In this document: piece by piece, positions 1 to 30,489 of the stretch
Position numbering within the stretch: the first letter of the stretch is position 1
Layout: every line of letters begins with the position of its first letter
IMG/VR virus record: IMGVR_UViG_3300022074_000239
Length of the DNA stretch: 30,489 bases
Origin: a virus
Direction: 5' to 3' (one strand)
Notes under the pieces: generated by a model
Told to the model about the DNA's origin: nothing
Seen by the model: the letters and a program-made list of their open reading frames with translations, nothing else
Database searches by the model: none
Position numbers and translations under genes: made by a program

Positions 1-127
1 TTCGATTTCCATTATGCCTCCGAATACTCTATGTTGTTTTTAATATCTTTGAATAAAGACTTTGGTCTTCTTCTGTGGATCGTATTAAATAAAGATCCAG
101 TTCCTCTTTGCATTGATGCCAAGTTTG
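1..127. repeat. Terminal overlap copy 1 (identical to 30363-30489)
   Basis: Read directly: ttcgatttccattatgcctccgaatactc...gatgccaagtttg occurs at both ends. The repeat cuts through coding sequence. Confidence 0.95.
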
Positions 128-749
128 TGTTTTCTCCAAGCCACATTTTTAAACTCTCTGGAGCTGTGAACTTATGAAGTCTCACACGATCAGAGAAGAC
201 AAGTTTCATATGTGGTTGATTCTTCTTGAATACTGCTTTTGTGTCATTCATTTTTTCAAAAGCATAAGCAGAAGACAAAGCTCTTGGAATTTGTCCAATA
301 TTCAACACTGCTTCAATATTTCTGACTTGATCTAGTTCAGAAGTAGTCTCTGAGCTTTGAAGTCCCATTAAGTACATTTGAAGATCTACTTCAGCCAGAA
401 AAACATATGGGACAATATATTGAAACTGAGCTTTGCTTGGATCATACCAAGTCTCTTCTCCAGTGACATTGACTGTGTCAGCTGACCAGAGAAAGTTGTC
501 TCTGACATCATTTGAATGAGCTTCAAATCCATCAAATAAATAACGATCACTCACTTGATCAAAAATCCAAGTTGGACTGATCTCAAGATGAAAAGGGGAT
601 TTTATAATTCTGATTCTTGAGTTGTAGTCTGCAACAACTGGGCAAGGAGCAAGAACAGTTTGCTTTTCTGGATCTCTATAAATTGCCGATGGAGTTGATA
701 TGTTTGGATGGAGTGTCCAATATACATCAATGGATTTATTTTTCCTCAT
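12..749 (-). CDS. Hypothetical late protein (245 aa)
   Basis: Track ORF is 12-833. I move the start to ATG 749 (MRKNKSIDVYW...), which overlaps the upstream stop. Its TAA (12-14) overlaps the ATG of the DUF5675-like gene across the circular junction (TAATG). No domain recognised. Confidence 0.6.
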   Translation of the reverse strand: MRKNKSIDVYWTLHPNISTPSAIYRDPEKQTVLAPCPVVADYNSRIRIIKSPFHLEISPTWIFDQVSDRYLFDGFEAHSNDVRDNFLWSADTVNVTGEETWYDPSKAQFQYIVPYVFLAEVDLQMYLMGLQSSETTSELDQVRNIEAVLNIGQIPRALSSAYAFEKMNDTKAVFKKNQPHMKLVFSDRVRLHKFTAPESLKMWLGENTNLASMQRGTGSLFNTIHRRRPKSLFKDIKNNIEYSEA

Positions 750-1152
750 AGTTCTCCCACCACTCTGGAAGTGAGGGGAGTTGGTTTGATGAAAGATGTG
801 TTTGCACACCATCTGGATCAGCAACAGCATCATTGAAATTGTTCAATGTGTTTGTGATCCAATTGTCCATCTCTGTCCTCGTTCCGAAATAATACAATCC
901 ATTGTGAGCCACAACATTAATTGTGACTATCTGTTCACCGACTTCTTCTCCAGTTAGAACATTGATCCATTCTGGAACTGTCTCTTGAAATGAACATTCT
1001 TCAATTCTTATTGCTACCACTGGCAACTTTTGTTCACCTTGATAATCATCAGCTCTGTTATCGAGTATCGAATCAGAGTCATCAAATCCAAAATTGTGAA
1101 ACCAATTTCTGTGATTCTCATCCTCTGGATTCATATATGCTGTTAATGGCAT
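736..1152 (-). CDS. Hypothetical late protein (138 aa)
   Basis: Track ORF is 736-1272, but its N-terminal part is a frame shadow of the Gly-rich gene. ATG 1152 (MPLTAYMNPED...) follows GGAGGAGGA and overlaps the upstream TAA (TAATG). Confidence 0.6.
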   Translation of the reverse strand: MPLTAYMNPEDENHRNWFHNFGFDDSDSILDNRADDYQGEQKLPVVAIRIEECSFQETVPEWINVLTGEEVGEQIVTINVVAHNGLYYFGTRTEMDNWITNTLNNFNDAVADPDGVQTHLSSNQLPSLPEWWENYEEK

Positions 1153-2297
1153 TAATATCCTCCTCCAGTTAGTGTTCCTCCAGATCCAGCAGAAGATCCA
1201 GATCCTCGACCAGATCCAGTTGATCCACCAGCAGATGTGATTGATCCAGAGTTTGTGAAAGTACCATTGCAAGTTGCAATTAGTATTCCACCACCAGATC
1301 CACCTCCACCTCCACCAGAGAGTCTTCCAGTTCCACCAGTTTGTCCACCTCTTCCAGCAGAAGAAAGAGATCCACCAGATGCAACTGTGAGATTTCCAGA
1401 AGCATAGATCACAAGTGATCCACCAGTTCCAGTGTGACCACCATATCCAGCTCTCGAATCAGATGGATTATAAGAGTTATTTGATCCACCAGATCCTCCA
1501 CCATTTCCAGTTCCACCAGTTCCTCCAGCATCACCAGTCCAGTATGACCATTGAGTGTGTCCAGATGCTCCACCATTTCCACCTTGTCCAGCGTATGAAG
1601 TGGCGTTTCCACCACCTCCACCACCTCCTGAATAGTGGTTATAATATGCAACACCTCCAGATCCTCCTCCTCCAGATCCTCCAGAAGCTAAGTGTCCAAC
1701 AGCACCAGATCTTGATCCTCCATAAGATCCAGATCCACCTTGACCACCACCTCCAACAGTTAGAGCTGAAGCAGTAGATGATCCATTTGTATGTGCTGAA
1801 GCTGATCCAGTCATTGATATGACAGTTGATCCAGCAACTTCATTTGCTGATGAGTTCACAGCTAAGTTGCTAAGACCACCAGATTTATATCTTCCCTTGT
1901 TATAAGTTGAGATTGATCCATTGACAGTGAGATCACCATCAACAAATATATAAAATCCTTGAGTTGTGCCAGATGTTGTCAGAGTGAATCCAGCAGAGAT
2001 TGTCAGATCACCATTGATCCTAAGAAGAGCAAGTTTATCTCCAGAAGTTCCAATATTTCCAGCTCCGAATGTGTTGTTGCCATCATAGACAATAATGTTT
2101 GCATCGTATGTTGTGCCACCTACATTGATCCCATTTGACTCATAACCATTTCCAGTTGTGATGTCATAATTTGTATTGAATTGAGAAACTGGGATCTTCT
2201 TTAGATGCCAAAGCAGATCAGCTGAGACATTTGTCCCCTCATATTGTGCTTCGGCTAGTCCACCAATTAATCCAATTTTTGCAAAACCTATCGGCAT
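1152..2297 (-). CDS. Glycine-rich minor tail protein
   Basis: 381 aa with a GGAGGA RBS. The N-terminal ~140 aa look beta-rich (LTISAGFTLTT...GFYIFVDGDLTVNGSIS). Long Gly/Ser/Thr runs follow (GGGGQGGSGSYGG..., GGGGGGGNATSY...). Position after the fibre gene matches actinophage Gly-rich tail proteins. Confidence 0.7.
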   Translation of the reverse strand: MPIGFAKIGLIGGLAEAQYEGTNVSADLLWHLKKIPVSQFNTNYDITTGNGYESNGINVGGTTYDANIIVYDGNNTFGAGNIGTSGDKLALLRINGDLTISAGFTLTTSGTTQGFYIFVDGDLTVNGSISTYNKGRYKSGGLSNLAVNSSANEVAGSTVISMTGSASAHTNGSSTASALTVGGGGQGGSGSYGGSRSGAVGHLASGGSGGGGSGGVAYYNHYSGGGGGGGNATSYAGQGGNGGASGHTQWSYWTGDAGGTGGTGNGGGSGGSNNSYNPSDSRAGYGGHTGTGGSLVIYASGNLTVASGGSLSSAGRGGQTGGTGRLSGGGGGGSGGGILIATCNGTFTNSGSITSAGGSTGSGRGSGSSAGSGGTLTGGGY

Positions 2298-2308
2298 TTA
2301 AAATCCTC

Positions 2309-3757
2309 CTAAGACATTTTTAATTGTGAGAAGACATAATAATTTGTCCCATCAAAGACAACTGTGACAATATCGATTGCACTTGCATCAGTTGTCAAAG
2401 TTAGTCCACCAGCTCCAACAGTTTTGAAAGCTGTTGAGTTTATCTGTGTGGCATTCATTAATCTTGATCCAGTTCCATCTTGTTTGAGGATCACTGTGAT
2501 CGTTGTAGCTTTTCCAGATACTAAGTTGCTTATTGCCCAAGTTGTGACATTGTCATTGAGTGTTATATCAAAAACATTTCCATCTTGAACATCAAGAGTC
2601 AAAGTGTTTGATGTGAAAGAAGTTCCAGAATCAGATGTTGTTGCAACATCCTCTGCATAATCTTTTGCAACGAACTTTGTGATCTCTTTATCAGAGAAGT
2701 CTGTATCTCCTCTAATAGTTCCACCATCTACTGAGAAAGCTCCAGCTGTGAGTTGTGAATCTCCACCCATCCCAGCGTGGCTTGTGCAATAGACATAGAG
2801 TCTTTCTGGAGTATCAGCTTTGACTTCGATCTGTGTATAAGCTCCAGTTTGTCCAGCAGTTCCATTTGTTGTGACATTATCTGTGAACTCTGATCCAGAT
2901 GCGTGAGTTCCATCTTTTGTAGTTGAGAATCTTAATGGATGTCCAGAGTTTGAAGCATTGCTTTGATCAAATCTGTATTTGAAGCCAGTAGTCAAGTTGA
3001 TCACTTGATCTTGTGCTCCCTCAAAGAAATATTCGTTTTGTGATCCAGATCCATTATCTGCAACAGTGACAGCAATGTCAGTTCTGATTGCAGTCGTTCC
3101 AGCTGTGATGTTATCAAGTGCAGTTTGAGTTGCACTAGATATTGGAAGATCGTTCAATGTGATCTTCTTCTTTGCATTTGAATCAGTCACATCAGAGATC
3201 AACATTTCATCAGCTGTTTGTGGAGTGACTGAGCTTGATCCATTGATGTCCACTTCAAGAGTGACATCTCCAGAAGTAGCTCCTCCAGATAAACCAGATC
3301 CAGCATTTGTGATGATTGCAGTTATGTCTCCGAGTGCAACAATATCACTGATCAGAGCTTTCTTTGTGCTGTTGTCTGTGACATCGTGTAGAACTATATA
3401 ATCCGAAGATGAAGCTGTGACAACAGACAAGTTGTTTGCATCCATCAACAATGTTGAAGTGAATGCTCCAGAAGTTGCAGTTGATCCACCAGACAAACCA
3501 GAGTTTGTTGCAGTTGTGATTGTGACAGCTGTGATGTCTGCTCCACCGAGCAGTGCTACCCAAGAAGTCGAGTCTGCATCATATCGATAATATGACTCTG
3601 TGTCTTGAGCAAAAGCAATCTGTCCATCCACAGCTGAAGTGATGTTGTTTTGGATTGCTGTTAGGTTAGCAAATGAATAAACTGCTGAATTGACTAGCTC
3701 TTGAAAGACAGTCGCATCAATCAGATCACCAGTTGCCCAATTTGATTTGTATGCCAT
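2309..3757 (-). CDS. Tail fibre / receptor-binding protein with internal repeat
   Basis: 482 aa with an AGGAG RBS. Two ~60-aa repeat units are present (DITAVTITTATNSGLSGG...HDVTDNSTKKALISDI and DITAIITNAGSGLSGG...SDVTDSNAKKKITLNDL). Lies downstream of the minor tail gene. Confidence 0.7.
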   Translation of the reverse strand: MAYKSNWATGDLIDATVFQELVNSAVYSFANLTAIQNNITSAVDGQIAFAQDTESYYRYDADSTSWVALLGGADITAVTITTATNSGLSGGSTATSGAFTSTLLMDANNLSVVTASSSDYIVLHDVTDNSTKKALISDIVALGDITAIITNAGSGLSGGATSGDVTLEVDINGSSSVTPQTADEMLISDVTDSNAKKKITLNDLPISSATQTALDNITAGTTAIRTDIAVTVADNGSGSQNEYFFEGAQDQVINLTTGFKYRFDQSNASNSGHPLRFSTTKDGTHASGSEFTDNVTTNGTAGQTGAYTQIEVKADTPERLYVYCTSHAGMGGDSQLTAGAFSVDGGTIRGDTDFSDKEITKFVAKDYAEDVATTSDSGTSFTSNTLTLDVQDGNVFDITLNDNVTTWAISNLVSGKATTITVILKQDGTGSRLMNATQINSTAFKTVGAGGLTLTTDASAIDIVTVVFDGTNYYVFSQLKMS

Positions 3758-3776
3758 TGAATAATTCTCCTAATAT

Positions 3777-5024
3777 CTACCAAGCAAGGTTTGTTGATTG
3801 TCCAAGTTTTCCAGATCCTAAGATCCACGCACCAACTTCTGATCCAGCAGATGTGGACAAGCTATATGTCCAAGTCTGGTTTATAGCATTAATCTGCTGA
3901 GATATTTTCTCAATGTGAACATCAAATTCCATTGTTGTTGATGCTGGAGTTGGGATCTTGATTGTGATCTTATCTCCAAGCTCTCTGTTTAGAACTTGAG
4001 CCCATATGTTTGAATCGGCTATTGGATTAATAATTAATCCCTCGATCCTTGAAGTTGTCCCTTTGAAACTTGCAAGTCTTTGTTCAGCAATAGCGAGAGC
4101 ATCTGAATCAGAGACATTCAATGTCCCAGTCAATGAGTTCTCTCTTGCACCGAACTCTGCAATTGATGAATCATTTGCAAGTCTTTGCTCTGATCCACCA
4201 TCTCTTGTCACAGATACAATGTTCACGATCCTTGAGTCATCAAGTGTTGTGATCACATCTGAAAAGGGGAGTTCTCCAACTCCATTCCCAAAAGTTGCTT
4301 GAGAAGTGAATTGTTGTCCTCTTTTATAATTTCGATCTCTGAATACAACATCACCATCTGCTCCAATAAAGAACTGACCTTGTTCTGCTGTCTCGACATC
4401 TTTTAATGCAGTCAGCAAGTTTGTCTCTAAAGACACACCAGCTTTGACTTGTAGATCACCAGTTGAAATATCTCTTTGTGTAGAGCTCCAGCCAAAAGCA
4501 TTGAGGAGTCTTGTGATCCTTGCTGATGACAATTCTTGTGCATCTACATAACCAAGTCGAGTTGATTGACCTATGTTAGAAAAACCACTTTGTCCAAGAT
4601 TCCAACCTCTTGATCCGATTGTGTTTAGATTAAAGATCTTAAAAGCATCAACACAAACAATTCTGACACTTGAATCTGCACCTTGACCACCAAAGGATTC
4701 TGGATAGCTTTGTATAAATCCACGATATAGAACTTTCGTTGATCCAGAATAAGTTGCACTGATCTTGATCTGTTTGAAAGGTTTTATATTTGGATAATAA
4801 GCTGATGAAGTATTCAGTGGATTAAATCTGTCATCTATGTTGTTCACAAGTACAGTTGCAACACCAGTTTGAAATTCATCAAGATCGTGTTGTCTTCCTC
4901 TATCAATACTGATCTCACGAACATATGAAGATATATCAGTGAATGTTTGTGATGAGTCGAATGGATCTGATGCAAACCCTACTTCAACAGTCAAATCAAT
5001 ATCACTGTTGAATGCTACGCTCAC
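3777..5024 (-). CDS. Minor tail protein (distal tail-like)
   Basis: 415 aa. GTG start overlaps the TMP stop (GTGA). It is the first gene after the tape measure, the canonical Dit position. Confidence 0.65.
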   Translation of the reverse strand: MSVAFNSDIDLTVEVGFASDPFDSSQTFTDISSYVREISIDRGRQHDLDEFQTGVATVLVNNIDDRFNPLNTSSAYYPNIKPFKQIKISATYSGSTKVLYRGFIQSYPESFGGQGADSSVRIVCVDAFKIFNLNTIGSRGWNLGQSGFSNIGQSTRLGYVDAQELSSARITRLLNAFGWSSTQRDISTGDLQVKAGVSLETNLLTALKDVETAEQGQFFIGADGDVVFRDRNYKRGQQFTSQATFGNGVGELPFSDVITTLDDSRIVNIVSVTRDGGSEQRLANDSSIAEFGARENSLTGTLNVSDSDALAIAEQRLASFKGTTSRIEGLIINPIADSNIWAQVLNRELGDKITIKIPTPASTTMEFDVHIEKISQQINAINQTWTYSLSTSAGSEVGAWILGSGKLGQSTNLAW

Positions 5025-7186
5025 AAAAGCACCTTCTTCCCTTGCTTCTGCAAACTGATCAAAGCATCTTGTGTCACAGTTTCAAATTTCTCGTGTCCAA
5101 TGTTTAATGTTGTGAAAATCTTTATTGGTTGAGCAGATCCACCAGCTGATCCACCTCCAGATCCACCTCCACCTCCATCTCCATTTGATTCAGCAAAGGA
5201 TGGAGCTTCGACAATTTCTGGATTTGCACCAGAGCTGTCTGGCACAGTGAAAGCATCTTCAGTCAATCCAGCATTCTTGAATGCGTTCTCAATCTCTGAA
5301 ATCTTTCTACCAGTTAGCTTTGCAATCTCTTCAAGAGTTTGTTTAAAAGTTTCACCCTCAAATGATCCAAATGCTTTCTCTAATTCTTTAACAGCAAGAG
5401 CTTCAGTCAATAAACTTTCAGCAGAGACCTTTGTTGCTTCAGCAAGATCTTTCTTTGCTTGGATCTGTTCTTCACGAGCTTTCTTCTGATCCTCAATAGC
5501 TTCTTTGAGATCTTCTTCAGCTTTCTCGACTTTCTTTAAGAAATCGAAATGTATTTGATCAACTTCTGTTGCTTGAGAGGTAGCTTCAGCCAACTCTCTC
5601 TTTGCAATAATAAGTTCAAGCTCTTTCTCTCTTGATCCATCTTGTGCATCAGTTAGCTCATTGACAGCTTCTTGAAGTTTTAATATCTGGAGCTCTTCTT
5701 CTTCTGAAACTAGAGTCCCAATTTTTTGAGTCTTGGTTGCCATATCTTGCATTTTTGCAAGATGTTGTTGAGCTTTAGCAACACCAATGTTTGCTTCTTC
5801 TAGCTCACCAGTAGCTTCATCAAGTCTCTCTTGTTCTCGTTTTCCTCTTTCTTGAATACCAGTCAAAGTTTTGATTGATGAAAGAGCAGACTTAATTGAT
5901 TTAGTGTATTTGTCGAACTCAACTGCACCATATTGGAGTTCATCAGAATTGTCTTCGATTGAGTCTGTGTTATCTTCGATCTCATCAGTCAGATCTTCTG
6001 TGGCTTCAGTTAGATCCTCAGCTCCCTCAGTATTTTTTCTATATTGAGCAGATCGTTCTTCTCTTCTTCGATTGGCTTTCTTTTCAGCTTCATTCTCAGC
6101 TCTAATGCCATTTGCAATGTCATTGAGTGAATCGAGGAATCCAGCTCCATCTTCTCCAAGCTGTTTAAATATCTTGGACAAGATCTTGTTGTTTTTTATA
6201 AATTCTATAACTCGTTTAATTGCTTCACCAACAATCACACCGATGTCTTTGAATGCTTGAAATCCTCTTTGTAGTCCACGAAGAATGTCATCACCAAATT
6301 CAGCCATAAATTCTCTGACAGCTTTAACACCATTCTGGAACATTTCAACAAGTCTTGGAAGAACTTTCTCTGCTAGATCAGAAATCACTGGAAGCAACTC
6401 TGCCACTGTCGGCATAAGAGCTTCACCCATTTCTGTTGCAGTTTCACGAAGTTCAGCTTTTAATCTTCTTTGAGTGTTAGCAAAACCATCAGATGTTCTA
6501 TCAAGATCACCAATTGCATCAGCAGATTGTTCTCTGATCAACTGAAGTGTTGCTTCAGCTTTCTCCATCTTTGTGAGTTCAGAGACAGCATTCTTGTTTG
6601 TCATTGTCAGAGCTTTTTGTTGAACATCGGTCTCTTTGATGATCACGCCAACTCCCTTTAATGCTTCCCTCTCGCCTGTTAAAGCAGAAGTGATTGCACG
6701 AAGAACTTGTTCTGGATCTTTATTTCTAAGAGATCCAATATCACCAGATAATTCAGCAACTTGTTTTGAGAACTCTGCTGAAGCATCAGCTGATGCTCCC
6801 ATACCATTAACAACTCCACCAGTGAATGAAAGTAGTTCTTGAAGTTCTGCTGTTGTGAATCCAGCTTTTGTAGAGAATGAATCGACAAACTTGTTCAGTT
6901 CATCAGATGCAGATTTAAAAGTCACGCCAAAAGCGTTTGCACTTTCTTCACTATCAGATGCAAGATCAATCAATTTTTTAGATGCAAAACCTACTGATCC
7001 AGCCATTGCAGTTCCTAGAACTCCAACAGTTTTCAATCCACCACCCAGAGCTTTCAATCCAGACTTTGCTGTGTCACCAGCTCCACCAAGTTTTTGAAAT
7101 TGTCTGATTGCTCTTTTCTGTCCAGCTTCAAGCTGTTCAGTGTTCAGAGCAAGATTGACATTGATTTGTGAGCCACCTCGTGCCAT
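5021..7186 (-). CDS. Tape measure protein
   Basis: 721 aa. Gly/Ala-rich N-terminus, long charged coiled-coil centre, poly-Gly near the C-terminus. Lies immediately after the G/GT chaperone pair. Confidence 0.9.
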   Translation of the reverse strand: MARGGSQINVNLALNTEQLEAGQKRAIRQFQKLGGAGDTAKSGLKALGGGLKTVGVLGTAMAGSVGFASKKLIDLASDSEESANAFGVTFKSASDELNKFVDSFSTKAGFTTAELQELLSFTGGVVNGMGASADASAEFSKQVAELSGDIGSLRNKDPEQVLRAITSALTGEREALKGVGVIIKETDVQQKALTMTNKNAVSELTKMEKAEATLQLIREQSADAIGDLDRTSDGFANTQRRLKAELRETATEMGEALMPTVAELLPVISDLAEKVLPRLVEMFQNGVKAVREFMAEFGDDILRGLQRGFQAFKDIGVIVGEAIKRVIEFIKNNKILSKIFKQLGEDGAGFLDSLNDIANGIRAENEAEKKANRRREERSAQYRKNTEGAEDLTEATEDLTDEIEDNTDSIEDNSDELQYGAVEFDKYTKSIKSALSSIKTLTGIQERGKREQERLDEATGELEEANIGVAKAQQHLAKMQDMATKTQKIGTLVSEEEELQILKLQEAVNELTDAQDGSREKELELIIAKRELAEATSQATEVDQIHFDFLKKVEKAEEDLKEAIEDQKKAREEQIQAKKDLAEATKVSAESLLTEALAVKELEKAFGSFEGETFKQTLEEIAKLTGRKISEIENAFKNAGLTEDAFTVPDSSGANPEIVEAPSFAESNGDGGGGGSGGGSAGGSAQPIKIFTTLNIGHEKFETVTQDALISLQKQGKKVLL

Positions 7187-7616
7187 TATCTATTCCCTAT
7201 ATATTCCGAGAGCTGATCAAGATATTCATTGATCTCTCCATATGTGAGTTTTTCTAAATCCCAAGCATTGATTCCAAAGAAGTGACTGAGAGCTGGAAGA
7301 TGCTTCCTATAAGCTCTCCTTAGTCTTTTGGGATTTCTTGATCCAGTTCATCTTCAGTTGTGATCGAATCAATTGTGAGTTTGCCTAATATGTTTTCATA
7401 TTTGACATTTTTGTCTTCTCGCTTTGCAAGAATATAGACAACTGAAGCAAGAGCTTCAAAGTCCATCATTGATGTTTGAGCTATCACTTCCATTGAGTTG
7501 AGACCAGTTAGTTTTTTGATCTCTCTCCATTCGATTCCAGTTATGTCTGAATAATCAAGAAGATATTGTTCATCTTCTATCACGACAACTGGAAGATTTG
7601 ATTTTTCTTCAGCCAT
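7186..7616 (-). CDS. Tail assembly chaperone GT-like fusion via -1 frameshift
   Basis: The -1 frame after C_CCA_AAA stays open for 46 codons (RLRRAYRKHLPALSHFFGINAWDLEKLTYGEINEYLDQLSEYIGNR*). It ends in a TAA that overlaps the TMP ATG (TAATG). Confidence 0.75.
7320..7616 (-). CDS. Tail assembly chaperone (G-like)
   Basis: 98-aa acidic protein directly upstream of the TMP. It ends ...QEIPKD*, with the slippery heptamer in its last codons. Confidence 0.8.
   Translation of the reverse strand: MAEEKSNLPVVVIEDEQYLLDYSDITGIEWREIKKLTGLNSMEVIAQTSMMDFEALASVVYILAKREDKNVKYENILGKLTIDSITTEDELDQEIPKD
7326..7332 (-). promoter_or_regulatory. -1 programmed frameshift slippery heptamer C_CCA_AAA
   Basis: Minus strand reads ATC CCA AAA GAC TAA. 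The X_XXY_YYZ pattern sits in the zero frame two codons before the G stop. Confidence 0.75.
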
Positions 7617-7627
7617 TTGTCCTCTTC

Positions 7628-8125
7628 TTATTTTTTCTCTGTGTCTGCATAAAAACCATATAAGTTTTTGATCAGACCATTTAGTTGTTTGACATAGTCT
7701 CTTTGTATCTCTGGCAGTCTCTTCCTAACAGATGGGAATATGAAATATCCCTCTGGTCTAATAGGTTTATAGAGTCTCCTCACTCTGCCACCGACACGAG
7801 AATATGGATTATATCCACCGAACTCAACGAGTCTTGCATATCGAACTTTCTTGTTGTAGCCAACACGAAATGATGCACCTTGTTTTGTTCTTGTTGCTCT
7901 AACAGATCCAGCAAGAGCTCCAGTATCTACTGGAATCCTTGATCTGACATCTTTTGCAACTTTCTCTGCAAAACCTTTGTTGAAATCTTTGTAGAGATCA
8001 ACTGCATTTTTGCCCAAGAGCTCCACGAGTCTGATTTGGTTGGCAATATCCACGCCACTGACTTCGATTAGAGCTCCGAGACCTTTGATCTGTCTCTTCA
8101 GAGATTTTTTTCTTTGTCGAGACAT
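7628..8125 (-). CDS. HK97 gp10-family head-tail/tail completion protein
   Basis: 165 aa with the motif ...RIPVDTGALAGSVRATR...VRYARLVEFGG..., typical of the gp10 family. Confidence 0.65.
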   Translation of the reverse strand: MSRQRKKSLKRQIKGLGALIEVSGVDIANQIRLVELLGKNAVDLYKDFNKGFAEKVAKDVRSRIPVDTGALAGSVRATRTKQGASFRVGYNKKVRYARLVEFGGYNPYSRVGGRVRRLYKPIRPEGYFIFPSVRKRLPEIQRDYVKQLNGLIKNLYGFYADTEKK

Positions 8126-8132
8126 TATTGTT

Positions 8133-8522
8133 TTAGACAGTCCCTCGTGTCACTGCACCTGTCACGATTAAAGAAAAACTGAAAGAAATTTTGTCAGTTG
8201 CACTTGAATCGATTGTGTAGTTTGTCACGAAAGCATTTCCAGTGTATTTTGGTTGAGATGATGTATTGTCTGGTCTGTATTCAAAAGCTACTTGTGAGCC
8301 ATCGAATAGTCCAGCCATAGTTCCATCATTTGTTGCATCCCAAGATCCAGATCCAGAGATTGACAAACCCTCAACACCTACAACGAAAGTTGCTTGGTCT
8401 GAGCCAAAACTTGTGGTCTCAAGAGTGTTCACATCTCTTGAAAGAGATAGAGAATCAACATAAGATGAAATATCAGTCCCATCAACACTAAAGAACGAAT
8501 CTTTTCCTGATTTGAAAGCCAT
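8133..8522 (-). CDS. Major tail (tube) protein, TP901-1/phi13-like
   Basis: 129 aa with GKDSFFSVDG.DISSY...SLSRDVNTLETTSFGS...SISGSG...NYTIDSS...SFSFSL..TG. This is a typical small tail-tube pattern. Confidence 0.7.
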   Translation of the reverse strand: MAFKSGKDSFFSVDGTDISSYVDSLSLSRDVNTLETTSFGSDQATFVVGVEGLSISGSGSWDATNDGTMAGLFDGSQVAFEYRPDNTSSQPKYTGNAFVTNYTIDSSATDKISFSFSLIVTGAVTRGTV

Positions 8523-8546
8523 TTTTATTTCTCCTAAATTAAACGA

Positions 8547-9263
8547 TTATTTTAGATTATGAGCATAACCAACTGAAAAGGTTGCAGATCCACCAGTCAC
8601 AGTGATAACCAGTCGAACATATCGATTGACTGTGTTAGTAGTTGCAATTCTTTGAGTTGTTGCTCCTGTTATAGTTGTGAAACTAAATCCAGAGACATCA
8701 GCAAAACTTGAGTTGTCTGCTGAAGACTGGATCTTCACGCTAATGTTTGCAGAGCTGTGAGCTGTGCAATGAATGTGTGCTTGTCCTCCTAATGTAGAAC
8801 TCGCACCAAGATCAACAGCAGTTGTGTTTGCTGTTGCACTTGTATTGGTTAGAGCATAAAGACTCTTCCCATTTCCAAAGTTGTCACCAGTGAAAGTTGC
8901 CGAGATCCCAACTGGATCTTGAACACTTGAATCAATAGTGTAGTTTTGGATCTTTGAGTTCAATAGAATAACTTTATTCCCAGCAGTGTCTCCACCTTGA
9001 TAAATAGAAAGGGGAGTATCAGTTGCAGATCCAATGACAGCTTGTAGCTCTTCATCTACTGCATCACTCCCACCATCATAAAAACCAGATAGAGATGCTG
9101 ATGCAGTTTCTATTGATCCAATATATGTTGCTTGGTTTGATCCAAAGACTGTTGTCTCACTGACAGCTTGTTCTCTTGAAAAACTTGCTGAGTTGAAATA
9201 ACTTGTCAGATCATATGCACCAAACAAAACTTTGTTGTCTTTTCCAGCTAAAAATGTAGGCAT
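8547..9263 (-). CDS. Tail tube paralogue with ~110-aa C-terminal extension
   Basis: 238 aa. The N-terminal ~125 aa align with the 129-aa protein (GKD..., SY, SFSR, ETTVFGSNQAT, SLSG, NYTIDSS). Confidence 0.65.
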   Translation of the reverse strand: MPTFLAGKDNKVLFGAYDLTSYFNSASFSREQAVSETTVFGSNQATYIGSIETASASLSGFYDGGSDAVDEELQAVIGSATDTPLSIYQGGDTAGNKVILLNSKIQNYTIDSSVQDPVGISATFTGDNFGNGKSLYALTNTSATANTTAVDLGASSTLGGQAHIHCTAHSSANISVKIQSSADNSSFADVSGFSFTTITGATTQRIATTNTVNRYVRLVITVTGGSATFSVGYAHNLK

Positions 9264-9264
9264 A

Positions 9265-9420
9265 TTATTCCTCTTCTAACTTCTTGAATTTATCTTCTGG
9301 CAATACAAGTCCTTGAAGTACCATCCAACGAGGGACAGATACATTGACTGGATCTCCAGCTTTAAATTCTTTCTTCTTGATTTCGCAATCTACGACTGCA
9401 ATATATTTAATTTTTGACAT
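9265..9420 (-). CDS. Small hypothetical protein (51 aa, below ORF-track cutoff)
   Basis: ATG 9420 is preceded by GGAG. Sequence: MSKIKYIAVVDCEIKKKEFKAGDPVNVSVPRWMVLQGLVLPEDKFKKLEEE*. It fills an otherwise empty 160-nt gap, and its 3' end carries the RBS of the next gene. Confidence 0.5.
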   Translation of the reverse strand: MSKIKYIAVVDCEIKKKEFKAGDPVNVSVPRWMVLQGLVLPEDKFKKLEEE

Positions 9421-9424
9421 TTTT

Positions 9425-9865
9425 CTACTCCGATAATGTTGCTTCTGCTTCGAGACTCATTTCAATCAAACAAACTCTTCCCTCATCAGACAATGTGTTT
9501 TCAACATTGATATTCTGAATTGAAGCTACGATGACAGCTCCATTGACAGTTGAGTCATCATTCAATTGATCTATGATCTCATTAGCTAGAGCAATAGCTC
9601 TGCTCTCGGTAGTTCCAGCAACAGAATCACCAGCTCCAGCTCTTAAAACATATACGAAGATCTCAAGTGATAGATCTTCTTCATAAACACTTCCAAATGC
9701 TTGAAAGTTGATTGTTGAATCTGAATCTCCAAAAAATATATGTTCTTTCTTTGCAGATTCGATTGGATTGTATTTGCTGATCGAGACTCCAGATAGACCA
9801 GCTCTTGCTGAAAGCTGAGTATGTAGATTATCTCTGACAGTCTTTAAAACTGATCCGATAGCCAT
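9425..9865 (-). CDS. Head-tail joining / tail terminator-like protein
   Basis: 146 aa. TAATG overlap with the upstream gene. Call rests on position between adaptor and tube and on general DUF3168-like appearance; weak. Confidence 0.5.
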   Translation of the reverse strand: MAIGSVLKTVRDNLHTQLSARAGLSGVSISKYNPIESAKKEHIFFGDSDSTINFQAFGSVYEEDLSLEIFVYVLRAGAGDSVAGTTESRAIALANEIIDQLNDDSTVNGAVIVASIQNINVENTLSDEGRVCLIEMSLEAEATLSE

Positions 9866-10755
9866 TAAACACCAAAGACCTTTTCTGAGTTTTCATCGAT
9901 CCATTGATTGACTTCTGGGATTCTTGTTGGATTCTTAAAGTTTCCTCCTTGAGTCACCAAAGAAATATTCCCAATTTCATCATTGAAACTTGTTGCACGA
10001 TCTGGAATGTTTGAACTAATGATCCTATCAAGTAGGAGCTTCAAAGCTATTCGATCAACACCATTTCTGATGTAGTCCCAACCATATTCGTATTCCACAA
10101 CAATTGGAAGTGGATAAGCTGATGTTGGCTCTGGAAATGATCCATCTATTCTATGAATAAAACCAGCACCTTTGTCAATCTCAAAGTTAGTTGTTGCAAT
10201 TGTCTCACCTAAGATCTTGACTGAGATCAATTTATTTATGTGAAAGTTAGGAAGACTGATCATTCGATCTTTCTCACCTTTCATTTTCACTAGATTATAT
10301 TTAGGAGTCCAAGACACTCCAGTCCACTGTTCAAGTAGATCTGTGATCTTTGCTCTTTCTTCAAGGATTGTTGCATCTGGATAATCACTAGCTGAATCCA
10401 ATTGAGATATATCAAAAGATCTTGCTTGTGCTTCAGTGAACAATGGAAAGCCCATCACTTCGTGATTTGTTCTAAGTTTTTGACTGACACTTTCCCAAGT
10501 ACCAGTCCAGACAGCATAAAGTTTTTTCACATCAGCTGTGTTTGAAATTCCTAGATCATAATAATAAACACCAGTCGATTCTTTAGTTGCTGACTGACTA
10601 TTGATGACAGTTGCTCCAGCTTCATCGGTCACTGTGACTGTGACTGATCCACTTGCATCTGTCAGTGTGCCATCAACATAAGCATTGACATAAATTCGAC
10701 CTTTTGAGTCTTTAAATAGTTGTTGAGTACCACTACCAACTGAATATCCGATCAT
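9865..10755 (-). CDS. Head-tail adaptor (gp6-like) with N-terminal extra domain
   Basis: 296 aa. The central segment FPLFTEAQARSFD...ILEERAKITDLLEQWTG resembles gp6-type connectors. The first ~100 aa form an additional beta-rich domain. Confidence 0.5.
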   Translation of the reverse strand: MIGYSVGSGTQQLFKDSKGRIYVNAYVDGTLTDASGSVTVTVTDEAGATVINSQSATKESTGVYYYDLGISNTADVKKLYAVWTGTWESVSQKLRTNHEVMGFPLFTEAQARSFDISQLDSASDYPDATILEERAKITDLLEQWTGVSWTPKYNLVKMKGEKDRMISLPNFHINKLISVKILGETIATTNFEIDKGAGFIHRIDGSFPEPTSAYPLPIVVEYEYGWDYIRNGVDRIALKLLLDRIISSNIPDRATSFNDEIGNISLVTQGGNFKNPTRIPEVNQWIDENSEKVFGV

Positions 10756-10828
10756 TATCTTTTCCTTGATCCCTTAGTTTTTTTCTTTTTTTTCTTTGAC
10801 CAATACGAATTTGAATCGTGTCTTGGCA

Positions 10829-11020
10829 TTAAGATTTCTCTTTTCCAGCTGGAGAATCAGCTTTCTTCTTTGGTTTTGGAGCAGACTTAACTGCTTCAGC
10901 CCAACCCTTTTCAATAAGATCAACAGCATTGTTTTTGTCTGTGTCCCAGATCTCATCTTTCTTTGGGATTGGTTGTCCATTGTATAGTCCAGTCATATCG
11001 ACCAGCATCTTGATTTTCAT
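10829..11020 (-). CDS. Small lysine-rich protein after capsid gene (63 aa)
   Basis: Start moved to ATG 11020 (MKIKMLVDM...), which follows AAGGAG. The track ORF 10829-11062 has no RBS at its own start. Confidence 0.6.
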   Translation of the reverse strand: MKIKMLVDMTGLYNGQPIPKKDEIWDTDKNNAVDLIEKGWAEAVKSAPKPKKKADSPAGKEKS

Positions 11021-11064
11021 TATCAATCTCCTTAAATTCACCGAGAACTCCTCAGACAGCAAAG

Positions 11065-11152
11065 AAATATCGAAACATTACAAACGATATTTGAAAGAGT
11101 TCTCAGTCAATGCTCTGTTGCCAGAGCAAAGACTTTTATCTGTTGCCAGATA
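11065..11152 (-). promoter_or_regulatory. Three stem-loops 3' of the capsid gene (two with GCAA tetraloops)
   Basis: Plus strand: TATCTG-TTGC-CAGATA (11137-11152), GCTCTG-TTGC-CAGAGC (11112-11127) and AAATATCG-N12-CGATATTT (11065-11092). No U-tract follows any of them. Confidence 0.6.
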
Positions 11153-11165
11153 ATAAAATTATGGT

Positions 11166-12338
11166 TTAACCCATAACCATTCTCTTGACAGCATTTGTGT
11201 CGAGTAGATCACCATCAGCACGATATATTGCTCTGAAAGTGACTAAGTCGTTTGCAAACGCATAATCAACAGAACGATCCAATTGGAAACCTTGAACTTC
11301 ACGAATGAAATATTTGCTCATATCTCCGAAAGCCATAACTTTCTTAGCTGTTGCAATTGTTTCAATGTTAGGATCAGAAGCAACTGGAGATCCAAGAAGT
11401 GAATCTGGATTTCCTAATTGCAAGGATGGTTGCCACAAGTATTGGTTGTTTGAATCTTTTAGTTGTCTAACTTCTTTCAAAGTAGCATCATTCATAATCC
11501 AAGCACCATTCACTCTGTATGGACTTGTCACTGCGTGATATAGATCAATAACTTCATCAGAAGTGATTGCTGTTGCACTAGCACAAGTCACACCAGTTGA
11601 TGTTGCATTCATTATGCCATTTGGTTTGGAAGAGCCATTTCCGACTGCAAAGTCAGTTCCAGCTCCATTTCCTAATGCACGACCAATGTCTTGTGCAAGG
11701 AATCCCTCGATGTCCACGCCCTCATCAGCAAGAAGCTCTGAAGACACTTGAACGAGATAAGCATATTTGAAAGCTCCTAAAGTGACAGAAGCACTTGTTG
11801 GATCGCTTTCACCGATTGCTCCACCCTCAGCAACTAATGAAGCTGAACTGTGAGCTGTTATTTGTGGGAACTTAATGTCTTCACCAGAAGCAGTTGAGAC
11901 AACTGTTGCAAACTGTCTCACGACAGCATTTTCATCAAGTTTCGCAATTATTTGGTCATAAAAACCTTGAGGAACTAATCCACCATCGCCACCTTTGGTC
12001 AAGTCTCTTTTCTCGAAAGAATGAGATCTGACTTCACCAGTAGCCATTTTTCTTAAGATAGAAGCATCAGTTTCAGCTTCTTCCTTTTCGATAACTGGGG
12101 CATTTTCAGTTTCAAAGATTGCTCTTGATTCTTCTGATTTTTTGTTTGCTTCTTCAACAGATGCAAGTTCTTGAACTCTGGCATCGATTTCTGACATTCT
12201 GTCATTCATCTTGTCCCATTGTTCTTTTTCAGAAGCATCAAGTGATCTTTCCTCTTTGATCTCACGATCATTGAGTTCTTTCATTTGCTCCCAGAGACCA
12301 GCTCTCTCTTCATAGAGATTATCTACGATATTAGCCAT
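11166..12338 (-). CDS. Major capsid protein, HK97-type
   Basis: 390 aa. The N-terminal ~100 aa form a charged coiled coil (delta/scaffold-like), followed by ...GGLVPQGFYDQIIAKL.... Follows the S78 protease. Confidence 0.9.
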   Translation of the reverse strand: MANIVDNLYEERAGLWEQMKELNDREIKEERSLDASEKEQWDKMNDRMSEIDARVQELASVEEANKKSEESRAIFETENAPVIEKEEAETDASILRKMATGEVRSHSFEKRDLTKGGDGGLVPQGFYDQIIAKLDENAVVRQFATVVSTASGEDIKFPQITAHSSASLVAEGGAIGESDPTSASVTLGAFKYAYLVQVSSELLADEGVDIEGFLAQDIGRALGNGAGTDFAVGNGSSKPNGIMNATSTGVTCASATAITSDEVIDLYHAVTSPYRVNGAWIMNDATLKEVRQLKDSNNQYLWQPSLQLGNPDSLLGSPVASDPNIETIATAKKVMAFGDMSKYFIREVQGFQLDRSVDYAFANDLVTFRAIYRADGDLLDTNAVKRMVMG

Positions 12339-12358
12339 TTTTTATCTCCTAAGATATT

Positions 12359-12386
12359 GGACAAGTGAAGTCGTTTCGACTTGTCC
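12359..12386 (-). promoter_or_regulatory. Stem-loop just upstream of the capsid gene RBS
   Basis: GGACAAGT-N12-ACTTGTCC, an 8-bp stem. It ends about 8 nt from the AGGAG of the capsid gene. Confidence 0.55.
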
Positions 12387-12442
12387 GAGTCGTATGTGTA
12401 GAAAAGCAGACTGATTCATCATCGAGTTTGCTTAAAATTTAT

Positions 12443-13729
12443 TTATAAACTTTTATTTTTCAGCAGATCAAGTCTTCTCTTTCGAGCATCTGCATTGAAG
12501 ACAGTTTCTTCTTCTTGTTGCAATAACTCTTTAAGAGTTCCCTTTTCATTTGCTTCAACGAGATCTCTTAGATCTAGTCCACTCATATCTGCAAGACCTT
12601 TGAATGATCTTTCAGTTGAGACAGTGGAATCTTGATATGCTGGGAAAGGAGTTGGACTGACTTCATAAAGTCTTGTCTCTAATACTTCTCTCAATACTGG
12701 ATCATCAGAGCTTTCTGGCACTGACCATCTTTCTTCTATCACATCAAATCCAAAACTTGAGTTTGTGACATCTCCTCTTTCAATCATCTTGAAAGCTGAT
12801 CTGTGATGTGTGATGTCCAGATCCAAATCAACCTCATAGTGAAGTCCTTTTGAATCTTCTGACAATTTCAATGTCCCAGCTCTTTTAGATCCAAGAACAA
12901 GATCAGTTGAATGATTAAAGAGAGCTTTTATGTCATCTCTTGAGGTTTGTGTCCCTCTTTCATTAAGAGTTTTTGTGAAAGCTCCTCTTTTGATCTGTTC
13001 AACAAAACCACCACCAAGCACTTGTGAAGATCTGTCAAAGATAGAAGCATATCCACTGATCACAGCTTTCGATCCATCAAGGGATCTAGCTTCAAACTCA
13101 TTGACAATATATCTCACATCGTGAGCTGGAGTTGGTCTAACTTGTTTCGGCTCTGAGCTGAATATTTTTTCTTCTATTTTTTCCAATGTTCTTTCTCCAT
13201 CATCTAATTTGATTATTTCTCGATCTGCCCAAGCAATTGTCCGATCAGCTCCATCGAGCATAGATCCAACAGATATTTCAGCTGATCCAGATCCCCAGAG
13301 CCAATGTGCAACCACACCAGCTGAGATCTCACCATCTTCAACTTGTTCAGATTGAAGATCACCACGATGTCTTTTGATCCACGCAGATAATCTTCTTAGT
13401 TTGTCCTCTGTTATTGATCCTCTTGCTAAAGCTCTGGCTTCAGTGATAGTTTTTTCAACTAAACCATCACCAGCTTTGTCCAAATTCTCAAGACCTCTTT
13501 CAGCATTTGCTTGAATATAATCTGGAACTGAAATATGTTCAGATCTTTCCTCTGATCTATCTTCATTCAGTTCATCGTATTCTTGATGAGTCTTGCAAGG
13601 CATATAGAAAACATCATCACCATCTTCCATAGTGTGAAAAGATGTATCATCGATATAACAACCGATGACTTTTGCTTTTGCAAGTGCTTCTTCTTGAGTA
13701 CCAAACAAATCTTCGTATGGTTTAGCCAT
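12443..13729 (-). CDS. Prohead protease (S78/HK97 family) with ~190-aa N-terminal extension
   Basis: The C-terminal half carries GYASIFD...GAFTKTL...LFNHS...GLHYEV...SSFGF...LYEVSPTPFPAY. The N-terminal half is an unrelated domain (GCYIDD..FYMPCKTHQEY; AERGLENLDKAGDG). Confidence 0.85.
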   Translation of the reverse strand: MAKPYEDLFGTQEEALAKAKVIGCYIDDTSFHTMEDGDDVFYMPCKTHQEYDELNEDRSEERSEHISVPDYIQANAERGLENLDKAGDGLVEKTITEARALARGSITEDKLRRLSAWIKRHRGDLQSEQVEDGEISAGVVAHWLWGSGSAEISVGSMLDGADRTIAWADREIIKLDDGERTLEKIEEKIFSSEPKQVRPTPAHDVRYIVNEFEARSLDGSKAVISGYASIFDRSSQVLGGGFVEQIKRGAFTKTLNERGTQTSRDDIKALFNHSTDLVLGSKRAGTLKLSEDSKGLHYEVDLDLDITHHRSAFKMIERGDVTNSSFGFDVIEERWSVPESSDDPVLREVLETRLYEVSPTPFPAYQDSTVSTERSFKGLADMSGLDLRDLVEANEKGTLKELLQQEEETVFNADARKRRLDLLKNKSL

Positions 13730-13736
13730 TATCTTC

Positions 13737-14495
13737 CTATATATATTTCTTAAATAAACGATCAGACCATTTCGAGTTTGGATTAATCGATCTTATCTTC
13801 TTTGGATCGAATATGTGTCTTGACTTGATATGATATTCACGATCAGAAGAATTAAACTTTGAAGTCAATTCTTCTATTGTGTAGATCTTTCTCTGTTCAA
13901 TATGATCCAAAGTAGGAGTCCAGATCTGTCCAAGTTTTTGAGTTTTATATGATCCATCAGAATATGCAGTTGGATATATAAATATCTCGAAATCTATAAG
14001 ACATCGATTTCTGAACTGTGGTTTTGCATAAAGTCTGATCTTCTCATTGTGTCGATCAACTCTTTCTTGGAATCGTTGATATTTTCTAAGATCTTCATTC
14101 TTGATAGAACTAGATCCTTTGACTTCAATGAACTTATTCTTCAAATAAGGAGAATCAGCTTCATTCTGAGTCCAGTAGCAGACAAAGTAGTCTGGATTAA
14201 AGAACTCATCGTTCCACATAAATGAAACGACATTTGGAATAGGGGAATTGAATGGATCAGCTCCTAATGTTTGGAAAGCTCCAGAGCAATCTTCAAATTG
14301 CATCCAGTTCCAGTCACCAGAGATCTTCTTGATCCCATTCGTTTCCATATCAAATTCAAAACATTCAGCACCATAATCTTGTTGCTTTGTATTGTTTTGA
14401 AATCGTTTTGCTACTGATCCAAAGTCACCAAGCATTGATCTTGTGTTTTGTTCAGATAGCTTATCTGGATCTCGTAGATCCCAGATTTCTTTCAT
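13737..14495 (-). CDS. Hypothetical protein, possible PD-(D/E)xK-fold nuclease
   Basis: 252 aa inserted between portal and protease. The motif pair ...NPDYFVCYW...(about 20 aa)...FIEVKG fits PD...ExK. Fold not verified. Confidence 0.35.
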   Translation of the reverse strand: MKEIWDLRDPDKLSEQNTRSMLGDFGSVAKRFQNNTKQQDYGAECFEFDMETNGIKKISGDWNWMQFEDCSGAFQTLGADPFNSPIPNVVSFMWNDEFFNPDYFVCYWTQNEADSPYLKNKFIEVKGSSSIKNEDLRKYQRFQERVDRHNEKIRLYAKPQFRNRCLIDFEIFIYPTAYSDGSYKTQKLGQIWTPTLDHIEQRKIYTIEELTSKFNSSDREYHIKSRHIFDPKKIRSINPNSKWSDRLFKKYI

Positions 14496-14513
14496 TATAA
14501 CTCTTCCGAATTA

Positions 14514-15737
14514 TCAGCTTTCGTTCTGAGTTTGGTCATCTTGATCTTGAACAGATTGTTGATTCAAGTTTTGCAGATACGAATCTCCAATTTCTTGATC
14601 TACTGGCTCAAGATCTTCTTTTGCTCTGATCTCATTAACAGAAAGGAATCCAGCATTTCTTCCCAAGTTATATGCTTCATATCGAGCTTTGATATTTGCT
14701 CTTAATAATCCAGATACATCAATTCTTGCAAATTGATTTCTTGGAAGCATCATCGTGAGTGCTGTCTCGATTCTGTTGATATAGGGGAGAAGAGTTAGTT
14801 CATAAAAAACTCTGTTTTGCTCCTCAATACTAGATCCGAGCTTTGTAGTTTCTGAGAGATCACCGATCATATACGCTGGAACTCTAAAGAGTCCACAGAT
14901 TTCTGATTTAGTGTATTTCCTAGATCCCAAAAACTGCATTTGTTCGTGGTTTAAAGCCATAGGTTTCCAAGAAGCTCCCTCAGTCAATATTCCGATTCGA
15001 TGAGACTTCTTAGTTCCCATATGTTTTCTCTCAAAGCTCTGCTTCAAGATGTTGAGTGATTCTTCTGTTGGACTTGAGTCCATTTCGATCACTCCAGAGA
15101 GAACAGCTCCATTCTGAAAGAATCTTCCAGCAAACTCATCTTGTGCAAGTGCAATTCCAATTGCTTCTTGACCAGCTTCTATTGGAGAAAGTCCCAAATC
15201 AGATCCTTGTTCAAAGTTCTTGATGTGAACGATCTCTCCAGCTGGATTCATAGATGTGTATCTAGTGAAAGTCTCTTTTCCATTGAAAACATAAACTGCT
15301 TTCCCATTTTTTCTTTGGATCTCAATATCATCTGGATGCAAGTTATAGATCTCAGATGGAAAACCATTTCGATCTCTAGCTGTGATCAACCAGTACGAAT
15401 TGCCATAAAGACAAAGTGAATTGATTGATCTGTGCATCCAAGTGAATATATCTGTCTCTGGATTTGGCATTCCATTAACAGCATCCAAGAAAACTGGAGG
15501 AGTTGTGGATTCTCTATAATCTTGAGTCTTTCTAAATGTTTTGACTGGCATTGTTGCAATCGAATCACTTATCAAAGAAATACAAGAATAAACTGTTGCA
15601 GAAGTGATTGCAGTTGATGGATCAACTATCTCACCAGATGCAGTCTTTCCAGTTCCATCCATTCCCAAATTAAATAAAGAAGCATCCATATCTCGCTTCT
15701 CAAATGGTTGTCTATTAAATAAATCTATTAGTCTCAT
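14514..15737 (-). CDS. Portal protein (HK97 family)
   Basis: 407 aa with ...SATVYSCISLISDSIATMPVK..., a typical portal N-terminal motif. Located after TerL. Confidence 0.9.
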   Translation of the reverse strand: MRLIDLFNRQPFEKRDMDASLFNLGMDGTGKTASGEIVDPSTAITSATVYSCISLISDSIATMPVKTFRKTQDYRESTTPPVFLDAVNGMPNPETDIFTWMHRSINSLCLYGNSYWLITARDRNGFPSEIYNLHPDDIEIQRKNGKAVYVFNGKETFTRYTSMNPAGEIVHIKNFEQGSDLGLSPIEAGQEAIGIALAQDEFAGRFFQNGAVLSGVIEMDSSPTEESLNILKQSFERKHMGTKKSHRIGILTEGASWKPMALNHEQMQFLGSRKYTKSEICGLFRVPAYMIGDLSETTKLGSSIEEQNRVFYELTLLPYINRIETALTMMLPRNQFARIDVSGLLRANIKARYEAYNLGRNAGFLSVNEIRAKEDLEPVDQEIGDSYLQNLNQQSVQDQDDQTQNES

Positions 15738-15877
15738 AATCTCTCAAAGTCGAATAAAAGTGAAATAGCTATCAGTCCAGATCCAAGAACAAACAGTCCA
15801 ACAGTTGTTGAGACAAAGAATGCTGAGACACAAACACTGACAAATCCCACTGAAAAAATAATTAGGTTATTTATCAT
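15734..15877 (-). CDS. Small two-TM membrane protein (47 aa)
   Basis: ATG 15877 follows AGGAG. Sequence: MINNLIIFSVGFVSVCVSAFFVSTTVGLFVLGSGLIAISLLFDFERL. ATGA overlap with the portal start. Confidence 0.55.
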   Translation of the reverse strand: MINNLIIFSVGFVSVCVSAFFVSTTVGLFVLGSGLIAISLLFDFERL

Positions 15878-15884
15878 CAAACTC

Positions 15885-17354
15885 CTAAATTGATATAAAT
15901 TCTGGAGACTTCTGATCATCTTCTTCTTGTGGTCTGATTAGATCTGACCATCTATCGAATGCCATTATTGAAGCAATAGCCAAGTCGATCTTTCTTGCAG
16001 ATGATTTGTTGATCTTTGTGACCAGAGTCCCTTGAGGAGTCTCTTTTGGGACACAGTTGATCAAATGTTGGAAAAGGTTGAAATCTCCATCGTGTGAAAG
16101 TCCTTGTTCCATAACAGCTGAATAAAACCTTGAGGTTGCTTCAGCCATTTTCTTTCTATAATTTCCCTCAAAATAAAGGATCATATCTGATCCATACTTG
16201 TCTTCTAATTCATCAAGTTCTTGATGCCAACCCATAGGATCAACAACAAACTCGACAACTTCATAATCTCTAAAGATCTGATCTATTTTTGCCAGAACTT
16301 CATTTCTAGGAACTTTCCAAAGTTGGTTTTCTTGAACTGGTCTTTCCCAGTGTCCCAAGACTTGAATGTGTGGTTTTTCTTCAACTGAAATCCCCACCAA
16401 TGCTGTTGAGTCCCTTGAATACGATCCATCAAACGCCAATATGATTTTTGATTCTTTCTCGATGGTTTTTTCGGCATAACATTCCTCCCACACACCAGCT
16501 GGAAGCCATCTCTCAGCTGTTGAAGTCCATTGATTTAAAAAATATCTTCTAAATTCATTCTCTGGTATCTGATGAAAAGCTCTTTCAAGCTGTTCACGAT
16601 CAACAAAGTCATCAAGAGCTGGATTGCTTTGTTCAAGAGCAAGTTGTCTTTGATCGAAGTTATTGATGTCCAATTCTTGATCTGCTTCGTATATTTTAAA
16701 ATAAAATCCCTCATCTTCGATTTCACCAGCTTCAATTCCTTTTGCATATTTATAAAGTCTATAAGCAAGACTGTTCTCAACTCCAGCAGTTGTGATGTTG
16801 ATTCCAATCGTGTTTGCTCTTTTCCTAAGTCCATTCTGGATCACCAGATGAGCTTTTTCCTTGTTGCCAGTCATCTCGTGGATCTCATCAAAGATTCCAA
16901 AAGGAGCTGGTCTAAGACCATCATTCTGACCAGCAACACAAGGAACTCTTAAAATATAAGCATTGGGATTGTCCTTGACTATGATCTTTCGTTCTTGAAT
17001 ATCAACAAAGTGCTTCAATTCACTGTTTTGGATCATTGCTTTTGCAGATGAAAAGACAAGATCAGCTTGATCATAACTTGATGCAACAACTGGAATGATC
17101 GGACTTGGATTTCCAGATCCTAGCAGTCCATAAACTGCCAACATTCCAGCAAGTTCAGTTTTTCCATTCGACTTTGGAGTCGATATATAAGCAGTATGAT
17201 GTTTGAATGATCCATCTTCTCTAAGTTCAAAGAGTTCTCTGATGATCTCTTTCTGCCAATCTCTTAAGACAATAGGTTGTCCAAGATAATCTCCAGAAGA
17301 GTGAACACAATATCGTTCAATGAACTTGATAACTCTATTCCCAAGAGTTTTCAT
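15885..17354 (-). CDS. terL: Terminase large subunit
   Basis: 489 aa. Walker A-like TPKSNGKTELAG and Walker B-like GIFDEIHE; Terminase_1-like N-terminus (WQKEIIRELF). Confidence 0.92.
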   Translation of the reverse strand: MKTLGNRVIKFIERYCVHSSGDYLGQPIVLRDWQKEIIRELFELREDGSFKHHTAYISTPKSNGKTELAGMLAVYGLLGSGNPSPIIPVVASSYDQADLVFSSAKAMIQNSELKHFVDIQERKIIVKDNPNAYILRVPCVAGQNDGLRPAPFGIFDEIHEMTGNKEKAHLVIQNGLRKRANTIGINITTAGVENSLAYRLYKYAKGIEAGEIEDEGFYFKIYEADQELDINNFDQRQLALEQSNPALDDFVDREQLERAFHQIPENEFRRYFLNQWTSTAERWLPAGVWEECYAEKTIEKESKIILAFDGSYSRDSTALVGISVEEKPHIQVLGHWERPVQENQLWKVPRNEVLAKIDQIFRDYEVVEFVVDPMGWHQELDELEDKYGSDMILYFEGNYRKKMAEATSRFYSAVMEQGLSHDGDFNLFQHLINCVPKETPQGTLVTKINKSSARKIDLAIASIMAFDRWSDLIRPQEEDDQKSPEFISI

Positions 17355-17803
17355 TATTCTTCCTCTAGTTCTGCATTAAGATCAGCAAGACTTTTCTTTG
17401 CTTGACCTATTGAGATCCCTAGAGACACTCTAGCTTTCGGATTCATTCCTATTCTGTCCTCAAGTTGTCTGATCTCAGCATCTAACTTCAACATTGCTGA
17501 ATATAGAGGATTAATCACGACTTGACCTTGTGATCCTACGACCAAACGATCTTTCTTAGCTTGTTTATAGATCCTCTCTCGTTCATCCATCAGTGTTGCA
17601 AGTCGATAAATGATTGATTGATCTGATTTCTCATCAATTGCACTAGCAAGATCACTTGTCCAGAATGCTTCCCACCACAATTTCGTGTTTTTTAAATATC
17701 TTCCAGATAATTTCGGAATATTTCGTTTTTTATATGCAGACATTTCGACCAGCTTTGGTCGTATTCGATGTTCTCTTTGATCAAGTGGTTTAGCTCTAGT
17801 CAT
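17354..17803 (-). CDS. terS: Terminase small subunit (P27 family)
   Basis: 149 aa with ...WWEAFW...INPLYSAMLKLDAEIRQLEDRIGMNPKAR..., typical of P27-type TerS. TAATG overlap with terL. Confidence 0.8.
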   Translation of the reverse strand: MTRAKPLDQREHRIRPKLVEMSAYKKRNIPKLSGRYLKNTKLWWEAFWTSDLASAIDEKSDQSIIYRLATLMDERERIYKQAKKDRLVVGSQGQVVINPLYSAMLKLDAEIRQLEDRIGMNPKARVSLGISIGQAKKSLADLNAELEEE

Positions 17804-18006
17804 AATAAAAAAATATTTTTTTTGAAAGTTGTGAGACTATACATCTCTCTTTCTTAAGGGGCATCGGGAGAGACACGCTGTCAGATCTCTGCATTTTTGA
17901 CCTACCCCTACCAAATAGAGTTCTGATCAGAACAGTTTTTGTCTGTTTTTGCACACTCCCAAGCACTTATCTCAGCATATAGAGTCATTTCTACTCACAA
18001 AAGTTT
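17804..18006. other. Candidate cos / packaging-recognition region
   Basis: A 203-bp non-coding gap between HNH and terS. It holds a locally GC-rich patch (ggggcatcgggagagacacgctg), CCTAC x2 (17901-17912) and the perfect 14-bp palindrome GTTCTGATCAGAAC (17920-17933). Confidence 0.4.
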
Positions 18007-18318
18007 TCAGATTGTTGCTTGTTTGGAGCTGTTGCAACTTCGACAAAAGATTTCCAAAGTTTGATAATCATCCCCACCTTTGCTTGTTGGTATAGGATGA
18101 TCAGCTGTCAGATCAGTTGAGAAGTGTGGTTTCCTTTTATATCCAGAACACACATATCCATATTGATCAATGTGTCTTTGCACAGCTTCTTTTCTATATT
18201 TTCTCTGTGCGTATGTGACAGTCTTTGGCTTCTTATAATATTTCTTCTTGATCCTATGCTGTGGACACTTTCTTTGATCCGAAACTTTTCCACAGTCATA
18301 ACAGAAAAACTTTGGCAC
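18007..18318 (-). CDS. HNH endonuclease (terminase-associated)
   Basis: 103 aa with CYDCG...CPQH...DHPIPTSKGG...CRSCNSSK. Lies immediately upstream of terS, as in HK97-like cos phages. Confidence 0.85.
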   Translation of the reverse strand: MPKFFCYDCGKVSDQRKCPQHRIKKKYYKKPKTVTYAQRKYRKEAVQRHIDQYGYVCSGYKRKPHFSTDLTADHPIPTSKGGDDYQTLEIFCRSCNSSKQATI

Positions 18319-18360
18319 GATCTCTTTTCCTTAGTATTAATAAAACAATTAATATTTCAA

Positions 18361-18690
18361 TCAAGGAGATAATCTTCGTTGAATCTCAACAATACGATCT
18401 TCCATTGTGCTCAGTTGCCATTGATAGTTCAGATACTTCTCATCGATCTGAGTTATCAGCATCGTATGTTCTTTATCTGCTTTCTTTAATTCTTCAATTG
18501 AAGTTTGTAGCTCTTTGATCTCGTGCATCATTAAATTAATTTCAATATGCGTATGATCTAAGTTATTGATCTGATCTTGTATTGCTTGGAATCTCTGATC
18601 AGTCTGTTGTTTATTCTGTATCAGTACAAAACAAAGAATGATGATTGAGATAGTTAATGCAATCCAACTTATATATTTCATATAGTCCAT
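18361..18690 (-). CDS. Membrane-anchored coiled-coil protein (109 aa)
   Basis: N-terminal TM helix (ISWIALTISIIILCFVLI) followed by a heptad-like charged region. Confidence 0.6.
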   Translation of the reverse strand: MDYMKYISWIALTISIIILCFVLIQNKQQTDQRFQAIQDQINNLDHTHIEINLMMHEIKELQTSIEELKKADKEHTMLITQIDEKYLNYQWQLSTMEDRIVEIQRRLSP

Positions 18691-18977
18691 ATCTCATAGG
18701 GGATCATCATATCTTGTTGCAAGAACATAGGGGAGTTCTGATCTTCTACTCTTTGAGTTATAACATCTAAGAACAAGAACTCTCTTGCTTCTGATGGTTT
18801 CATATCTTGATTCCCAACTAATTGGATCACACATTGATTGAAGTCATAGACTGCAACTGATTTCTTTCCATTCGTTCCAATACCAATGAAAGCTGGAGTG
18901 AACTCTGGAAGAACTATTGCTTCTGGATTTAAAGAAGCTAAATGTGAATAACTAGGATGGTCAATTGCTTTAATCAT
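18678..18977 (-). CDS. Hypothetical protein (99 aa)
   Basis: ATG start. First gene after the repeat-rich spacer. No recognised domain. Confidence 0.55.
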   Translation of the reverse strand: MIKAIDHPSYSHLASLNPEAIVLPEFTPAFIGIGTNGKKSVAVYDFNQCVIQLVGNQDMKPSEAREFLFLDVITQRVEDQNSPMFLQQDMMIPYEIWTI

Positions 18978-19130
18978 AAGATATTTATTTCTGAGATAGA
19001 AATTGGATTATTGGTATAACTATATCAGCTAAATGGAACTCAATTAAAAATTTGCCCATATTTCTTGATTATTTTAATTCTCACTACTGATTGAATATTT
19101 CTGCTTTTATTTAAAGCAAATAAATATTAT

Positions 19131-19240
19131 CTTATGTTTTCTTATCTTATCTTCTCTTATCTTATGTCAGAATTTCCGACTGCTTTCCGATGGAAATCCA
19201 ACTGCTTTCCAAAGAAAGTCGGTGGAAAGTCGTAGGAAAT
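19131..19240. repeat. Iteron-like short repeat cluster
   Basis: CTTAT appears five times in 5-nt register (19131-19165). ACTGCTTTCC appears twice, 22 bp apart (19179-19188, 19201-19210). Inverted CGACTTTCC-like copies lie at 19214-19232. An AT-rich tract flanks the cluster (19040-19130). Confidence 0.6.
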
Positions 19241-19271
19241 TGTCTCACATTGTGATTAAATTAAAAGAACA

Positions 19272-19460
19272 ATGGGGAATGCTTTAGATTATAACGACAC
19301 ACACGAGCCACGAAGATTGATAGATTGTGACAATTGTGGCAAAAGGTTTCTTAATTATCCAGATAATGTCCCAACTTGTTCTGATTGTTTGCAGAATCCG
19401 ACAATTAAGAGACAAAGATCCAGAAATTCGACTCCAGTTGCATTTTTATTCGATATTTAA
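19272..19460 (+). CDS. Small zinc-ribbon protein (62 aa)
   Basis: CDNCG...CSDC pairs and a basic tail. No SD upstream, so coding status is uncertain. Confidence 0.45.
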   Translation: MGNALDYNDTHEPRRLIDCDNCGKRFLNYPDNVPTCSDCLQNPTIKRQRSRNSTPVAFLFDI

Positions 19461-19641
19461 AATATGCGTTTAAGTTTTTTCCAAACCTTGATTTCATTGA
19501 GGATTTCAGAAAATTTGCCACAGCTCCTCATTTTTAACACATAGACCAGTCATAAGTGTGTTCAAGTTTATCCAACCGATACAAAACTTGTGGCTGATCA
19601 GTTGGCACGAAAGACTGGTCTGCTTTCATTATAAAACCACA

Positions 19642-19669
19642 TTGAACAGCTCTGAGTATTTGTTATAAT
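19642..19669 (+). promoter_or_regulatory. Sigma70-type promoter of the tRNA gene
   Basis: TTGAAC (19642-19647), 16-nt spacer, TATAAT (19664-19669) preceded by TGT (extended -10). The tRNA starts 10 nt downstream. Confidence 0.6.
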
Positions 19670-19679
19670 TTTAGTTATT

Positions 19680-19754
19680 GCAGTAGTAGTTCAGTGGTAG
19701 AACGCCTCGTTGCCAACGAGGAAGTCGGGAGTTCGAATCTCCTCTACTGCTCCA
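19680..19754 (+). tRNA. tRNA-Gly (anticodon GCC), CCA encoded
   Basis: Cloverleaf folded by hand. Acceptor stem GCAGTAG/CTACTGC; D stem GTTC/GAAC; anticodon stem CCTCG/CGAGG with loop TTGCCAA; T stem GGGAG/CTCCT with loop TTCGAAT; discriminator T then CCA. Confidence 0.9.
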
Positions 19755-21047
19755 CTAATCTTGTTCTGGTTTATAACCCTTATCAAATGAATCAGCCATT
19801 CTCTTCTTGAGATCCATATCTTCTTTGATATAGTACTCACGAGTCACACGATCATTCTTATGTCCTAAGTGATTGGCAATATCAGTTGAACTCCAACCAA
19901 GACCAGCAAGAACTGTTGCTGATGTGTGTCTTGTATATTTAGGAGACTTGAGTGGTCTTTCAATACCAACCAACTCTTGAATCCGAATAAAGTTCTTTCT
20001 GAAATAATCTAAATTGATCAGATGTCCGAACTTATTAACAAAGAGATATTGATCTTCGTGATATACACCGAGAAGATCTAACTCCACAGCTAACTGTTGA
20101 ACATAGTCAATGACTGCATCTGGACAAGATTGTATTCTCTGAGATGAGGATTTGACCTTTGATTCATCATATACCCATCCAGTTATCTCTCCATTTTCAT
20201 TGTTAGATGCTTTCTTTGAGATAGCTTTATTGATCACAACTTCTTTATTGATGAAATCAAAGTCACTAAACTTCAAAGCCATAAGCTCTCCAGTTCTTAG
20301 ACCTAGATAAAATCCAAGACAGAATCTTCCATACCAAGTGATCGGAGGAATATTTCCAGTTGAATTTCTCATTTCAATATGAGTTCCAGTGTCTCTTGTG
20401 ACCTCGACTCTAGTCTTTGGAATGTGTCGGAGCTTCTCAAGATTTGTGTGGATCTCTTCTAGTGACCAAGTTTCATCTCGCATCTCATTAAAGATCCTCT
20501 CATCTCTCTCTTGTTGCTCTTGAGTTCTTCTTTCAAGTTTGACATTTGCTAGGGGATTAGCATCGATCTGATTCATTGTTCTTGCTAGATCAAGCAGAGT
20601 CCTCAGTTCTGTCTTGTAGTTCTGAATTGATGCTGGTTTCAATCCTCGATCTTTTAATCTTTTGAGGTATTTATACATCATCGAACTTGTTATATCTTCG
20701 AGCTTTATATCCCAAAGACCTATTTCTTTCCAGAATTTTATTGATGCGTTGATCTGTGCTTTATTAACAACAGACACTTGTCTCTCAGCTTTGAGCCAGT
20801 GAGTCAATGCAAACTCTCCAACAGTCATTGCATCTTCTTTTGTCACGAGCTTTAGAGAGTCTCTAGTGTTAAGATCATCAACAATCTTCTTGCTAAAACG
20901 ATCAGCTTCAGCTTTTGTCTTCTGAACTTTGCCATTCTTAACTTGTTTAACTCCATCTTTGTCAAAGACCACATATCTTGGTCTCCAACCAATAGATCCA
21001 GATTTATAATTTATCTTCTGGCTTCGATATACTTTTGCTTCTTTCAT
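19755..21047 (-). CDS. int: Tyrosine integrase
   Basis: The C-terminus carries ...YTRHTSATVLAG...ANHLGHKNDRVTREYY (R-H-R-Y type boxes). Start moved to ATG 21047 (MKEAKVYRSQ...), which follows AAGGAGA. The track's N-terminal extension is non-coding repeat DNA. The TAG stop abuts the tRNA CCA end. Confidence 0.9.
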   Translation of the reverse strand: MKEAKVYRSQKINYKSGSIGWRPRYVVFDKDGVKQVKNGKVQKTKAEADRFSKKIVDDLNTRDSLKLVTKEDAMTVGEFALTHWLKAERQVSVVNKAQINASIKFWKEIGLWDIKLEDITSSMMYKYLKRLKDRGLKPASIQNYKTELRTLLDLARTMNQIDANPLANVKLERRTQEQQERDERIFNEMRDETWSLEEIHTNLEKLRHIPKTRVEVTRDTGTHIEMRNSTGNIPPITWYGRFCLGFYLGLRTGELMALKFSDFDFINKEVVINKAISKKASNNENGEITGWVYDESKVKSSSQRIQSCPDAVIDYVQQLAVELDLLGVYHEDQYLFVNKFGHLINLDYFRKNFIRIQELVGIERPLKSPKYTRHTSATVLAGLGWSSTDIANHLGHKNDRVTREYYIKEDMDLKKRMADSFDKGYKPEQD

Positions 21048-21096
21048 TATTTCTCCTTTTAATAGGATAAATAACCATTGGAACTCGATGAGAAAA

Positions 21097-21128
21097 ATGC
21101 ACACGAATGCACACAAACTGCACACAGA
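21097..21128 (+). repeat. Three tandem TGCACAC(A/G)(A/G)A repeats upstream of int
   Basis: ATGCACACGA, ATGCACACAA, (AC), TGCACACAGA at 10-12-bp spacing. Confidence 0.8.
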
Positions 21129-21201
21129 CTTTGAGAACTGTGAGAAGTATGAGACATAAGATAAACAATTGACCAATAAATCACTGGCAATTTATAATTA
21201 T

Positions 21202-21265
21202 GCAAGAGTGTTAGTAGGAAAGAATCCCTTGCCAACGAGAGTCTCTCGGTTAAATTCTCAAGAGC
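21202..21265 (+). other. Degenerate tRNA-Gly-like segment / candidate attP core
   Basis: TTGCCAACGAG (21229-21239) is identical to the anticodon loop plus 3' stem of the phage tRNA (19710-19720). The flanks align loosely with the D-arm and T-arm (GCAaGAGTg.TT.AGT.GG.A.GAA..CC; AGTC..GGTTaAAtTCTC). Confidence 0.35.
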
Positions 21266-21374
21266 TCGTGTGCAGTGATCTTTCCCAAAAACCCATCTGT
21301 TCTTGGTTAATATCATTAATTTATATTATAACGAGAAAATTCCGAGAAGCTCGTGGTTAATAAAAACACCTAAA

Positions 21375-21396
21375 ATGCACACAGAATGCACACAGA
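21375..21396 (+). repeat. Perfect tandem 11-mer ATGCACACAGA x2
   Basis: Read directly. Same motif and orientation as at 21097-21128. One inverted copy (GTGTGCA) lies at 21268-21274. Confidence 0.85.
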
Positions 21397-21527
21397 TTTT
21401 CAGTTTATAAGAAAAACCCTAAGAGAATCAACGCATTTTGATGATGGCTGATCACAATAATATTGATCTGAATCTTCGATATGTTTTAAGATCGAATGAC
21501 AAGACTTGCATCTGTACTTGTCGGAGT

Positions 21528-21857
21528 TCAACCTTTTCTTCTTCTTTCTGGAAATAAGTCACGCACCTTTCGATTGTTGTGCAGTCCTTTTCTTTGAGCT
21601 GGGATAGTTCCACCCCAGACACCCTCTGAACAATAGTTTTTAATCGCATAAGCAAGACATTCAGCTCTGACTGGACATTGCAGACAGATGTCGATTGCTT
21701 GTTTGTATTCCTTGTTTAAGGATCTACCTTTTAGATCTCTTTCCATAATGAATAGGGAAGTGTCACTTGATACACAAGCTCCTTGCTCTTTCCATTGATA
21801 TTCTGGATCTGAGATCAATTGTTTGACTTCAGACAATGTCAGATGATCATTTGTCAT
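21528..21857 (-). CDS. whiB: WhiB-like transcription factor
   Basis: Cys-Xn-Cys-X2-Cys-X5-Cys (GACV...DICLQCPVRAEC) plus GVWGG and a basic tail. I prefer ATG 21857 over the track's TTG 21917; neither has a clear SD. Confidence 0.8.
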   Translation of the reverse strand: MTNDHLTLSEVKQLISDPEYQWKEQGACVSSDTSLFIMERDLKGRSLNKEYKQAIDICLQCPVRAECLAYAIKNYCSEGVWGGTIPAQRKGLHNNRKVRDLFPERRRKG

Positions 21858-21966
21858 AGTGGGCTGTCCAGAATCGAACTGGATCTTTTGTCTGGACTTT
21901 CTGAGTTCTCGATTCAAAAGAAGACCATCTCAGCCCTGTTGCCCTCAAGAATGGGATCTGAGGGGC

Positions 21967-22455
21967 TTAAAATGGAGCATCTTGCTCCTTTATCTCGATA
22001 TGGACTTTCGGCAATCTAAGGATTGCATCGAGAAGAGTGTTTAATTGTTCAAGATCACTGCTCTCAAGAGTTTTATGAGCTAGATCTCTTAAATCACGAT
22101 AATTTGTGATCTGAGCTTCTTTATTCACTGCATACTGCTTGACTTGAGCTTCTATCTTCCACATTGCATTTGCAGTCACGAGTTCATCTTCATCAGTTGG
22201 AAGTTCTCCAATAACTTCTTGACCATTAAGCCATTCATTTGCATCTCTGTATCTTTGCAAATGGCTATTGTTCAGCCATCCAACATCTTGAGCTATCTCA
22301 TTCAATAAGACATACGCATCAACAACTTTCTTCTTGAGCTGTTTTAATTGATCAACTTTCTTCTTGTGTAGATCATCAAGAGCTTCTTCTTCTGAATTAA
22401 CCAAGATCGGATCTGGTTGAGCCATATAGTCTGAAACTTTTCCAAAGTAGCTCAT
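21967..22455 (-). CDS. Hypothetical early protein (162 aa) ending in DAPF
   Basis: Start moved to ATG 22455 (GGGAGGA RBS; ATGA overlap with the upstream stop). C-terminus is ...EIKEQDAPF*. Confidence 0.65.
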   Translation of the reverse strand: MSYFGKVSDYMAQPDPILVNSEEEALDDLHKKKVDQLKQLKKKVVDAYVLLNEIAQDVGWLNNSHLQRYRDANEWLNGQEVIGELPTDEDELVTANAMWKIEAQVKQYAVNKEAQITNYRDLRDLAHKTLESSDLEQLNTLLDAILRLPKVHIEIKEQDAPF

Positions 22456-22829
22456 TTGATCCTCCCAGCTTGAAATTCTTCTCCAAACCACTGATCAAAG
22501 TTATCATCGATCATTGATTTTCTATTAAGTCCCAACAATCTGACATTTCTTTCATTGATCAGATCATCTGGCTCAATTGTTGTTCTACTGAAAGCAAGTC
22601 TTTGATCATTTGCTCTGACCATTGCTTTTCTATTCATCACAAGAGCTTCGACAAGATTGTTCTCAATGTCTTGCAATTGTTTTAATTGATTCGCAGATTC
22701 GAAATATTGTTGCTTATTAAAATCCCATCGTTGATCTATTGATACAATCTCAACTTGTGGATAATGTGTATGAGCATACATCATTTCTTCTGTTTGTTTT
22801 ATTGGGGCTGGTTGAATATCTTCTGCCAT
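22452..22829 (-). CDS. Hypothetical early protein (125 aa)
   Basis: AGGAG RBS. No recognised domain. Confidence 0.65.
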   Translation of the reverse strand: MAEDIQPAPIKQTEEMMYAHTHYPQVEIVSIDQRWDFNKQQYFESANQLKQLQDIENNLVEALVMNRKAMVRANDQRLAFSRTTIEPDDLINERNVRLLGLNRKSMIDDNFDQWFGEEFQAGRIK

Positions 22830-22842
22830 ATTCTTCTCCTAT

Positions 22843-23334
22843 TTAAAATGGAACATCCTTATGATCTTCCTCTGATTTTTTGTCGAATGGATCTATTTCA
22901 ACAGTGTCTTCTTTTGGAGCTGGAGGGACTTCAGTCTTGATCCAGTCTTGTGGAAGATCCTTTGAATTAAGCCACCACGACTTTCTGAGCATTCCATATT
23001 GACCTTGTTTTCTACCACTGCAATCAGTGTTGTTAGAACAGACAAAGTCTGGGCTCTTCTCTTTATATTCCCCAGATCTCTTTTGTGGTCTATTGTCAAA
23101 GACTTTAGATTCACATAGATAACAGACAAGGTTTTGTCTTGGGGGAGTTGTCTCTGTCACTGGAATAACCTCATTGATCATCTCCACTGGATCTGATGGT
23201 GGCTCTTCCTCGATAACAGATGGCACTTCGTTTTCTTGTGTTTGCAGTAGTTCAGCCAAGATCTTCTCAGCTTCATCAATTGCTTGTTTTGACAGCTCTA
23301 TCTTTTGAAGAGCTTGATCAATATTTATGTTCAT
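22843..23334 (-). CDS. Zinc-ribbon protein with acidic DVPF tail (possible non-canonical ssDNA-binding protein)
   Basis: 163 aa: N-terminal helix, Pro-rich linker, C4 ribbon (CYLC...SPDFVCSNNTDC) resembling topoisomerase-type zinc ribbons, and C-terminus ...EEDHKDVPF*. Confidence 0.4.
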   Translation of the reverse strand: MNINIDQALQKIELSKQAIDEAEKILAELLQTQENEVPSVIEEEPPSDPVEMINEVIPVTETTPPRQNLVCYLCESKVFDNRPQKRSGEYKEKSPDFVCSNNTDCSGRKQGQYGMLRKSWWLNSKDLPQDWIKTEVPPAPKEDTVEIDPFDKKSEEDHKDVPF

Positions 23335-23846
23335 ATATCCTCATTTCTCATAATTTCTGAAACTTCTAGCAAGATTGATTCAGACCAGTCCAGATCCCAG
23401 AGGTTTTCATAATCTGCATAAGTGAATGGCTCTTGCTTCCAACTATTCAACTGATCTTGCAGTGACTTCTTCCAACCAATAGGGAAGAGCTTCTTCAACT
23501 TTCCCTTTGTGTGATATGTCTGATCATTAATTCTTGGAGATTGTTTGATCCGATCTTTCAAGAAATATTGTTTGCAGTTCTTTTCTTTGCAATAACAAGT
23601 CTTCTTTCCAAGTTGTATTCTCCACTCTCTAAGCATCGGAGCTCTCTTAATCACTTCAATATCATCAAACTTTTGATCAACAATCTTTGTCCCATATTTC
23701 TTAAAGTTTGGATCTACTTTCAAAAGTATCTGCAAACAAACAGAATTGAACTTTCTTAGTACTTGAAAGATAGATGTATTTCTGACCTCAGTTTCACTTG
23801 GAACTTCATTGATATATTTGGATGTGGCTCTTATTGGATCACTCAT
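23331..23846 (-). CDS. Hypothetical early protein (171 aa)
   Basis: Start moved to ATG 23846 (MSDPIRATSK...), which follows GGGAGG. Confidence 0.6.
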   Translation of the reverse strand: MSDPIRATSKYINEVPSETEVRNTSIFQVLRKFNSVCLQILLKVDPNFKKYGTKIVDQKFDDIEVIKRAPMLREWRIQLGKKTCYCKEKNCKQYFLKDRIKQSPRINDQTYHTKGKLKKLFPIGWKKSLQDQLNSWKQEPFTYADYENLWDLDWSESILLEVSEIMRNEDI

Positions 23847-24189
23847 AAGACCTCCCACATCCAGCACAAAACTTCTGATCAATAGGAACTCTTTTATTCT
23901 TTAAGTCACAAGAGTCGATCTTGCATTGTTTTGATTCATATCGAACAGCTTCTCCATTAATCATTGAGACACATTGATCAGCTATCTGACCAAGTTTTTT
24001 TGTTATATATCTACGATTTGAAAGTTGTTTGTTGAAGTTCTTGTCATAATTGTCTGGAGCTGTCTTAGATCCAGAGACAGATCTCTCAAGTTTCATATTC
24101 GATAGTCTTGGACTTCCGATTTCTTCTGAAGCTGTATAAAACGAAATAATTGTTTTGATGTGCTCTTCAGCTTTCTTAGAGATTTTCAT
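23839..24189 (-). CDS. Hypothetical early protein with C-terminal zinc ribbon (116 aa)
   Basis: ...CKIDSC...CAGCG. TAATG overlap with the upstream gene. Confidence 0.6.
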   Translation of the reverse strand: MKISKKAEEHIKTIISFYTASEEIGSPRLSNMKLERSVSGSKTAPDNYDKNFNKQLSNRRYITKKLGQIADQCVSMINGEAVRYESKQCKIDSCDLKNKRVPIDQKFCAGCGRSYE

Positions 24190-24581
24190 TATAGATCACC
24201 AACTGCTTTCTCTAATCCATCAGACATTTCGCCACCATCTTCTTCAATCTTGTGTCTTATAAGCTCAACCAAAGAATCAAATCCTTGAGATCTGGCATAT
24301 TCTTTTGATGTCATCCAAGTTGATGGATCTTCATCTGGAGCTTCGATCTGTCTTTCAGCAAATTGCTTTGTGACTTCATCTCTGCACATAGACATTAATT
24401 TGGCTGGAGATGGCTTTCGAGACATCCCTTGAGTCAATTTCAAAACATTGAGAAGCACAGAGCTGTTGAATTGTCGAAACTCTGGAGCAATTGTCTGGAG
24501 CTGTCGATCAGAGAACTTGTAGTCGTGCCAGTTATCAATCTTCATCAAAAATTCCTCAATAACAAACTTCAGATCACTCAT
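24189..24581 (-). CDS. Hypothetical early protein (130 aa)
   Basis: The track start 24587 directly abuts GGAGG. The ATG at 24581 has proper 6-nt spacing. Confidence 0.6.
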   Translation of the reverse strand: MSDLKFVIEEFLMKIDNWHDYKFSDRQLQTIAPEFRQFNSSVLLNVLKLTQGMSRKPSPAKLMSMCRDEVTKQFAERQIEAPDEDPSTWMTSKEYARSQGFDSLVELIRHKIEEDGGEMSDGLEKAVGDL

Positions 24582-24969
24582 TGCCATCCTCCATTTGTTC
24601 GATCCATTTTTTCATCTTTGCTTCACGAGATTTCTCTTCGATCTGTTTATTGACTTCACCTTTTGGAATTGGCATCAATCCAGTTCTAAAACGATTGAAG
24701 TGCTTCACATAAGCAAAAGGGGATGGGATGTGATGAAAGTGTGCAATATAAGACTGCTGGGCAATTTTCATCTCATCAAGACTTGGCTCTTGTGCTACTA
24801 GATCCCAATAGCATTTCATAAAACCAGACTTCTGCTGATCACTCATTCTCATATCTGTATTAGTGAGAAGAGCAAGTTGCTCAAATATCTGATCCTTAAT
24901 AAGTGGAAATATCTTTTCACGCCAAGAAGAGTCAGACTGAGATTGAAAAGCTGATAATTCTTTTGACAT
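24574..24969 (-). CDS. Hypothetical early protein (131 aa)
   Basis: TAATG overlap with the upstream gene. No recognised domain. Confidence 0.6.
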   Translation of the reverse strand: MSKELSAFQSQSDSSWREKIFPLIKDQIFEQLALLTNTDMRMSDQQKSGFMKCYWDLVAQEPSLDEMKIAQQSYIAHFHHIPSPFAYVKHFNRFRTGLMPIPKGEVNKQIEEKSREAKMKKWIEQMEDGNE

Positions 24970-25352
24970 TATAAATCTCCCTCAGTCTGTTTTCTCTTCT
25001 TATCACGATCAAGTTTCAGAATGGTCTGACCAATTTTTTTCTCCCAATCTGGTAGGGACACAGTCCCATCAACTTCATCGATCCACGAACAATCGTGCAA
25101 TGCTTTATATATCTGATCACCATCTAAATCCAGAGCCATAATGCTTGGGAGATGGTCTTTTGTGACTTGTAGCTTTCCAGACATAAGGATTCCTTTTCCA
25201 TCTGGGAAGTCAGTTATTGATATAGACCACAGTCTCACTAGAGCTCCTATGGTCTCATTAATTGTGATCCCAAGTGTTTTTGCTATGTGGATCACTTCAA
25301 ATTTGTTGAATATCCTTGAATCAAGTTGAAACCAAATATCTCTCTTCGCCAT
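24969..25352 (-). CDS. Hypothetical early protein, weakly replisome-organiser-like N-terminus
   Basis: MAKRDIWFQLDSRIFNKFEVIHIAKTLG...GALVRLW resembles the W-x-K/Q-L-D...F start of phage replication organiser proteins. Weak. Confidence 0.3.
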   Translation of the reverse strand: MAKRDIWFQLDSRIFNKFEVIHIAKTLGITINETIGALVRLWSISITDFPDGKGILMSGKLQVTKDHLPSIMALDLDGDQIYKALHDCSWIDEVDGTVSLPDWEKKIGQTILKLDRDKKRKQTEGDL

Positions 25353-25540
25353 TATTGATCACCTCTGATCAACGACATAAGAACAGATTTTTCAACCCTT
25401 AAAGGTTTAAGTTTGGTTGATGATCCAGTCGGTACAGCTTGAAGCTGTCCAGTATCAATCAACCGATAAGTTGTAGCTTTGCTCCAGCCAGTGAGTTCAA
25501 CAATCTCCTTGACTGAGAGCAACAATTTGCTGTCTTGCAT
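25352..25540 (-). CDS. HTH_17 / excisionase-family DNA-binding protein (Xis- or Cro-like)
   Basis: 62 aa with LSVKEIVELTGWSKATTYRLIDTGQLQAV. It is the first gene of the early operon and has an AGAGGA RBS. Confidence 0.75.
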   Translation of the reverse strand: MQDSKLLLSVKEIVELTGWSKATTYRLIDTGQLQAVPTGSSTKLKPLRVEKSVLMSLIRGDQ

Positions 25541-25638
25541 ATCATTCCTCTTGGTCTTGGAGAAGTTTCAAAAATTCTATGGTCTCTAAAGGAGACACAC
25601 AGCCCCATCAAATTTTTCAATCTTCTCTTCTTTCCCTC

Positions 25639-25676
25639 TGGGAAACTATTGACATAATTATGTCTCTATTTTCCCA
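25639..25676. promoter_or_regulatory. Operator O1: TGGGAAA-N24-TTTCCCA enclosing palindrome GACATAATTATGTC
   Basis: Read directly. The outer 7-mers are perfect inverted repeats, and the inner 14-bp palindrome lies at 25651-25664. Confidence 0.6.
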
Positions 25677-25690
25677 AAAGATTTGTTCTA

Positions 25691-25699
25691 ACTATATCA
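25691..25699 (-). promoter_or_regulatory. Candidate extended -10 promoter of the early (minus-strand) operon
   Basis: Minus strand reads TGATATAGT (TGnTATAGT). No good -35, which is tolerated by extended -10 promoters. Confidence 0.4.
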
Positions 25700-25715
25700 C
25701 AGCTGTGGAATTTGA

Positions 25716-25753
25716 TGGGAAATAAAAGACAAGTATTTTAATTATTTTTCCCA
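25716..25753. promoter_or_regulatory. Operator O2: TGGGAAA-N24-TTTCCCA
   Basis: Same 7-mers and the same 24-nt spacing as O1, with centres 77 bp apart. Lies between the two divergent promoters. Confidence 0.6.
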
Positions 25754-25758
25754 AACTC

Positions 25759-25786
25759 TTGACTTAGAGAATCGATGATTTATGAT
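25759..25786 (+). promoter_or_regulatory. Promoter of the 455-aa gene (leaderless configuration)
   Basis: TTGACT (25759-25764), 16-nt spacer, TATGAT (25781-25786). The ATG at 25795 is 8 nt after the -10, with no SD in between (TAATAATT). Confidence 0.55.
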
Positions 25787-25794
25787 TAATAATT

Positions 25795-27162
25795 ATGAGC
25801 AAAGAAATAATGAACAACGATTCTGAGAAGCAGAGCTTGTTTGCATATGATATTGATGCAAACTATCGTGATCTATTCTTTTCATTAAAAGACAAGAAAG
25901 TCAGAAGTCTATTTCAAAAGAAGTGGGACTCTGTTTTATATACTGGACAGACTGGTGGCTTCTTAAATACTTTTCAGATCCATATGGATAAAGACATTAT
26001 GTTTCCAGAGCATAAGTTCATTCAAGATGACTTCAAGGTTGCTCATATAAATAATTTTTTTAATAGCATTCCAAACTCTGATCCAGATCCATATGTTGAG
26101 CAGAATCTTATTGATTTGAGAAAGTCCACACTTGCTGAAGCAATATTTGTTGGAACTCTTAGTTCAGAGGATCTATTTAGACCATCAGCTTTCTGGAGTT
26201 ATGATCTTGGACAGAATTTAGCTGAAAAGGGGATTGCTAAGAAATTGAAGACTGATGTCTTTTATATAACTGCAATCGTATTCCAACCAAATCAAAGTGT
26301 TCAGTTTGTTTGTTTTGAGACAGTTTATTCTTATGCACAATTAAAAAAACTAGCAAAGAATCTTGATCAACCATTTGGAGAATCATTGTTTGGACTTGAT
26401 AAAAGAAAAAACAATTTTATTGCTCATATAGATCAGCTCAATGGATTTTTGTTGTTGTTGAATGATGATGACACTGCAATATGGAGTGCCGATAGAATTG
26501 AAGCTACTGAGATAATTGATAGATATATTTTTATAAGAAAATTTTGTGCAAACCTTTCTCATCATCACTTATCAACTGAATTAGCTAGAAAAGGAATTGC
26601 AACAGATCACAAAAGACTTGCTTATTGGGAGAAGTCTGAATCTAAGACACCAGCATTTGTGAAAGATCAGAATTTATTTAAAGCATTGATCAAGGTATTA
26701 GCAGAAAGATCATTTGCTTTGTTTGAATATTATTTGAGGGATTCAGTGGGAGAAGATCTTGTCCCATTGCATAAGATTGAGACTTGGATCAGAGAATTTG
26801 TATTATTTGGAAGAGATTCATCATTGATCGACATTCCAGAGTTTATAGATAATTTTATTTATTTTGATGATGGGGAAAAGAAGAACTCAGTCAAGAAAGA
26901 GTATGAACAAGTCTTGATGAAAACCAAACTTGATAAGAGTCTCAGAGAGAATATCAATATCTGGTCGGCTAGAGATTTGGATGATTCACCAGTACAGATC
27001 ATTCAGTTCACAAATATGCTTGGACAAATGTCTGATGCTGATGTTGTTGAGTGGACAGAGGATTTATATCAAGATGATCAAGACAAATATGAAGTGTTTA
27101 AACTTTGGAAGTTCTTAAATAAAAGAATTGGGGAGTTCCAAGAATTAGAGCCCCCCTTTTAA
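25795..27162 (+). CDS. Repressor-position protein with internal XRE-like HTH and SSB-tip-like C-terminus (455 aa)
   Basis: The only large plus-strand gene, divergent from the early operon. Residues ~244-305 (nt 26524-26709) read IFIRKFCANLSHHHLSTELARKGIATDHKRLAYWEKSESKTPAFV, matching an XRE HTH pattern. Ends ...ELEPPF*. The N-terminal 240 aa and C-terminal 150 aa are unrecognised. Confidence 0.5.
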   Translation: MSKEIMNNDSEKQSLFAYDIDANYRDLFFSLKDKKVRSLFQKKWDSVLYTGQTGGFLNTFQIHMDKDIMFPEHKFIQDDFKVAHINNFFNSIPNSDPDPYVEQNLIDLRKSTLAEAIFVGTLSSEDLFRPSAFWSYDLGQNLAEKGIAKKLKTDVFYITAIVFQPNQSVQFVCFETVYSYAQLKKLAKNLDQPFGESLFGLDKRKNNFIAHIDQLNGFLLLLNDDDTAIWSADRIEATEIIDRYIFIRKFCANLSHHHLSTELARKGIATDHKRLAYWEKSESKTPAFVKDQNLFKALIKVLAERSFALFEYYLRDSVGEDLVPLHKIETWIREFVLFGRDSSLIDIPEFIDNFIYFDDGEKKNSVKKEYEQVLMKTKLDKSLRENINIWSARDLDDSPVQIIQFTNMLGQMSDADVVEWTEDLYQDDQDKYEVFKLWKFLNKRIGEFQELEPPF

Positions 27163-27165
27163 TTC

Positions 27166-27345
27166 TTAATATATAAACGATCCAACTACGATCAGAGAAG
27201 TCATTATGATCCCTAAAACTGAATAAAATTCTTTCCTAGAGACTTTATCATTCAACAGATCAGAAATCTTTTCATCCATCTGATCAAGTCGATCAAGTAT
27301 CATCACGAGCATCTCTTTCTGTGTGAAGTCGTTATTTTTTGACAT
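27166..27345 (-). CDS. Small tail-anchored membrane protein (59 aa, below ORF-track cutoff)
   Basis: MSKNNDFTQKEMLVMILDRLDQMDEKISDLLNDKVSRKEFYSVLGIIMTSLIVVGSFIY*. Overlaps the holin 3' end by 14 nt. Has a C-terminal TM helix. RBS is weak. Confidence 0.45.
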   Translation of the reverse strand: MSKNNDFTQKEMLVMILDRLDQMDEKISDLLNDKVSRKEFYSVLGIIMTSLIVVGSFIY

Positions 27346-27529
27346 TGTAGTTCTTCACTACTGTCTTCAGCAAAGCCAAGACAGATGCAAGACCACCGAC
27401 AAAAGCAGACTGCAAGAGATCATTGTCTCCACCAGTCATTGCTTGAGCTGTGATCATAGCCAAGAATGTTTCGAGAAATGTTGCCACGCAACGCTCCCCA
27501 AGATCTTTAAAATCAATATCTTTAAACAT
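27332..27529 (-). CDS. Holin (r1t-holin-like)
   Basis: 65 aa with FKDLGERCVATFLETFLAMITAQA...LLQSAFVGGLASVLALLKTVV, matching the r1t-type holin pattern. AAGGAGA RBS. Confidence 0.6.
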   Translation of the reverse strand: MFKDIDFKDLGERCVATFLETFLAMITAQAMTGGDNDLLQSAFVGGLASVLALLKTVVKNYNVKK

Positions 27530-27540
27530 TTTCTTTCTCC

Positions 27541-28062
27541 TTAATGTTGATGGGAATATGCTTCGAGATAAGCAATTCGATCTCTTAAGTTATCGAACTC
27601 CCAGCTCTCAAGCTGATTATTCTCCAAAGTTGTTATCTTCTTCAATAAGTCTTGCCATTCCCATTTCATCAACTCATATGACTGAGAGTCTTGTGAGGGA
27701 TTGTTGAGATCAGAGATATATCTGTTTTGAAAGTCATCAACTTTCCATTCCAGATCACTGAGTCTTTTGTCTAAGTTTTGAAATTCAGCATTGAGATAAA
27801 CGATCTGATCTCTAAACTGATCAGCTTCATAGCTGATTTGTTCTAACTGATTGACTTTCTCATATAGTGTTGCAATATCATTTGAAACCATAGTTTCAGA
27901 TCGAAGCTCTTCAAATCTGTATTCGATAGAGTTCATTCTTTCATCTATGTTGCTCAATGTGGTCAGAACAGCACCAAGACTTTGAATCCCAGCACCGATA
28001 GATCCCATCAGAGTGATTGCAGTCACTACAATTGCAAGATTATCTTTTATCTTTTGAAGCAT
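27541..28062 (-). CDS. Membrane-anchored coiled-coil protein (173 aa)
   Basis: N-terminal TM helix (LAIVVTAITLMGSIGAGI) followed by a long heptad-like acidic region. Confidence 0.6.
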   Translation of the reverse strand: MLQKIKDNLAIVVTAITLMGSIGAGIQSLGAVLTTLSNIDERMNSIEYRFEELRSETMVSNDIATLYEKVNQLEQISYEADQFRDQIVYLNAEFQNLDKRLSDLEWKVDDFQNRYISDLNNPSQDSQSYELMKWEWQDLLKKITTLENNQLESWEFDNLRDRIAYLEAYSHQH

Positions 28063-28102
28063 TATCTGTCACCAGTGCAACAACCATTGCCACAGCAATC
28101 CA

Positions 28103-28315
28103 TTATCCACCTACTTTGAACAGAATTTCACGAATGACTTCTTCGATGATTATTAAGTTTTGATTGAAACCAGATATGCTTTCTTGATAAGCATTGACTT
28201 GAGCTTTTAATGTTGCAACTTCTTGTTGCATATCATTAACTGTTTTAAATAACCAAGCCACTAATCCAGCGAGACCACCTTGCAATATTTGATTAAGATT
28301 GACTGTTGCTTTCAT
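28103..28315 (-). CDS. Small membrane/coiled-coil protein (70 aa)
   Basis: AGGAG RBS. Hydrophobic N-terminus (GGLAGLVAWLF) followed by a coiled coil. Confidence 0.6.
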   Translation of the reverse strand: MKATVNLNQILQGGLAGLVAWLFKTVNDMQQEVATLKAQVNAYQESISGFNQNLIIIEEVIREILFKVGG

Positions 28316-29519
28316 AATTTGTTTTGACTCCTTTAGTCGTTAGAGTCCAGAAGAATCCTCTCCAAGTGATCGTGTTATTGTCATAGACCACCAGCTCTGG
28401 ATGAAATGTGTTTTTCTTTCGATCTACAACTAAAGTCACAAATCCTCCTTGCCAATCTGGATGTTTGGAATATCCCAAACCTTTTAGATCAGCAAGTGTG
28501 CCAGTTTCAATTGCAGAATATAAATTCATTTCCTCGCCAGTCCAACGAGTTTGATGTGTTATTGCAAGTCTGTGAGTATGTCCCATAATGATCGATCCAT
28601 TGATTCTTTCAATAGATGACAAAGCACTCATTCCAGCTTGTTTTCTTAATGCAGATCCAGAGTGAGTTGCAAACAAACCTTTGACAACTTCATATTCACT
28701 ATGAGGATAAACATCTGATGGTTTGTCCCAATAAGTCCATCCAAGATCATTAAATCTCATTAAATTAGCCAAATGAAGAACAGACTTCTCATCTTCACTG
28801 ACATCAGCTCTCTTGATCCCAAACAATTGAGGAAGTTTATCGATCAGAGCTCTTCTAAGTCGAAGCTCGTGATTTCCCTCTAAGAAGATCAGTTCATCTT
28901 TCTTTGTTAGACCAGCTGAGTCTCTCAGATCTCTCAATGTTGAATATCCTAGATCAACTCCCTTTTGCACAGTAGAAGTGAAATCTGGATTCGTTGCAAA
29001 CTTTGACAAGTTGGGGAAATCAATTAGATCCCCAATATAGATCAATCCATCTGGACTGACATCTTGCAAGAAATAGTGGGAGAGCTCAGTCAATTGCTTG
29101 TTTGCAAATGGAAGCTGTGAATCACCAAGCACAACGAGAAGCTCTGGTTTGCTTTTAGCTTTGAGAGTTGGTTGAGGACTGAAACCATTCCCACCCAGAG
29201 ATTCTATTGACTTAATGAACTCTCCCAAAAATTTAGGTTTTTGCTTCAGAGTTGCTTTTGTCTGCTCCATTAATCTTTTGCCCCCATTAACATCTGGAGC
29301 TTCCCATTGATTAACAGTCAGACTTTGGATTTCCCATTGATCTGGATCAAATCCTCTTTCTTTAAGCATTGACCAGACTTCATTTATATCTGATGATCCA
29401 ACTGGTAGAGTTGCAGTAGCTTTGCCATCTTTGACTTTGACAGCTACCTTTTCAGATTTGTCTGATCCTTTCACGACTTTATTCTCGTGATTATAATTTT
29501 TAAGAGATTTCTTTGGCAC
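28293..29519 (-). CDS. Metallophosphoesterase (calcineurin-like fold)
   Basis: Motifs VLGDSQLPF, GDLIDFPN, LEGNHE, ATHSG and GHTH. The N-terminal ~120 aa form an extra domain. GTG start at 29519 is uncertain. Confidence 0.75.
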   Translation of the reverse strand: MPKKSLKNYNHENKVVKGSDKSEKVAVKVKDGKATATLPVGSSDINEVWSMLKERGFDPDQWEIQSLTVNQWEAPDVNGGKRLMEQTKATLKQKPKFLGEFIKSIESLGGNGFSPQPTLKAKSKPELLVVLGDSQLPFANKQLTELSHYFLQDVSPDGLIYIGDLIDFPNLSKFATNPDFTSTVQKGVDLGYSTLRDLRDSAGLTKKDELIFLEGNHELRLRRALIDKLPQLFGIKRADVSEDEKSVLHLANLMRFNDLGWTYWDKPSDVYPHSEYEVVKGLFATHSGSALRKQAGMSALSSIERINGSIIMGHTHRLAITHQTRWTGEEMNLYSAIETGTLADLKGLGYSKHPDWQGGFVTLVVDRKKNTFHPELVVYDNNTITWRGFFWTLTTKGVKTNYESNSQS

Positions 29520-29742
29520 GATTGCTCAACCACATTCTGATTGTGTGTGTTTTGATCTTGATCTCAATAGGAGATTGATCAATCAACCACTTAGAAGCAA
29601 CAGTTGGGGAGATGCCATCTTTGACACCTTGAATTGCTTCTTCAACTAACTCTTTCAATTCATCACGATCTAAAAATGATCTCTTTGGATTGTGATGTGC
29701 TGGATTATCCTCAGCATATTTTTTCAATGATACTTTTGCCAC
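29500..29742 (-). CDS. Hypothetical protein (80 aa)
   Basis: GTG start follows AGAGGA. No recognised domain. Confidence 0.5.
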   Translation of the reverse strand: MAKVSLKKYAEDNPAHHNPKRSFLDRDELKELVEEAIQGVKDGISPTVASKWLIDQSPIEIKIKTHTIRMWLSNRAKEIS

Positions 29743-29789
29743 TGTTATCCTCTTTCCTCATTTCACAAGCACAGCTTTGATTGTGAAAA

Positions 29790-30374
29790 TTAATTAATCG
29801 TATATTTTTGATTGCACTTCCTACAAAAGAAGCCACCACCAATGTTCACTCGATCATTCTTTTGATCAAGATCCTCTTTTGGTTTGTGATCATAATCAAT
29901 CACATTGATCCAAACTTCATCACCTTTGAGAAGAGCATCTCGGATCACCTTATATGTTCTCAAATAGTTATTTCGAGAAGCACCAACCCAGCCAAACTCT
30001 TTGATCTGATTGTTTGTTTGATTGTCACCGATAATGACACATCCACTGGAACTTTTCGCACTATTGCCACTATGGATCAAGACATATGTGTATTCTGCAC
30101 CAGAATAACCTTTCACATCTTGAAGCTCCAGCATTCCTTTGTGATACTCATCACCATATCTTTTCAAATAACGAGAATGAAACCCACCAACTGCACGAAA
30201 CTTGATCTGATAACGACCATCAGCAAATCTTGTGATGTGTTTGACTTTCTTTTCTCGATATGGATCTTCTACTGTATAAGCCAAAAAATCCTTTGATCCA
30301 TCTTCATTGATCTTTGATAAGATCCCAGAAGTTGAATCTTTTGTTGAGCTAAATCTTAATAATTCGATTTCCAT
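29790..30374 (-). CDS. DUF5675-like protein (candidate cell-wall-active enzyme)
   Basis: 194 aa with ...TSGILS...YTVEDPYREKKV...ADGRYQI...VLIHSGNSAKSSSGCVIIG, matching the DUF5675 signature IH.GN....S.GC... Its start lies inside the terminal overlap. Confidence 0.55.
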   Translation of the reverse strand: MEIELLRFSSTKDSTSGILSKINEDGSKDFLAYTVEDPYREKKVKHITRFADGRYQIKFRAVGGFHSRYLKRYGDEYHKGMLELQDVKGYSGAEYTYVLIHSGNSAKSSSGCVIIGDNQTNNQIKEFGWVGASRNNYLRTYKVIRDALLKGDEVWINVIDYDHKPKEDLDQKNDRVNIGGGFFCRKCNQKYTIN

Positions 30375-30489
30375 TATGCCTCCGAATACTCTATGTTGTT
30401 TTTAATATCTTTGAATAAAGACTTTGGTCTTCTTCTGTGGATCGTATTAAATAAAGATCCAGTTCCTCTTTGCATTGATGCCAAGTTTG
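30363..30489. repeat. Terminal overlap copy 2 (identical to 1-127)
   Basis: Same 127 nt as the window start. It carries the ATG of the 29790-30374 gene and the 3' end of the 12-749 gene. Confidence 0.95.

Follow-up and report, generated by a model that had tools for sequence, protein, structure and literature searches.

The window, by which we mean the whole stretch of DNA that was analyzed, is 30,489 bases long and carries a direct repeat of 127 nt at both ends. Contigs encoding the same integrase measure 30,331–30,545 bp, and one additional contig, at 60,825 bp, is roughly twice the genome length. We read the window as a complete circular assembly of a phage genome of ~30.36 kb and ~38% G+C, and the 60.8-kb contig as a dimer. 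The phage genome possesses a WhiB gene (PF02467), and its large terminase is nearest to those of actinobacteriophages, specifically Pontimonas phage phiPsal1 (33%) and Streptomyces phages (~31%). DNA-level comparison with GenBank phages gave no match. Related sequences come from marine and estuarine metagenomes, Tara samples included. WhiB-carrying, low-G+C phages of Ca. Actinomarinales, 27–29 kb in size, have already been described (PMC7771536).

A protein search returned 41 homologs of the phage integrase, Int, with 52–99% identity, and their loci were recovered via contig look-ups and collection scans. The comparison of the spacer between whiB and int (alignment A2) covers 13 distinct lineages from marine and estuarine metagenomes, with Int proteins that are 52–84% identical; the near-identical IMG/VR contigs L001–L003 carry no comparative information. 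The window Int was found in at least 80 assembly blocks, and the window WhiB in 201. The features under discussion, in order of position, are as follows.

19642–19669, plus strand: promoter-like site before the tRNA gene (TTGAAC, 16 nt, TG-TATAAT), ending 10 nt before that gene; 10/12 consensus matches, identified by pattern match only.
19680–19754, plus strand: complete tRNA-Gly(GCC), convergent with int and abutting the int stop codon; called by ARAGORN; 72 bits against the Rfam tRNA model versus a threshold of 29; cloverleaf fold; proposed replacement for the host tRNA.
19755–21047, minus strand: int, encoding a tyrosine integrase of 430 aa; its N-terminal domain is predicted to have three strands plus a helix, and a SAM-like core-binding domain and a catalytic domain are also present.
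21059–21316, minus strand: open frame of 85 codons that begins 81 bp ahead of the core, continues through it and through the repeats on the int side, and has its stop 11 nt short of the int ATG; a leaderless upstream ORF with coupling to int is proposed.
21097–21128, minus strand: int-proximal arm; putative arm-type Int sites, three in tandem and 10–11 bp apart, with TGTGTGCA as their word on the int strand; measured from the first T of TTGGCAA, they start at 109, 120, and 130 bp, a placement shared by almost all lineages.
21169–21198, plus strand: promoter-like element in the tRNA sense (TTGACC, 18 nt, TATAAT), 11/12 consensus matches, pointing from the int-side arm to the core; putative function, from its pattern.
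21229–21235, plus strand: TTGCCAA, the anticodon loop of tRNA-Gly(GCC); the only center block invariant in 13/13 lineages; proposed 7-bp strand-exchange (overlap) region.
21236–21280, plus strand: decayed remnant of a tRNA-Gly 3' half, by comparison with the intact 45-nt half of lineages L015, L030, and L047; a T-loop trace persists (GGTTAAATTC versus GGTTCGAATC), and T arm and acceptor strand cannot form.
21268–21274, plus strand: inverted single repeat copy, starting 39 bp from TTGGCAA, at the position of the tRNA acceptor strand in intact-core relatives.
21325–21330, minus strand: −10-like TATAAT located 8 nt ahead of the open frame's ATG; candidate promoter in the int sense, by pattern only.
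21375–21396, minus strand: whiB-side arm; a tandem pair of perfect 11-mers spaced 11 bp apart, reading TCTGTGTGCAT on the int strand; these putative arm-type Int sites start at distances of 159 and 148 bp from TTGGCAA, as do those of most lineages.
21400–21531, minus strand: gene for a four-cysteine small protein of 43 aa (CxxC, 17 residues, C, 7 residues, C), conserved in 13/13 lineages; it marks the whiB-side limit of the attachment site.
21528–21857, minus strand: whiB-like transcription factor gene (PF02467, E=2e-16), the last identified early-operon gene upstream of the attachment site.

Anatomy of the whiB–int spacer

The initial annotation placed, in a ~480-bp spacer between whiB and int, clusters of TGCACAC repeats around a decayed tRNA-Gly-like core. 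Its coordinates for the repeats, the inverted copy, and the 11-mer are all correct. Specifically, TGCACAC lies on the plus strand at 21098, 21108, and 21119, a single inverted copy lies at 21268–21274, and ATGCACACAGA is present twice at 21375–21396. The distances are likewise as described, the 11-mer lying 100 bp away from the cluster of three copies and ~135 bp from the cluster of two. The genes named as flanking the spacer are also right; the spacer is, however, not noncoding throughout, because 21400–21531 encodes the conserved 43-aa protein. Codon-position periodicity is evident in this small gene (conservation 0.74, 0.84, and 0.66 by codon position). The true intergenic region is ~21048–21399, and it is nearly filled by the repeat-bounded element.

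Counting both strands, the window harbors nine copies of TGCACAC versus 3.2 expected, and six of the nine fall inside the 300 bp upstream of int, where ~0.03 are expected. Across the 13 lineages, TTGGCAA (the core in int orientation) is invariant, at a distance of 169–219 bp upstream from the start of int. On its whiB side, a tandem pair of repeats starts ~159 and 148 bp away, and on its int side there are two to four tandem repeats, starting ~109, 120, and 130 bp away. Mean sequence identity of the spacer is 59% across these lineages, and the repeat distances are nearly constant. The repeat word itself is lineage-specific, with TGTGTGCA, TGAGGGCA, TGTGGGCA, TGGGGGCA, TGTGAGCA, TTTGGGCA, TTTGAACA, and AGTGGTCA among the examples, and only word positions G4, C7, and A8 are constant. 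Within any one genome, the copies are near-identical, and the word has no other occurrence outside the attachment region in the seven of seven loci checked, which span up to 21 kb of sequence. Protein-binding sites that co-evolve with a binding domain would be expected to look like this, with their geometry fixed and their word variable between lineages yet uniform within each. The anatomy and its conservation can be read directly from the alignment: the comparison of the spacer with its relatives, which the initial annotation had recommended, reveals a single architecture in all 13 lineages, and the attP-like layout holds, with repeats, TTGCCAA, and repeats at fixed spacing while the words change. 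We consider it very probable that ~21097–21396 is the phage attP.

The center of this element relates to a tRNA. The sequence TTGCCAACGAG at 21229–21239 equals 19710–19720 of the phage tRNA-Gly(GCC), which is the anticodon loop plus the 3' stem. Within the window, the exact 11-mer is found one additional time, and matches with one mismatch or fewer are expected 0.28 times, so that by itself the match is weak, as the initial annotation cautioned in calling it near chance level. That caution is correct for the 11-mer taken alone and fails once relatives are considered, because their intact 45-nt half supplies homology. In the L015-type, L030-type, and L047 lineages, CGAGAAGGTCGAGGGTTCGAATCCCTTCTACCGCTCCA adjoins TTGCCAA (tRNA sense), and CGAGAAGGTCGAGGGTTCGAATCCCTTCTACCGCTCCA together with the loop forms a perfect 45-nt 3' half of tRNA-Gly(GCC), from the anticodon loop to CCA. 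This half is identical in the three lineages, though their Int proteins are only 70–79% identical. In the window and nine other lineages, the center is reduced to TTGCCAA plus a few flanking bases. Because the relatives keep the intact half at the same place, we take the window 11-mer to be a true remnant of a tRNA half and not a coincidence. The proposal of a tRNA-Gly-derived, decayed core is thus borne out by the three lineages in which the 45-nt half is intact.

The extent of decay can be measured. The window matches the tRNA half of its relatives over 12 bp (21229–21240) and its own tRNA over 11 bp. An Rfam scan of the window spacer at E<=10 gave no tRNA-clan match, whereas the L015 center gives a weak one, and ARAGORN reports 19680–19754 as the sole tRNA in the window, with the center at 21200–21285 not detected as a cloverleaf. 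The initial annotation held that the flanks could not rebuild a functional tRNA, and we concur: no T arm or acceptor strand can form, and the attP core, at 12 bp (measured against the tRNA half inferred from relatives), is too short for the tRNA to be rebuilt at attL. The sequences flanking TTGCCAA are not conserved, inverted repeats are formed there in only some lineages, and conserved inverted core-type sites flanking TTGCCAA were not seen across the compared lineages. Of the nine decayed-core lineages that were fully scored, eight do have an inverted copy of their own word at the 39-bp position, and so does L027; none is present in L018 or in the three intact-core lineages. The anticodon loop is the usual location of attP/attB cores in mycobacteriophages (PMC10865867).

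Integrase, open frame, and promoter-like elements

The int product matches PF00589, PF13102, and the phrog_1 integrase family (E=4e-41). In 20 homologs, no change was seen at R251, R373, H396, or Y405/Y406, residues in motif positions that we ascribe to the active site. Foldseek searches with the Int model retrieve Tn1549 Int and lambda Int, and the full-length alignment to lambda Int 1z1b (E=8e-7) spans 422 columns. Residues 1–62, at the N terminus, are the most variable part of the protein. The model of this N-terminal domain places three beta strands and then a helix in residues 5–64 (pLDDT 82–91). The arm-binding domains of lambda and Tn916 have this strand-strand-strand-helix topology. 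The isolated domain yields no significant Foldseek or Pfam match, and no Mycobacterium phage integrase is similar to the window Int at E<=1e-5.

Two observations connect this domain with the repeats. The Int of L030 is a mosaic: its N-terminal domain is 73% identical to that of L044, with which L030 has its repeat word in common, and the remainder is 79% identical to that of L015, with which it has the intact core in common. In addition, the lineages with the word TGTGAGCA, three in number, share an F at residue 38, though one of them, L045, is otherwise nearest to L028, which uses another word. From these comparisons, the repeat word appears to track the Int N-terminal domain, and Int probably binds the repeats via that domain. 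We also tried a Mantel-type test of word similarity against the Int N-terminal domain or the rest of the protein. Both correlate, and phylogeny confounds the test, which does not discriminate.

Two promoter-like elements face each other across the core. In the int sense, TAnAnT followed 5–9 nt on by ATG or GTG is present in 12 of the 13 lineages, and the start codon lies at a homologous position, 74–92 nt (most often 81 nt) before the core. An open frame exists in 13/13 lineages, a different frame being the open one in L030, and it reaches to within ~25 nt of the int start, or overlaps that start, in 11/13. Dinucleotide shuffles equal the observed frame length in 0.4–7.7% of trials per lineage. 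No codon periodicity exists in the 85-aa frame, which argues that the peptide itself is not selected. This 85-aa ORF and a 63-aa spacer ORF were considered as conventional protein genes and rejected, since neither has family matches and the former is without codon periodicity. The 85-codon frame looks like a leaderless upstream frame that could be translated into int.

In the tRNA sense, the element has its 18-nt spacer and a −10 ending 30–31 nt before TTGCCAA in 11 of the 13 lineages, and the −35 is exactly TTGACC in nine of those; it is the best-conserved block of the spacer. The 100%-conserved block at 21165–21200 was also considered as an int-sense TATAAA with a start codon, a reading dropped in favor of the far better tRNA-sense TTGACC, 18 nt, TATAAT. 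No terminator-like site was seen between whiB and int.

It is possible, and we propose it only tentatively, that the attachment site doubles as a two-way transcriptional switch. With the int-sense element, Int would be made only from the circular phage, and integration would switch Int off in the manner of a split operon. The tRNA-sense element would, after integration, drive transcription from attR through the displaced tRNA half into downstream host genes, and it might restore expression of genes severed from the tRNA promoter.

Phage tRNA-Gly(GCC), core state, and alternative readings

A full tRNA-Gly(GCC) lies just beyond int in the nine decayed-core lineages with downstream sequence (the window, L013, L044, L045/L039, L028, L029, L032, L037, and L018), and isotype and anticodon are the same in every one of them. 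Depending on the lineage, the gene is on either strand and 0–670 bp beyond int. The phage tRNAs represent several sequence types in which pairing is kept. Such variety in type, strand, and position suggests repeated acquisition or replacement. In the window, the promoter-like site at 19642–19669 would allow the tRNA to be transcribed separately. No tRNA gene was found in the recovered sequence of the three intact-core lineages (for the L015 type, ~21 of 30 kb is covered).

Core state and tRNA are concordant in all 12 scorable lineages: three have an intact core and no tRNA found, and nine have a decayed core and a full tRNA. This correlation is a direct observation, for which Fisher's exact test, with phylogeny ignored, gives p = 1/220. 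The intact-core lineages are mutual closest relatives in the core-binding and catalytic parts of Int (70–79% identity). The correlation could for this reason reflect only a handful of evolutionary events, although the varied types and positions of the tRNAs speak for more than one. The suggestion in the initial annotation that the intact tRNA-Gly compensates for a disrupted host copy gains support from the 12/12 concordance and from the experimental demonstration of the mechanism in mycobacteriophages (PMC10865867).

We searched for the host and for lysogens. An Int profile run against 185,579 species genomes, one genome per species, revealed no prophage, and the exact 45-nt tRNA half had no match in the same genomes; no attB was found. 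In IMG/VR, the only match to the exact 45-nt half was a contig already among the collected relatives. Among the contigs read that carry the window Int or WhiB, no attL/attR junction was seen, and all are in the free-phage arrangement. L010–L012, contigs that start near the core, were considered as lysogen junctions and rejected as ordinary breaks of a circular assembly.

Could the real attachment site be the complete tRNA-Gly at 19680–19754, at the 3' end of int, with the upstream spacer being only regulatory, or else a relic? Phages often have their attP in a tRNA next to int, and the full tRNA contains the 11-mer too. However, no repeat-word cluster surrounds the tRNA, where only scattered one-mismatch matches occur, and the three lineages in which no tRNA was found have the full spacer architecture and hold the tRNA half within the spacer. 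Because the place and strand of the full tRNA shift between lineages and no repeat cluster is nearby, we conclude that it is not the attachment site, and we regard this reading as extremely improbable. The initial annotation had looked to junctions to separate the two sites; the contigs read show none anywhere, and the tRNA at 19.7 kb loses its standing as an alternative through its shifting position and missing repeat cluster. The repeats might instead be operators for a transcription factor other than Int, controlling int or the convergent promoter-like elements, with the tRNA-like center incidental. Their placement would suit such a role, in that the whiB-side pair is just upstream of the int-sense −10-like element and the int-side cluster is between that element and int, and the isolated N-terminal domain is without a significant arm-binding fold match. 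Against this stands the rigid spacing, in every lineage, around a 7-mer of tRNA origin. The word, moreover, is found neither in the early-promoter region nor elsewhere in the genome and follows the Int N-terminal domain in the L030 mosaic and at residue 38, and attP sites defined by experiment have the same layout (PMC10865867). We find the operator explanation very unlikely.

The absence of any lysogen or prophage in the genomes and contigs searched would also be accounted for if the site were a decaying relic. The window phage would then no longer integrate, and its tRNA-Gly would function in translation or against a host tRNA-cleaving defense; anti-defense roles of phage tRNAs have been proposed (PMC10865867, discussion). 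Yet Int is intact and conserved in every lineage, near-perfect repeat copies are kept, and the decayed center has gained a new inverted copy. TTGCCAA and the spacings remain invariant despite ~40% divergence, and the sole tRNA carried always has the isotype and anticodon of the tRNA that gave rise to the attachment site. An abandoned attachment site is, in our judgment, unlikely.

Predicted tRNA-dependent lysogeny

Our preferred reading is of an attP that derives from a decayed tRNA-Gly half and is accompanied by a compensating phage tRNA, that is, tRNA-dependent lysogeny. As a whole, and on the strength of sequence comparison and an experimental precedent, we think this reading likely. We infer integration because the integrase is intact and conserved and the site is under obvious constraint; Int binding, crossover position, host target, and compensation are set out here as predictions. 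The attP would belong to a temperate integration module of the lambda/L5 style. The Int N-terminal domain would bind TGTGTGCA-type repeats, two on the whiB side, one inverted near the center, and three on the int side. Strand exchange would take place within TTGCCAA, in the anticodon loop of a host tRNA-Gly(GCC) gene, a target predicted from the relatives in which the attP center is the exact 45-nt half. The notion is that the ancestral attP held the whole tRNA 3' half, such that integration rebuilt the gene. In the window lineage, in which the half has decayed to a 12-bp match, the host tRNA-Gly(GCC) would be left broken at attL, and the phage tRNA-Gly(GCC) at 19680–19754, with its own promoter-like site, would replace the broken copy. 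More tentatively, the lineages may represent an evolutionary series, from an intact tRNA half, to a decayed half, to a new inverted Int site in the freed space. Integration would, in addition, detach int from two things beyond the core, namely the early operon, as the initial annotation suggested, and the int-sense promoter-like element that heads the open frame.

Several known systems offer points of comparison. Mycobacteriophage L5 targets a tRNA-Gly, has arm-type sites P1–P7, and has its attP upstream of int; it keeps a ~43-bp common core, and the tRNA is rebuilt. The window phage would share with L5 the lambda-like heterobivalent logic, with pairs of putative arm sites on both sides of a core that overlaps tRNA-Gly and an attP next to int. 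It differs from L5 in that the L5 core is long, the number and orientation of arm sites are different, and the integrases are not detectably related. The analogy to L5 drawn by the initial annotation thus survives for layout and tRNA isotype and does not extend to the integrase, for which no Mycobacterium phage match exists at E<=1e-5. Analogous to the lambda Int/attP intasome (PDB 1z1b, 5j0n), the window system has a three-domain integrase and tandem putative arm sites ~100–160 bp from a proposed 7-bp overlap. Unlike what is predicted here, lambda attB is outside tRNA genes, and lambda possesses no compensating gene. Finally, in the split-operon control of P2 int, said to go back to Bertani in 1970, the att site reportedly lies between int and a promoter that reads into int, and integration disconnects the two. 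A P2-like disconnection of int in the window phage is suggested only by the −10-like elements and the maintained open frame.

The closest parallel lies among cultured phages. Lysogeny that depends on a phage tRNA has been shown experimentally for Fionnbharth (K4), LeBron (L1), Gaia (X), and others, with BrutonGaster (CQ2) among the phages listed (Guerrero-Bustamante and Hatfull, mBio 2024, PMC10865867). These phages encode a tyrosine integrase and have an attP just upstream of int with arm-type sites. Their common core is only 8–17 bp, so the host tRNA is not rebuilt, and the cognate phage tRNA is needed for survival of the lysogen. Close relatives with 43–52-bp cores possess no tRNA gene. Experimental evidence for the phenomenon has to date come only from cultured actinobacteriophages, mostly mycobacteriophages, and the authors asked how widespread it is (all PMC10865867).

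The window phage resembles these phages in having a probable attP upstream of a tyrosine int, putative arms on both sides, a short anticodon-loop core, a cognate tRNA, and an actinobacterial phage context. As in Gaia, the cognate tRNA is downstream of int, and, as among the tRNA-dependent phages, there are relatives with a long core (here 45 nt) and no tRNA found. It differs from them in its predicted target, since tRNA-Gly(GCC) is not among the tRNA-dependent cases in the published table (PMC10865867), and in its integrase family, which has no Mycobacterium phage match at E<=1e-5. It also differs in being uncultured and marine or estuarine, with a genome of ~30 kb and 38% G+C, and in being known here from sequence alone. 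We therefore predict that a known mechanism is also at work with a new integrase family and a new tRNA, in uncultured marine phages that are abundant.

If this prediction is correct, tRNA-dependent lysogeny is present in abundant uncultured marine phages, and an unrelated integrase family together with tRNA-Gly(GCC) is used for it. Both core states would exist within one phage family, which is consistent with one of the routes put forward in the 2024 paper, whereby gain of a cognate tRNA relaxes selection on the attP core (PMC10865867). The host attB would be the anticodon loop of tRNA-Gly(GCC). A sequence rule would also follow, by which tRNAs carried by phages could be annotated as lysogeny genes rather than as codon-usage helpers.

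Genome form and small genes near the integrase

A 127-nt direct repeat at the termini (positions 1-127 and 30363-30489) shows the assembly to be circular, with a length of about 30,362 bp. Contig L004, 60,825 bp long, carries the same genes at roughly twice the genome size, and we read it as an assembly dimer rather than a host contig.

Two small genes may have a part in recombination or regulation:

25352-25540, minus strand: gene for a 62-aa HTH_17 protein, first in the early operon
21400-21531, minus strand: gene for a 43-aa four-cysteine protein, MNSDKYRCKSCHSILKHIEDSDQYYCDQPSSKCVDSLRVFLIN

Weak matches link the HTH_17 protein to excisionases and Cox-like regulators (phrog_66, E=4e-4); it may be an excisionase or act as a switch. 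Its gene is divergent from that of a 455-aa protein without a family match (25795-27162). The four-cysteine gene overlaps the whiB stop codon and ends 3 nt before the first repeat of the proposed attachment site. It is kept in all 13 lineages compared and displays codon periodicity; its product could be assigned to no family (best phrog match, E=0.05). The four-cysteine protein may serve as a recombination directionality factor or have a regulatory role.

We note a second cysteine-rich product, a 62-aa ORF (CDNCGK...CSDC) at 19272-19460 on the plus strand, opposite to its neighbors, which several lineages (L006, L045, and L047) keep beside int or beside the tRNA. Directly upstream of whiB in two relatives, ARAGORN calls a "tmRNA" (L013, 1931-2148; L045, 1949-2193) with the tag peptide (E)DKTKG(E/Q)APF. 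It overlaps a predicted protein-coding gene and is probably spurious.

Integrase variants

The integrase, Int, of relative L030 (P0022) has a mosaic makeup: residues 1-62 share 73% identity with the L044 protein, and the remainder shares 79% with that of L015. The repeat word of L030 goes with the L044-like N-domain, and its intact tRNA-Gly core goes with the L015-like rest of the protein. Separately, P0002, an Int homologue of 464 aa (84% identical; from a 1.8-kb ENA contig), possesses a 34-residue C-terminal extension. This extension may have arisen by loss of a stop codon at the place where, in the window, the tRNA abuts int.

Promoter-like element, open frame, and possible origin of the core

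Two features of the whiB-int spacer may concern expression around the core:

21169-21198, plus strand: near-consensus promoter-like element (TTGACC, 18 nt, TATAAT)
21059-21316, minus strand: open frame, with a -10-like TATAAT at 21325-21330

Within the spacer, no block is better conserved than the promoter-like element. This element is directed at the core in the tRNA sense, with 30-31 nt between the end of its -10 hexamer and the anticodon-loop 7-mer; following integration, it would read outward from the prophage end. In most lineages, a palindrome, ATAAATCA/TGATTTAT, lies between its two hexamers. Most lineages also keep a motif at window 21284-21295, CCCAAAAACCCA (read on the int strand, TGGGTTTTTGG), which has the decayed tRNA half on one side and the int-sense -10-like element on the other.

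An open frame spans the core in 13 of 13 lineages. In nearly all of them it starts 5-9 nt past a -10-like hexamer and runs to, or close to, the start codon of int. The encoded peptide is unconserved, and the open frame is a different one in L030. The arrangement resembles a leaderless ORF that lies upstream of int and is coupled to it.

On the int-side flank of the TTGCCAA core, D-arm-like sequence remains: AGTGTTAGTAGGAAAGAA in the window (21200-21228) and CAGTGGTAGAA in L030, with such a flank noted also in the L047 spacer. The ancestral attachment site may have derived from a whole tRNA gene, the acceptor 5' strand having been replaced by the -10 box.

Follow-up and report, generated by a model that had tools for sequence, protein, structure and literature searches.

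A conserved C-terminal Pro-Phe tag on three unrelated early proteins of a WhiB-encoding temperate phage

Three unrelated proteins of one phage end in an acidic residue, a variable residue, Pro and Phe, which raises the question of whether these termini are a single functional tag and what such a tag might bind. A preliminary description of the window, the whole analysed stretch of 30,489 nucleotides, had read them as mimics of the C-terminal tip of SSB, the bacterial protein that binds single-stranded DNA. The element is a temperate phage of ~30.4 kb that encodes WhiB, an integrase and an adjoining tRNA-Gly. Since the WhiB-like transcription factor (21528..21917, minus strand; Pfam PF02467, E = 3.7e-16) marks actinobacterial hosts, the phage carries an actinobacterial host signature. 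The phage is widespread, and its host is probably a marine low-GC actinobacterium. The tRNA-Gly(GCC) (19680..19754, plus strand) abuts the tyrosine integrase (19755..21047, minus strand), and this junction (19680..21047) is the probable attP region. In relatives, a tRNA-Val(GAC) occupies the corresponding place. When the phage tRNA-Gly was used as a query in two genome scans for the host, no match was obtained, and a metagenome scan of circular design returned no actinobacterial-type SSB at ~33-38% GC.

Replication genes and the count of Pro-Phe termini

The genome was searched by phmmer/HMM and with Pfam for a canonical SSB and none was found, in agreement with the preliminary description. 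By the same methods none of the three tagged proteins is an OB-fold SSB. The earlier claim that the phage has no recognisable replication enzyme stood for polymerase, helicase and primase, which gave zero Pfam matches on any gene of the genome, but has to be qualified for a protein encoded at 24969..25352 on the minus strand. This protein has a replication-initiator or replisome-organiser N-terminal domain (PHROG 9474, E = 1.3e-14; TIGR01714 weakly, E = 0.005) and represents the only recognisable replication function in the phage. The first gene of the early operon (25352..25540, minus strand) encodes a small DNA-binding protein of the HTH_17 (excisionase/MerR) type (Pfam E = 1e-6).

When the open reading frames were re-examined, only three of the 48 greedily called genes had a Pro-Phe (PF) terminus, with the C-termini and coordinates exactly as first described, whereas no such end was seen in the 133 non-gene ORFs with a length of 40 aa or more. 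From the composition of the genome (P 2.9%, F 4.3%), the probability of three or more such ends among 48 is 3e-5. With an empirical background of 51 other WhiB-phage loci, where 10 of 1367 genes have a PF tip, a binomial test gives P = 0.005 and Fisher's test P = 0.008. The termini had been called very unlikely by chance; when the dipeptide was left unspecified, however, at least three termini shared some dipeptide in 21% of the simulations. The count within the genome is thus modest evidence and not decisive by itself, and the decisive evidence is the conservation of PF in homologues. The residue at position -4 is acidic in all three proteins (D-A-P-F, D-V-P-F and E-P-P-F), as described, but only one of them, a zinc-ribbon protein, has the poly-acidic tail of an SSB.

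The three carriers and the conservation of their tips

The first carrier is a helical protein of unassigned function encoded at 21967..22491 on the minus strand. From a GTG start it has 174 aa and ends ...IKEQDAPF, with the D-A-P-F tip at 21970..21981 and the stop codon at 21967..21969; public gene calls start it at the ATG at 22455, which gives 162 aa. It showed only weak matches to PHROG 5216 and DUF7078. Its database homologues (P0077-P0083) end in APF or PPF in six of seven cases, the exception being P0082, and so do all six distinct homologues from the loci. Distant syntenic homologues were found with the family HMM in L023, L022, L025 and L037.

The second carrier (22843..23334, minus strand; 163 aa, ending ...EEDHKDVPF) was analysed with a family alignment (A1) and AlphaFold2. 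It consists of an N-terminal helix and an acidic, Pro-containing linker, followed by a zinc-ribbon core with four Cys and by a tail that is acidic and has the PF end. The helix (residues 3-33, 23236..23328) was predicted with a pLDDT of 84-92 over the first 30 residues and is possibly an oligomerisation element. In the core (residues 63-132, 22939..23148), which is conserved in A1, the invariant residues comprise C71, C99, C105 and a second N-terminal Cys, together with basic and aromatic residues including K77, R82, K85, Y90, K91, F97, R117, K118, W120, W121 and W131. No Pfam family was found for the core; in 5 of 30 members DnaI_N gave a weak match (E 0.09). As the zinc-ribbon fold was predicted at a low pLDDT of ~50, binding of single-stranded DNA is a conjecture. 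The tail (residues 143-163, 22846..22908; pLDDT <50) varies in length and sequence up to its D-V-P-F tip (22846..22857), where F163 is invariant in A1 and P162 is present in at least 90% of the members. PF was kept in 68 of 74 homologues; the other six are three truncated fragments and three proteins ending in FTF. One or two residues follow the Phe in 40 of the 68 (PFN, PFQ, PFS, PFDQ and others). The last 20 residues of the family have a mean net charge of -4.9. With a confidently predicted helix, a Cys4 core of the DNA-binding type and a low-pLDDT acidic tail capped by PF, this protein appears to follow the logic of an SSB, its core being probably DNA-binding and oligomerising.

The third carrier (25795..27162, plus strand; 455 aa, ending ...EFQELEPPF) is divergent from the early operon and had been placed in the repressor position. 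This placement is reasonable. The most conserved block of its family is an HTH-like core (residues 240-305, 26512..26709) with the motif R-F-x-F/Y-V/I-R-x-Y-L-x-G-x-S-Q-N-x-L-A ... Y-W-E ... P-x-F, for which AlphaFold2 predicted five short helices. hhalign put the core in register with helices 2 and 3 of the 434 repressor, although weakly (E = 0.05), and a PDB profile search gave weak matches to AcrIF25 (0.011) and an RpoN-box HTH (0.04). The mean pLDDT of the whole protein was 71.8; Foldseek found no significant match in PDB and BFVD, and PADLOC gave no match. In the divergent intergenic region, two 38-bp palindromes (TGGGAAA-N24-TTTCCCA; 25639..25676 and 25716..25753) form putative operator-like sites, followed by a sigma-70-like promoter (25759..25786, plus strand).

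The E-P-P-F tip of this carrier lies at 27148..27159. Relatives with 18-29% identity end in DPPF, DAPF, EAPF, EVPFS or EAPFD, and a [D/E]-[P/A/V]-P-F tip is present in seven of nine aligned family members, with residues after the Phe in two of these seven (P0087 and P0088). Syntenic homologues of 484 aa with 27% identity have NPPF or DPPF ends, whereas P0089, P0091 and the proteins of L023 and L024 have lost the tip.

The check in homologues, which the preliminary description had left to be made, showed the terminal PF retained in all three families down to ~25-30% identity, as [D/E]-x-P-F at the C-terminus or within two residues of it. The Pro codons vary among homologues (CCA, CCC, CCT, CCG), as do the Phe codons (TTT, TTC), and the DNA downstream of the tips differs between loci, which places the selection at the level of the protein. 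The preceding tails vary in length and sequence as well; in the 455-aa and 174-aa families they range from neutral to strongly basic (as in KTKKGQIDPPF), with one acidic residue near the tip. Apart from a fourth small early protein of the relatives, which ends in EEELPL in L022 and GEELPF in L037, the tip is found on no further gene of these phages. Taken together, the tag is real, conserved and common to three unrelated early or regulatory proteins. Because PF is retained so deeply, with synonymous codons and variable tails, we take the three termini to be instances of a single short linear motif under selection at the C-terminus.

Candidate partners of the tag

Our preferred reading, to which we give slightly less than even odds, is that the shared tag docks into SSB-tip-type pockets and recruits the host clients of SSB or competes with SSB for them. 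[D/E]-x-P-F would be a docking tag for the pocket by which genome-maintenance proteins bind the SSB tip. The carriers that would be bound to DNA are the zinc-ribbon protein, whose acidic tail resembles that of SSB, and the HTH-like protein beside the operator-like palindromes. They might recruit SSB clients such as PriA, RecO, RecG or ClpX to phage DNA; alternatively, the tagged proteins might compete with SSB for these clients. Characterised actinobacterial SSBs have a DDEPPF end. The SSB of Mycobacterium tuberculosis ends in DDEPPF, a tip cited for RecO (PMC3575820), and its terminal Phe is needed for ClpX activation (PMC7847540). Among the 10 PF tips in the 51 other WhiB-phage loci, three cap annotated ssDNA-binding proteins, with ends of the form D-E-(E)-P-F: a canonical SSB (L050) ending in EADEEPF, and two members of DUF669 / PHROG 'single strand DNA binding protein' ending in SSDEPF and SVDEPF.

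SSB-tip mimicry is therefore plausible, but the proposal is only partly supported. In its favour are the conserved PF, the WhiB host signature, the actinobacterial DDEPPF tip and the absence of a phage SSB, polymerase, helicase and primase. Against it stand the one or two residues that often follow the Phe, whereas in E. coli SSB the C-terminus has to be free and ExoI binding is lost when it is blocked (PMC7293020), and the neutral to basic tails of two families. We infer the SSB-tip pocket, a host protein as the partner and the identity of that partner. This reading suggests that the phage connects proteins of its own to the DNA-maintenance machinery of the host. The further proposal that lysogeny control is linked to replication-fork status is pure speculation.

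It is unlikely, though worth serious weight, that the tip instead docks the three (or four) carriers onto one phage partner. All carriers lie in or adjoin one early module that is kept as a block in relatives, and the extra residues after the Phe and the basic tails would fit a pocket unlike the canonical one. A precedent exists in phage T7, where the Phe-ended gp2.5 tail binds the phage polymerase; however, a partner of this type is a polymerase, which this phage lacks. An unannotated early protein or the replisome-organiser-like protein might serve, but the early proteins have no recognisable fold or family and no candidate partner was found. Moreover, the similar tips on the SSBs of unrelated WhiB phages argue for a receptor that is host-wide and not specific to the phage.

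Rather improbable is a tag recognised by a host AAA+ unfoldase or protease, foremost ClpX(P), that would set when early and repressor-like proteins are turned over or remodelled. The C-terminal tags of MuA and the Mu repressor and the ClpXP control of lambda O offer parallels, and such a tag on the protein in the repressor position would be a natural control of a switch. The basic tails that run into a hydrophobic end in the 455-aa family (KKGQKNPPF, KKRRQEAPFD) are reminiscent of basic C-terminal ClpX tags. We know of no C-terminal x-P-F degron, and this reading overlaps the preferred one, as ClpX would then be one of the clients of the SSB tip. The mycobacterial SSB peptide ...DDEPPF binds and activates ClpX in a Phe-dependent manner, but SSB was not degraded in that study, which makes the tip an activator and not a degron (PMC7847540).

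A binding motif for the sliding clamp DnaN is very improbable. Some phage proteins are known to target DnaN, and clamp-binding motifs are short, hydrophobic, often C-terminal and tolerant of trailing residues, which would fit the variants PFN and PFDQ. However, the consensus QL[S/D]LF or QLxLxL calls for Gln at its start and for Leu or Met ahead of the final hydrophobic residue, whereas the carriers have no conserved Gln, an almost invariant Pro before the Phe and A, P, V, L, S or H at -2 relative to the Phe. Chance, composition or a DNA-level signal, such as CCATTTTAA in a terminator, ribosome-binding region or promoter, could draw on the simulations with an unspecified dipeptide, but is effectively refuted by PF conservation in three families, the codon variation, the unrelated downstream DNA and the non-gene ORFs.

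Comparison with known systems

The C-termini of SSBs read ...DDDIPF in E. coli, ...DDDLPF in Bacillus subtilis and ...DDEPPF in M. tuberculosis. The carriers resemble them in the terminal x-P-F after an acidic residue, with an invariant Phe and a nearly invariant Pro. In the zinc-ribbon protein the tip also ends a variable, acidic, disordered linker on a probably DNA-binding, oligomerising core, and in other WhiB phages a similar tip is found on canonical and DUF669 SSBs. They differ in not being OB-fold SSBs, in that two of the three tails are non-acidic and in the one or two residues often found after the Phe.

In T7, gp2.5 requires its C-terminal Phe, and the acidic tail of this protein binds a basic patch of the polymerase; the gp4 helicase-primase has an acidic Phe-ended tail that also binds T7 DNA polymerase. 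As here, several phage proteins have a common Phe-ended tail and would share a single docking site or contend for it. In contrast, the receptor in T7 is the phage's own polymerase, whereas the present phage lacks a polymerase, a helicase and an SSB, and the T7 motif is acidic with a Phe but without a conserved Pro. Canonical phage and plasmid SSBs with a host-like tip, such as that of L050, likewise let a mobile element use the host's SSB clients, although the tip here is on non-SSB proteins, including a putative transcription regulator, with three or four such proteins in each genome. Mimicry by short linear motifs is a general concept for eukaryotic viruses. While the virus here is bacterial and its host receptor putative, the likeness lies in a very short, terminal, disordered motif that is convergently placed on unrelated viral proteins.

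Terminal Pro-Phe tips in the window and in homologues

The 174-aa protein encoded at 21967..22491 on the minus strand ends with ...KEQDAPF, the 163-aa zinc-ribbon protein (22843..23334, minus strand) with ...EEDHKDVPF and the 455-aa protein (25795..27162, plus strand) with ...EFQELEPPF, exactly as the preliminary description had stated. These were the only PF-ended genes among the 48 called in the window, and the other 133 ORFs contained none. The claim that three such tips are very unlikely by chance was upheld by the amino-acid composition (P = 3e-5 for at least three of 48), whereas some dipeptide was common to at least three termini in 21% of the simulations when the dipeptide was not fixed beforehand. 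Among the 1367 genes of 51 other WhiB-phage loci, 10 had a PF tip; with this empirical background, the binomial P was 0.005 and Fisher's exact P was 0.008. Because of the simulation figure and these modest empirical P values, we regard the PF count within the genome as suggestive, not decisive.

Conservation of the terminal PF in homologues had been named as a check, and the dipeptide was kept in 68 of 74 zinc-ribbon homologues, in 6/7 database homologues of the 174-aa protein and in 7/9 homologues of the 455-aa protein. The zinc-ribbon homologues were cluster representatives with identities down to about 50%. The six without PF were three truncated fragments and three proteins ending with FTF. 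In the alignment A1 of this family (30 sequences), F163 was invariant and P162 was present in at least 90%, and the 15-25 residues preceding them differed in length and sequence. The Phe was the terminal residue in 28 of the 68 and was followed by one residue in 20 and by two residues in another 20.

The 455-aa family is small. HMMER, run exhaustively against 1.84 billion representatives, gave members at 18-29% identity with the ends DPPF, DAPF, EAPF, EVPFS and EAPFD, and two members had no tip. A residue follows the Phe in P0087 (PFS) and in P0088 (PFD). The syntenic 484-aa homologues in related phages (27% identity) end with KKGQKNPPF or KGQIDPPF, and the more distant homologues in L023 and L024 (about 24% identity) end with MFGS. 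The database homologues of the 174-aa protein that keep the tip end with APF or PPF. With a family HMM for this protein, syntenic homologues were detected in L023, L022, L025 and L037; they are 156-196 aa long and all end with [D/E]-A-P-F.

In relatives with proteins of 27-60% identity, the same three syntenic genes were the only ones to end with PF, with one addition, a fourth gene for an early protein of 110 aa that is absent from the window. It lies between the homologue of the 174-aa protein and WhiB and has an acidic tail, ending with ...ETEEELPL in L022 (8064..8396) and with ...ETGEELPF in L037 (257..589). The tag thus extends to another family, with variation between Phe and Leu. Across the loci, the Pro of the tip was encoded by CCA, CCC, CCT or CCG and the Phe by TTT or TTC, and the DNA 3' of the stop codons was unrelated, which places selection at the protein level rather than at that of the DNA. 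Among the observed tips, [D/E/K/S]-[A/P/V/L/S/H]-P-F, the consensus was [D/E]-x-P-F with A, P, V, L, S or H as x. At the level of sequence comparison, this conservation settles that the tip is under selection. Very probably it is a functional C-terminal linear motif common to unrelated proteins and is hence read by a common receptor.

Architecture of the carriers and the putative switch region

The zinc-ribbon protein starts with a confident helix (residues 3-33 in the AlphaFold2 model), followed by an acidic, Pro-containing linker and a core of 70 residues, in which four Cys are conserved and many Lys, Arg, Tyr, Phe and Trp residues are invariant. Its PF-capped tail (residues 143-163) had a pLDDT below 50 and was variable in length in A1. 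Tails of this family carried a net charge of -4.9 over the last 20 residues. We infer a protein that mirrors the logic of SSB without the OB fold, with an oligomerising and presumably DNA-binding core, a disordered acidic linker and the tip. The AlphaFold2 model was too low in quality for a fold search. The N-terminal zinc-binding, helicase-interaction domain of DnaI (PF07319) is no more than a lead, since only 5 of 30 members matched and the best E value of 0.094 was far short of the cut-off. Matches of A1 to Rab5-GEF in a PDB profile search were spurious. The first zinc knuckle, around residues 71-75 (23110..23124), reads C-x-L-C or C-P-C-[D/E]-[L/M]-x-C in A1, and the latter form is concentrated where residues follow the Phe (PFDQ, PFS), with the homologue P0073 as an exception that has a plain PF.

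The 174-aa protein, which probably starts at 22455, is helical and had no informative family match in Pfam or PHROGs. In its family the tail charges range from -2 to +1, and each tail has one D/E, at -3 or -4. None of the three carriers matched a significant family in Pfam, PHROGs, NCBIfam or PADLOC, the last also covering known defence families. A tblastn search of 50,697 phage records and a megablast of the region gave no match. The SSB family (PF00436, OB fold) was not matched by the carriers in Pfam, NCBIfam or PHROGs. When all ORFs of the window were analysed by phmmer and a small SSB HMM, the E values were above 1, and the same HMM found the SSB of L050, a locus of another WhiB phage, at 2.6e-24. 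This agrees with the earlier statement that the genome has no canonical ssb.

The gene of the 455-aa protein and the early operon diverge. The AlphaFold2 model of the protein had a pLDDT of 71.8, which fell to 57 over the last residues past a confident helix, and Foldseek found nothing in the PDB and BFVD at E <= 0.001. The most conserved block (residues ~240-305) is HTH-like and was modelled as five short helices. With hhalign, helix 2 and helix 3 aligned in register with the 434 repressor at a weak E value of 0.05, and a PDB profile search gave weak matches to AcrIF25 (0.011) and the RpoN box HTH (0.04). No Pfam HTH was matched in any of the nine family members, and neither Peptidase_S24, the autocleavage domain of the LexA/S24 type, nor any other Pfam family matched. 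The tails of this family have charges of 0 to +6 and a single D/E at -3 or -4. The distant member P0088 (L032, 148..1719) has a DUF4379 treble-clef zinc finger fused at its N-terminus (Pfam E = 8e-10) and the C-terminus ...RRQEAPFD.

The divergent intergenic region of 255 bp contains two palindromes of 38 bp, both built as TGGGAAA-N24-TTTCCCA, at 25639..25676 and 25716..25753. They are 77 bp apart and, judged by their sequence, look like operators of a genetic switch. A promoter-like site, TTGACT-16-TATGAT at 25759..25786, faces the 455-aa gene. Because of the divergent gene, the HTH-like block, the operator-like palindromes and the promoter-like site, the repressor position that had been assigned to this carrier is a fair description, whereas repressor function itself is putative.

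The phage genome and its host

The window, with 30,489 bp and 37.8% GC, represents one essentially complete phage genome; the phage is tailed, temperate and small. Recognisable genes encode the small and large terminase, the portal, an S78 protease, the capsid, an HNH endonuclease, a WhiB-like factor (21528..21917, minus strand; Pfam E = 3.7e-16), an HTH_17 protein and a tyrosine integrase (19755..21047, minus strand). The preliminary description had seen no recognisable replication enzyme. This holds for polymerase (by Pfam), helicase and primase, whose signatures, like that of SSB, are absent from all genes of the ~30.4 kb genome, but a protein with a replication-initiator or replisome-organiser N-terminal domain is encoded at 24969..25352 on the minus strand. 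A second small Cys-rich early protein of 116 aa (23839..24189, minus strand; ...CKIDSC...FCAGCGRSYE) is kept in all relatives and belongs to no assigned family. Between a DUF5675 gene and holin-like genes, a 408-aa protein (28293..29519, minus strand) shows the motifs GDSQ, GDLIDF, GNHE and GHTH of calcineurin-type metallophosphoesterases. It aligned with the whole Pfam Metallophos profile at E = 0.003, below the cut-off.

The same gene set was found on contigs of ~30.4-30.5 kb in more than 200 blocks of a public assembly index, among them blocks from Tara Oceans and from many marine samples of JGI. The lineage is thus common in marine metagenomes, and its hosts are uncultured. The longest public contig with these genes, L011 (60,825 bp), was rejected as a prophage, since it consists of two head-to-tail units of the 30.4 kb genome. 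Such an arrangement fits a genome that is circular, or one that is circularly permuted and terminally redundant. None of the contigs read had a prophage junction, and look-ups of the phage proteins returned free-phage contigs of ~30.4 kb only, with no host genome among them.

The stop codon of the integrase abuts a full-length tRNA-Gly(GCC) at 19680..19754 on the plus strand. No database record matches this integrase as encoded, and neither the whole tRNA-Gly nor its 3' 25-mer occurred without mismatch in any of 185,579 species genomes. Related phages carry tRNA-Val(GAC) at the same place (L025, 13114..13188; L026, 9490..9564; L027, 10180..10254), so that integration specificity has apparently been swapped between tRNA genes. 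The host is an actinobacterium, as marked by WhiB. The low GC content, the marine origin and the tRNA-Val(GAC) beside the integrase in relatives make Ca. Actinomarinales the likely host. The GC content of published WhiB phages of Ca. Actinomarinales is 33-36%, and one of these phages resides as a prophage in tRNA-Val (PMC7771536).

Possible receptors of the tip and known systems

Bacterial genome maintenance has its central recruitment handle in the SSB tip. The tip is also an antibacterial target, and it is known to determine how efficiently phage recombinases can be transferred between hosts. Without SSB and all replication enzymes, the phage must recruit host machinery. The motif has a solid basis in the comparative data, and what follows on its receptor remains a proposal. 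Our leading, still tentative candidate is a pocket for the SSB tip on host proteins that serve genome maintenance or are of the ClpX type. Such a pocket would receive the phage tip, which would either bring host clients to the DNA-bound phage proteins or compete with SSB for them. Among the 10 PF tips in the 51 other WhiB-phage loci, three cap ssDNA-binding proteins. These are a canonical SSB (L050, 7143..7559) ending with ...EADEEPF and two DUF669 or PHROG 'SSB' proteins (L061, 6712..7275; L064, 3596..4168) ending with ...S-x-DEPF. A TrmB/MarR-like winged-helix protein (L083, 4314..4727, minus strand) ends with ...VVEEEPF. In WhiB phages x-P-F is therefore an SSB tag that is possible on a regulator-type protein as well.

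By the logic of T7, the tips might instead dock on a hub encoded by the phage. This is unlikely. A polymerase Pfam family was found on no gene of the ~30.4 kb genome. A tag for a ClpX-type unfoldase that governs turnover of the carriers is more doubtful still, and it overlaps with the proposed SSB-tip pocket since mycobacterial ClpX is itself an SSB-tip client. The clamp-binding motif QL[S/D]LF is very improbable and was rejected because the tips have no conserved Gln at position 1 and Pro, not Leu/Met, at position 4. Chance and a DNA-level signal were dismissed as negligible, since PF is conserved, its codons are synonymous and the DNA past the stop is unrelated. The remaining probability falls to a receptor not considered here.

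Starting from the SSB-tip pocket, a wider picture can be drawn that is possible, at a low probability. An abundant marine actinobacterial phage lineage without its own SSB would have spread the host SSB docking tip over three to four unrelated early proteins, including a non-OB zinc-ribbon DNA-binding SSB-like adaptor and the regulator in the CI position. This would wire the start of replication, and perhaps also the switch between lysis and lysogeny, directly into the host network of the SSB clients PriA, RecO, RecG or ClpX. The earlier idea of a link from lysogeny to the state of the fork or of ssDNA, through the tip on the protein in the repressor position, is speculation. Motif mimicry is well known in eukaryotic viruses. 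If the proposal is true, it shapes phage-host interfaces too, and the SSB handle copied onto non-SSB proteins, a switch regulator among them, would be a bacterial-virus case of systematic short-linear-motif mimicry. The copied handle would also give small temperate phages that lack replication genes a concrete way to capture host primosome or repair factors, and a C-terminal [D/E]-x-P-F on non-SSB proteins would be a rule to mine phage genomes for hijackers of the host interactome.

An SSB-like tip is already known from SSBs of phages and plasmids, and T7 replication proteins are known to share Phe-terminated acidic tails. In a limited literature search, which leaves novelty unproven, non-SSB phage proteins with the tip were not reported, nor was its presence on several proteins of one genome or on a switch regulator. 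In contrast to T7 gp2.5 and gp4, no phage-encoded polymerase is present here to receive the tails. The 455-aa protein resembles a Cro/CI (XRE) repressor in its divergent position beside the early operon with operator-like repeats between, but lacks the S24 autocleavage domain.

The known client pockets of the SSB tip need a free alpha-carboxylate on the terminal Phe, whereas one or two residues follow the Phe in 40/68 zinc-ribbon homologues and in two relatives of the 455-aa protein. In E. coli, a protein appended to the C-terminus of SSB abolishes ExoI binding (PMC7293020). Characterised actinobacterial SSBs end with DDEPPF and functionally require the terminal Phe (PMC7847540, PMC3575820). 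When metagenomes were scanned for [D/E]3-P-P-F-stop written in AT-rich codons, 12 SSBs were obtained, of which the low-GC ones (35-37%) were of the E. coli type and those of the actinobacterial type, ending with EEEPPF, had 44-45% GC; being conditioned on the pattern, the scan is uninformative on the true host. As for the acidic run of SSB, the zinc-ribbon tails are acidic and those of the 174-aa and 455-aa proteins are neutral to basic. As in SSB, Pro-Phe are the last two residues of all three proteins in the window, and the tip ends a disordered tail of variable length in the zinc-ribbon protein and a low-pLDDT end in the 455-aa protein.

Follow-up and report, generated by a model that had tools for sequence, protein, structure and literature searches.

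We infer, with about even confidence, that the lone gene opposite the early operon of a temperate phage encodes a large CI/C-type immunity repressor, part of a P2/186-like switch and docked through a shared motif that resembles the SSB tip. The gene, its conserved position, its promoter, a pair of palindromes, the match between helix and half-site, its divergence, and its C-terminal P-P-F are direct observations, from which this reading starts. The window, meaning the whole stretch of 30,489 nt that was analyzed, is a temperate phage genome of ~30.5 kb with an integrase, a tRNA-Gly attP, and WhiB. The gene in question is:

25795..27162, plus strand: 455-aa gene (coordinates include the stop codon), flanked by the lysis block and the early operon and alone in facing the other way

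The ORF starts with ATG and ends in ...EFQELEPPF*. The plus strand of the window has no other sizeable ORF, and all recognizable genes lie on the minus strand apart from a tRNA-Gly at 19680-19754, which bears out the first-pass annotation in calling this gene the sole one divergent from the early operon; an uncalled 62-aa ORF at 19272-19460 is another exception to the minus-strand rule. Because homologs of the protein, from 75% down to ~20% identity, keep both reading frame and genomic position, the ORF is a real gene. With 11 representatives among 1.84 billion (members of ~420-540 aa), the family is very small and lineage-restricted; it always occupies the same genomic slot and retains position and synteny down to ~20-30% identity. 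Searches of Pfam, PHROGs, PADLOC, NCBIfam, and PDB sequences, as well as Foldseek, found no annotated relative of the protein; nothing consistent emerged from the family libraries across all members, and deposited phages (INPHARED) gave no match by megablast or tblastn. A 60.8-kb contig with the 455-aa gene may be a concatemer. Scans of GTDB genomes with protein patterns and with the 45-nt 3' part of the tRNA-Gly turned up neither an integrated copy nor a host. The phage group is marine, WhiB-encoding, tRNA-integrating, and temperate, probably with low-GC marine Actinobacteria as hosts.

The gene occupies the CI position, as had been proposed: The slot is kept in relatives, and a conventional repressor is absent from the window. 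The earlier statement that the genome has no small CI/S24-type repressor also agrees with our searches, in which the other ORFs of the window lacked any XRE, CI, or S24 family match, and neither the window nor the relative yielded a repressor-type protein besides the 455-aa one. The gene diverges from the early lytic operon with operator-like sites between the two, a layout of the CI/LexA type. Other recognizable DNA-binding regulators in the window are limited to WhiB and the product of the first early gene:

25352..25540, minus strand: 62-aa HTH_17 protein, Cox/Apl/Xis-like, with a Shine-Dalgarno sequence

This small protein has Cox-like PHROG matches and is a candidate for the Cro/Cox counterpart of the switch. 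A lone repressor gene opposite an early operon headed by a small Cox/Apl-like HTH gene, with paired operator sites (predicted here) in a short divergent promoter region, is what the locus has in common with P2 C and 186 CI and their partners Cox and Apl. Those repressors are small (99 aa for P2 C, 192 aa for 186 CI) and have no sequence or detectable fold similarity to the 455-aa protein, which differs further in its mid-protein HTH, its SSB-tip-like tail, and an integrase gene that sits within the early operon.

The protein divides, much as first described, into an unknown domain, a mid-protein HTH-like block, a second unknown domain, and a tail:

25795..26088, plus strand: N-terminal region (aa 1-98), whose length varies and whose prediction is poor
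26089..26499, plus strand: alpha/beta domain (aa 99-235), a long helix, then beta-beta-beta-alpha-beta, pLDDT 80-92
26512..26733, plus strand: divergent XRE-like HTH block (aa 240-313), five helices, net charge +3
26608..26634, plus strand: putative recognition helix (aa 272-280), HKRLAYWEK, with TDHKRL in this clade
26767..27135, plus strand: C-terminal domain (aa 325-447), all-helical, acidic (net -11)
27136..27159, plus strand: tail (aa 448-455), disordered in AF2, with terminal P-P-F conserved

The HTH block is the sole basic segment of the protein. The segment LSTELARKGIATDHKRLAYWEKSESKTP (aa 259-286) lies inside the block that the family conserves best, and R243, R248, W278, E279, and P286 are near-invariant. 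When the block was compared by hhalign with classical XRE domains, using a reference set validated against the PDB, it aligned in register at a probability of 86-88% (P 2.7e-6 to 5e-6); the controls gave P 0.29 for reversed references, 0.28-0.8 for other domains, and 0.054 for a POU set. The register agrees with the 434, P22, SinR, and HipB domains, with R..R in helix 1, S-Q..LA in helix 2, and a recognition helix that ends in W/I-E and is followed by P; relative to the XRE references, ~5 residues are inserted in the turn. The helices of the AF2 model (240-251, 256-265, 272-280, 292-305, and 307-313; pLDDT 85-93) have the right lengths for an XRE domain. Neither HTH_3 nor any other HTH family of Pfam matched the window protein at E <= 10 or the 11 members at E <= 1, an HMM search of the PDB with the family HTH profile returned no XRE protein (only AcrIF25, E 0.012, and the RpoN C-terminal domain, E 0.05), and no XRE domain was among the top Foldseek matches of the pLDDT-83 model. 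A POU-specific-type HTH, to which one member has a weak match (E 0.088), was considered and rejected: The register is plausible but the control P value above is not significant. The earlier placement of an HTH in mid-protein therefore stands by the controlled profile-profile test and finds no backing from Pfam, PDB HMM searches, or Foldseek; this predicted domain owes its support solely to the comparison with classical XRE domains.

Outside the HTH block, some alleles have a DUF4379 treble-clef zinc finger in the N-terminal region. The alpha/beta domain, in which W134 is invariant, lacks a recognizable fold as well as conserved polar or catalytic residues, and the C-terminal domain contains a conserved motif, FILFG...IPEFI, with the invariant P348 within it. 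Across the family, no polar or catalytic residues are conserved beyond the HTH block. An S24 Ser/Lys pair and HExxH had been reported missing, and the protein indeed has no HExxH and no Peptidase_S24 match in Pfam or NCBIfam; Walker A and CxxC are absent too, and since none of the other ORFs matched an ImmA/IrrE family, no partner of the ImmR/ImmA type was found. Foldseek returned nothing significant, with no match below E 0.03, for the full model against the PDB and BFVD or for a model of aa 97-320 against the PDB. A DDE transposase or RNase H-like fold was rejected, given that Hermes and others recur in Foldseek but at E 0.03-3 and TM <= 0.2, and no acidic residue is conserved in the alpha/beta domain, a catalytic triad being absent. 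PDB sequence matches obtained with the single protein, family, HTH-only, and enriched profiles were dismissed as chance level (Pro-tRNA ligase, Rpo4, CNF, AcrIF25 at E 0.012, the RpoN C-terminal domain, Cas6f, and GntR).

The gene is by far the fastest-diverging one locally, with 25-31% identity compared with 40-86% for neighboring genes; set against its flanking genes, it has 25% identity where they have 73-86%. It is a hypervariable allele, a trait of immunity determinants, which favors a repressor. Extremely fast divergence is also seen in arms-race genes, and the protein could instead be a moron-like defense or superinfection-exclusion protein expressed during lysogeny, repression being left to another, unrecognized protein; the HTH would then only autoregulate or sense invading DNA, and the tail would intercept or starve the replication/recombination proteins of incoming phages. 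In favor of this, the gene is driven by a strong promoter of its own, on the strand opposite the rest, and its GC content is lower (0.33 vs 0.37 in its surroundings, as often in morons); the lower GC also counts against a repressor. Further, the tail resembles a hub motif known to be bound by phage recombinases, and SaPI2 Stl is a precedent for a repressor (Stl2) that doubles as a defense protein. However, we consider this explanation unlikely. The PADLOC defense-protein models yielded 0 families for all 11 members, no catalytic-type residues are conserved, and operator-like sites at the switch region co-vary with the helix; together with the hypervariability, these points favor a repressor over pure defense. 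All relatives have the gene in this slot, which makes it a core gene and not variable cargo, and an alternative repressor was not found.

The region upstream of the gene is AT-rich and contains the following elements:

25759..25786, plus strand: promoter of the 455-aa gene, TTGACT, 16 nt, TATGAT (10/12)
25716..25753, no strand assigned: O2, predicted operator, TGGGAAA-N24-TTTCCCA
25639..25676, no strand assigned: O1, predicted operator, TGGGAAA-N24-TTTCCCA, 77 bp upstream of O2

Since the ATG lies 8 nt past the -10 and lacks the Shine-Dalgarno sequence (GGAG/GAGG) present at most other genes, we predict a leaderless mRNA. The distance from -35 to ATG is 34-36 nt in all alleles. As for the sites O1 and O2 named by the first-pass annotation, they are real: The exact pattern was found 2 times against 0 expected and nowhere else in the window. 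The half-sites are 31 bp apart, center to center, and the inner 14-bp palindrome of O1 is GACATAATTATGTC. The proximal half-site of O2 stops 5 bp before the -35, which puts the half-site center at ~-44 and the site center at ~-60 from the predicted start. Degenerate extra operators elsewhere in the genome gave chance-level matches only, and no confident early promoter was located in the window. A 23-nt inverted repeat in the early leader was rejected as an RNA element, being no stabler than shuffles (z -1.35). A tandem-repeat cluster at 19127-19235 is separate from the paired inverted sites.

The promoter is near-consensus and seemingly strong, not weak or activator-dependent like PRM, which counts against the repressor reading. 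Together with the activator-like geometry of the site upstream of the -35, and with a weak PHROG antirepressor match in one family member (E 0.044), it would suit a lytic-cycle activator or antirepressor-like factor that is made at once on infection and acts positively on the divergent promoter region. We regard such a role as improbable. The gene would face converging late transcription from the minus strand, with 3 nt between the two stop codons, and immunity-like allelic hypervariability is unexpected for a general activator. Moreover, the proximal site covers the early -10 in relatives, a repressing position: In L012 and L036, minus-strand promoter-like sites stand back-to-back with the promoter of the gene, and their -10 falls inside that site.

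Relatives have the same two-site layout with different half-sites; in L001 the half-sites are conserved and the inner sequence drifts. Sorted by putative recognition helix, TDHKRL goes with TGGGAAA, IDNKG with AGGTAGA, IDQKG with CGGTATA, and ADQKKI, a clade with no match in IMG/VR, with CGGTATTAA. Assigning the operators to one protein by this covariation was rejected because the helix of the HTH_17 protein co-varies with the half-sites as well, and either protein may be the one that binds O1/O2. Initiators and their sites, as in the lambdoid O proteins, co-vary between related phages too, which speaks for the replication role considered below.

The comparison of the tail with SSB holds: EPPF is the last four residues of mycobacterial SSB, whose C-terminus in the literature reads ...GGGDDEPPF in M. 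tuberculosis and ...GADDEPPF in M. smegmatis. The terminal Phe of the mycobacterial tip is needed for activation of ClpX, one documented binder. In the family, F455 is conserved in 14/15 and P454 in 13/15, and only P-P-F is kept family-wide. With E. coli SSB (DDDIPF) and its mycobacterial counterparts, the tail shares a disordered C-terminus and an acidic-x-P-F pattern, and its terminal Phe is near-invariant in the family. Unlike the true SSB tip, it has basic residues before PPF in several alleles, and some add a residue after the Phe. The protein itself is not an SSB, with no family match to an SSB or OB-fold core and no OB protein in Foldseek, and its binding to SSB partners is putative. 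Newly seen here, a conserved acidic-x-P-F tip also ends two early proteins:

22843..23334, minus strand: 163-aa early protein, zinc-ribbon core, acidic proline-rich linkers, tip ...KDVPF
21967..22491, minus strand: 174-aa early protein, end ...QDAPF; homologs end PPPF, ETPF

These two have no Pfam, PHROG, or PDB match (75 unannotated clusters). Because they carry the same tip, the EPPF tail is not special to the 455-aa protein; a private induction sensor becomes less likely, and a reading through the replication/recombination network comes into view. A replication role is fitted equally well by the tip in the two early proteins, and this counts against a repressor. The 455-aa protein would then be an origin-binding or replisome-organizing hub, the paired sites an origin, and the P-F tip a means to recruit the same replisome component, of host or phage, as the 163- and 174-aa proteins. 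A conserved tip on three proteins of one phage, two of them in the replication module, accords with this, as does the AT-rich intergenic region. A parallel exists in T7, where gp2.5 and gp4 have acidic C-terminal tails ending in Phe, so that several proteins of one phage have the same docking tail; both T7 carriers are replisome proteins, whereas the three carriers here include a putative transcription regulator, encoded on the opposite strand. Still, a replication hub strikes us as quite unlikely. The gene has a private leaderless promoter on the opposite strand, while replication genes belong to the early operon transcript, and a well-conserved replication-initiator/replisome-organizer-like protein is already present at 24969-25352; the region has just two inverted sites and no iteron array, the tandem repeats lying elsewhere.

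For a repressor of the C-Cox type, we envisage the following. The 455-aa family would be large DNA-binding regulators in the C/CI slot of a P2/186-like switch, dimerizing through the flanking domains so that the divergent XRE-type HTH reads half-sites 31 bp apart. Occupancy of O2, which abuts the gene's own -35, would turn the early operon off and allow or stimulate transcription of the gene itself; in relatives the O2-equivalent site would cover the -10 of the back-to-back early promoter. O1 may add cooperativity or a roadblock. Protein and sites would be replaced together as alleles, giving immunity specificity. The acidic-x-P-F tip may have been taken over from the host SSB tip as a short docking motif, tying the regulator and the two early proteins to the same partner, be it an SSB-interacting host protein or a phage protein, and docking could lead to inactivation or to coupling with replication without S24 self-cleavage. 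The idea of a new repressor type survives in position, HTH, operator-like sites, and hypervariability; it is weakened by the co-varying HTH_17 protein and by a tail that is not private.

Two other groups of repressors bear comparison. With lambda CI, 434, and P22 C2 the protein shares the in-register HTH alignment and a leaderless transcript (predicted here), the lambda cI transcript from PRM being leaderless as well, and, like OR2 at PRM, one of its sites lies right next to the -35 of its own promoter. It departs from them in having no S24 domain, an HTH that is not N-terminal, ~5 extra residues in the turn, no HTH_3 match, and half-sites 31 bp apart rather than ~10. Large size is shared with SaPI Stl, SPbeta SroF, and the phiC31 c repressor, the last of which is large with an internal HTH. 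In this class, the non-HTH parts sense induction by protein-protein contact and not by self-cleavage. There is no detectable homology to them (Foldseek to the Sak-Stl2 complex, E 0.39; tblastn against deposited phages, nil), and an SSB-tip motif at the end has been reported for none of the three.

A bolder proposal, in which we have little confidence, is that the P-F tail is a functional docking motif on three unrelated phage proteins, one of them the lysogeny repressor. It would wire the lysis-lysogeny switch into the host SSB interactome (e.g., ClpX or a fork/repair protein) or into a hand-off with the early proteins of the same tip, making induction independent of RecA self-cleavage in a repressor with two unrecognized folds.

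Marine Actinobacteria are abundant and uncultured, and the lysis-lysogeny decision of their temperate phages is almost unstudied. The 455-aa protein has, as part of the explanation we prefer, an evenly balanced chance of being the founding member of a small, lineage-restricted regulator family. If the family are repressors, they would represent a new repressor architecture, with predicted operators, promoters, and immunity alleles that are testable in vitro, and the first switch protein with an SSB-tip mimic. Independent of the repressor role, the presence of this tip on three proteins of a single phage suggests that the SSB interaction hub is hijacked systematically, which bears on the ways in which phages enlist host machinery for replication, repair, or proteolysis.

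The 455-aa gene predicted at 25795-27162 is borne out: it lies on the plus strand, begins with ATG and encodes a protein ending ...EFQELEPPF, and it is real: homologs of 75% to ~20% identity retain its frame and position. The conserved start is 25795 (MSK...), with Met6 picked instead by many gene callers. The window represents a temperate phage's complete genome, ~30.5 kb long and circularly permuted, and its minus strand forms a single unbroken gene array that crosses the window ends and closes with small membrane proteins. The claim of a sole divergent gene also holds, as there is no other sizeable plus-strand ORF in the window, only a tRNA-Gly and one uncalled 62-aa ORF.

Features of the window
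25759-25786, plus: near-consensus promoter TTGACT-16-TATGAT, ending 8 nt before the ATG of the 455-aa gene
25716-25753: O2, 38-bp palindrome TGGGAAA-N24-TTTCCCA, between that promoter and the early operon
25639-25676: O1, 38-bp palindrome TGGGAAA-N24-TTTCCCA, likewise between promoter and early operon
25352-25540, minus: HTH_17 protein, start of the minus-strand array
24969-25352, minus: replication-initiator-like protein, early operon
next in the array, as far as WhiB, minus: seven early genes without known function
22843-23334, minus: 163-aa early-operon protein, C-terminus ...EEDHKDVPF
21967-22491, minus: 174-aa early-operon protein, C-terminus ...KEQDAPF
21528-21917, minus: WhiB
19755-21176, minus: tyrosine integrase
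19680-19754, plus: complete tRNA-Gly(GCC) (Rfam 72 bits), directly adjoining the integrase stop codon
after the integrase, minus: HNH endonuclease, TerS, TerL, portal and structural genes
spanning the window ends to 27166, minus: DUF5675, metallophosphoesterase, holin and small membrane proteins

The tRNA-Gly(GCC) at 19680-19754 is the likely attP. In the 780-bp non-coding stretch adjoining the tRNA and integrase, short direct repeats are clustered in tandem at 19127-19235 (TTATCTTAT three to four times, TCCxACTGCTTTCC twice and GAAAGTCG twice); they may represent either arm-type sites of attP or an origin. The uncalled ORF (19272-19460, plus), also uncalled in relatives' gene lists, has a CxxC-N12-CxxC zinc-ribbon pattern and a faint zinc-ribbon match in Pfam (E 0.096). 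The HNH endonuclease gene (18007-18318, minus; Pfam HNH_5, E 7e-7) directly precedes the two terminase genes (small and large subunit), an arrangement known from HNH-dependent cos packaging. WhiB is regarded as actinobacteria-specific. WhiB-carrying, tRNA-integrating phages of 24-29 kb and 33-36% GC have been linked to Ca. Actinomarinales by single-cell genomics (PMC7771536). Two scans of GTDB genomes for a host gave nothing, including one with an exact 45-nt tRNA-Gly probe, which matched no GTDB representative genome. The same phage genome is present as ~30.3-30.5 kb contigs in many marine metagenomes, Tara Oceans included, and a near-identical copy of the 455-aa gene (P0022) comes from a contig of 60,825 bp, roughly double the genome's length, which reflects assembly as a concatemer or else integration of the copy. 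GC content at 26001-27000, within the gene, is 0.33 against ~0.37-0.38 in the remaining genome, and GC skew there is opposite to that of the genome, as expected from the gene's strand.

The 455-aa protein itself has no match in Pfam, PHROGs, PADLOC, NCBIfam or PDB sequences; scanning the libraries with every family member brought no recognition either, family profiles found nothing recognisable in the PDB, and tblastn against 50,697 deposited phage genomes returned zero matches. When 1.84 billion cluster representatives were searched exhaustively with HMMER, just 11 proteins came back, and the family is therefore tiny and confined to one phage lineage. As first proposed, the protein contains neither an S24 domain nor HExxH; it also lacks Walker A and CxxC motifs. 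Some family alleles (P0007 of locus L016, and L034 1752-3371) have an extra N-terminal CxxC treble-clef zinc finger, matched in P0007 by Pfam DUF4379 (E 8e-10), so the N-terminus is a variable add-on region. One family member has PHROG endonuclease/HNH matches.

The first-pass annotation placed an XRE-like HTH in the middle of this protein. The family's most conserved block, QRFxFVRxYLxGLSQNxLAxxL...GIxxDQKxIxYWEK....PxF, is the protein's sole basic segment, and its profile matched one built from five classical XRE domains (434 Cro, 434 repressor, P22 C2, SinR and HipB) in the correct register, with a probability of 86-88% and P of 2.7e-6 to 5e-6. Controls show this match to be specific: P was 0.29 with reversed references and 0.28-0.8 for the two remaining domains of the protein. 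The reference profile recovers exactly its own PDB entries (E ~1e-30) and extends to other XRE proteins (ICEBs1 ImmR, DdrO, Stl and ClgR). The AlphaFold2 helices of the block have XRE-like lengths, and helix 2 is set off from helix 3 by about five inserted residues. Three results speak against an XRE HTH: Pfam HTH_3 did not match the protein, the family profile recovered no XRE chain from the PDB, and XRE folds were absent from the top Foldseek matches. We hold with good confidence that the HTH is there, in divergent form. The best PDB match of the block's profile (aa 255-300, ~26557-26694) was the anti-CRISPR AcrIF25 (8x24, E 0.012), which has the same ...LA..L..(D)G...D.K.I..W... pattern, longer turn included; this likeness is probably chance.

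AlphaFold2 with the family alignment gave a full-length model of mean pLDDT 72 (core 80-93), and a sub-model restricted to two domains (residues 97-320) came to pLDDT 83 and pTM 0.75.

Predicted architecture of the 455-aa protein (AlphaFold2)
residues 1-98: variable, poorly predicted N-terminus
residues 99-235: long helix and alpha/beta domain (beta-beta-beta-alpha-beta)
residues 240-313: block of five helices
residues 325-447: acidic, all-helical domain
residues 448-455: disordered tail

Foldseek, run twice against the PDB and also against BFVD, found nothing significant (best E 0.03-0.15, TM <=0.2). RNase H-like proteins (Hermes transposase, hexokinases, Pop2, viral RNase H) recurred at chance level only, and since, in addition, no acidic residue is conserved in the domain, this fold was not assigned. 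Conserved positions outside the HTH block are hydrophobic or proline, a pattern that argues for a binding or scaffold protein over an enzyme.

Upstream of the gene, the 20 nt before the ATG are exclusively A/T, while the majority of minus-strand genes have GGAG/GAGG-type ribosome-binding sites, and the -35-to-ATG distance is 34-36 nt in all alleles examined; a conserved leaderless mRNA is therefore predicted. Leaderless mRNAs are typical of Actinobacteria, and of lambda cI transcribed from PRM. The pattern TGGGAAA-N24-TTTCCCA occurs twice, at O1 and O2, against zero expected and nowhere else in the genome, and four of the window's ten TGGGAAA heptamers fall within 115 bp. The 75%-identical relative (L001) retains the half-sites while the inner sequence drifts. 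The half-sites lie 31 bp from each other, close to three turns of the helix; such spacing would suit binding by a large dimer more than by a 62-aa protein. O2 ends 5 bp short of the -35 (half-site centre ~-44), where a bound protein could contact RNA polymerase and would not block it. The window's early promoter could not be placed with confidence. Nested in O1 is a 14-bp perfect palindrome, GACATAATTATGTC (25650-25663), which is only partly kept in L001 and may serve another protein, for instance the HTH_17 product, as a binding site. An inverted repeat (25560-25627; 23-nt arms, 83% complementary) located between O1 and the early operon's first gene contains an inner GTCTC-N5-GAGAC hairpin, with one compensatory stem change in L001; as RNA it has no unusual stability (z -1.35). 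Relatives have a terminator-like minus-strand hairpin and T-run at the corresponding point of the early leader (L036 2246-2268 by scan; L011 and L012 by eye).

Every relative shares one layout, a pair of inverted-repeat sites (roughly -155 to -117, and -79 to -42) followed by CTCTTGAC, and half-site sequence varies in step with the putative recognition helix.

Putative recognition helix and half-site, by relative
TDHKRL: TGGGAAA (window, L001)
IDNKG(I/V)K: (T)AGGTAGA (L012, L024, L027, L030, L034; protein identity to P0004, the L012 allele, down to 58%)
IDQKG: CGGTATA (L016, L036)
ADQKKI: CGGTATTAA (L011, L015)

In L012 and L036, consensus-like minus-strand promoters stand back-to-back with that of the 455-aa homolog, and their -10 lies inside the proximal site, a position that is repressing for the early operon. 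The HTH_17 helix likewise differs between operator classes, as would be expected of a Cro/Cox partner using the same operators, so sequence alone cannot name the operator-binding protein. That the 455-aa protein is a lytic-cycle activator or antirepressor-like regulator seems to us improbable.

The 455-aa gene is by far the most divergent of its neighbourhood.

Protein identity between the window and relatives
L014: 455-aa homolog 25%; well-conserved flanks 73-86%, two small ORFs 49% and 61%
L012: homolog 26%; most neighbours 55-83%, two at 31% and 45%
L011: homolog 31% over 152 aa; most neighbours 40-77%, three at 25-38%
L001: homolog 75%, inside its neighbours' range of 57-98%

A replaced allele with replaced sites amid conserved flanks has the look of the immunity regions of heteroimmune temperate phages. 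The same mosaic is compatible with an arms-race gene, and a defence or exclusion protein expressed in lysogeny is an alternative that we consider unlikely.

The proposed SSB-like tip was confirmed, in that mycobacterial SSB closes with the same EPPF as this protein (M. tuberculosis ...GGGDDEPPF, M. smegmatis ...GADDEPPF), and the tip of that SSB, including the terminal Phe, activates ClpX (PMC7847540, PMC3575820); the E. coli SSB tip recruits at least 17 partner proteins (PMC7145534). Among 15 aligned family members, 14 keep the terminal Phe and 13 the Pro before it. The P0004 clade has basic residues ahead of PPF (KKGQKNPPF) and several alleles add one residue past Phe, so the family motif is P-P-F at or beside the C-terminus rather than a full acidic tip. 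Nor is the P-F tip private to this protein. It also ends the 163-aa and 174-aa early proteins, whose divergent relatives end in KDIPF, KESPF or GVPFN and in PPPF or ETPF, respectively; a sample of 34 cluster representatives was taken for the 163-aa family, and nearly all the complete sequences among them end acidic-x-(L/I/V/S)-P-F, some with one or two residues added. The 163-aa protein has no database match whatever; its aromatic- and basic-rich CxxC...C...C zinc-ribbon core, acidic proline-rich linkers and tip follow an SSB-like layout, but the OB fold is absent. Three proteins ending P-F far exceed the ~0.1 expected among roughly 45 (a rough estimate from two-residue frequencies), and because the tips also survive deep divergence we regard the motif as a putative lineage-wide docking motif. 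Its partner may be of phage origin or a host protein whose usual ligand is the SSB tip. A tip common to three proteins lends plausibility to the 455-aa protein being a replication/recombination hub or origin binder, a role we nevertheless hold to be quite doubtful.

Anatomy, conservation, promoter and operator geometry, covariation, hypervariability and the motif identity to the SSB tip are shown. The best-supported reading is a P2/186-like switch in which the 455-aa protein serves as a large immunity repressor of the C/CI type, the first early gene here encoding a Cox/Apl-like HTH_17 protein (PHROG matches); we give this reading an even chance of being right. As such a repressor, presumably expressed in the lysogen, the 455-aa protein would read O1/O2 through its divergent XRE HTH, its flanking domains would supply dimerisation and signal input, and its P-F tip may connect it to a partner common to the two early proteins. 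The suggestion of a new type of repressor survives in part: SaPI Stl, SPbeta SroF and phiC31 c are likewise large repressors without S24, so the kind is known and the novelty lies in a version with unrecognised domains. No repressor or switch protein with an SSB-tip motif at its end turned up in a literature search. The phage-host system concerned is abundant and poorly understood; the repressor claim is within reach of simple biochemistry, and the SSB-tip motif on three proteins offers an unexpected handle on how these phages may use a host interaction hub.
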